Position numbers and translations under genes: made by a program. A DNA stretch of 64,000 nucleotides from Fistulifera solaris (taxonomy: Eukaryota): positions 1-64,000 of the forward strand of contig AP026145.1 of assembly GCA_030295235.1 (NCBI GenBank), given 5' to 3'. Position 1 is the stretch's first letter. Each line of letters starts with the position of its first letter. Positions 1 to 64,000 of this stretch are shown here, one piece after another. The notes beneath the pieces were generated by a model. It was not told the DNA's origin and made no database searches. It worked only from the letters and a program-made list of their open reading frames with translations.

Positions 1-10464: not shown

Positions 10465-13005
10465 ATGTTAGGCTGGATCAATGATTGCGCTGAAAAGCTG
10501 GTCATTCACAAGTTTGGACTTGAAGCTTGGCATACTGTCAAGTCAAAGGCGAAATGCTACGTCGAGGATGGAGGATTCTTGAAACTCGAAAGCTATTCAG
10601 ATCAAAGCACTATCGACCTTGTTGTTGCAGCAAGTGAAGTCTCCGGACTCACCGTCGATCAAGTCCTTGAAGCGTTGGGTGAATACTGGGCACCGTACGT
10701 TGCTGGCGAAGGCTACGAAAATCTCCTTTGGTGTCAAGGATCGACATTTAAAGACTGGTTGACGAACATTAACGCCATACATTCGCATTTACAGACGACG
10801 TTTCCCAACAAAATGACAATGCCGGAGTTTTGGGTAGAGATGGACGATCACGACGAATCAATTATCTTGTACTACTTGTCGTCAAGAGGAAATCTTCTCG
10901 CTCCCATCGCCAAAGGAATTGTTAACTCTGTGGCCAAGACTGAATTCGAACTCGATATCGTCTTTGAAAAGCTGACAACTCAAGGAGTTGAAGGTGCAAA
11001 GGTCACCAGGTACGTAACGAGTTGAAGGTAACGAAGAACAGCATCAACTTTAGCTCGATCTTACAACGCTTCATCTCCGTCTCACACAATCAGTTGGAGA
11101 ATCACCACCGAGGACCCACTCGACATGTACAAGCTCACGCAAAAGAAAAGTTGCTACGGAGATATTCATCCGGTCTCCGAAATCAAGTGTCCTTTTACCG
11201 GAGTCGTCTACACAACTCCTTCCGAACTCAATGTTGAAGGCAATGAGGAGAGTCATCTCAAGACAGCCAACTCGTGCCCTGTCACTGGAGTAACATTTTC
11301 AAAAGAAGCCCGCTGCCCGATGCAGAGCCGCGAAATGAATACATCTGCGGACTTGATGGCTGAAAAAGATTCCATGACTCAAATTGAAGAGGAAGGCGAC
11401 GAGCCCAAGTTTTCTCGAAGAACCTCATTCAGTGACCAATCATTAGGCACGTCCGTCACGAAAAGCTATTCTTCAACATCTTCAGACCCGAATGGTGGAT
11501 TGTCGGCAAGGGTTACAAAGAAATTGTTTCCCTATCACATTACGTTGGGTCCTGATTTGTGCATTCTTCAAGTCGGTAAAGCGCTTCCCAAATTGTTGAA
11601 CGTGTACGAAGACGACCTTCTTGGAATGCCTGCATCGCAAATATTTGACATTCAAAAGCCCGCGGCTGCCGTCTGGAGTTCTAGCTGGCTTCGGAAGCTG
11701 GAAGATCAGTCTATGACAGTTAAGCCGACTTTGCCATCCGCTCAAAAGCTCGTCTTCAAAGGCAGTGCAGTTCGTCTCAACGATCGAAAAGCAGCAGACT
11801 GGATCGTTATCCTGTGCCCAGATGCCAATAACTTGGACGAGCTACGCGACATGGAGCTGACTCTGAGCGATCTTCCCGTACATGGATCACACCGTGATGC
11901 TGTCTTCCTCCGAGAGCACCTCAGTAGTCAAATGAACGACGCGTTGAAAATGGAAAAGCTCAGCAAGTCACTGCAAAAGGAAAAGAAACTACTCGAGTCG
12001 CTTCTTCCCGAGCATGCTGCCGAAGGATTGCGAATGGGTCGAAGTGTCGAGCCGCGTCTTCACAACAATGTCACCGTCTTCTTTTCAGACATCGTGGGCT
12101 TTACCAGCATTTGCGACCAGATCTTTCCGTGGGAGGTCATCAACATGCTCAATCAGCTTTACTGCATCATGGACTGCTTGGCGCTGAAATTCAATCTGTT
12201 TAAAGTGGAAACGATCGGAGACGCCTACGTCTGCTGCAGTGGCCTTCCCGATAGTGACGAAAACCATGCTCGCAACGTCGCCAATTTCGCTCTTGCTGTC
12301 AGTCATTGTTGCGGTCTCGTTAAATCTCCTGTGGACGGCAAGCCGATTCAGTTGCGTATCGGGATTCATTCCGGATCTTGTGCCAGTGGTGTAGTTGGTG
12401 TGACGAACCCACGTTATTGTGTTTTCGGTGACACTATCAACACTACTGCGCGTCACGAAAGCACTGGCGAGGCAGGAAAGGTTCATTGTTCCGATGTCAC
12501 TCGAAAAGAATTAGAAAGGAAAGCCCCCGAGTTGTTTGCGTTTGAAGATCGCGGTTTGATTGAAATGAAGGGCAAAGGTCAACAGAACACCCACTGGTTA
12601 TACGCTTCCAAAATAAACGAGTTCGCCAACCAAACTGGCTTGAAAGCTATTGTGGATCTCGTGAAGAAGGACTTAACCAAGATGGAATCGTTTAAAGCCG
12701 AAGATACGGTTCGCAGCGACACGCAGGACTTTCTTCATGGAAGTGAATCTCCCCTCTACAGTCCCAAGAAGCATGTTGTTCGACGAGTGTCCGCTACTCT
12801 CACCGAAACGTCAACGAACAGTGAGTACTCCGATGGGAACGACGATTTGCATTCTCTTCGGGTCGCACCAGACTTGCTTGAAAAGAGTCCCTCGACGAAA
12901 CACATTCACAGCGTTTCTTTAGTGCAGGACCTTTCGGAGAGGGAGGTCATTTCTCTACTGTCTCCATCTCTCGAGCTGACGCGAAAGAACTTTTATTTCA
13001 TGTGA
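10465..13005 (+). CDS. H-NOX (HNOB)-HNOBA-guanylate cyclase, soluble guanylate cyclase-like; intron 11010-11093
   Basis: H-NOX start MLGWIN, proximal His in IHSHL, PEF and YLSSR (YxSxR); cyclase FSDIVGFT, KVETIGDAY, RYCVFGDTINTTAR. The 84-nt GT..AG intron joins ORFs 10396-11025 and 11125-13005 in frame (VTSWRITT). Confidence 0.93.
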
Positions 13006-13214
13006 ACTTCGCTCCCGTGTCGTAGATATAATCGATATAGCATAAATTAGAGAATTAAATATAATAGTGCGATTGATCATTACTCCGCGTTGTTATTACT
13101 GCTGCACGAAGGGATTATGCGTCTCGTTACCAGGTATGGCGTTGGGGTGTGGTTGTCAAGTGCGAGAGGCAAGCCTTGATCTGTGCTTGATCTGTGCATG
13201 TGCAGTGTCTTAGA

Positions 13215-13420
13215 TCTCACAGAAATTCTGTGTGATGTGGTTACTTCACGTCCACAGAAAATCTGGGAAAGCGATGCCTTCACGTCCACAGAAAATCTGG
13301 GAGTATCAGTGCAACTGGTACAGTAACATCACAGCAATCTATGTACGTGGCATCGTCACGCCCACAGAAAATCTGGCTATTTGTGTCTTCTAACCCAGAA
13401 ATTCTGTGTATGCGTCCACA
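13215..13420. repeat. Degenerate ~34-bp minisatellite (TTCACGTCCACAGAAAATCTGGG core)
   Basis: CAGAAA(A/T)TCTG cores at about 13220, 13255, 13289, 13365 and 13396. Confidence 0.75.
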
Positions 13421-13803
13421 TCGCGTAAAATCTTCCCTCATCACGAAGTGCACGTGTCGGTCGATGGATAAAGCAAAGAAGGTTCAGAACAGTTGTCGAG
13501 TTTGTGCATATAGCAAGGTTCACGCAGCAAATGAGACACGTTTCCTCTGTCTTTTCGGAGCAAAAAAGATTTATTTTATAACTCTCTTACGGAGTGGGAA
13601 GGTCAGCCGAGCAGGACTGCATTTGAATCGAGGAGTCGTCCTCACTCCTCACATCACGTGAAAGTCATTGTGGTCTGTCCGCTGGTCGATAGCGCTTGCG
13701 CATCGATTGCAAAACAATAAAAACAAACATTGCGTTTCATTTTAGTTCTTGTAGTCTATCCTTACATTCTTCGAGCGTTTCAGCAAGCAACGAATGATAA
13801 AAC

Positions 13804-15483
13804 ATGCATTCCATACGAGCTTTCAGTCATTTGTTCGCCTTTTTACTTGTTGCTTATGGCTGGAAAGAAAGCTGGAGTTTTGCGCTATTACCTTTTTCAG
13901 TCACGTCTAGTGCCCTCAACGGACGTCAATTTAAGTCTTTAGCACGCAGCAACACTGTTTGTTGGGCAACGCCCAAGAATGTTTCTTCCTCATCTTCGTC
14001 GTCATCTTCCTTGCCGGAAACTCCCCTGGCTCAGCCGCAGCAATCGCTAAAAGATGAAGTAGAAGCATCAACTGTATCACAGCAAAGAAACTCACGAGTT
14101 GCTAAACGAATGAAATTGCAATGGTGCAATAATGGCTTTTGTCAAGATGTTCTTCGAGAAAAAGTTGTAGGAACGAGAAATCAAATTGTTCTTCGAGGTC
14201 CAGCGACAGGTCAGGTTGTTTATCACTGGCAATCGGTGACACAGGAGACTCGAAACAATAATAAGAAAAGCGATTTGTATCAAGAGCAGACAGATACGGC
14301 CACTGTGATAAAAGACCCTTTTGTTTTAATACTCATTCGACCAGGAGATGATACTCTTATTCAAGCAGCTGCCAAGGCGATTCAAGAACTGAGCGAGTTT
14401 GGTGTGCAAGTCTTACTAGACCCGAGTACGGCCGCTCGTGTGAAATATTACTTTGGTGTCGATAGTGACAATGTTCATCTCTTTGAAGCAATGCCAACAC
14501 CCGGGTTCGGTGATGATATTCGGGACGAGTCAGATACGGACACCCTTCGTGATCACGATTCATACTTGTACGGTCAGTCACATCCTACTGGAAACCCTGT
14601 GGCTGCTCACGCGCCGGATCTTATCTGCACTCTCGGTGGCGATGGCTTGTTGATGCATGCTGGGATGATGTTTCAAGGGGCGGTACCGCCCATTTTGTGT
14701 GTTGCGGGTGGTAGTTTGGGATTCTTGACGCCGTTCCGACAAGATGAAATGGTGGAGGCTCTTTTGATTGCACTGGGACTGCAAACAAGTAGCAGTATTG
14801 CCGATCAAGACAGTACCCCACTCATACTGCCCGATATCGATGTATTTCCGCCGAATATGCCCACATATGCATATACTCCGAAAGAAGTCAACGGTGATCG
14901 CACTCGACCCAAGTTAAAGTTTGGACTCGGTAATCGCATCTACCTTTCGATTCGAATGCGATTGGAATGTGCGGTAGTGAGCAAGGATGGGTCCATCCGG
15001 TCGCGGTACAACGTCCTTAATGAGGTGGTTGTAGATAGGGGAAGTAGTCCTTACCTTGCGGCGTTGGAGTGTTTTTGCGACGACTCTCATTTGACAACAG
15101 TCCAAGCCGATGGAGTAATTTTCGCGACACCGACGGGCAGTACGGCGTATTCGCTCGCAGCCGGATCATCTGTGGTTCATCCGGCCGTGCCATGTATTCT
15201 ACTAACTCCAATATGCCCCCATGTATTGTCGTTTCGCTCTATGATATTTCCAGATCATGTGCTCCTGAGATGCTACGTACCGGAAGACGCGCGCGCTGGT
15301 GCGTCCGTCGCCTTTGACGGGAAACATCGACAAGAATTGCGCCGAGGCGAATCGCTCGAAGTCAAAATGAGCCCTTACCCCGTCCCTACGATAAACAGGG
15401 TTGATCAAACCGCTGACTGGCTGGGTAACTTGAAAAGTAATTTCAATTTTAACGCCCGTCCACGTCAACGTCCTCTCAGTTGA
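13804..15483 (+). CDS. NAD(+) kinase, possibly organelle-targeted
   Basis: TLGGDG, GSLGFL, VLNEVVVDRG, ATPTGSTAYSLAAG, TPICPH; hydrophobic N-terminus followed by an S/T-rich stretch. Confidence 0.95.
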   Translation: MHSIRAFSHLFAFLLVAYGWKESWSFALLPFSVTSSALNGRQFKSLARSNTVCWATPKNVSSSSSSSSSLPETPLAQPQQSLKDEVEASTVSQQRNSRVAKRMKLQWCNNGFCQDVLREKVVGTRNQIVLRGPATGQVVYHWQSVTQETRNNNKKSDLYQEQTDTATVIKDPFVLILIRPGDDTLIQAAAKAIQELSEFGVQVLLDPSTAARVKYYFGVDSDNVHLFEAMPTPGFGDDIRDESDTDTLRDHDSYLYGQSHPTGNPVAAHAPDLICTLGGDGLLMHAGMMFQGAVPPILCVAGGSLGFLTPFRQDEMVEALLIALGLQTSSSIADQDSTPLILPDIDVFPPNMPTYAYTPKEVNGDRTRPKLKFGLGNRIYLSIRMRLECAVVSKDGSIRSRYNVLNEVVVDRGSSPYLAALECFCDDSHLTTVQADGVIFATPTGSTAYSLAAGSSVVHPAVPCILLTPICPHVLSFRSMIFPDHVLLRCYVPEDARAGASVAFDGKHRQELRRGESLEVKMSPYPVPTINRVDQTADWLGNLKSNFNFNARPRQRPLS

Positions 15484-15872
15484 TGAATTTGAATGAAAAA
15501 GGAACGAAATTACATAGAAGAAATGGTACGTGTCTCATAAGTGCGCTTTTATCGATCAGTTCCTATGATTCAAGTTTTTATCGAGAGACCCTTTGCCGCT
15601 GCAGTTTGTCTAGCATGTCTAGATGAACTGATAGTGTCGAGGAACCGGTCCAGAAACTGTTGCTTCGCTCTGTGGACAGAGCCTATTCTGTTGCACAACG
15701 GAAGGACTGGATCGACTTGTGATTACACGAGTCGGTTGATGTATCGTAATGGATTATGAGATATGAGGGATGCTTGTTACCTTTATGTTCGTCCATGTCT
15801 TTTTGAGGCACTTGATCTCACAATTTATAAGTGACTTGTCTCTTTGCAATCCACGCAAGTGCACTTGTGAGC

Positions 15873-18075
15873 TCACAAGGAGTTATCGCATGAAATGGAG
15901 CGCTTATGATAATCATCCAAATCGATTACTAGTAGGCCTTCATGGAACGGAATGGCGCCTTCCGACAACAGATTTCCCGTTTTTGTGTTGACTACAATAT
16001 GTCGTTCATTACACGTCATTTTCAAGCTTTCATAGTCTTCAATACCTCCCAAAGCGGCATGTCGAATGCGATTGACAAACCGGACACGGGGACTTGTCCC
16101 TGGTGCACGTATATCAAATACACCCCCATCGACCTGTTTTCCTGTGAAGCATTCCTGATGAACCGGATGATCGATTAACGTAATGATTTCATACACGAGT
16201 ATAATCAGTGAAATATGATCCTGACCAAACACAATCAAACGTTTTCCATCGTAGTGAATTTGGGGAGTGCGTTGCGTGGAGAGGGGAAGGTGAATCATGG
16301 TGTGAATTTGGAATTGCCGATTTTGCGTCTCAGTTTGCATCCCATAATGCCACACGAGAAGCGTACTACCGTGAATTTGGCTTTTATGGACCGTGCAAAA
16401 ACCGCGTTCTTCGATAGATACACTCTTGGGTGGATGAATCGACTGAATCGGTGATTCGGTAGCAAACGGCACGACGTCATTGAGCCCTATTTCTTGGACG
16501 AGGACAGGAGTTGCTGGCGTTGTGCACATACTCCACAGCATGAGTCGAGCTGGAAGAGTTGCTACAATCAGGTAATTCCCCGTGGCACAGATGCCCAGTG
16601 CCGAAACCCGACGTTGACATTCGATGATAAGCTTGGCAGCTGGAAAATACCGACTGGGATCGACAATGCCATCAGAGTCACTCTGGGACGAGGCAGAATA
16701 TTCCACCATAGGATATACCAGCACCTGCGAATTTCCCAGAGGTTGATTCCAGTGTCGAATGAGGTGATCGCCATTCGGCATGGACGGATTGAGATACACC
16801 AGCTTATTAATGGCGCACAATTCGACCCACTGAAAATCTCCTCGCACACGACAAATCCATTGCGAGAGCGTCTGATTTCCTTTCCGGAACCATGACATGA
16901 TTTCAAAACATTCTAAAATCGATTCATCATGATTAAAACGCTCAGTATAAAGAGCCCGTCCAACCGACAGCATAATAGTACTACCCGTCGCTTCATTCTT
17001 GTCGTCTACATTCAGCATGACGGGTTTCGCATCTAAACCAATGTGTGCGATTTCGACCTGTACTTCACCGGACTCGTCTTGCTCATCCATGGGAAAGAAA
17101 CTTCGATGTGTACTTTGCTGGAGTCGCGAAGCATGTTTCCAAAAGTAATGCACCCAATCCACGTCCAACATAGGATCGTCGTGAGAGATGAGGACATGAT
17201 GCGGATCTTTGTGATACTTGCTGTTGTAAAGGGAATGATTGCGTCGTACTCGATCTTCAAAGGCGACTGCTGCCAATTCGATGCGTTCATCTTCTTCTTG
17301 CTCTGGTGTCCATATGTTACGGCTGGTCGTCGCAGTGAAAGAATGAAACAAAGTCGAAAATGGAGGCGAATGCAGAGGCGTTGAGTGCGTGCTCGTCATC
17401 GATGATGACAACGATGACGACAAGAAAGAAGGCTGGTCGCTGCTATACGGTAAGCAATCACTTGGTGAGGTGATGCAAGCGGCTGCTTGTTGCATAGCTT
17501 GTTCCATCATTCCTTCGTCGGAATGAACGGCATTGTCGAGTACCGATGCATAGAGGGAAAGACTGTGCGTGAAGGGATTGAGTAATAAAAATTCACTCCC
17601 CTGCCGCCGTAGAAGTAAGTACAAATGAATCACAAGCAAAATTGACCGGCGGGGGATCGTTCCACCAGATAGTTTCAGGCTCGCCGGCAGTATCATCGGG
17701 TAAAATAGGAAGAAAACTAAAGAGGCGATTGGGTAGCGACAAACTGCTGCTACTGTTACGAAGACGACGATGACGACCCCACAGTGTCTTTTGTAGCATA
17801 ATACGATATTGTAACTCCTGCAAAATCGTCTCAACGGAACCGTCGTGAGGAAAGTCTTGACGAGAGAAACCTTGTTGACAAAAGAAATTTTTCCAGACGT
17901 GTTTGAGGGACGGCAATGTCAATCGCGATTTCCAAGATGAATTAATCAGATTTTTCCATCGCATTGCAGAAGAGAGATCCAAGTAGGAAAGAACAATGGC
18001 TAACAAGTCTTCTCCCAAGTCTTGGAGAGAGCAAAGAGTCATTGCCGCTGCTAATGCAGGGAGAAGAAGAATCAT
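15873..18075 (-). CDS. F-box-like protein with a C-terminal beta-rich (possible propeller) region; frameshift near 17600
   Basis: LQDLGEDLLAIVLSYLDL..MRWK..NSSWK in ORF 17593-18075, continuing into ORF 15873-17834. Confidence 0.6.
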
Positions 18076-18679
18076 CTTCTGTCATTCTCTATTATCGTAA
18101 TAATCTTTGCAGTGGCCCCAGTATAATATAAAGTCGGTCTGCTTTGCGAAGAGGATTTCAATAAGGTTACAGTGAAAGCGAAAAGCAACAATACTTGAAG
18201 AGGAAACAGTTCAGCTTTTCGAATGAATAAGAATGATTTTGACGTTGGCGAATTTTTTGTGTGTTCTTTTGTTCTTTTCTCGAACGAGACATCGCCCTCA
18301 AGAATCTTCAATGTCGCTGCGGCAACCAGCGACCATAGTATTTCAATATCAGCATAGCCGAAAGTGAAGACTACTTTTTTCACCACGACTGCATTTCAGT
18401 CATGAATGGACTTCGTTTTCGTCGCGCCTCTCTTCGCAAAGGATACAAGTAGAAACCGCATCATCGCATCGTCCCATCATGCATTCTGTTGTATCTATTC
18501 TATTGCCTAGTCTAGTGCGCTTTACAATGCTCTTTTTCTTGTAGTCTAAATGGGACACAAAGTCGAAATCCGATCTCTTATTTGCGGTTTTAATAATTGT
18601 ATTTGTTAGCGCGAAACTGACAACAACGCTCGAACCGCTCTCATCTTACGTACGATACTCGCAATCTGCTAACAATAAC

Positions 18680-19447
18680 ATGCTAGAAGGAGAGGAAGGT
18701 AGCGACCTCATACCAGTACAATCATTTTTGCAAGATCAGGCTGTTTCATTCGATTCACCAGACGGCATCACGGTCCTTCGAACGCACGTGAAACAAAGAG
18801 AAACATGGGATTGCGGTATTGCTTGTCTGGTAATGATTCTTTCGCATGATGGCGGCGGCAATCAAGAGCTTTATAGTATTTTACTTAATCGAATAGGAAA
18901 GAGCACACAATCAATATGGACGGCAGATCTGGTTTGGTGTTTCTATCATCATTACAGCGAAACTGATGAAGAACGACATTGCTGCTGTTTGTTTGTGACA
19001 AAATCATTGTGGCCGAATCAGGAATGGGAACAATTAGAATACTATCAACAAGGCTATGCGAGCGATTCACAGCGTGTGACATATCGGGTTCACGAAATAA
19101 TGCAGCAGCAACATTCACAAAGTCATGTGCTATTGTGTCCTCGGACGGAGTCCCTTTCTATTCGAGCTGTCAAAGACTTGGTGAAACGAGAAGATTGTGT
19201 CGCCATGGCGTTGGTAGATCATAGTTTGTTGTTAAACCAACCACCGCTCGCCCCCACGGGACACTACGTTGGTCATTACATTGTGCTGACAGGAGTGCTA
19301 CCTAACAATATGCTGGTAGTCCACAATCCAGCCTTGGATGAGGGACCGACTTACGTTTCGCTTGAGATCTTTGAACAAGCTTGGAGAGCACAAGGGACAG
19401 ACGAAGATATTGCCTTTTTCTTCACTCAACAACAGCGTGCACATTGA
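18680..19447 (+). CDS. GUCD1/AtGC1-family protein (peptidase C39-like fold)
   Basis: HVKQRETWDCGIAC, SIWTADL, GHYIVLTG, FEQAWRAQGTDEDI. Confidence 0.85.
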   Translation: MLEGEEGSDLIPVQSFLQDQAVSFDSPDGITVLRTHVKQRETWDCGIACLVMILSHDGGGNQELYSILLNRIGKSTQSIWTADLVWCFYHHYSETDEERHCCCLFVTKSLWPNQEWEQLEYYQQGYASDSQRVTYRVHEIMQQQHSQSHVLLCPRTESLSIRAVKDLVKREDCVAMALVDHSLLLNQPPLAPTGHYVGHYIVLTGVLPNNMLVVHNPALDEGPTYVSLEIFEQAWRAQGTDEDIAFFFTQQQRAH

Positions 19448-19456
19448 GCACGCTTT

Positions 19457-21874
19457 TTAATATTCACAAAGGAGCACGTCGGGTACTGACGGTGGAATTC
19501 GTCCTAGCTTCCAAAGTACTTCGCGGCGTTGATACACGAGACTTTGTCGCATTAAGGAGCTCACCGACGTCTTTAAATCCTCGCGGGGTCCGACAAAGGC
19601 TGCCCATGTAGGATCGCGTGACAATTGCAACAGATTGGGTAACGTTATTGTTTGAACTTGAATGATCGTGCAAGTCGGAAAATAATTCAAAATAGCGTTC
19701 ACCTGATCCGAGTCGCCTTGTGCTTGTACGAAAGTTATTTGACACGCGTCAGTTGAATTCGACAGGACCGGCTCCAAACATCGTCTAGTCTCCTGCAAAA
19801 TGAACGTCATTTGTCCATTCAAGTCCCCAGCGTCGTACCACAACACTCTCATCGCTTGCGGATCCGCAGGTACGCTGGACTCAAAAGCGTCTGTTGATGA
19901 TTGCAAGTGAATACTTTCATGCAACAATGCACCGTACAAGTAGTCTGCTCCTTGTGCGAATAGCATGTCGAGAACGTTGGTAGGGGCTTTTGTGACCGAA
20001 AAATTCCCGTTTGCGATGAATGAATTTAGTTCATGTTTAGCAAGAGAAGTAAGTAGCGTTCGGTTGGAGCTGAAAGGATTGTTATTCAGCCCACCCACAG
20101 GCAAAATTTCCCTCCATGCTTCGTAGGATGGAAGCCACTCTTTACAGCAATTGCAGGCCGAGTGCAAATTGTCGTTTCGTTGGTGTACTTCACTAATAAC
20201 GTTTGGTTTGTTGCGATGGCAAGAAGAAATTCTGAAAGTTTAAACAGAGCGCAAATTAGCACGCAATCTTTTTCAAAAAGAAGGATAATAGGATCGAGCG
20301 AGCATCGATTACGCACCGTGAAGGAATGACCGCAATTTCTTTTCAATTGTGTCGTCCGCGGAATCACAGGGCAAATACCCTATAAGATAGGACCGATTCA
20401 AAGGATATTCCAATTTTCGCAAAGCGTCGACGGAATGTTCCGACTTGTATTGTTGTAAAACTTGTGCTGGTTCCAGCGGCTGATTGTGCCAATGGGCAAT
20501 GAAATGGGGTGTCCCAGGACCATAATTGTAGCCTTTGCCGTAACGGCCCGGTAGTTGACAGAAGGGAATCCTTTCCGCACTATCCCGGCCCAATCTCCAG
20601 TCATCAATCCTACGTTCGTATTCCACAATTTCTTGAAGCAGCATATACGAACTTCTACCAGGATCGCCAACGAGTGCCGACCTCGCCTGACTGACCATAG
20701 CCAAATCTCGAATGAAGCCAACTCCTGGATTGGGCCCGTGTTCATCGCGAAACAGCAAGGGCGAAGACGCCATAGACGCATAATCTTCGTTACTGACGCC
20801 GGTGCAGTTGCGGTCCGCCAACCACTCTTTTAGTAAATGCACAGTCGACGGTCTGTCAGACATGAGATAAACGACACACTTCGCCGACTGCGTCCGATTA
20901 AGAAGCAAAGTCTCAAGACACCTGGTTTCATCGGTGATAAACGACCCATCATCTCCGACCACAGTATGACGGCTATGCAAGGCCACCGTGAAATCATCTG
21001 CTTTCGTCTGAAATGAAACTGAGGTTTGTATTGTAAAGAACTCATGAAACAGCATACCTTGATTACACGCGCAAGGAGACATCATTATGAGAGAAAGAGA
21101 CTATTGTCTCGAGCGCCTAACTGACACATTCCTATCCAACACCTTACCTAGCAAGTAATCAATTCCGTAGCGATAAAGCCTACCCGTCCTTCGAATCGCT
21201 GCATCATCCATAGCCATAATGTATTGTCGATGGTTTCGTTTGTGCATAGGATCATCTCGCCAATCGACTCGAAAGAATTGCTTGTGTCGTGACATTTGAT
21301 CGGGAATCATGGGAAACACCACGGTTTGATATTGCTGATATTCGTGTATTCGCAATGGATCCATTTCAATCGGAACTGGTTCGGTCAAATTCAATCGCGG
21401 CGCCCATCCGTCCCAACTTGGTAACCAGCTAGCTCGTTGTAGAATCTTCTGACATTCATGTACAGAATTGGGGTCCGAAAAATCCGTATCGTACTTCCAT
21501 AACATGGTACGATTGTGTATTATGGCCCAGATAGCCGTATTGAACATGCTGTGTAATATATTTCCAGCTCGATTGGGGCAGTAATAATAAATGAGAGCGT
21601 ATTGTCGATGATTGTTGTTGCTGTTGGTTAGTGTCGTCTCAGAATGCCATTGAATGTATTGCTCGAGTACTTGATCGGGTAAGAAGGGCGGTCTGGTTCT
21701 TTCTTGCGTAAGGACTGTTTCTGTTTCGTTGACAACTTTCGTGTCGCTCTTGATGCTTTTCTGAGTATTCGTATCGATCATGATTTGTTTCGTTAATTCC
21801 CGATGGTCTACCACAACAAGAAAAATAGTCAACGCAACGATACATTGTGAAAAGAGAAGACTCGCTCGTCCCAT
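19457..21874 (-). CDS. Type II membrane protein, putative fucosyltransferase-like glycosyltransferase with an internal domain duplication; intron 21058-21147, frameshift near 20300
   Basis: N-terminal signal anchor; YYCPNRAGNILHSMFN..WAIIHNRTML, VALHSRH, VYLMSDR, SSY; a second degenerate copy (YLIGYLPC...LLAIATNQTLLVKY). Confidence 0.55.
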
Positions 21875-22410
21875 TGTGTCGCTTTTGTTTTCGGAAGTAA
21901 ATAGTCTAAGCGCTTTCGTTTCCCCTGCTACTTTTTCAGGCCGAAATAGTTGTGATCGGTGATCGGTGATCGAAACAAATGAATGGAGGAACAATCTCGT
22001 CGATGAATTGTAGTAAAAGGTTTTCGCTGTTGTAAACTTTCCTTTCAATTACCCGCTTTTTCGCAAATTGCTCTGTATTACTGCTGAAGAAAGAATCACG
22101 AGATTGTATTGATTTGAATGCAATCGATTGAAATAGACTATGATGATGATGAGCATCAAGCATGCGGTCCTTGTCATGAACATGAACCGGTCGCATCAAT
22201 ATTTTCAAACTGAGCCGTTGACGGCCGGCTGGCGATTGTTGTCCGAGTCAAACTCTCAACGGAAAAATTTATTTTTGGTACCGCTAAGATTACTTTGACG
22301 ATTTACAAGTAACGTCTTTTCAGTTCATCGTTCGCTCCTCTTTTCATCGCAACATCTTAACACGGAACATTATTCGAAGAACTGGCTCATAAATAATACT
22401 ATTGCTGCGA

Positions 22411-23200
22411 ATGAGCGTTCCGCAAACACAACGAAAACAGAGAAAAGGATTCCCAGCTTACTATTATTACATTGCTTTCGCTTTTGTTGGGTGTTGTGTG
22501 TTGCTGCGGACGGTCCAGAGAGGCAACCGTATGAATGCAAACAATCAAACGAGTGGCTTCCGTGATTTTAATGATGGTTCATTATCAATAAACGCAATGA
22601 AATACGCACAAATAGAACAGGGACAGCTTGATGGGAGAAACGAATCGTTTCTCAAATATAAAGTGATTCAATCGTCGACAGGAAATGATTTGTCGATGAA
22701 AGAATGGGCTGAAGCACTTCACAACGACTACGAATCCTTCAATACACTTCTGTCTTCCTGTCCCTTTGATGCTTTTTTTCTGGGAATGTGCTCCCACAAC
22801 CGATGGCTCGAATCGAATGGAATTTGTACTCGTCGATGCTCCATCACTAGCACAATTTGCACGGACTGCGCCCGATCGACACGCTTTTCGAGCACATTTT
22901 CCTTCCGAACATATCGAGGTTGCTATGTTTCCCAGTTTGGGGCAAGATGCTCACTTGTTGGCTCCAAATACACAATCAGCGCAACCTTTTACGGACCTTG
23001 CCTATTTTACTCGACATGCGAGTAATTTACAACAAAAGGCATTGTATCAGCGTCTCTCGCAATTGTTGCAAGAACAAATTTCCAAACCGGGGAGAAAGCC
23101 TCTCTGGTTGTCGACCTCCGGAATGGGAATTGCGTGGTTACATATTCGGATGGATTCCCGACCGAAGTACTACACTTACAAGCCCTATAAAGTATTGTAA
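22411..23200 (+). CDS. Conserved hypothetical protein (DUF6940-like) with an N-terminal TM segment; frameshift near 22780
   Basis: FDAFFWEC, FPSLGQDAHLLAP and LWLSTSGMGIAWLHIRMDSRPKYY motifs across ORFs 22402-23025 and 22766-23200. Confidence 0.65.
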
Positions 23201-23270
23201 TATGTATTATACAAGAATTTAAAAATCGTTGTAATTCATACGTGTAATTAACAGCACACCAGATTATGCT

Positions 23271-24669
23271 TCAGTAACTCCGAGCGAGTTGCATGGAGCA
23301 AAAACGACACTGCCCTCTTCCCCCGCAGACTCGGAGTTTCTCAGCATCATCTCCACTGGTACATAGCGCTAAGCGATTGTTGTGTTCCATTCGGGCCCAC
23401 AGTTCGACTTCTTCGGGTGATTGGCCCAAAGGCATCGACGTTCCTCCGTATTCAGGCGGCAAGTGCTCCAGAGCGATTCGTTGTTGCATCGTTTGTCGAA
23501 TCTCCTCGGCTCCCCGAAGAATGTGAATCTTCTCCAGGGTGACTGGGTCCACCCAGGGCTTGACAACACTCCAGATCATTTTAAACCAGCTTGGAACGTT
23601 GATAATGTACACCGTCCCCGCTCGTTCGGGATAATGTTGATTGCAAAAGGCACTCGCGCGTTTGACGAAATCCATAACATCGCCCATGAAATCACCAAAA
23701 CGAATCCCTTGCAGATCGATAATATACAACGACTTGGCAGAGTCACTTCGTTCAACAATCTGCCATTGATATTCAACAATCATGGCATAATGCTGCAACA
23801 AGTCTTCTACCGAAACGCCGCCTTCGCGCAAGGCTTTCAAGTTTGTCTTGGCCGGTATCTCGTAAAAACAGGGTTCGTTGTTTTTACCCCGCATGTGAAA
23901 GTAATGCAAGTAATGTTGCTTAATCAAAGCGAAACGAGGATTCGGTCGGCGTAAAATGGTATCGATTCCCATTTCTTTTCGCCATTGCAGAGTAGCGCGA
24001 TATCGGCGCCAACCTTCGTCGACATTGCCTTTGCCGGCTCGCAAAAAGCGTTCGGGTAATTCCGAAGGAGGAGTTGGCGGTGGTAAGGGTGCTTGCCAGA
24101 TGGCCTGACATGACATCGGACGTTGACGAGGTGATAACGACGCCGATGATGTTGATGCAGTAGGCGCAAGCGACACTGTTTCCGTATGACCCCCACGTGG
24201 AATCATTTCGGTCGATCCTTCTTCGGAGCACGAATCGAATTCATCCACTGTTTTACCATTGCCGTATTCGTGAGCATCGTAAAAGTGGTCTCTACGCCAT
24301 TTCCTTCCGGATCCAATGTTCCTAGTACAATTCTTCCCTGATAGCAATGCCCCTTTTTCGGTTTTCGGAGAGCACGTGAGTTCTCGGACTGTAAAGATGA
24401 TGGGGGTACTAAAGGCTTGTTCTTGTTTGTCTTTTTGTTCTATCGTTGTTGTTTTGATTCATCGATTTGGGTGACTTGAGAAAGTGAATCGGTTCAAAGG
24501 AAAGAGCTGCGAGTAAATTATCGAGGCGATGTTTGTGTTTGCCTTTCTCGTTCGCAGTAAGAGATTCTGAATGATTTAGAAAGAGAAACATGTTGCTTTC
24601 TGCTCGAATAGATTGTTGTTTTATGAGAAATGGCAAAATCAACCAGAAAAAGAACCTTGTTGAGAGCAT
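23271..24669 (-). CDS. CRAL-TRIO (Sec14-like) lipid-binding protein
   Basis: RFLRA..TLQWRKE, IIDLQG, HYPERAG..YIINVPSWF..IWSVVKPWVDPVTLEKI, LPPEYGG; 5' end uncertain because of a frameshift near 24400. Confidence 0.88.
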
Positions 24670-25402
24670 GCAAAAGTGCGTTTAACGATTCCCTCTGGAC
24701 AGAAACTAAGTCGTGGTTCGTTCACTTCAAATGCAAACTGGGTCGTAGACAATCATCGGGTGTATGAAAGCTTTATTCGCCCGGTTTAAAAGGTAGTGTG
24801 CAAGAAGGATGACAAAATGTTGTGATCGAATTCGACACTAAGTTCCAGTCGTCGTTCGTCGTCGCGAAAAAAATCATCGCAAAAAAAAAATACAGTAAAC
24901 AACCTTGCGCAAAACCGCTCCAACAATGCCGGCGTTCAAATTTCGGCAACCAGATTCAGTATAGTTAAAAAGTAGTCTGGGCACTTATGTCGTTTAAATC
25001 CAAAAAGCGTTCCTTTTCGTTGCGACACGTATGTACTGATGACACATGAGTCATGACTCATGACTGAAAAGCAGTCTATAAATTGTAGGGGTTCACATTG
25101 GGTATTTTTTTTTACTTCAGCCAAGAGCTAACAAACTAAACTCAAATTTAACAGTCCGAGAATCACCCATTACTTTGAGCTCCAAACCGTAAATTATGAA
25201 GAGGAAACAAGAAGAGGAGGCAGTCAAGCGAATGATTAAGAATAGATAAGAACTTTTGTTGACAATCACAATGACTTATCATACTAGTTTACGATGGCTA
25301 CCGTACGTGTGAGATTGTATAAAAATACTGAGACCATTTTTAGCGAAACGATGAGAAAGAACACAATAAAAGCAATCGACCATTCGTTGCGTCATCAGTC
25401 GA

Positions 25403-28400
25403 TCAATCAGTTGAAGATTGACCACTATTTTCGGCTTCCTTCCACTCTTTAAACGTAGGATCATGATCGGCGGGAGTTTTCCACGCTTCTTCAAAAACTT
25501 CTCGTGGAAAAGATATTGCACTTTCTTCGACAGCCGTGGCGAACTCTGTCGCTACTTCACTTTCAATCGGAAAAACCACAGCATAATCAGTTTCGAAATT
25601 CACGATCCAACTAGTCCAGTGATTGGCAGCGAGTCGCTCTGCAAAGGTTCTTCCACTTTGTCCCATTTCAGGTGGAGCATTATCATCATTGTCAGTGACT
25701 TGCTCCAAACGCTCGTCGATAGCCAAATGTGCAAGGCGCAAAACGACCGCAACACACGCGGAATTCAGACACACCGCTACAAGTAGGAAAGTACTATCCC
25801 ACGAAACGGATGCATTGACTGAAAAGCAAGAATCGATCTGCGATTCACTTTGGTCTTCCAAAATCTTATGAAGAAAATCGCATCGGTCGCCAATTATGAA
25901 AGACGAAAATGTCGATATTTGCAGCAAAGCCGCCACAATGCTTAGCGCAAACACTTCGACAGCGCTCCATGCATTGGCGATCTCAGCCAGTGTAATCAAT
26001 GCGAGCTGGCCACGCGTAGTCATCGGGACCACAACAAAGGTAGCCAGGAATAAAAGAGTCGCGAAGGGTGTAAAAACAGCATAGAAGTAGTAAGCACACA
26101 ATAGAAGAAAAATGCCATTGCTGTCTGAGTTCTCCACACTGTTCGATAAGGATGAACCCAAGCTCAAAAGCGAGTACGATGTTCTGCGCTTTTCACCGAG
26201 AATCATCCCGCCAAGCCCCCCAAAAATCAAAATGGAAACATTTTCTTGCCATACCTAATCCCAATAAAAATAGCGTGAGCGTGATAGTTGACGCGACGCA
26301 AATGAAGAAATTCTGAGAGAGCCTGAGTTTGCGACCTTCAATAAAATATCGATGATTGATCAATGTCTCAGTCTCACTATTCGATGCTCCCTTACGAGAC
26401 AGCCGTACACGCCGGTGATAGTAGACCAGCAAGTGACCAGCAATTAGTGACAAAGCAGTTGCCAGCAAAAAACCGTAGAATCCAAAGAGCGGGGTAACGT
26501 AGACATCTAGAGCCAAGGATTCGTTCTGCTCGGGCGATAGATCCAAGTGGTAACGGAATGCGACGACGAAAAGGACCAGGACGTAAGTGTCGACCAAGGA
26601 GAATTTGCTTAGGGCGTCCAAAGCCAAAAGGAGCCGCTCGCGTCGTCTGACCGACAAAAAGCTTGTTTCCGCCACCCAAGATATGAGCATCAAAATCAAC
26701 TTGCAGTAAGGCCAAATGCCGCTAAACGCGATCACAAGAAAGAAAAGGGGATAGATTTTAGCGTGCAGCATTTCTTTAGCCGTATTGACCAAAGAGAATT
26801 CAAAGAGTGGCGGGATACGTATCGCTTCGTCACCAGATCTTATAACCAGATTCACTGCAGCTCCAACGTTCAAGTTGCTCAATACTAGCAAGACAGTTGT
26901 TGACAAAATAAGGACAGGCACAAAAACTCGGAAGAAATATGGAACATTCGCTGAATGCATTAAGCAAGTTCTGGGTAACGTTTCTAAAACAGGCAGCGCA
27001 TCCTCGCTTTGATCAAACATTATGGATGGGTCGTTGAGCAAAGGCTCCTCCAAAGCGGGTACGGTTTGTCGATGCAATGACCCTTCATATCTTGTTACTG
27101 GGGATGTCTTCAAAAGCAGCAGAACGGATTGTGCAAAAATCAAGACGGCGCCGATAACCAAAAATATTGAAGAATAGCTGATTGGTTCAACTTCATTGTC
27201 GTCGGAGTGATTCGGTGGTGGCGTTACACCTTCGCAAGAATAAGTGGCATGTGTGAGAAGCGATCTCGACGTACTTGCCAGCAAATCATTTGCAGATATA
27301 ACTGCCCAGTTGGAAAATTGAAAGATACTTTTCTGTACTTCCGGATAATCGTTCGAGTCGAGAGATAATATAAATGTTTGATTCCAGTTGGGACTTTGCA
27401 GAATGCCGCGCAGTTTAGTCTGGAATCGCCGAAAGGTACTATTCGTAGGGTCGAATGACATGGAGAGAGGCGTCAGTAAGCATTGATCGTGTTTCAAGAC
27501 GTGTGACAAACTGAGCCGTCGTAATTCGGAAAAATCGTACGACAGTGCGGACTTGAACAAAAGAAAGATGCCATCCAAACTGGTCTCCCAAACAATTGCA
27601 GCTGTAATGTTGAGCGGCGCAAAATGAAATTTCCAGCGGCGGTGACTAGCGGTTTGAAATCGGAATCGAAGGCTGAATCATACATTGTAGACGTGTTGAA
27701 ACGATGACCACCATCAGGGTCGAAAACCTGCATCTCTTGAAAGCGACCAAGATTATCAATCAGGAACGATTCCAGTTCAAACAACTTGAACTTCAAGGCT
27801 AATGGTGAACTACCCCAATGCAGCTCAACCACACGACTTATAAAGGTGCCGATGCAATCCACATACTGGTTCAAATCGCCAATAGTACGCGGTTGATTGA
27901 GAAAGTCATTGAGGTAAATCAAGTATTCGGTAATGTTGATGTCATCCCCAGCAATAAATGGTTCTGAATGTTTCGACGCATGCTGGCTTGACAAAATTTC
28001 ATCTACCGACGAAATTGTGTTATTCAAGAACTCGTTTAAAGCTTGTCTGGCAAAACCATTTATACTCGCCTTGACGATCGCTTGTACGAGTGGCTGGTAT
28101 TCGCTCAGGATGAGCTGAAATAGGTTGTTCAGTGCGCCATCCAGATCTTCTTCCAGCGTTCGTACCGACACCGATGAGTTGACATGAGGAATTATTAACA
28201 AGGATGATAGAATCATGTCAACATTCAGTTTCGAAGCCTCGAGACGATCCGCTCCATGAAGAAGGTCAACGAGAGATTGCCGTGTCCTTGTTTCGTTCTT
28301 CGCGAGAATTCCATGAATGAGGCCGATGATTGTGTCCATCGTCAACGCCTGAAAAACTAACGCTTGATAATCGAGTTCCAGATCCAATAGTACTTTCAAC

Positions 28401-29653
28401 GACTCCGCATGTAATTGCACAGAAAAAGACTCAATCAAATCATCTCCTTGAAATATTCCATCGGGTATCGTTTGAATGATTATTTTCATATCACACCGTA
28501 AAGTTGAATTCCGATTTTCCAGCGAAGAACTAATTGCGTTCCAGCTCTGGATTCTCAACAAATCCACAAGCTCCCAGTGCTCCAGTCCTGAAACAATGGA
28601 TAAGTTGTGCATTTGCAATTCGAGCTGTGCATAATGCGGCACGAGTATGGAGATATTTTGAAAGGGCAACGGGATCGTCACCCCGTTCGGTCGATGATTC
28701 ACAATGAGGGATTGCATGACCCCATTCCAACCTTCGAAACAGAAACCACAGGAAGACTCTTCCGTCTGATTATTCGGTAACCAGTGATGCGGTAACAGTC
28801 CTTCGTTTAAATGAGGTTGAATGAGTACATCATTGAGCCAATCCATCGAGTTCTTAAAGAATGGAACGTCCGTTTGTAAATTCATAAAGTTCGATTCCGT
28901 TGTTTGTATCGTTTCGTCCAATATTTGTCGGTTTGGTGCTACAAGTAGCGGTGAATTGACTGTGTCTTTGGATGTTAATGGCGACGACGGCGTCAAGATA
29001 CGATCGATCCACTCATTGACTTTCGATAGTTGCTGTGTCATCCACGGATCGACTTGTGTAGGAAACAAGGGACAAATTTGTTGCTGTATCGCGCCTGTCA
29101 CATAGTTGGATATTTGTTTCGCGAATAAGTTTACAATTTTGGCCGAAATACTTCCCGTAAATTGCAGATCGTCGAGTTGAATGTTGGTTTGACAATTTGT
29201 TGTATGTACTGCTCGAGGTCGCAGAATGGTAGAAATAGGTGTTGCTGTATCCGCCGATGACAAAATCTGCAACGCAATATCAATTGCATGATCCGAACTG
29301 TTGATTTGTGCATATATTTCTCCTGCAATGATACCTCCGGTCACTTGATACGATCCTTGACAAATCGTAGATACATTTTGTGCATTCCATTGAAGCGTAG
29401 AAGGCGCTGAATAAGAAGAAGGCAAGGACCCGACTGTAAAGTTAGTACAGTGCAAATGACTGATTTCGATTGAAACAAGACCGGAATGGAAAGATTGATC
29501 GGGAATGTTAACTTGCAAATGCCACAACCAACAAGCGAGAGGATCATAACGGCCGTTCGAAGAATGCCAGCATTCAGAGGGAAACTGCCATATTGTTTGC
29601 CCAACAGCGATGCGGTAGAATACAAAGAAGAGAACTACAAGAGAGGGCCGCAT
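25403..29653 (-). CDS. Signal-peptide protein with a TULIP/BPI-like ectodomain and two PqiA (paraquat-inducible A/LetA)-like membrane domains; frameshifts near 27560 and 26220
   Basis: ORFs 27494-29701, 26193-27578 and 25403-26230 overlap end to end; PqiA-like motifs FSGIWPYCKL, LSKFSLVDTYVLV and AWSAVEVFALSIVAALLQ. Confidence 0.7.
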
Positions 29654-29744
29654 TTTTGATAAAAAGTTAATGATGTTTATAGAGTCTTCTTTCCATTGCA
29701 TTGTATAGAGAGTGTTGAGATCTCTTTCGACTGCGATGTAAACT

Positions 29745-30244
29745 CAATATCCGGGTACCCCCTCTGTCGATAAATTTCCCTACGAGAGCTACGTGAAATT
29801 ACGTAGACATTCGAAGCGTGGCATCATTCGTTCCATCGACGTTCTGTTTTCAAATCGACGGCGAATATTGCTTAGTTATACGAAGCAAATACGGTGGGCA
29901 AGGAAACGTTGACATTTGCGCACTGTAGATCGAAGAAATGGATGACGGCGTAAAAATGCAATCTCCGGGTACCCCTGCAGAGATAAATTTCCTACGGCGG
30001 CTACGTAAAATACGCGTAGACACTAGACGCGTTGTATCATTGTACTGTTTCATGTTTCACTGTCAAATCAAAGTCGATTATTGTTTCATGGCTCGCATTA
30101 GCGATGTTGGTCAAAGCATTGTTGACATTAATGTCCAAAAGACGCGTTTAACGGTGTGATCGAATTAACACAATATCCGGGTACCCCCTCTGTCGATAAA
30201 TTTCCCTACGAGAGCTACGTGAAATCACGTAGACATTCGAAGCC
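29745..30244. repeat. Dispersed, diverged copy (A-B-A cores) of the 437-bp repeat family at 45.3-47.8 kb
   Basis: aatatccgggtacccc..gataaatttcc..ctacg..agctacgt..acgtagaca cores near 29746, 29960 and 30172. Confidence 0.9.
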
Positions 30245-30625
30245 AAAATAATGCATCGTCATCGTCTTTCCTCTTTGCTCCGTTTTATTCAATTTAATGG
30301 CGATTGCTGTTTATGGGTACGAAGAGGAAGAGTTCGTGTCGTTATATATGATATTGGGACCAGGGAATGCAAAATTTGCACAACGATTCTCAAAAAGAGC
30401 AAAGCTTGTAGCTATTACCCGCGACAGGTGTAAACGCCGGACGCCCCGAGCCAAACATTGTCGGCGTAGATGTCTAAAGAGTGACAGCACTATATTCCTA
30501 TGCTAATGATGTAACAGATAAAAGTACGTTCAAAGGTGATGCGCTTATCCGCGGGCGTCATTAATAGGGAATGTAAATGTATCGGAAGACGCGCAAATGT
30601 CATGAGAATCGTTCATGGATCTGTA

Positions 30626-32234
30626 TTACTTGTTGTTCCAGCTGGTAAGAGGGGAACCGAAGGATAAACTCATGGGAGAGAATACTGGAGACATCGCGTC
30701 GAGTTTACGCGGCATAGGCGTATCGTTCATCGAACTGACTGACGCCATGGATGAAACGGCAATCGTTGGAATTTTGACGTTTACATTTTCAATGATGTCG
30801 GAGACCTCGGAAAGCCAGGAAAGAACGTCTTTCGTGTTGCACTCGAACGGATCGGGACGATTCAAGAATAGCTGAACCCAATAATCAGGAATATCTACTG
30901 ATGGCGAATCGCAACCGTAAGGCGTCGTCGGGTAGTATGCCTTGTCGACAAATGGAGTACCGGGGAAATAACCGCGTGCATTAGGATTCAATGGAACTGT
31001 CTTGCGAGGCGTTGGTTGGCCTGCTTTCCAGTGAGGCGTCTTGCGGTAGGAAGTGGCAGCCTTATTTTTGGTTGTCGGCGATAAAGAGTCTCTGAACGAA
31101 ACCACCTTATCGATATTCTCAGAGTTTGGAGAGTCTTTGCCTTCCTTAGCCATTGATGCCATCGCGTCCAAAGCACTCGAATCCTTTTCCTTTTCGTACG
31201 AGTCGGTAACCATGATGTTGCTCGGTTCGTGGCCGCTCTTCTCTTTCGAAGACATGATTTCATTGCCGTCCGCCTCCACCTTCGTCTTGCTTTTTTAAGG
31301 ATATAGGTGACGATTCATCTTCATCCAACAAAGTGCCAAGGAAGGAAGCCAAATCGGCGTCGTCGACGACAACATCCGTCGGCAAAATGCTCATATCACC
31401 GGTCGAATTGATGTTTGAAGCTTTGGTCCAACTGTCGAGACGGCTCTTTTCATGTTTGACTACCGAGGGCGGGTAACGAAACGCCGTCTCCCGAACCGCG
31501 TCTAACCATTTCCAGACCGAGAACTGCGATCCCATCTGTGGACGAGAGAGGTACAAATGATTCCATTCCTCCAGTCCAGGGATGATTTGAGTCGAAACGA
31601 GAGACTGCGAAGAGCGGGTTTCAGAAGGAGTAGGAATGATCGGCAACGACATGAGAGAAAAGGGCGGTTTCTTTTCGAAGCTTCGTTTCGTAGAGAGCGA
31701 GTTTGACATGGCACTTTGAGCCATCACGTCGAATTCGGGGCTTAGAAACTGCGTAATGTCGTTGCTTGTCATCTTGGGAGTCGCCATCGACGCGGCTCGT
31801 AGCTTAAGGCGTTCCTCCGTTGCTCGCGTTTTCTTTTGCGTAGAGGTGCGCTGGCTTCGACGCAATGACGATGTGGGAGACTTGTCGTTCGGCGTCAATT
31901 TTGGAGTCAAAGATTGTTCGAATTCAACGGTGACGACTTGAGACTTTGTCGAGCTGGGCGGGAAAGACAGACTCTTTTTTAATTTTCGAGAGACGCTACA
32001 CTTTTCGCTGAACAAGGGGGACAATTGATCAGCGCTTGTACTTGAAGCGGACTCATCCAAGAGATTGGGCATCTTGTCAATCTCACGAAAGAGTGCAGCG
32101 TCTTTCTTGTCGTTGTCATTGATGTCGGTGCTCGACTTGAAAAGAGGATCATTCTCCAGGTCTTCCGTGGTGATCCACATATCCCAATCCTGGGCCACAC
32201 GCTGGTTCTTGCTATAGTCGTATACGTCGCTCAT
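30626..32234 (-). CDS. Hypothetical S/T/P-rich disordered protein with two copies of a W-x2-L-x-L-x-RP...V-x2-WL motif; probable frameshift near 31290
   Basis: ORFs 31260-32234 and 30626-31279 overlap at a poly-T run and each carries one copy of the motif. Confidence 0.6.
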
Positions 32235-32689
32235 GTTGAAAGTGTTAATATGATTAATTCAATGCTTGATTGTTTGTGCTTGTTGTAATGATTGCTTGTC
32301 GATGAAGAACAAGAAGAAGTCGGGATCCTTTTGATTTTGGCCGTTTTCTTTCAAAGAATTTCGCAACGTCACTTTGCGCGCGTGACGGTCAAGTTGTTTA
32401 GGTGACATGCCGCGCCGTCAAGACCACAAGACTACACTTCGATTCATATTAATACTCTTACTGTACGAAGAATGGTAAAGTTTCAGTCACACGAAGCGTC
32501 CAATCAAAATCATCGATAACAAGTCTCGTCCGTGCGTCGCTCGATAGCTGTGTTGCGCTCCTTCCATCTCCACCCATGCCACAAGAAGTTTTCTAACTCA
32601 ATCACTGAAAACATCCTTTTTCGTCTATTCTAGCAGTCCATCTCTTTTATACTCTATCTGATCTATTCTATACTCTTAGTGAAGTCAAA

Positions 32690-34559
32690 ATGGCGGAACA
32701 AGTGCAAGCGACGCTCGACCAGATGGTCGAACCATTGCAAGATTTGCAGCAAAGAAACGTCTTCACTCCGGCGGAAATTCATGCGATTGTCGAGAGACGA
32801 CGCGATTACGAGTACATGTTGCGTCGACGTAATGTGCGTAAAGTCGATTGCTTGAAGTACGTTGATGATGAGGTTAAATTAGAGCAGTTACGGGAGTTGC
32901 GTATACGAAAAATTCAACGGGAAGCGCGTGAAGCTCTACAGAAACTGCCTCGCGAGGAACGTGAAAAGCAAGCCCAGAAAATGATCAAGAAACATATTGG
33001 CGATCGACATGTCTTGCAACACATCCATTCATTATGGACAAGGATCTTTCGGAAATTTCGTGCCGATCAAGATCTTTATTTGCAGTATGCAGATTTTTTG
33101 AAACAACAGGGTGCACACGGCAAGCTATCTCAACTTTACGCAAGTGTGTTGGCGATTTTCCCACGAGAGTCCGCCTGGTGGATCCGAGCAGCCTCGCATG
33201 AGTTTTTTACAAACAACAATGTACAAGCGGCTCGAGTCATGCTACAAAGAGGTATCCGTGTTAACCCGAAATCAAATGATTTGTGGGTACAATCGTTCGT
33301 CCTCGAACTACACTTTGTTCAGAAAATTCATGGGCGTCGTCAATTGCTAGAGCTGCCAAAAGCTTCGAAAGAAGATGACGACATTTATAAATTAGCGCGA
33401 TTAGTGCATGATAACGCGATTCTTTCAGCGGAGGACGATGGAGCGGTGGGTCTCTTGATGTGGCAGCATTGTGAGTATTTTCCGCACACGAACGAATTGC
33501 AACAGCACATTTTGCAAGCTCTGCGAAAACGGTGCAGTGATAAACCACAAGCATGGATCGCCATGGCGCGATGCAGTCTGCAGTCGCCAAGTCAGAGCTT
33601 AGAACAGAACGAAACGAACGATGACGACAATGAGGAAGACGGAAATTCGAGTGAAAGTGATCATGACGAGGAAAATGTTGAGATACCATTACCGCCGCCG
33701 AAGAAAAAGCAGAAGCTAGAAGCAAAGAAAGAATCTGTTCTTGTGATTTTGAATGAAGCTATTCAAAGCATTCCCACCAGTGAGATGTATGTAGAATCTG
33801 TTCGCTTCTTACGAGGTATTCCTATGACGGAAAGTCGGCGAAAACTTATTGAAAAGATTTTCGCAAACGCTAGTGCACAAGATAAAGTCACAGTCGAGTT
33901 ACTGCTGGAGCATGTTGACTTTTTTAGAAGGAAGCGATCAAACAAAGCAGGCGCTGAAAAAGTTGCGCAAGTATACCGCGAACAATAAAGTTTCGGACGC
34001 GCGAGTTTGGACCCGATGGGCGAAAATTGTGTTTCCAAACCCGGAAGCCGCGACAGTTTTATCCAAAGCATTAAAAGTAATTCCCATGGCCTCGTCGGAT
34101 CACTACATGACCGTATTGTTACAACTGTTGGGGACAATGATGGCGTTAAAGCGTCACAATGACTACTGGGCGCTGTGGGAACAAGTCCTCTTGTTGGCGC
34201 CGGGATGCCAAGGCCTGGTTGATGACGCGACTTTATTTGGCATCAAAAGCATTGCTGATGGATGTTTGCAGTTCTTGACACATATTTCATCTTTGAAGTT
34301 GCTGTCAGATGTTCGGAAAATATACGAGGCCGTGTTATTTCAATCTTCCATGATGGATAGAATGGACGAGTCTAACGCCCATTTGTTCAAGTCTTTCGTC
34401 GAAACGGCCATCGAACACGAACGTTTGGGCTCCGACGACAATTCCAGTAAGAAACAACGTATCTCTCGCATCTTGGACGTTGCGTTGAGAAAGTTTCAGA
34501 ACTTTGTCGACCTTGCCGATGACCTTCGACAAAAGCGAGAAGATGCACTTTATGGGTAA
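32690..34559 (+). CDS. UTP6: U3 snoRNA-associated protein 6 (HAT repeats); frameshift near 33925
   Basis: MAEQVQATLDQMVEPLQDL..VFTPAEIHAIVERRRDYEYML; WIRAASHEF..NNVQAARVMLQRGIRVNP. Confidence 0.9.
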
Positions 34560-34734
34560 ATAAGCTATCGTTGCCATTATCATCTGGTAATTTTAGAACG
34601 CGATCTCGAATACTCATTCATTCTGTTGCTGCGGATAATACAGGGACTTCTGTAGATATCGCGATCGACCGAGTTTCCCCTGTTTCGATTATGAAACCTC
34701 ATCTGCCGACCTAATTCTAGATGCTTACAAGCAG

Positions 34735-35658
34735 ATGTACGTTGTCGTACTACGCAATGTTGCGCCGAAGGCAGCGAATTGCTTCCAATGGAGAGATGTT
34801 GGTCGTTTGTTTGAATCTCTGAATGCTGAAGACCAAGTATCATGGTGCATCGAGCAGAACAAATCAAATAGTCCCGATCCGCGGCCCTCTGCGTTTCTTT
34901 CCCCTCTAGTGACCCAAGATCGCGCTTATTGCAGTTTCTTGGTACAGAAGGATGCGGTGCACTACGAAGCCGTTTTACAGCAACTTCCGTTTACGAAAGT
35001 CAAGGGAGCTGAATGCTATTACGAAAAAGCCCTGTGGATCTTTTTTGGAAGAAATCCATTGGGTCATGCAGCACTGACAGGCCGTCCCGAGCACACCGAT
35101 TCGGTATCACATGATGGCACGTGGCACTATCAACTTTCTGGTAGCAAAGAGTGGTACATTCGTCCATCTTCTCAGTTACTGGAACTCTGGCGGGAAGAAG
35201 GAAAGGAAAGTAGGTTTTCTTTTGGTAATGACACTGAGTTTCACATTGTTTGTGAAGAAGGAGATGTCATTTTGATCAATACTCGTCTGTGGTTCCATCG
35301 TACCGAGCTTCCTGCTAGTATCGTACCTTCCGTTTCCTACGCGCGTGATTTCCGTTGGCACGGTTCTTCTCATCAAGATGGTGGAATGACCAATGTCGAT
35401 GGCTTGTATGCAACCGAAGACATTGAAGCAGGGACGATAGTATTTACCGAAAAGGACATGCCGTATTGCGAGCTCCATCGATCCTCGACGAATCCGAATT
35501 GTGAAGTGGTTGAGCTGGAGGACGGAACGGGTGCGATTGCCGCATTACGCAACATTCAGGCGGGTGAATTCTTTTGCATTGCCGAATCAGATGACGATGG
35601 CGACGACGACGACAATGAGGAGGAGGAAGAAGAGGACGATGATGAAGAGTGTGAATAA
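34735..35658 (+). CDS. JmjC/cupin 2OG-Fe(II) oxygenase with a C-terminal minimal SET-like domain and an acidic tail; true 5' end uncertain
   Basis: HTDSVSHDGTWHYQLSGSKEW, EGDVILINTRLWFH; SET-like GLYATEDIEAG, HRSSTNPNC, ALRNIQAGE. Confidence 0.75.
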   Translation: MYVVVLRNVAPKAANCFQWRDVGRLFESLNAEDQVSWCIEQNKSNSPDPRPSAFLSPLVTQDRAYCSFLVQKDAVHYEAVLQQLPFTKVKGAECYYEKALWIFFGRNPLGHAALTGRPEHTDSVSHDGTWHYQLSGSKEWYIRPSSQLLELWREEGKESRFSFGNDTEFHIVCEEGDVILINTRLWFHRTELPASIVPSVSYARDFRWHGSSHQDGGMTNVDGLYATEDIEAGTIVFTEKDMPYCELHRSSTNPNCEVVELEDGTGAIAALRNIQAGEFFCIAESDDDGDDDDNEEEEEEDDDEECE

Positions 35659-35696
35659 CCATGGGACGTAATAAATACAGTTTACTACTGGTATTG

Positions 35697-36530
35697 CTAG
35701 GACGCGTCATCAATCATAGATTCCAAATTCAGTGCCTTGGCTAGTCGTTTCGAAGATTCCTTACCAATGTCGTTGTTGTCGGCGTATAGGTGTTGCAGTA
35801 TGATACTAGAGCGGTCGCGTTCCAGAGCATTAATGAAATGCTCGGCCCCTTCAATTCCGATGCGATTCCCTTCCAAATAGAGCTTTGTAATTTGTGAATG
35901 CGGCAAAATGTGTGCCAAAGCTTGTGCTCCAGCTGGACCAATCCGATTGGCTCCCAGAAAGACTTGTTCGACGTTCGAAGATTCAAGCAATGTTGCGAGT
36001 GTCGTGGCACCCGCATCCTGTAGATTGTTTCCCTCTAAATAGAGAAATCGCAAGGTATTTGGTAAGGAAGGCCATCCTTGCAAACCTGCTGCGCCGATAT
36101 CATTGTAACGGAGATCGATCTTAATGAGTTGCGTCGCCGACGACAGAAACTGTGTGACAGCAATTGCACCTTCATCCCGTAAACCGAGTCCTCCGAGAAA
36201 CAGGTGCTGAATGGAAGGAGCGACTTTGGCAAGAATATTCATTACCTCAGCGACCGGCAAATCCGTTCCTCCTAAATTCAGCGTTTGCAAGTATGGGAAA
36301 TGATCAAAAGCTGTGATATCGATATTGCGGATTCGTTTGGTTCCCAAATTTAGAGACACTACATTGTGCTGATTGTTGTCAAATTGTATGACAGGTTCTT
36401 GAAACGAAGGCTCACAAGCGGAAACATAAACTGCATCTAATGACACAATGCCGTCCTTTTCTAGTTTCTTTAAGCCTTGAAGAGACTCATCGCTTATAGT
36501 GCTGATATTTCCTGTTGCTGCTGTTGTCAT
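35697..36530 (-). CDS. Ribonuclease-inhibitor-like leucine-rich repeat protein
   Basis: Repeated LxLxxNxIGxxGAxxLA units. Confidence 0.88.
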   Translation of the reverse strand: MTTAATGNISTISDESLQGLKKLEKDGIVSLDAVYVSACEPSFQEPVIQFDNNQHNVVSLNLGTKRIRNIDITAFDHFPYLQTLNLGGTDLPVAEVMNILAKVAPSIQHLFLGGLGLRDEGAIAVTQFLSSATQLIKIDLRYNDIGAAGLQGWPSLPNTLRFLYLEGNNLQDAGATTLATLLESSNVEQVFLGANRIGPAGAQALAHILPHSQITKLYLEGNRIGIEGAEHFINALERDRSSIILQHLYADNNDIGKESSKRLAKALNLESMIDDAS

Positions 36531-37019
36531 TTTGACCGATTATAATAATCGTTCACATTCTACACATTTAAAAAAATAAATAAATAAAACAATGACAACA
36601 CCGTGTTGCTTCGTCGAAGGAAAAGAGCGTGGTTGCGGTCGCGCAAAAACATCTCAATCAGAACTTCCGTAGTGTTAACCTTATGGTGAAAAGCAAAAAC
36701 GTATTTACTATGGACGCAAATGTAGATCAACGTATCCAAGACTGCAATTCAGTCATGAATTCATTTTTTTCGAGCGGCAATGTTGCCTAGTCTCTAGTCT
36801 AGAGTCTACTGTACATTTCAGTCGTTCAGAATAATTTCTTAAGCTCCAATTGTCGTTGTTGCAGTGAAGTAGGCTTGTGCAGCATTTACATTACACGTCC
36901 TTGTATTATTGGTCGAAGACGCCTTGTCGTCCGTATCTAATGAAGTGTTGTTCGATATTTCGCCACAACTGCAGTCCAGTTTATGAATAATGTTACTTGT
37001 ACTGGGTTCTCCAGTCTCC

Positions 37020-37243
37020 AGACTCCAGAAAATGTGGGCCCGTAATATTTTCAAGTGTCCAGAAAATGTGGGTGAGTAATATTTTCACGTGTTTTGAAAA
37101 TGTGGGCGCGTAATATTTTCACATATCCAGAAAATGTGGGAGAGTGATATTTTCACGAAATATTTTCACGTCTCCAGAAAATGTGGGGGCGTGATATTTT
37201 CACGGTGTAATGCTTTCACGTCTCCAGAAAATGTGGGAGAGTA
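37020..37243. repeat. 34-bp minisatellite (TCCAGAAAATGTGGGnnnGT(A/G)ATATTTTCACG), about 6 units
   Basis: Units start at about 37024, 37058, 37092 and 37126, followed by two longer variants. Confidence 0.9.
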
Positions 37244-37310
37244 TAGTGGGAATGATGTTTTTGAACCGCGCATCAAAGTGTCATAGACATTTGACAAAAC
37301 AAACGATACA

Positions 37311-38357
37311 ATGATGATGAAGTTTACTACATCCATCTTACTCTTTACCTTCTACTTTATTGTTGTTTTGCGTGTTGAAAGCTTCTCGACAAAATTGCGC
37401 TTTCACCTGTCGACAAAAGCTTCAACAGTTCAAAGATTTTCCGCAACAGCATCGACGACATCTTTCACCGTCGGAGCTCCTTTGCCGTTTAACACTGCTT
37501 TTAACGGCTTAGAAAAAGTTCATTCTGATCCTGATATCTATATTCTGCATAATTTTTTACCCGATGACGCCTGTAATGATATGATCGAACAGGCAAAAGC
37601 GAAAGGAGACATGACACAATCTCCTACCGCGTACGCTGGCTGGACCCAGGATAGTCGCGATTTAATCGAATTGGCGGCAAAAGGACCCGTAGTGTGGCTT
37701 GCGCTCTTGACGGCATGGTATCCGACGACACAACAACCCGAACAACAGCAAATGATGACGTTAATAGTTCATGCTTTGCAGAATTATCTCGTCTTTTTTG
37801 CTCTGGCTTTGGCGGCCGTGACGGCGTTTACTCAATCGAGAGCCAAAGGACTGCAAGCGCTACGGACGAGTACTTCTACTACTTTGGATGATCTAACATA
37901 TCCGAACTCGGGTGCTAAACTGTTTGTACAACAGGCGGCTCGACTCTTTTCTTCGTCTTCTTCGTCACTCAAACAACAAGCACGTTACTTTGAAGCGCCG
38001 ACTATCATCCGCTATGAAGCGGGTCAATTACTGGCTCCACACTACGATGCTAATCGATCCGCAGCCATCGAAGATGCGAATCGGGGCGGACAGACTTTGG
38101 CGACTTTACTGGTGTATTTGAATAATGTTCCGCAGGGAGGTGCGACCCGGTTTGGAAAACTGGATTTGATGGTACAACCGACTCGAGGCGATGCCTTGCT
38201 GTTCTTTCCTGCTGATGCTAATGGATGCTTTGACGAACGAACGGAACATGAAGGATGTCCGGCGGTTGATGAAAAGTGGATCGCTCGAATTTGGAGACAC
38301 GAAGCGAGAGCTCCGCCGCCGTTTGGCTTGTCGGAGAAAATGCTAGCTCTCTTGTGA
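37311..38357 (+). CDS. Prolyl-4-hydroxylase-like 2OG-Fe(II) oxygenase with a probable bipartite plastid presequence
   Basis: PDIYILHNFL, RTSTS, PHYD, TLLVYLN..GGATRF, HEGCP..EKWIAR; signal peptide ending VES-F. Confidence 0.85.
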   Translation: MMMKFTTSILLFTFYFIVVLRVESFSTKLRFHLSTKASTVQRFSATASTTSFTVGAPLPFNTAFNGLEKVHSDPDIYILHNFLPDDACNDMIEQAKAKGDMTQSPTAYAGWTQDSRDLIELAAKGPVVWLALLTAWYPTTQQPEQQQMMTLIVHALQNYLVFFALALAAVTAFTQSRAKGLQALRTSTSTTLDDLTYPNSGAKLFVQQAARLFSSSSSSLKQQARYFEAPTIIRYEAGQLLAPHYDANRSAAIEDANRGGQTLATLLVYLNNVPQGGATRFGKLDLMVQPTRGDALLFFPADANGCFDERTEHEGCPAVDEKWIARIWRHEARAPPPFGLSEKMLALL

Positions 38358-38412
38358 ATGCAATTGTAAAGGGAATATTCGGAAAGACAGTAAAATCACT
38401 TTCTAACCATAT

Positions 38413-41400
38413 TTATGACCAGTTGGAAGGCAGCTGTTCCTTTGAAAATCCTTTGCTGCTGTTGCCCTCAAAGCTTGCCAAGCTGCCTTCATCGTGTTTC
38501 AAAATAATGCACTTCGTAGCCCTCTGAGATGAAAAGGTACAGTTTCGGATTGTGGCAGAACCTTTAGCCATTACCTCAAAACATGCTGTTTTAATTTGTG
38601 TCATCCGGCATTTCGTGAGATTGATTTTCCCAGCATCTGTGCAAAAAATACCCTTTTGCAGCTCTGAATGTAACACTGTGAATTCGTAACAGACACGCGG
38701 GGGTTTAGTGACTATGCTAAAGATTTCAGATACAGGAGAGCGCCTTCAGCATCATTGCACTTACTCCTTCCAAATGAAGAGCCCCCGCATTTGATAGTAC
38801 GACACCGCCATCACCGTTTCTCAACAAAGTATTTTTCCATGTACCCTTACAATTGCTGGCTACTACGACATGATCGTTTCCGCCGTCATTGTCAAGAACA
38901 CATTCAAATATGTCCAGTCTGCTTCCAGTCTCAAGTCGTAATAGTGTTTTCTTCGTAGAATTACTAGTACCAAGTTTTGGCCTTCGGAACGTAATGCCCT
39001 CACAAAAACCACCCCTAGCTTTCCAAACAAGAGTCCCACCCATTTCAATCGTGACGTTTGCAGGATTGTGTTCGTCGCCTATTAAGCGGATAGGATGTTG
39101 CAGCTCTAAGTTGTCGTTCACCCAGTAATGGCCATCGCCAAGTTCTAAAATATCAAAAATGAACTCTGAGAATATTATCTGGTTCGATGTAAACAAGTTC
39201 ACGTGATCACTCACCTATTGTGTCACCAGGAAGTGAAGCGGCTACTGCATCTGCAATGTTCCGGTAATGGTTTCGTTCAATCTTACTGTCTTCTCTAGTG
39301 TAAGCGCCCATCTCCACAGGGTAAACATGTCTGACAAACGAGAGATCACATGATGCTTTTTTTCCAATGACGGCACATCAGCGAAGCGTGCTGCCGGTCG
39401 GGGTATGGAACGAGATAGGTCATAATGTGAACAAGCGTTTGATGAGGAAGGGCGCTCCATCGTTCGAGAATAGCGCGGTCAAGAGCTTCCAACTCAATGA
39501 GTGCCTTCGGCTTATCCCAGGTGGCTTCACCCGAATCCACGTTGTACCAAAACGGAGCTTGAGTCAACGCATCACGACGAGGCTCCCAATCTTGACCGGT
39601 AATCTTTCGTAGCTTTTTATTCGCTCTTAAACGTGCTCTTTCTCGAAGAAACATAGATCGCTGGCGTACTAAATCGTCGGGCTCTGGAAACGTTGCCAGC
39701 AAATCCCCATCCTCCATGGCTCGTTGCTCATCCAACATTTTCTCTTGCTGAATGTCATCCACGTTCACCTCTTCCGCTTGTTCTTGCGAAGCAACCTGTA
39801 ATCTTTGCTGTTCCATGACAGCATAAATTGAATAGAACGGATCCACATTCCTACGAAAATTCAAACCATATCTTTCCATCGGTGACAGCGAAGCTTCCAC
39901 TGACGCAGGGTCAGCGCCTACTTGATCTTGCCATGCTGCAAACTCCTTTTCCAACTCAAAGTCGTCGTCTGGTCTACTATCTTTAGCAAGCTCCTTTTGT
40001 CCTTTTTCTTTATTGCTTTCCGGAGGCTTATTTGCAGGGTCATCATCGGGATCTGAATCGTTAGTATATTCGATCGATTCATCAAACTCTTTCAATTCAT
40101 CTTCAGCTTCCTTTTGCGCTCCTTTCAAGGCGTTCACGTCATCTGCATCTTCCAAACAAGCCATGGCTGACTCCATTTCTTCCTTGGCTTTTTCGTCAAC
40201 AAGTTCCTTTTCAATGCCGTCCTCCGCGACATCTTCCATCTCCGATTTAATCCCCAGAATCGCTCTCAGTCCGCCCTTCGAATAAATGCCACTTGATTCA
40301 GCGTTTTTCGTTCGTTCCTCTCTATTGTTGAGTGAAGAGGCGTCGAAACATCCTTCATCCATGACAAGCCTGTCCAAATTCTTCTTCTGCTTCGCTTTAA
40401 GTAAAATGTTCTCTTCGATAGTGTGCTCCGTAATTAGCCGATAGATATGAACTTCGCGTGTTTGGCCGATTCTGTGGGCGCGATCCTGTTTGCAAAACAT
40501 GTTAGATAGGGATATCGCGAATACTCGGACAGAAAAGTTAACTTACTGTAGCTTGGGCGTCCATCGCCGCTAGAAAATCAGAGTGAACCTGTGAGTGAAT
40601 CTTAATCATGCACAAGCTGATACTTTTACATTAGCGATCAAATTACTTACGATTCCTATTGATCACGTTCAAAAAAGTATGCAGTCGATGAGGTAAAGCA
40701 ATCTAAAAGCAATGAAATCGGCATTGGGCAAAAGATCACTTACCAGTCGTTGTCATAGAATATCACTGTGTCAGCTCCCGTGAGATTTATCCCCATCCCA
40801 CCACTTCTGGTGCTTAAAATGAAACAAAATACTCTGGGATCATTGTTGAAGCGGTCCATCAACCGCTGCCGCCGGTCTACGCCCGTAGCTCCGTCTAGGC
40901 GGAGATACGAGTGACCATTCAAATTCAAAAACGCCTCCAAAATGTCAAGCATCTTACTCATTTGAGTAAAAATGAGAGCTCTGTGACCGCCCCGTTTAAG
41001 CTCACGAAGAAGCTCTGCTAGTGTTTGAAGCTTCCCAGAGTCGAACTGCACCAATTTTTTGTCAGGAAAAACGAGGTTAAAGCCGTATGCGCCCGTTGAA
41101 AAGAAGAAAGGTTCTGCTCTAAGACATGAGCAAGCTCTTCTTTTGCATCCTTTACCGGCTGAACATTGGGTGAAGCGCAGAGTATTCTTGCAGGCTGCCC
41201 GCCTGCTTTGGGTACACAGAAAACGAACTTTCGAATAAGTATATCTAAATCATCCGCCCTTTCTTGTTGTGTGCGTCGCAACGCGAGAAGCTGCGATGGT
41301 GAAGACATCTCATCGAGCTGCCAAATTTTCATTGGTTCGCGATGATTCGTAACCAGGCGGAGAAGTCTCTCCGTGTAAGGAAATTCGAAAGCCGAGCATC

Positions 41401-44400
41401 TCCGGTTGTTGATATTTCTTAGAAATTTCCTATGTTCTGCTTTGTCAAGAAGTTCAGCTTCTCTCAACTTCTTTGCAAGTTGTATTAAACAAAGAGGACT
41501 GTTTTTATCATACTCTTCAACGGTATCAGTTGTCAGTTCAAAAGCCGATTCAAGCTTCAAAAGCATGTTTGATTCTATGCGATTATGCTGAGTTGCTGCT
41601 GCGAGGGAAGGAAGCCCATAGCTGCCACACCATAGTGGTTTCGTCAACGAAACCGTCACTGAATCAAACCCATCACAAGTGGCGATCGCATTAATTGCAA
41701 GAGCTGGCACTTCCATCAAAATCGGATCAAGTACAAATGGAGTAATAACAGATCGCGGCTCAAAAAGATCAGGGTGATTACACACCTTGCAAGTGAAGCT
41801 CAGCGATAAGAAAAGAAGATGCACAAAACACAGGTAGACAAGAGTGTGACGATACTTACCTTTCGAAGTTGCATCAAAACATTCATCATACCCATGTAAT
41901 TTCCACCCTTTTTCAGCGCCTGTCTGGTTGACGATCGTGCCATAAACTCCTCATAGATAAACATCTTTGGAAAATGTAAGGAAGACCTTTCGACCAAAGA
42001 GTTTGATAACACCATAGCAACTTACCTGTCGCCGTGAAAGCTGACATTTTATTATATGCTCGAATTTACCGGGCATTTGGGTTTCTACATCCTTCTTCAG
42101 ACGTCTCAAAACAAAGGGACGGATAATTCCGTGCAAGCGATTCATCATGTCGTCATTTTGATTAGATTTTCCTTCGATCAGATTGTTCGTAGGGTTCGCG
42201 AACCAGAATGAAAATTCTTTTCGCGAACGGAAAATGTGCGGCATGAGGAAATGCAGGAGAGACCACAGCTCCATTAAATTATTTTGAAGAGGCGTTCCAG
42301 TCAAGAGAAGCCGTCTCTGCGTGTTAAACGTTATAAGCGTTTGCCATCGCTGCGACTGAAAATTTTTGATGTTTTGTGCTTCATCCAGGACAAGGTAATA
42401 CCACCGTTTACGTTTGAAAGCAAATGCATCTTGCACCGCAAGCTGATACGAAGTTATGACAACATGGTACCAATTGCTTTTTGTCCAACCTGTTCTAAGC
42501 TCCTTTCTTCTCTTTACCGACCCGTAGTAACAAAGAACCTTAAAACCGGGCGCAAATCGCTTAAGCTCCGTTTCCCAGTTTAAGATTACCGAGGTGGGAA
42601 CAACAATTAAGTGTGGACCCCAGATTCCTTTGTAAGAAGCGAGATACGCCAATAGAGATATCGTTTGTAGTGTTTTCCCGAGACCCATCTCTGCGCAACC
42701 AAAGAAGTAAGAAGTATTATGTGGAAGCAAATACAAATGACTCGTGACACGTACCATCGGCAAGGATTCCGTTCAACATCCTTGCTTGAAGAGATACCAG
42801 CCAACCAAGGCCCGCATGTTGATATTCGCGAAGCTTGACTGACGGCGACAAGAGAAAGGGTCGGCTTACGCTAGCAATAGTAGTAGCCGCTTCTGACCTG
42901 ATACAATTCACCTCCTCCGTGGCTGATTTGACTTCCCCCAAGCGGCTTTTCTTATTCGATTCATGTTGAATTGATTGGGGTCGTTTTTCTCCCGCCCGCT
43001 GTTTTGTTTCATCTCCGGAAAGTCCATATAGTTCTCTAAGTTCTGCCAGTGACATGTTGTTCTCGTCATTGAGCCTGGATATTTCTTCTTCGACCGTCAT
43101 CTCTCGTCCTAAGAGCTCCTCTGCAGCAATGGTCGTTTCATCGTCTACCTCCATCGCATCCGGTTCATATTCACCATCCGATTCCGATTTTTCACTCAGC
43201 TCGTCGTCATCTTGCTGAGATGCTTCACCGTCACTGGAGCTATCATTTACGCCAACATACATCGCCCGCAATTCCTCAATTGACATTTGGCTTTCTCGCT
43301 TCAGAATGTCAAGTTCTTCTTCGTACGTCATTTCCCGACCTAGCTTTTCCTCCGCCTCCATCGTCGCTTCATCATCTACGTCGTGCTCCTCTGGTTCATA
43401 ATCATCGTCTTGATTATCACCTTCCCGAACAGGGCCCACCAACGCATGAAGTGTCAATTTGAGGTTCATATCGACGTCACTACTGCTCTCGTCGTCCTCA
43501 TCGCTTTCGTCACCAGCATCGTCAACTTCATCTTGTTCACTTTCAATCCCAGCATTGTTGTTACTTTGATACATTTGCCTTAGTTGCTCAATAGGAATTT
43601 CACTTTCGTTACGAAGAAGGGCAAGTTCCTCCTCGTAAGTGATGTCCCGGCCCATCTTTTCTTCGGCTATTAAAGTGGTTTCATCATCTAAAGCCTCCCC
43701 ATCTGGAACGAAGTCGCCATCGTCATCCACGTTGTCTCCTTCCATTTCTTCCGGGTCAAACGACGATTCTGCTTCGTCAGTCTCTTGTTGCGCAAATGCT
43801 TCTGCATACCGTCGTCGCAACTCTTCTACTGGCAGCTCACTTTCACTTTGCAACATTGCGAGTTCTTGTTCCGCCGTCATCTCCTGTGGTAGTCGCTCTT
43901 CTTCCATCATGGTCGTTTCGTCATCGACGGGCTCTTCGGTCATTTCATAATCGTCTTGGTCATCTTGATCGTCGTCATTGTAATCCTCCACATCACTGGC
44001 ATCCTGATCATCGTCAGCATCTTCTCCTGGATCGAGCTTCACGGGTGGAGACCCCGTTTCAGAAGATGACCTGCTAGGAATGCTTTGAATGTCGGGTTCA
44101 GCCGCAAAACGTACTTTCCTCGAGGGTCGATCGCTTTCCTCATCGCTACTGCTGCTAACGCTATTGGTGTTCAATTCTAGATGACCAGAATCCCTCGCTT
44201 CTTGTTGAAATCGTTGCAATACTTGCTCAATCGGCATTTCCATTTCTTGTCGTAATTTGTGAATTTCCTCAGGATCAGGAACAAAGGCCCCAGTTCCCAA
44301 TTGTCGTTCTTGTGCTTCTTCTGTTTCCGCTTGCAGCAATGTCGTTTCATCATCCGACGAATCGGTCTCCAGAGTAAACGTCGCATCCGATCCCGAGTCA

Positions 44401-45081
44401 TCGGTCGATTCTCCGTATAAGACATCCGGTTGCATGCGAAATTGCGCATAATCTTTGATTCGTTGTTTCGATCGTCGTGATCCTTTTGCAACGCTTGTTC
44501 CATGACTCCATCAACAACACACACATTTCCCAACTTTTGCGTATAGCGTTCCGTTAGTTGTACTAATTTGACCAATTGCTGATTCATTTCACGTTGCCGT
44601 TGTTGATCTGCCTTTATTTTTTTGTTGATAGGCAATGACTTTTTCCAATTGCGTCCACCACTGCTGAACTCGTGACGCATGTCGATTGGCGACTTTTCGT
44701 TGTTTTTGCCGTGCCGCTTGACATTGCCGCTGTCGCCGTTGTTCTCGATTTGCCAAGTCTTGTACAACCGCATTCGCAATCTTCTTTCGACCGGCTTTGT
44801 GTCGTTTTCGCTCCGCCGTGAAATCGGCCGCGAGCCATTGCATTTCTTTAATTAAATAATCCCAGTGTGTGTCGGTCTTTTCGACTGTCATTACAACATC
44901 TGAAGATGACTCGGTTTGACTAGCTGTTGCAGTGGTAGTTGTCGTTTTGTTGTTGCTGTTGGTTTCGCTTCGCGAGAGGCTCTACAGTGACAGCTGGAAG
45001 ACGTTCCTGGATCACAGAGTGACGATACAAAAGTTCATCGTACGTCCAATCGCTCCAGTCCATCGCGTTAGGATCGCTCAT
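38413..45081 (-). CDS. SWR1: SWR1/SRCAP/PIE1-type SNF2 chromatin remodeller (HSA, acidic repeats, split ATPase) with C-terminal WW, F-box and beta-helix; multi-exon with frameshifts
   Basis: HSA [103 protein letters not shown]. Confidence 0.9.
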
Positions 45082-45319
45082 TGTTGCAAATTATTGTGTA
45101 TTTAGAAGGATGATATCAGTGTATGTATTACGCAATAAAGGAATATTCAAACTATACCTGGTAACAATGTTTCCTATACCAGTATCGGAGGGATGCGAGA
45201 GCAGGCGAGAGCGCTTTTATTCGTCGTTTCGTCGTCGCCCCAACTTTTCGACTGTCCGTCGTAAGTCATGAAATCCACTGAAGTCTTTTTTACATTAAGG
45301 TTAACGTTTGGGGATCACG

Positions 45320-47812
45320 AAGACATTCGAAGCGTTGCATCATTCGTTCCTTTAGCGTTTTTCTTGCTTTCACAGTCGATTATTGTTTCATAGTCCCCAT
45401 AAGCGATGTTGGACAAAGCATTGCTGACATTGGTGTCCAAAAGACGCGGAAAGTGGTGTGATCGAAATTACACAATATCCGGGTTTCCCCTCTGTCGATA
45501 AATTTCCCTACGAGAGCTACGTAAAAATACGTAGACATTCGAAGCCTTGCATGATTCGTTCCGTCAGCGTTTTGTTTTCATATCGATGCCGAATATAGCC
45601 TAGCGATACGAAAACAATACGGTGCGCAACCCAACGTTGACATCTGTGCACTGGAAAAGCCCAGAATATTTGATGTTGGTAAAGGTGTAATATCCGGGTA
45701 CCCCGGCAGAGATAAATTTCCCACGGCGGCTACGTACAATGCGCGTAGACATTGGGAGCGTTGTATTTTCCTACTGTTTCGCGTTTTTCTGTCAAAGCAA
45801 AGACGATTACTGTTCCTTACTGTTCCTTGTCTCGCGTTTGTGACGTTGGGCAAAGCATTGCTGACATTGGTGTCCAAAAGACGCGGAAAGTGGTGTGATC
45901 GAAATTACACAATATCCGGGTTTCCCCTCTGTCGATAAATTTCCCTACGAGAGCTACGTAAAAATACGTAGACATTCGAAGCCTTGCATGATTCGTTCCG
46001 TCAGCGTTTTGTTTTCATATCGATGCCGAATATAGCCTAGCGATACGAAAACAATACGGTGCGCAACCCAACGTTGACATCTGTGCACTGGAAAAGCCCA
46101 GAATATTTGATGTTGGTAAAGGTGTAATATCCGGGTACCCCGGCAGAGATAAATTTCCCACGGCGGCTACGTACAATGCGCGTAGACATTGGGAGCGTTG
46201 TATTTTCCTACTGTTTCGCGTTTTTCTGTCAAAGCAAAGACGATTACTGTTCCTTACTGTTCCTTGTCTCGCGTTTGTGACGTTGGGCAAAGCATTGCTG
46301 ACATTGGTGTCCAAAAGACGCGGAAAGTGGTGTGATCGAAATTACACAATATCCGGGTTTCCCCTCTGTCGATAAATTTCCCTACGAGAGCTACGTAAAA
46401 ATACGTAGACATTCGAAGCCTTGCATGATTCGTTCCGTCAGCGTTTTGTTTTCATATCGATGCCGAATATAGCCTAGCGATACGAAAACAATACGGTGCG
46501 CAACCCAACGTTGACATCTGTGCACTGGAAAAGCCCAGAATATTTGATGTTGGTAAAGGTGTAATATCCGGGTACCCCGGCAGAGATAAATTTCCCACGG
46601 CGGCTACGTACAATGCGCGTAGACATTGGGAGCGTTGTATTTTCCTACTGTTTCGCGTTTTTCTGTCAAAGCAAAGACGATTACTGTTCCTTACTGTTCC
46701 TTGTCTCGCGTTTGTGACGTTGGGCAAAGCATTGCTGACATTGGTGTCCAAAAGACGCGGAAAGTGGTGTGATCGAAATTACACAATATCCGGGTTTCCC
46801 CTCTGTCGATAAATTTCCCTACGAGAGCTACGTAAAAATACGTAGACATTCGAAGCCTTGCATGATTCGTTCCGTCAGCGTTTTGTTTTCATATCGATGC
46901 CGAATATAGCCTAGCGATACGAAAACAATACGGTGCGCAACCCAACGTTGACATCTGTGCACTGGAAAAGCCCAGAATATTTGATGTTGGTAAAGGTGTA
47001 ATATCCGGGTACCCCGGCAGAGATAAATTTCCCACGGCGGCTACGTACAATGCGCGTAGACATTGGGAGCGTTGTATTTTCCTACTGTTTCGCGTTTTTC
47101 TGTCAAAGCAAAGACGATTACTGTTCCTTACTGTTCCTTGTCTCGCGTTTGTGACGTTGGGCAAAGCATTGCTGACATTGATTGGTGTCCAAAAGACGCG
47201 GAAAGTGGTGTGATCGGAATTACACAATATCCGGGTTTCCCCTCTGTCTATAAATTTCCCCACGAGAGCTACGTGAGTGAGTTTACGTTAGACATGTGAC
47301 TCCCTCTAAAATTCTGTGGCAGTGAAGTGACTTCCAAGGCAAGCTCTCGGCAGTGAAGTGGAAGTGAAATCACTCCCGTGTCGCACTGAGTCTAGTATGT
47401 GCTAAACTGTACTCTTGTCAGTCACTTACTCTAGGGACTGCCTCAAGTGCACTAGGGTTTTGACTTCCCACGTAGCTTTACGTAGGTGTAGTACCTGGCA
47501 GTGAACCCTTTTGGCTTGGAAGTGAAGTGAAGTGGAAGTGAAATTTCCTCACGGCAGTGAAGTGGACGTCAGCAGTGCAGAAGTCACATGTCTAGTTTAC
47601 GTAGACGCAATATCCGGGTACCGCTACTGAGATAAATTCCCACGGTGGCTACGTCAAATACGCGTAGACACTTGAAGCGCTTTATCTTCTACTGTTTCAT
47701 GTTTCATCGTTAAAAATAAAATTCGGTTATTGTTTTATGGCTTACGTCAGTGATGTTGGGCAAAGTATCTGTGACATTTGGTTTCCAAAAGACGCGACAA
47801 ACGGTGTGATCC
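45320..47812. repeat. Tandem array of a 437-bp unit (4 apparently identical copies plus diverged flanks), each made of two related ~215/222-bp subunits
   Basis: caaagcattgctgac recurs at 45414, 45851, 46288, 46725 and 47162; the same spurious 99-aa ORF recurs every 437 bp. Confidence 0.97.
47289..47594. mobile_element. 306-bp non-autonomous hAT-type DNA transposon (MITE)
   Basis: 13-bp TIRs tagacatgtgact / agtcacatgtcta; 8-bp target-site duplication gtttacgt at 47281-47288 and 47595-47602; internal CAGTGAAGTG(G)AAGTG subterminal repeats. Confidence 0.88.
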
Positions 47813-48044
47813 TGACTGAAATCTGACATCGCAGTCACGAAAAAAGTCGTCTACACTTGAGGGTACAGTGCAGTCAAATGCGTCTGTCTTCGTACGTACT
47901 AGTCACAACAACATAACAACAAACAACAAACGCAACAAGAACCACAGTCTATACTTGTCAGAGACCTATTTATTCCTTTCTTCTCTCTTGTATTCTTTCA
48001 TCTTTCTTATCAATTTACAAACAGAAAGAAAGAGACAAACGAAT

Positions 48045-48767
48045 ATGTTTGATATATCGTGGGGAGAGATGGGTGTAATCATCGGCGTTACGACATTCTT
48101 CATCGGCAAACATGATTTGCCCAAGGCCGCACGATACGCGGGAACGTATGTCGGACGCTTTGTTGGATTTGTACAAGGAGCTCGAGCGCGAGCGGATCGT
48201 TTTGCAGCGAATCATGAATTGAAACAATTACAGAATGAATTGCGCTCGGGATTGCGAGAATTGGATGTTGTCAAATCGGAATTAGCGACATCTTTGTCTT
48301 CGCGAGGGATGATGGGGCGTACATTGGGGAGTACTGTCAGTGGAGTCAATCGTACAGATAACAATACGAACAGCAATGCACTTCCGCAAGTTCCATTGTC
48401 GCTGCCTTCAGCACCGTCACCGTTACTAAGTACACAATTTACTCCGTCAACGACACCACAAATTGCTTCTTCACTATCACTTCCACCGCAAAGACAAACC
48501 ATGGGGGCCGTTGCCGAAGAAGAATGGAAGCGACAAGGGATTGATTTTGTTTCCAGAGCAGAACGCGGTACGAATAGTCGATTGAATGTCGAAAAATCAG
48601 GATCGGCAACTCTGGCGTTCTTGTTAAAAGAAAGCTTATTATTTTCGCAATACGATCGCATGGTACAAGAGCAAGAGCAAGCTTTGCAAAAGCGAATGAC
48701 AGCTATGGAAGAGCAGTTACAAGCACATCCGGATTCAACCAAGGACGAGAAAGACAAAGAATGGTGA
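48045..48767 (+). CDS. tatB: TatB-like twin-arginine translocase subunit (probably mitochondrial type)
   Basis: MFDISWGEMGVIIGVTTFFIGKHDLPKAARYAGTYVGRF matches the TatB TM-hinge-amphipathic helix pattern. Confidence 0.78.
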   Translation: MFDISWGEMGVIIGVTTFFIGKHDLPKAARYAGTYVGRFVGFVQGARARADRFAANHELKQLQNELRSGLRELDVVKSELATSLSSRGMMGRTLGSTVSGVNRTDNNTNSNALPQVPLSLPSAPSPLLSTQFTPSTTPQIASSLSLPPQRQTMGAVAEEEWKRQGIDFVSRAERGTNSRLNVEKSGSATLAFLLKESLLFSQYDRMVQEQEQALQKRMTAMEEQLQAHPDSTKDEKDKEW

Positions 48768-49081
48768 AGATTGGCGTATTAACGTAGAGGAATGCAGTGA
48801 GTCACGAATCAGACTGGAATTCCTCATTCACGATTCACGACTGAATGCCGAAGTTCTGAATTTCTGATGCCGTTGTTCGAAAAAGAGAACGCCAAACAAA
48901 ACATCGCATCATACGGAGTAGAAAACAGAAAAGATACCATTTTGTGTTCCCAAGGTGACAGCAACGCAATTCAAAGCAAGAGCGAACACTGTTCAAAAGG
49001 CGGTTCTCATTTCTTCGACGGTTTTCGTTTTCGGCGTGTCTCGTCGTGTTATTGTTTGCATTGAAAAGAAGAGAAGAAAGA

Positions 49082-49810
49082 ATGTTGGCAACCAAGATGT
49101 TACCATGGCTTCTTCCCTACGCTTGGGATGAAGAATGGAAGAGAGGCATCTATGGAGGATTGGAAGCGTCCATTATGACAGTTCTGCTAACGTTCATTCT
49201 TGAAATGTGTTCACTGCCGACGGTACGACAGGTTCTAAAACAACCGGGCGGACTGCATCTTTACCAAACGGCTCTCTTCTACAATATACGCAATCATTTT
49301 GGTTGGGGTATTCCGACGTATGCGATTGCCGTCGTTTACTTGTGTCCTACTCTAGAACGGCCGCTTTGGTCGATGGCGTTGCACGTGCTGGCGCTGATTG
49401 TGTTGCACGACCTCATGTACTATTATGCGCATAAAACCTTTCATACCGCACCTGGGTGGTATCAATACCACAAATTCCATCACCAATTTCATCATCACAC
49501 ACCTCCCGTGACGGCCAATGCTGTCACGAGCGTCGAATACCTACTCGCCTATGTATTGCCGTTTGCCTTGGCAGCGGGTTTGGTTCGACCGACGGAATGG
49601 GAATTGCGTGTCGCGGTATCGATTATTAGTGTATTCAACCTGTTGGAGCATACACCGCGGTTGGATGGGTTATCGTGGCCGCATTGGTTGGTGAGTCCGA
49701 AGCAGCACTTGGAGCATCATCGTAAAGGAACGCTGCACTACGCGGCACCAGTGTTCAACATGGATTGGTTTCATGAATGTTGGAACTCGAACATGTGGAA
49801 AGGTCTGTAA
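49082..49810 (+). CDS. Fatty acid hydroxylase/sterol desaturase superfamily membrane enzyme (paralog A)
   Basis: His boxes YYAHKTFH, YHKFHH, LEH, HLEHH; hydrophobic helices. Confidence 0.88.
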   Translation: MLATKMLPWLLPYAWDEEWKRGIYGGLEASIMTVLLTFILEMCSLPTVRQVLKQPGGLHLYQTALFYNIRNHFGWGIPTYAIAVVYLCPTLERPLWSMALHVLALIVLHDLMYYYAHKTFHTAPGWYQYHKFHHQFHHHTPPVTANAVTSVEYLLAYVLPFALAAGLVRPTEWELRVAVSIISVFNLLEHTPRLDGLSWPHWLVSPKQHLEHHRKGTLHYAAPVFNMDWFHECWNSNMWKGL

Positions 49811-49903
49811 GATTTATGTCAATTGTGAAAATAAAGTAAAGTAACATGTAGTACGGATTTGGGAATACAGTATGATAGTTTAGTGAATTATTTTGTCCCT
49901 CCA

Positions 49904-51757
49904 CTAGGTGTCAGATACCAAGGATCGATACTCGTCCTCTGACAGAGCATCTAAGCGGATATCTTTGATGGCAATCAAATGTTGCTGTGTCATTCTGTGA
50001 AGAACAAGAATGCGAGAAAATGATACCTTCCATTCCAAGGCGCAAGGCCGAGTCCATTGCCAGTCACCGCACGTATCGGGTATATTAATCTGGCGTTGCT
50101 CTTGTCCCTTCCAACCAATCTGCAATGGATCGACATTGCGTTTGATGACGCAAATGCGCAATGAAACTTTGTAATAAATATTGATGTTCTCCTGACTCGA
50201 GGGAATTTCGTATTCCACGGTTAGTGGACCATTTAACAAGAGTTGCATGCCACCCAAGCAGCTTTTCGGAAACCACGCCTTGTCGTTAGGACGCTGTAAT
50301 GGAGAGGCCGCCGGTATGATAATGGCACCCGATTTCTTGTCCACGTGAACGCTTTCATTGATTACTGGAGCATCCACCAGCAATTGAATTTTGTTGTGGG
50401 GAATGGAGGACGAACGAGGATACGACACACCTATGGAGGTGCTGGTCGACGATGCTTGTTGGACAAGCTTTTGACACTTCATCAACGCCAACGACAGCCA
50501 TATATTTTGTCCAGACGGCTGAAAGTCCATTTGAACAGTCGAATCACGATCCCCTTGACTTGCTTTGGAGCGAATAGCGTACCACGTCATGGGCATTATT
50601 TGTCGAAAGAATTTCACCTCGCCCAATAAGTTACGCACTTGCGTCTCCAATTGGAAATGTAATCCACAACGACCTTCCCAAAAGTTGGCCCGAAAACCTC
50701 CTCCCAAATTGGTTTCCCATCCGTGTTCGGTCCAGCGTGCCATAGCGGCATGCCCCTGTTGCTTCGCGCCCCAAGTAGGAATCCCGAACGCTTTACAAAT
50801 AAATCTTCCGTACCAGGCCCGAGGACCGCATTTCCCTCCACCTTGCAAGATTTGATCGTAACTTTGGTATCCCTTGTACCAATCCGGTGCTTTGTACGGA
50901 ACATCCGTCTTGACCATTTCCGAGTAGCGCCATTGCGGTGCTGATTCGTACAACAGTTGCGGTCGAAAGTTTCGTAACGCCTCTCGCCCCCAACTGAGTG
51001 ACGCGGAATCTGCATCACAGTTGATGACATGCCGCAATTCGAATACTGTAAAATGCTCAAAATACGGATCAAGATCGCCTTGTAAGTATGCAATTTCGTA
51101 ATGACGATAACGTTCGATGGGATCGACGAACTGGTTCGCTGTTCCAAATATGGGTAAAGGTACGCACAATTCGAGTGCCACCGCCAAAGCTAATTTGTCC
51201 CACAAAGCGGCATGTGCCGGAGGCGATTCGTCTTGTATGATTTCTTGCAATTGCATGTAGACAGCGAGTGCCTGACTCGTCGCGTGTTGCACAGCACCTC
51301 CCGCGAGAAGAATTTGTTCTTGCAATTCGAAATCGTGTTGTAAAAAGTCGAGACACTGCTCTTGTAAAGCTGCTTTCGCCCAGTTCGCGGGAGTATGCGT
51401 TTTCAGTAAGATATAAGTCATCCATTCGTTTTTTAGAGAAGCGGGTAGAGGCGTTTGAGAATCGATTTCATCCGCGACAGCTTCATATTCGTACTGCACC
51501 TCTTTCAGGGCTTTCTCGACTAACACGGTTTGTTCTTCAACTCGCGCTTGTGCGGCTTCAATATCATGTGTCGTTATAGCGCTGTTCTGTCGGGCTTTGA
51601 TCTGCAAGACACCCTTTTCTTTGTCGAGTCTTTGTTTCGCAATTTGGGCTTCTTCGAGTCGCTGGAAAGCTTCCTGTAACGATGAAGGAATGATAGGAAC
51701 CGCAAGTTTAGCTTCCAAATCCTTCATCCATTCATTGTAGAAATCTAGTTCCGGCAT
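49904..51757 (-). CDS. Intronless hypothetical protein with a transglutaminase-like Cys/His core and a C-terminal beta-sandwich
   Basis: 617-aa ORF; GGKCGPRAWYGRFICKAFGIP..QQGHAAM; coiled N-terminus. Confidence 0.7.
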   Translation of the reverse strand: MPELDFYNEWMKDLEAKLAVPIIPSSLQEAFQRLEEAQIAKQRLDKEKGVLQIKARQNSAITTHDIEAAQARVEEQTVLVEKALKEVQYEYEAVADEIDSQTPLPASLKNEWMTYILLKTHTPANWAKAALQEQCLDFLQHDFELQEQILLAGGAVQHATSQALAVYMQLQEIIQDESPPAHAALWDKLALAVALELCVPLPIFGTANQFVDPIERYRHYEIAYLQGDLDPYFEHFTVFELRHVINCDADSASLSWGREALRNFRPQLLYESAPQWRYSEMVKTDVPYKAPDWYKGYQSYDQILQGGGKCGPRAWYGRFICKAFGIPTWGAKQQGHAAMARWTEHGWETNLGGGFRANFWEGRCGLHFQLETQVRNLLGEVKFFRQIMPMTWYAIRSKASQGDRDSTVQMDFQPSGQNIWLSLALMKCQKLVQQASSTSTSIGVSYPRSSSIPHNKIQLLVDAPVINESVHVDKKSGAIIIPAASPLQRPNDKAWFPKSCLGGMQLLLNGPLTVEYEIPSSQENINIYYKVSLRICVIKRNVDPLQIGWKGQEQRQINIPDTCGDWQWTRPCALEWKVSFSRILVLHRMTQQHLIAIKDIRLDALSEDEYRSLVSDT

Positions 51758-51894
51758 TATGAATAAATATAGTGATGAAAAGTAACATAAAAGGCAATGT
51801 AAACGTTAGGTTACGTCGTAACAGGGTTGAATGAAAAGGAATACAGAGTAATAATTTATTTTTTCTTTTCATCACGATCGTGGTCAAACCTAGG

Positions 51895-52475
51895 ATCCAA
51901 AAACAACACCTCCAGATAATCTGGAACATGCACAGCATTTCGGTAGGATCGAAAAAGAGTGGTCCAGAATTTCTGGACCACTACAGAATTTCTGTATGAT
52001 CGGGAATAGCGACTCCAGAATTTCTGGAAAACGCGCTTTCTTTCGTTATGACCACAAACAAGGTGTCGAGAATTTCTATAACGTGCACAACATTTCGCTA
52101 GCATCCAACAACACCGCGTCCAGATATTCTGCAACGTGCACAACATTTCGCTAGCATCCAACAAAAACACCGCGTCCAGATATTCTGGAACGTGCACAGC
52201 ATTTTGTAGGATCGAAAAGAGTGGTCCAGAATTTCTGGAACACTACAGAATTTCTGTATGATCGGGAATAGCGATTCCAGAATTTCTGGAATACGCGCTT
52301 CCTTTCGTTATGACCACAAACAACGTGTCGAGAATTTCTATAACGTGCTCAAGATAACTTGAATTTCTGGCTCGTTTACAGTTTTGTACCAGATAGGATC
52401 CCAAACCACCGAATCAAGAATTTCTGGAGCTTCCAGAGGCAAAAAAAACACCGATTCCATTTTTCCTGGAATTTA
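51895..52475. repeat. Cluster of CCAGAA(T/A)TTCTGG palindromes with a ~264-bp-offset direct duplication
   Basis: About 51943-52086 is repeated at about 52206-52348; 25-bp palindrome agtggtccagaatttctggaccact at 51958-51982. Confidence 0.88.
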
Positions 52476-52727
52476 CACAGACTTTTCGTAAGACCAAAAA
52501 CATTACCCAAAATTGTTGATCATTCGAAGTCAACCTTTTCAAACCCTGAAGGTGCGAGTGCTTCTCGTTAGAAGCAGCAGGAACAAGCAAATTGGCTTCG
52601 GCTTAATGGATTAAATCTACGATAATTGGTATTAGTTGACTGGCACAAGCAGTACCTGGTAGAGGTCGGGGATTTGCTGCATTCGTCACGCAAAGCATGC
52701 TTCATAGTTCTCTGTAATATCCAATTT

Positions 52728-53495
52728 TCAACTCTTGGAACCAGAGACTAAGATCGGACGCAATAATGCTGCACCTTGTTCAATAAACCAATCGACGTTG
52801 CAAAATGGAGACGCGTAATGCACCGTGACTTTACGATGATGATCCAAATGTTGATGGGGACTCACCAAGCAGGCCGGCCAATACGGTAGAAAATCGAGAC
52901 GGGGCGTATGCACCAGTAAATTCAACACACTCAGTACGATCACAGCAATGTTCATCTCCCCTTCCGTTGCCCCTACCAGTGCCGCAATGCCTCCGAAGGG
53001 TAAGACGTAAGCCACCAGATATTCAACGACGCTGACTGCATTCGCTGCCGACGGAGGCGTATGCACGTTAAAACGGTGATGAAATCTATGATATTGGTAG
53101 AGCTCAGGTGACGAGTGAAACGTTTTGTGAACCTGATAGTAAACGAGGTTCTGCAAGAGAATGACGGATAGTATATTGGCGGTTGTTTGTAGAATGTTCT
53201 TGTTGCTTTGTACCGTAACAGGAGCGCACAAGAAAGCGACGGCCACAGCATACGTCGGAATACCGAGTAAGAAGTGATTTCGAAAGTTATACCATATGGC
53301 CGTAAGATACAAAGAAGGACCGTCCGTTTGCTTCAAAACACTCTTGACGGTAGGCAAAGAACACATCTCAAGCACGAACGTCAAGACAATCGTTCCTACG
53401 GCCACTTTGAATCCGCCGTACGCTCCATCAATCAGCTCTTCCATCCATTCATAATGTGAAGACGATAACAGCGTATTGTAAAGTGATTGCAGCAT
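52728..53495 (-). CDS. Fatty acid hydroxylase/sterol desaturase superfamily membrane enzyme (paralog B)
   Basis: His boxes VHKTFH, YHRFHH, LVH, HLDHH; shares LTF.LEMCSLPTV and GIPTYA.AV with paralog A. Confidence 0.88.
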   Translation of the reverse strand: MLQSLYNTLLSSSHYEWMEELIDGAYGGFKVAVGTIVLTFVLEMCSLPTVKSVLKQTDGPSLYLTAIWYNFRNHFLLGIPTYAVAVAFLCAPVTVQSNKNILQTTANILSVILLQNLVYYQVHKTFHSSPELYQYHRFHHRFNVHTPPSAANAVSVVEYLVAYVLPFGGIAALVGATEGEMNIAVIVLSVLNLLVHTPRLDFLPYWPACLVSPHQHLDHHRKVTVHYASPFCNVDWFIEQGAALLRPILVSGSKS

Positions 53496-53814
53496 GATGA
53501 AGAGTATTATTCGAAAACTTTTCTGTGCTCGTTAACGAAAAAGAACATGCAAGGAAATAGGATCTCCATTTTGTGCGTGTACGTCTGGTTGACACTCATG
53601 AATCAAAAAGTTCATTCGTGGTCTCGGAGTTGGACTATAATACAAAATGTAGGTCGGGTAAGACTCATTTAAGTCCCGGTACGTTTTTGTGCTCTTTTTG
53701 TGTTTTCTTGCTCGCGATCGCGATGTTGACGATGCAAACTGTAAATGACCATTTTGTGCAATTCTTTTCATTAACGAATGTGAAATTTACTCATCATTAC
53801 TTCAAAAATGGAAG

Positions 53815-54510
53815 CTATTTGGCACCAGTAACGTTCACGACACTGGGCACCCAATTCTCTTTGTGAATGTCTTCCACAATCCATTTTGCCAAGTCGGCAC
53901 GGTCCGTGTGAATGCTGGGTGTCTTTTGCATATCCCCATACGTCACTAGCTTTCCAGTGGCACGATTGTCGGTCAATGCCGTAGCACGTACAATGGTCGT
54001 GCGAGGACAGAGTTCAGGGCTCCCAAAGATTGCTTCCTGTTCCGAATGATCGACCAAAATGTGACGAAGATAGAAGGTAATCAATTGACCGATACCCATA
54101 CCGACAATGATTTTGGACGGACCAGCACCCGTACTAGATACCACCACCACCCGAACGTGCTGAAAGGCCGGCTGCAACAAGACTTTGTGAATCACCTTGG
54201 CCGAGACAGCTCGAATATCATCCTTGGCGACACTTTCACCATTGCCAATGGAAATAATGATCCAGTTAGCATTGCTGCTAATCAAAGCAGACTCAATATC
54301 CTTCTCTTCACGCGCGTTTCCCGCAATGACGGAGGTGCAGAGAGCTCGTACGCTCGGATCCAACTTGGTCGGATTGCGACAAAAGCCGTGAACCTTGGTG
54401 CCTTCTTTCTGACTCAAGGCACGGATACAAGCCAAACCCGTGAGACCCGATGCACCTACGACCAAGACAGAGCAAGGTTTGAGTTGCTGTTTTGAAGGCG
54501 TTGTGCTCAT
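53815..54510 (-). CDS. NAD(P)H-binding Rossmann protein, flavin reductase/BLVRB-like
   Basis: VLVVGASGLTG, RNPTKL, VVVSSTG, TIVRATALTD, RADLAKWI. Confidence 0.85.
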   Translation of the reverse strand: MSTTPSKQQLKPCSVLVVGASGLTGLACIRALSQKEGTKVHGFCRNPTKLDPSVRALCTSVIAGNAREEKDIESALISSNANWIIISIGNGESVAKDDIRAVSAKVIHKVLLQPAFQHVRVVVVSSTGAGPSKIIVGMGIGQLITFYLRHILVDHSEQEAIFGSPELCPRTTIVRATALTDNRATGKLVTYGDMQKTPSIHTDRADLAKWIVEDIHKENWVPSVVNVTGAK

Positions 54511-54996
54511 TTTTCTTTTGTTCTGTTTGCGGATTTATGAGCAGAGACACACATGATAGGCGGAAACATCCGATCGAAGATTCGACGCACGGTGTCAAGT
54601 GGATCCAAGTAAGTCGTGATGTTCCAGAACTTTCTTGCGACTACTTTTCGTTTCACTGTGTGGTCTTTTTTACGAGTAAGGTTAATACTGGTAACGTAAA
54701 TTCCATTAAGGATATAGCTTAAATATTGCCTTGCAACTGACGACTGACTGACAGTCCAGCTGAAAAGCGGCGCGATGCGACGCGAGGTATCCACAAGCGC
54801 CGATGCTCATCGCGATGTTGTTGTTGTTATTCTTCTAATCAAAGTAGAAACATTCAATAACTGAATCACTCCGTTTCCCATTTTGTAAATTCATATCACT
54901 TGTGTTTCTATAGAAACGGGCTGGAATTATCGTCCTTTCTTCCTAATAACAGAAACCGGAAGCACTTCCGACGCAACAACAAACTCTTACAACACG

Positions 54997-55545
54997 ATGT
55001 TTTATGTCAAAACTCTTTCACACGAAATCGTCTTGGAACCAGTTCATTTCGGACAGAAATTACGCGCAACACTCGTGCGATTGCTAAAAGAGCAGGTGGA
55101 AGGACTGGCTTTGGCAAATTATGGCTACGTCGTCAATGTCATCGAAGTACCCGAAGATCAAATCAAATCGGGTGTCATCGAATACGATACCGGTAGTGTC
55201 ATATTTACCGTCCAATACACCGCACTCTTGTTGCGACCCTTCATTCATGAAGTGCTCGATGCGGTAGTCAGTCAATGCAATCCGTTGGGCTTCTTTGCCT
55301 TTGTGGGGCCTCTCCGAATCTTTGTCAGTAAACACTCCATGCCCGAAGACATGTTCAATGGTTTTGATGGAGAAAAGGATGCTTGGATCTCCGACGACAA
55401 GGAAGTAGTCATTGCATCGGGATCCGGAGTACGACTGAAAATCAAAGGAAGGACTGTAGAGCAGGGAAACATCACAGCCATTGGGACTATTAAAGATAAC
55501 TATTTGGGATTGATTGATGATGGGGAAGCGCAAGGCACTGTTTAA
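54997..55545 (+). CDS. RPB7: RNA polymerase II subunit RPB7
   Basis: LEPVHFG, YGYVV, RPFIHEVLDAVV, GFFAFVGPLRIFVS, AIGTIKDNYLG. Confidence 0.95.
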   Translation: MFYVKTLSHEIVLEPVHFGQKLRATLVRLLKEQVEGLALANYGYVVNVIEVPEDQIKSGVIEYDTGSVIFTVQYTALLLRPFIHEVLDAVVSQCNPLGFFAFVGPLRIFVSKHSMPEDMFNGFDGEKDAWISDDKEVVIASGSGVRLKIKGRTVEQGNITAIGTIKDNYLGLIDDGEAQGTV

Positions 55546-55659
55546 CGCAAGTCGATAAATCAGTGAAAGATTAGTTCGAATATAATCTTTACCACAGTCA
55601 ATGTTAACGAAAGATAATCCGTTTAGTCTATTTGTTCTTTAACGAACACACTTTTGCAT

Positions 55660-56606
55660 TTAATTGACTTTGAAGAGCTCGACTTCAAACTTGAGTGTAG
55701 CACCGGGAGGAATCACATCTCCCGATCCAGCGTCACCATAGGCTAGCTCCGAAGGAATCACTAAAGTGGCTTTTCCACCCTCTTTCATCAATTGCAGACC
55801 CTCTTGCCATCCCTTGATGACACCACCGAGAGGAAAGCTAATCGTCTGTCCACGCTCTACCGATGAATCGAACACCGTACCGTCAATCAATGTCTGTAAA
55901 TTTTAGAAAAAGGAGAAAGAGAGAGCGAAACATGCATGAGAGTTAATCGTCGCACTATCCGACATTTCTTTAAAAGCTTCCAATGAGACTTACTCCGTGA
56001 TAATGCACTTCAACATTCGATTGAATGGTGGGTTGCTTGCCATCTCCCTTTTCATTTCACAAAAGACCATACCAGATGCTGTTTTGATCGCATCTTCGTT
56101 GCAATCCAAGAAGTTAGCAATAAAGTCTTCTCCTTCCTGCTTGATGCGATCGGTGATACTTTGTGTTCGCTCGCCGAGGAGTTTGTTGAGCGCCGGTCCG
56201 TACGTTGTGAGCACTTCGCGCGGATCTACCGTCATTTCTTCCTTGATGGTGTCAACGAAAGCTTCTAAAACAATATCAATCTCTTCTTTGTTGAGCAAAG
56301 TCTTCATATTGACACTTCCACCAACTTGAATGGCCAAGTTGGTGCCCAAGGCATAAAATCGCATCTTGTCGTCATCTAATGTGATGCGTAAAAAGAGTTA
56401 GGTTAATATTTAAAGCTTCATTCTCCTTCCATTACATGTTTTGTGTCTTACCGTACGGCATCGGCGGTCGGCCTGTCGCCATGGCACGAGCCGTCGTCGA
56501 TTGAAGTGCCTGTTTCGCACCGAAAAGGTTTTTTCGCCGTGGCGGGCACGAACGCGCGTGCCGAAGAAAGGACAGCCGTGAGGAGCGTCATGGCAGGGAT
56601 TCTCAT
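55660..56606 (-). CDS. FKBP-type peptidyl-prolyl isomerase (FkpA/Mip-like N-domain), probable plastid presequence; two introns
   Basis: [40 protein letters not shown]-terminus SSARA-FVP. Confidence 0.9.
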
Positions 56607-57213
56607 CTTTTGATTAATAAGGAGAAGGAGTGAAAGAGAAGAAGAGACAAAGAATCGAAACGAAAAGAAAGATCGAACCGAGTTAATAGTAATTGTGTGA
56701 ACAAAATGCAACATCCATCGGATTCTTCACTCTTTGGCGCACAGAGTATCTTTGTACGGTGGACGATGAACGTTTGGCATCGCGTCAGCAACAACGCGCA
56801 CCGAACTCTCTGGCGATCTTCATTGAGTGTGAAAAATGTACAGTCAATAAAATTGATAGCATTAAACACGTTTTGGCGGAGGTTAAACCCACAAAGAGTG
56901 TGTATACTGAGCTCAAACTTTGGAAAGGTACAGCATTTAATGTATTATGAAAGCACCGTTGGAATTAACTGCCACCTAATATGTAGTGTCTTCCTCTATC
57001 TAATTGATTGCCGTTCGACAAACACGCGCGTTTTTGATTTTTTGCATTCGATCCTCTTTGATGGAAAAATGGGAGACAAGGAGGAAAGCCCATGTTGTTG
57101 ACGAATCTTTGGAGATAAAGAGCTTGGATCATCAAAGACGTCAATGAGATATCAGTTCGACTAATTAGCAGAGCCGCGAAGACTATTGTAACATCAGATA
57201 AGAGACTACGACG

Positions 57214-60200
57214 ATGACCACGCAAACACTTTTGGTCGACACATCGGAGACGCAACCAACCAGGGAAGACAAATCAAAGCGATCCAAAATGATTCCAAGT
57301 CCTCAACACAGCTTATTATCACCCTTTTCAGATGACATGAACGAGATATTGGCACCTTCTATGGATGATGATGAATACGCGACGCTGATCGATCATCCGA
57401 GTACCTTTTTCAATCATCATACCCACTCGTTCCCCATCAACAACACCTTCTCGGTAGATGAATCCATTCTTCGACGAGTCGAACAGGAAATATCGGCAGC
57501 AAGAGGAGGATCCGGCAAAGATAGCTTGAAACACATCATTTTGAATAGTACTATCAGTAATGATGACATGGCGCAAATCTTACAAACTCTCTCGTCAACG
57601 GACAAGGAAGAATCGGAGGATCGAAATCCACAGGCAGCTCTGGACCGTGATGATGTGTGTCTTAATGACCAAATACAACGCATGGAGGTAGAAAGTCAAT
57701 CGTCCTTTGATCGTGTCATGGATATGATTGGTAGTGAATTCAAAGATGATTCTGTCAGTGCCGTTGAGGAAACGCTTTTAGGAAAAAATAAACTCGTTCG
57801 AGAAGAAAAAGAAGAATTACAAGAGGTTGAACAACCAGATTTGTGTCCTCCTTCCAAAGAAGACGAAAATTTACCCTCGGGGCGTGGTCTTATGGACGGG
57901 TTTGTCGAATTGTTGAGTCAGGGTTTGATGGGAGTTCAAATGGGAGAGGAGCAAGAGGATAGCCATAGAAAAGTAAATGAACTCGAGCAAACAGGTGTGG
58001 GCAATCAAAGTTATGATGATGCACAAGATTCAGCCACCGCTGATGCTGGTCTTTGTCAAAGGCATCACGTGAAAATGAAGTTGTCGAACAAGTCTTTCGA
58101 AGTGATGTGTCCAGTGTAATGACAGCCAATTCGTATCATGAAAGTATCGCCAGCGATCACAGTGACGAAGAGCAAGCCGTTGCCAAGTGGGCGCAACTTT
58201 TGGCGGAGTCTTCACCCGAAGGCGACGATGTTGTGTCATTAACAATTGCTGGAGAAGATGACGAGGCGTCCACACAATTTACTGCTGGAGAGCCCGAGGA
58301 TGTGTCAGCGACAGAGGGTGGCGATGAGTCGACAACCTTTACAGCCATGGAGGAAGTTGAAACAGAGAGGGCCACAGAGAATATAGTGCAGTCCGAGAGT
58401 ACCGCGACATCCCCACGTTCCGTCGAGGCTTCAACGAACACAATCGAGGAAGAAGCCGACTGCACAGCAACAACAAAGACACAATCAGTGGAGGTCACAG
58501 TTACGACAAGCGACATGATTATTCCGACACGGCTATCAGATAATGTGCAGGAAGCTGACGAAGCTATTCCAGCGCCGGAAGCACCTCCAGTAAAAAATGA
58601 AAATGACGACAACGAAGAATGCAATGCTGCTACAAAGACCGCGTTATCAGTAGAACAAGCACCTGGAAGTGGCGATAATGCTGCGGCAACAACAATAAAA
58701 TTTAAGGAATCAAGTCCAGCAAAGCCAGCCGCGCCGGAAAGTACTCAAGAAGATAGAAAGCCTGCTCCGCAGGGAAAGATTCCGGAAGAAAAATGTGTGA
58801 ATGTAGTCTCGACCAAGCCACCACTAGCCCCCTCTCCTCGCCTGTATAGTGGGCTGGGTTCGCCGTCGTCGATATCAAGAAGTCTTCGAGAAGCTCGGAT
58901 GCTTTTTACTCAGCAGGAAGTGAAACAAGTAGAGAAAGACAAGGATGAACAGCTCGTTGAAGGCAATGAAGGCAACGACGAGCAATCTTTATTGAAATCT
59001 TCTCGGAAACTGCGATTTCGCAAAAGCTTTCCTGTTTTAAAGCCCGCTCGGGGTCCACGTGCGAGTGAAAAAATCATTCAATCTCATTCTCATGGAATAC
59101 CTTCTCGCCCAACAATGTGGGTCAAGCCCCAAGCAGAGTTGAAGCAGTTGATTGTTGCTGCTATGGGTACATCGCTACAACGGCGCTCAAACGCATGCGG
59201 AGCACTCAAAGTTCTTTCATTAATTAAAAAGAATCAATTGTCCTTGGCCAGAACGGATACATTTTTGACAGCCCTGGTATTCGCCATACGCCAAGAAATC
59301 ACTGATACTGACCGTGACATTGCCATCACTGCTCGAGTTCGTGCCTTGACCTGTTTAAGGAATGTTTGTCGTCCGAAGAGAACCGAGTCCACGCTTTTAC
59401 TCAACCTGGACTGATGGAATGCCTAATCAATGTGATTAACGAAGATAAAGGGGAGAGCCGAGTTCTAGCGTGCTCTACTTTGGCACTCATTGCGAAGTCT
59501 ACAGAGTGCCGTGAAGGTCTTGGAATTGTGAATGGCTTGGTCGACTGCTTGTCGCGCGTTGTTGGACAAATTGCCTCAACATTAGAACACGATGAAGAGG
59601 GTGAAGTTGTCGACAATGTGGATGATAGCTCCTCGGAGAGCGACACCGATACATCCAGTGATAGCGATTCCGAATTGTCTGCTGAATCATCTGCCGACTC
59701 TTCTGCTCGCTCGTCGGAGTCTTCCGAGGAATCCGATGGCGATGAGAGCAGCTCAGAGTCAAATGACAATGACGACAGTGATACTAAGATGGTAGCCATG
59801 GATACTGACATTGAAAAACTGCACCAAGAAGCGCGACTGAACGCTTGCGCTGTTTTGGTTCATCTATCTCGATCATGCGCTATTTCGGTAAGTGAACTGT
59901 TTGCATTCACACACGCGTGATCCTCCAGTATTGCACTAACGAAACCTCGTCCCGTTTTACCAGCACATTCTGGCGAAAAATAAATTGCTGGTGCGGACAT
60001 GTGTCAAAGTAATGATGGAAATAATGAATCAAGTTCATAGCAAATGTTTGGAGATCATGAGGAACCTGACGCTACTCCCCAGCAACTGCTCAATACTATC
60101 GCATGCGGATGGAGTAATCACTAGCTTTACCGCGAGCGCCAACTCCCAATATCCGGAGAATCGAATCGCGGCTCTTCGGGGACTTCAGAATCTTTCGGGT

Positions 60201-60554
60201 GACGCTTCCAGTAAATCTGTACTGGCCAGTGCTCACGTCCTCCACTTGCTTACTTCTTGTGCCATTCGTAGTGATCCTGACGAAAAAGAAGCCGCTGTGG
60301 CGACCTTGTACAACATTACTACCGAACCGAGCACAGTCGTAGCCATCACCAACACTCGCAACGTGATCGCAACGTTAGTTCACATTGCTCATCATGCCGA
60401 GACGGCTTCGCACGTGCGTTTGTTAGCATGCGAAGCGCTCGCGACTACCAGTTTGTGGTTGCAAACGCTCGCTGGAACTGGAACTTGTCCCGAAGATGTG
60501 CCAAACGTTCTTTTGCCCTCTCACAAGACGTACGGTTGGGAACGCTGGAATTAA
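57214..60554 (+). CDS. Large protein with an acidic disordered N-half and C-terminal armadillo-like repeats; intron near 59888-59963 and frameshifts
   Basis: Overlapping ORFs 57214-58119, 58053-59414, 59366-59920 and 59985-60554; ARM-like NACGALKVLS, ALRGLQNLS, AVATLYNIT. Confidence 0.7.
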
Positions 60555-60819
60555 TTTTATTTTATAACGAAACGTGAATGTGTCGTGATAACATTATTTT
60601 AACTGTAACAGGTAAACCGGCGCCTATACTTTGCTTCGTGAAACCATAGCTGTGACGGAAGTCCCGAATTGTGACAGTGATGTATTGAGTCACGTCACAC
60701 CAAGTGCCGCCCTATCTAGAAGTGCCGCCAGCAAAATAAACGCATTGGAAGTAAAAATAATAATAAAAGCGCGAAAAGGCGATGATTAATAGAAATCTTA
60801 AGGTCGATCTCCGTCACTA

Positions 60820-61776
60820 ATGAATCTCGTGGCTTGTAATATCTACATAACAGCAGGGAGACTGCCGCAACACATCCCATTACTTTTGAACTTACTGCAA
60901 CAGGCACAAACGCAATGTCGTGACGATCCCAACGTTGTCGTTGTTCATGCCTTTGCGGATCGCACGTACAACCGCACATCCTTTCATTTTGCTGCCAAAT
61001 CAGCACAAAGTCTAGTTTCAGTTACATCCGAATTGGCAAAAACAGCTTTGCAGGAGTTTCAAAATGAGCAGCAGCGAATAACGAAAGTGTCATCAACAAC
61101 AAATTCCGAGTACTTTCATCCGCAAGTAGGTGTGGTAGATCACATCTCTGTCATGTCTCTTGCCGATTATCAAGAAACGAACACAGACATGACGTCTAGT
61201 GCTATTACGGATTTGACGCGAACGGCTCACGAGCTTGGAAAAAGGATGGAAGACATGGGTCAAATCGTTCATTACTACGGCCACGCTCATCCCAACAATC
61301 ATCCTCTAGCGCAAGTTCGTCGAGAAAAGACACCGTTCTTTGATCATGAAAAAGATGATTCGAGCAACTACTTGCAATCAAAGGAAACGCAGTCAGGGAT
61401 GTGTCTCGTCGGCGTCCCGAAACAGTTTGTCGAGAACTACAACGTGCGTGTATTATGCTCTAGCAAATCCCTTGTCAGCCGGACTTTGACACAACGTCTG
61501 AGAGAACGTGATGGAGGTATTGTTGGTGTAGAAGCCCTGACGCTGCCATACGGCGATGGTTCCTGGGAAGTGGCCATGAATTTATTGCTTCCGAATTTGG
61601 TTCCTTCAATTCAACAAATTGTAAGTCAATGGAAGAAGGGCACGGTACTGAAAGAATATAGAGTTGGAACCACTGTCGATCAGTGTAAAAGATGTTTGCA
61701 GATAGAGGACCGAGAAATTCACGATGCATTCGTGATGACGCAGCTTGAAATGTATTTAGAGCCCCAAAATTGCTGA
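60820..61776 (+). CDS. Glutamate formiminotransferase (FTCD N-terminal)-like protein
   Basis: LVACNIYITAGR, AFADRTYNRTSF, HPQVGVVDHI, LAQVRR, LRERDGGIVGVEAL, EVAMNL. Confidence 0.8.
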   Translation: MNLVACNIYITAGRLPQHIPLLLNLLQQAQTQCRDDPNVVVVHAFADRTYNRTSFHFAAKSAQSLVSVTSELAKTALQEFQNEQQRITKVSSTTNSEYFHPQVGVVDHISVMSLADYQETNTDMTSSAITDLTRTAHELGKRMEDMGQIVHYYGHAHPNNHPLAQVRREKTPFFDHEKDDSSNYLQSKETQSGMCLVGVPKQFVENYNVRVLCSSKSLVSRTLTQRLRERDGGIVGVEALTLPYGDGSWEVAMNLLLPNLVPSIQQIVSQWKKGTVLKEYRVGTTVDQCKRCLQIEDREIHDAFVMTQLEMYLEPQNC

Positions 61777-62339
61777 GACGAGAGCTAGATAAAATGACAT
61801 AAGTGGCTATAAGCGCAGAACAATGCATGCATTCGGCACAGAAAGAACCCAAAGAGGATAATGAGAGGTCGTCTAAATTGAAATTGTCTCGCATAACTAA
61901 CGACGAGCTATCTGGGAACGACATTCACTCGATGTGACGAGGGCTCTAGTTTCCAGTCACAATTTCTCTGAGTTCATTTGTAAATAGCGCAATAAGCTGT
62001 AATTATTTTTAAAAACAAAATAGATTGTTTGTCAAAGTAGTAGTTCATGCTCTCGCACTTGGCTATGACCTAAATGTAAGACCATAGGGACGGGGAATGT
62101 TGATACGACCAAGGAGGATACGACTGCCTATTATCCTGCTGAGTCATGAATACCACGTCATTTCTTCTTCCTCTCTTTCGTCGTCGTTTTCGCGCGCGGA
62201 TCTTTTTCGAGCACAAAAGATTCATTCGCATCATCAGCAAAGTTCGTTCGGATTCTCATTGCTGCTCATTGTGAAGCTTTTGTGCTTCAAACTTTCCTTT
62301 GTTAGCCCTTATAAGGGAAGAAACAGCACGAAAGTAACC

Positions 62340-63962
62340 ATGTCGTCACAGGAAGATGCTGAGAAGTTGCTGAAAGAAACGGCTTACTTCAAAGAGGCAC
62401 CCGAAGCTTTAGTTCAAGAGCTTGCTCGACAAATGCAATGCCTCAATGTTGAAGACGGCCACAATTTCTTTGAAGAAGGAGAGGAAATTCACAGTGTTCT
62501 TATTTTAGAAGAGGGAATGCTCGTTCGCACGAAAATGTCCGTCGATGAGAGCGATGTCGCCGAATTACGCAGCAGTCTACGTGAAATGCCTTCGGAGCAC
62601 AGCGAATCAGCGAGTAGTGACGATTCGTCTGTGTTGATTGACATGATCAGCGGACGCGCGCAAGTCACGGGATTGCTGCACAATTTCAAAGCAGGTGCCG
62701 TAGCGTACGCGACAGTGTCTGCAAAGGGGTCTGTCAAGGCTTGGTTGATTGAGGGCGAAAAGTTTCGTGAAGCTATCACCAAAGAACCCGCATATGCTTT
62801 GGAGATGATGTCGGCGTTATCTCGAGAACTTCGGGTCGGTACCAAGTCGTTGCAAGCGTTGGTGCGTCACAGCAAAGCAGGTCATCGCGAAGGAAACGCG
62901 ACAACCGAACAGAAAGTGTGCAAAGTCTTGTGTTATGATGCAACCAGCTGGACGATCGAAGGATTTGAACCGGCGATTAAAGAATTCAACGAACAGCACA
63001 AAGAAGAAGGCATCTCTATCGAGATGGAGTTTACGACAGAACGGTTGTCTGAGCACAGTGCTATATTTGCCGCCGGATACAGTGCCGTCTGCTTGTTCGT
63101 GAACGATACGGCGAATAGTAATGTCATTCAGACATTGAGCTTGTTGGGAGTTCGCATGATTGCCATGCGTTGTGCGGGCTTCGATCGTGTCGATACAAAA
63201 GCAGCTCGTGCATTTGGCTTGACTGTCGCACGTGTCCCGGCGTATTCTCCATATGCCGTGGCTGAGATGGGCATTGCCTTGTTGATGAGCGTAAATCGCA
63301 AGATTCATCGTGCGAATAACCGCGTCCGGATGGCGAATTTTACGCTAGATGGCGGTTTGATGGGTATTGATATTCACGGCAAAACAGTAGGTGTCATGGG
63401 GACTGGAAACATTGGCGCTATTTTGTGCAACATACTGTTCGGATTCGGCGCCAATGTCCTCTGTTACGACGTGCACGAAAATCCGGACGTACTTGACAAG
63501 GGTGGTAAATACGTAAGCAAAGAAGAGATATTGAGCCAGTCGGATATTCTTTTCTTGATGATGCCGTTATTGCCCCCAACGAAACACACCATCAACTTCG
63601 ATACGCTGAAGCTGCTCAAGAAGGGTATGATTTTGATTAATACGAGTCGCGGTGGCTTAATTGATACCAAGGCACTACTGAAGGGACTGCAGGACGGTAC
63701 GATTGCGGGAGCCGGGCTGGATGTGTACGAGAACGAGCAAGAGTATTTCTTTCAGGATTGGTCGGCTAAAACAGTCACAGACTCAGACCTTGTTGCCTTA
63801 CTCGGAAACAACAAGGTTGTATTAACCGCCCATCAAGCATTCTTCACACAAGAAGCAGTGGATAAGATTGTGAGTGATACAATTCAGAATCTGACAGATT
63901 ACTACCATTCCAACAAGTCAGGTATCCGTCATCCAAATAATTGTATTCCAGTTCATCACTAG
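62340..63962 (+). CDS. D-lactate dehydrogenase (LdhA-like) with an N-terminal cyclic-nucleotide-binding-fold domain
   Basis: RCAGFDRVD, RVPAYSPYAVAE, GKTVGVMGTGNIG, INTSRGGLID, GLDVYENE, TAHQAFFT; N-terminal YFKEAPEALVQELARQM..FFEEGEE..ATVSA. Confidence 0.9.
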   Translation: MSSQEDAEKLLKETAYFKEAPEALVQELARQMQCLNVEDGHNFFEEGEEIHSVLILEEGMLVRTKMSVDESDVAELRSSLREMPSEHSESASSDDSSVLIDMISGRAQVTGLLHNFKAGAVAYATVSAKGSVKAWLIEGEKFREAITKEPAYALEMMSALSRELRVGTKSLQALVRHSKAGHREGNATTEQKVCKVLCYDATSWTIEGFEPAIKEFNEQHKEEGISIEMEFTTERLSEHSAIFAAGYSAVCLFVNDTANSNVIQTLSLLGVRMIAMRCAGFDRVDTKAARAFGLTVARVPAYSPYAVAEMGIALLMSVNRKIHRANNRVRMANFTLDGGLMGIDIHGKTVGVMGTGNIGAILCNILFGFGANVLCYDVHENPDVLDKGGKYVSKEEILSQSDILFLMMPLLPPTKHTINFDTLKLLKKGMILINTSRGGLIDTKALLKGLQDGTIAGAGLDVYENEQEYFFQDWSAKTVTDSDLVALLGNNKVVLTAHQAFFTQEAVDKIVSDTIQNLTDYYHSNKSGIRHPNNCIPVHH

Positions 63963-64000
63963 TAACGAGGAGTGATCAGTCTCAAGAGATTTGTGTTTTA

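What the first reader, a model, noticed from the sequence alone, without database searches (positions are those of the whole stretch)
25403..29653. TULIP/BPI-like ectodomain fused to tandem PqiA/LetA-like domains: a one-protein lipid conduit?
Seen: a signal peptide, roughly 850 aa of beta-rich ectodomain containing a BPI/LBP-like signature (C.TNIQLDDLQFTGSISAKIVNLFAKQISNYV..AIQQQICP) with further strand-then-long-helix blocks, then two hydrophobic domains each with a PqiA-type (W/F)S.(V)(D/E)V(F/Y) motif. Established: bacterial PqiA/LetA are inner-membrane partners of MCE lipid tunnels, and TULIP domains are lipid-transfer tubes. Inference: a eukaryotic version in which TULIP repeats replace the MCE tunnel, perhaps bridging complex-plastid or secretory membranes. 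Eukaryotic PqiA-like proteins may already have been noted, so novelty must be checked.
Basis: partly seen in the sequence, partly recalled or inferred. Interest (0 to 1): 0.72.

Follow-up and report, generated by a model that had tools for sequence, protein, structure and literature searches.

The report
Diatom triple-TULIP PqiA lipid transporter
This is one real diatom gene joining three lipid-carrying tube domains to a bacterial-type membrane lipid transporter, a design already described in other protists and here most likely used to recycle lipids out of the vacuole.

The parts
25403..29653 (-). whole intronless coding sequence, 1416 aa when the two assembly indels are discounted (equals FisN_7Hh008 / GAX20699.1)
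   Evidence: no amino-acid difference from P0176 outside the two indel points
29600..29653 (-). predicted signal peptide, residues 1-18; residue after the presumed cleavage is Q, not an aromatic
   Evidence: sequence by eye; N-terminal hydrophobic windows in 17 of 36 homologs; no predictor run
28979..29548 (-). D1, BPI N-terminal-type TULIP domain, residues 36-225, with the Cys154/Cys194 pair
   Evidence: family profile vs human BPI 1bp1 residues 25-193, E 2.2e-9; Pfam LBP_BPI_CETP in 29 of 34 members at E<=0.1
27974..28891 (-). D2, TULIP domain, residues 255-560
27210..27946 (-). D3, probable third TULIP domain, residues 570-815
   Evidence: hhalign D2 vs D3 96.4%, E 1.1e-9, 172 columns; same secondary-structure order; Atlas leads Grp7 allergen, JHBP, LBP_BPI_CETP at 0.81-0.86; no single-domain fold match obtained
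27621..27624 (.). assembly indel 1: A run one base short
   Evidence: X1 and X2 contigs carry one more A behind 27620
27111..27167 (-). extra transmembrane helix (830-848) that puts the ectodomain in the lumen and the start of the PqiA part in the cytosol
   Evidence: strongest hydrophobic window, 2.81, with an equivalent in the homologs; helix in the model but at pLDDT under 50
27036..27053 (-). LEEPLL, dileucine-like motif in the disordered cytosolic linker (868-873)
   Evidence: PL[LI] in 54 of 79 three-domain-type linkers vs 4.9 by shuffling; LxxxL[LI] 44 of 79 vs 6.1; linker pLDDT under 50
26403..26954 (-). PqiA module 1 (901-1084): four TM helices and lumenal beta sheet, holding the LetA-type polar network S978, K985, S1019, D1022, S1069/T1066
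26222..26226 (.). assembly indel 2: A run one base too long
   Evidence: X1 and X2 contigs leave out one base at 26222
25709..26324 (-). PqiA module 2 (1111-1315) with WSAVEVF motif and conserved lumenal Cys1258/Cys1276; lacks the Ser/Lys pair of the polar network
25406..25708 (-). cytosolic C-terminal tail (1316-1416), variable, with a [DN]PxWxxW motif shared by 15 of 47 full-length relatives

Best explanation
A diatom member of the TUPAL class (TULIP plus PqiA in one chain) with three lumenal TULIP domains. It enters the secretory pathway and is sorted by the cytosolic LxEPLL motif to the vacuole or late-endosome membrane. The TULIP chain takes glycerolipids or their breakdown products from membranes and lipid droplets inside the lumen and releases them into the lumenal leaflet next to the extra helix; the PqiA pair, using the polar network of module 1, moves them to the cytosolic leaflet for reuse. 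Shown: single gene, domain content, topology signs, LetA fold, conserved polar residues, conserved motif. Inferred: location, cargo, direction and any hand-over between the domains.
Against: The strict [DE]xxxL[LI] signal is not enriched in the linkers (12 of 79 vs 13.3 expected), 25 of 79 lack PL[LI], and the homoeolog has PLF; related sequences are not independent. The 2017 review calls such proteins plasma-membrane anchored. PfTUPA has a different, C-terminal TULIP, so its function may not carry over. Domain placement is unresolved (pTM 0.55, extra helix pLDDT under 50). LetA K178 and D181 are replaced (E/Q and T/Q) and zinc ribbons are absent, so LetA's mechanism cannot be copied in full. 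D3 has no single-domain fold match.
Confidence: 0.5

Rival explanations
1. Plasma-membrane or recycling-endosome transporter whose TULIP chain faces outward and scavenges external lipids (bacterial lipids, sterols, pigments) or exports lipids to the wall coat; the dileucine motif then drives endocytosis.
For: Wong and Levine describe BPI-PqiA proteins of protists as plasma-membrane anchored (PMC5507252 passage); D1 is closest to secreted BPI/LBP; heavy glycosylation signs.
Against: That statement gives no localisation data in the passage I saw; the only studied member is vacuolar; the motif resembles tonoplast signals of diatoms and plants.
Confidence: 0.2
2. One reading: a bridge across the lumen between complex-plastid membranes (chloroplast ER to periplastid membrane), replacing an MCE tunnel.
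For: Topology allows it: ectodomain in an ER-type lumen; all named three-domain relatives are diatoms; bacterial LetA works between two membranes.
Against: Relatives with the same membrane part and TULIP blocks exist in plastid-less Pigoraptor and Balamuthia; a conserved post-Golgi-type sorting motif is not expected for a plastid-ER resident; no aromatic residue after the signal peptide (plastid-import rule recalled, not tested, and it does not exclude the outermost membrane).
Confidence: 0.1
3. Lipid supply or retrieval at another acidic, diatom-specific compartment such as the silica deposition vesicle, the three-domain length being matched to that lumen.
For: Three-domain form seen in named diatoms only; several paralogs with different ectodomain lengths in one genome suggest different compartments.
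Against: No direct evidence; most relatives are unnamed, so the restriction to diatoms is not established; no cell-cycle expression data seen.
Confidence: 0.1
4. The TULIP domains bind ligands or act as a spacer or sensor, and the PqiA pair is a tetraspanin/claudin-like scaffold without transport.
Confidence: 0.08
5. The window's copy is a real pseudogene or two or three separate genes.
For: Two frameshifts in the window.
Against: Both lie in homopolymer runs, two runs lack them, the GenBank protein is intact and otherwise identical, and the homoeolog is one open frame of 1422 codons.
Confidence: 0.02

Closest known systems
TUPAL class, N-terminal 2xBPI type (Guillen-Samander et al., bioRxiv 10.64898/2026.09.11.750981)
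   Same: BPI-like TULIP domains fused N-terminally to two 4-TM PqiA modules, TULIP on the non-cytosolic side, first domain closest to human BPI-N.
   Different: Three TULIP-like blocks instead of one or two; diatoms are not named in the main text. Supplements were not readable and may hold such examples.
PfTUPA of Plasmodium falciparum (PF3D7_0214800)
   Same: PqiA tandem, one extra TM helix joined to a lumenal TULIP domain.
   Different: PfTUPA has a single C-terminal ApiTULIP; here three N-terminal domains behind a signal peptide. No sequence comparison with PfTUPA was run.
E. coli LetA (YebS) / PqiA with LetB / PqiB (PMC13017536)
   Different: No zinc ribbons; polar set in the first module instead of the second; K178/D181 positions changed; fused TULIP chain instead of a separate MCE tunnel.
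BPI/LBP/CETP and takeout/JHBP TULIP proteins
   Same: D1 aligns with BPI-N including the cysteine pair; D2 folds like takeout/JHBP.
   Different: Membrane-anchored chain of three; D1 is not detectably homologous to D2 or D3 by profile (6.6% and 0.9%); the two-domain fit to CETP/BPI is poor (rmsd 19-22).

Membership tests
TUPAL | PqiA-type domain of two 4-TM modules | tested here: met
   Pfam PqiA over cut-off; eight TM windows 907-1307; LetA best fold match
TUPAL | TULIP/BPI-like domain in the same polypeptide | tested here: met
   D1 vs BPI E 2.2e-9; D2 fold; single frame after indels; complete transcript-derived relatives
TUPAL | TULIP on the lumenal/extracytoplasmic side, joined through an extra TM helix | tested here: met
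   extra helix 830-848; sequon distribution; predicted, not measured
TUPAL | hydrophobic cavity in the TULIP domains | not testable with these tools
   the fold tool returned no coordinates
TUPAL | lipid transfer activity | not testable with these tools
   needs biochemistry or knockouts
TULIP superfamily (third domain D3) | long beta meander wrapped round a long helix, matching a solved TULIP | tested here: inconclusive
   homologous to D2 (96.4%), same element order, Atlas leads under 0.9, but no single-domain structural match in the large model
LetA/PqiA (bacterial) | GRWSM-x-D-x-F-type cleft motif | tested here: met
   KFSLVDTY and AWSAVEVF align with it
LetA/PqiA (bacterial) | polar network S321, K328, S364, D367, T402 | tested here: met
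   present as S978, K985, S1019, D1022, S1069 but in module 1, not module 2
LetA/PqiA (bacterial) | K178 and D181 from the partner module | tested here: not met
   E 54 / Q 44 / K 1 of 99 at the K178 position; T 54 / Q 32 of 99 at the D181 position
LetA/PqiA (bacterial) | two cytoplasmic zinc ribbons (CxxC pairs) | tested here: not met
   only CxxC is at residue 302 in the lumenal D2; also reported for eukaryotic LetA-like proteins
LetA/PqiA (bacterial) | adjacent MCE tunnel partner gene | not tested
   neighbours scanned are CRAL-TRIO, DUF6940, UTP6 and two unassigned ORFs; the genome was not searched for MCE genes

The most novel reading that the evidence does not exclude
Diatoms run a graded set of TUPAL transporters (none, two to three, about five TULIP domains in this genome) in which end-to-end TULIP arrays act as length-tuned lumenal bridges. 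This three-domain form would be the tonoplast exit route for lipids freed by lipophagy in an oleaginous diatom. Its transporter would have arisen by a eukaryotic duplication that left the lipid-flipping polar network in the first module, a mirror image of LetA, working without zinc ribbons.
Probability: 0.25. Interest if true: 0.68.

Novelty: new variant of a known kind. Interest (0 to 1): 0.4.

Why it matters
How lipids leave the vacuole after autophagy or lipophagy is open in algae, and F. solaris is a model oil producer whose droplets are degraded at the vacuole. This gene gives a concrete candidate with testable residues (LL872-873, K985, D1022) and natural length variants that could decide between shuttle and bridge models for TULIP arrays. 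The class itself is published, which caps the surprise.

Tried and rejected
Single-sequence fold of ORF1: pLDDT 35, not used. Intron explanations of the frame changes: candidate GT-AG pairs listed, dropped once reads showed single-base indels. Complex prediction of D3 with the PqiA tandem: no verdict, score 0.00, alignments were not used; no evidence either way. Module swap relative to LetA: suggested by two E. coli sequences but not upheld with 26 bacterial sequences kept from 78: 80 of 121 first modules prefer the bacterial C module, 54 of 99 second modules prefer the N module, this protein's own modules prefer the opposite, and a quick tree (careful search unfinished; 25 of 95 eukaryotic proteins; mostly gammaproteobacteria) groups the two eukaryotic modules together at SH-aLRT 95. 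Only the position of the polar residues is claimed. D1 vs D2/D3 homology: not detected. No structural match for D3 alone. Expression of this gene: no run on record as RNA; X2 shows the upstream repeat at about 10,000-fold depth like the DNA run, so it is probably DNA. Second homolog search with A2 added nothing new; no Phaeodactylum or Thalassiosira ortholog was named in the 30 clusters looked up, which does not show absence. Paper searches: PqiA+diatom 0 papers; TULIP+PqiA 2 listed; searches listed nothing on diatom members. Supplements of the TUPAL preprint could not be read.

Full report
The gene. Three overlapping minus-strand ORFs span 29653-25403. The window starts at a telomere and is the start of contig C21 of a 51.7-Mb genome; contig C22 holds a collinear copy about 87% identical whose frame is open for 1422 codons. 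Contigs of two public runs, nearly identical to the window here, both add one A behind 27620 and drop one base at 26222; both places are homopolymer runs. Either run could be related to the window's source, but they do not share its errors. The three ORFs equal the 1416-aa GenBank protein FisN_7Hh008 of Fistulifera solaris with no difference outside those two points; the C22 copy is FisN_7Lh008. The frameshifts are therefore assembly errors.

Anatomy. After a presumed signal peptide come about 810 residues of ectodomain, a strongly hydrophobic helix at 830-848, a linker of about 50 residues, eight more hydrophobic windows (907-1307) and a 100-residue tail. Sixteen N-glycosylation sequons lie in the ectodomain and two in the lumenal loops, none in linker or tail; over 47 full-length relatives sequons are 1.85-fold over shuffled in the ectodomain, 1.3-fold in the short cytosolic linkers and 0.93-fold in the tail. 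This fits a lumenal ectodomain.

Sorting motif. The linker is predicted disordered yet keeps (L)x(E)PLL: PL[LI] in 54 of 79 three-domain-type linkers against 4.9 by shuffling, and in 10 of 39 more distant ones against 1.5 (118 of 172 proteins had a definable linker; relatives are not independent). It resembles the diatom vacuolar motifs EGTPLL and EASPLL (PMC11085791 passage citing Schreiber 2017, which I did not read) and the plant tonoplast signal LXXXLL (PMC3355574 passage). Against: the strict [DE]xxxL[LI] form named for diatoms (PMC9964374 passage) is not enriched (12 of 79 vs 13.3), and the homoeolog reads PLF.

How it most likely works. Secretory entry, sorting to the vacuole membrane, lipid capture in the lumen by the TULIP chain, release beside the extra helix, and transfer across the bilayer by PqiA module 1. 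This borrows from PfTUPA, whose loss fills the digestive vacuole with membranes and whose simulations show delivery and flipping (preprint sections 6, 8, 10, 11), and fits vacuolar lipophagy in F. solaris (review PMC12227789 passages). A continuous tube is not shown: domain placement is uncertain and the complex prediction gave no verdict. I put 0.5 on this model, about 0.9 on lipid transport of some kind at a secretory-pathway membrane.

What is known. Wong and Levine 2017 (PMC5507252, passages) noted BPI proteins of protists anchored by a C-terminal PqiA domain. The LetA paper (PMC13017536, passages) noted LetA-like proteins without zinc ribbons in parasites and marine protists. The 2026 preprint (abstract, introduction, sections 6, 8, 10, 11, 26 read; supplements unreadable) named the TUPAL class with one or two BPI-like domains; diatoms do not occur in its main text, but its survey covered InterPro and may include this protein. 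Searches for diatom members in print found none; subscription journals are mostly not covered. This scan noted the class before, in a five-domain paralog of this genome and in Ostreococcus. I confirmed only that the genome has several PqiA loci, with longer multi-block ectodomains on C3/C4 and none on C25/C26 and C40/C41.

Verdict. Real gene, correctly read, known class. The three-domain ectodomain, the position of the polar network and the sorting motif make it a variant worth a localisation and knockout experiment. Interest 0.4.

Noticed in passing
window 29740-30243 and 45408-47274: A high-copy repeat starts about 90 bases upstream of the start codon (units about 213 bases apart); the same family forms a 437-base tandem array of 4.3 copies at 45.4-47.3 kb. 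Summed contig depth is about 9,000-10,000 against 9-57 over the gene. The C22 copy has only a short remnant at this place.
   Followed up: partly
window 1-936: Telomeric TAACCC array (89.5 copies) and a 212-base subtelomeric duplication; the gene lies 25 kb from a chromosome end.
   Followed up: no
window 23271-24458 (-): The next gene downstream is a CRAL-TRIO (Sec14-like) lipid-binding protein, Pfam E 2e-30. Linkage in other species was not tested.
   Followed up: no
L016/L017 (G000 C25, C26) and L019/L020 (G000 C40, C41): PqiA-domain genes with no TULIP block detected (ORFs of 333/316 and 665/689 codons); possible partners of free TULIP proteins or the stramenopile beta-sheet-extension type.
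   Followed up: no
L012-L015, L018 (G000 C3, C4, C21:102 kb, C22:98 kb, C55): Further TULIP-PqiA paralogs with other ectodomain lengths, several split into more than one frame; introns versus assembly indels not resolved.
   Followed up: partly
P0101, P0102, P0137, P0148: Relatives of 1700-2270 aa with long TULIP arrays, some as repeated D1-D2 units; P0101 is from the amoeba Balamuthia.
   Followed up: no
window 25406-25480 (-), protein C-terminus: A [DN]PxWxxW motif near the C-terminus in 15 of 47 full-length relatives; another subgroup ends in a WRxWF-like tail. Meaning unknown.
   Followed up: no
L011, homoeolog FisN_7Lh008: The homoeolog has PLF where this copy has PLL in the linker motif; the two copies might sort differently.
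   Followed up: no
window 22700-23200 (+) and 32609-33988 (+): DUF6940 gene (E 3e-43) and a UTP6-like HAT-repeat gene (E 4e-19).
   Followed up: no
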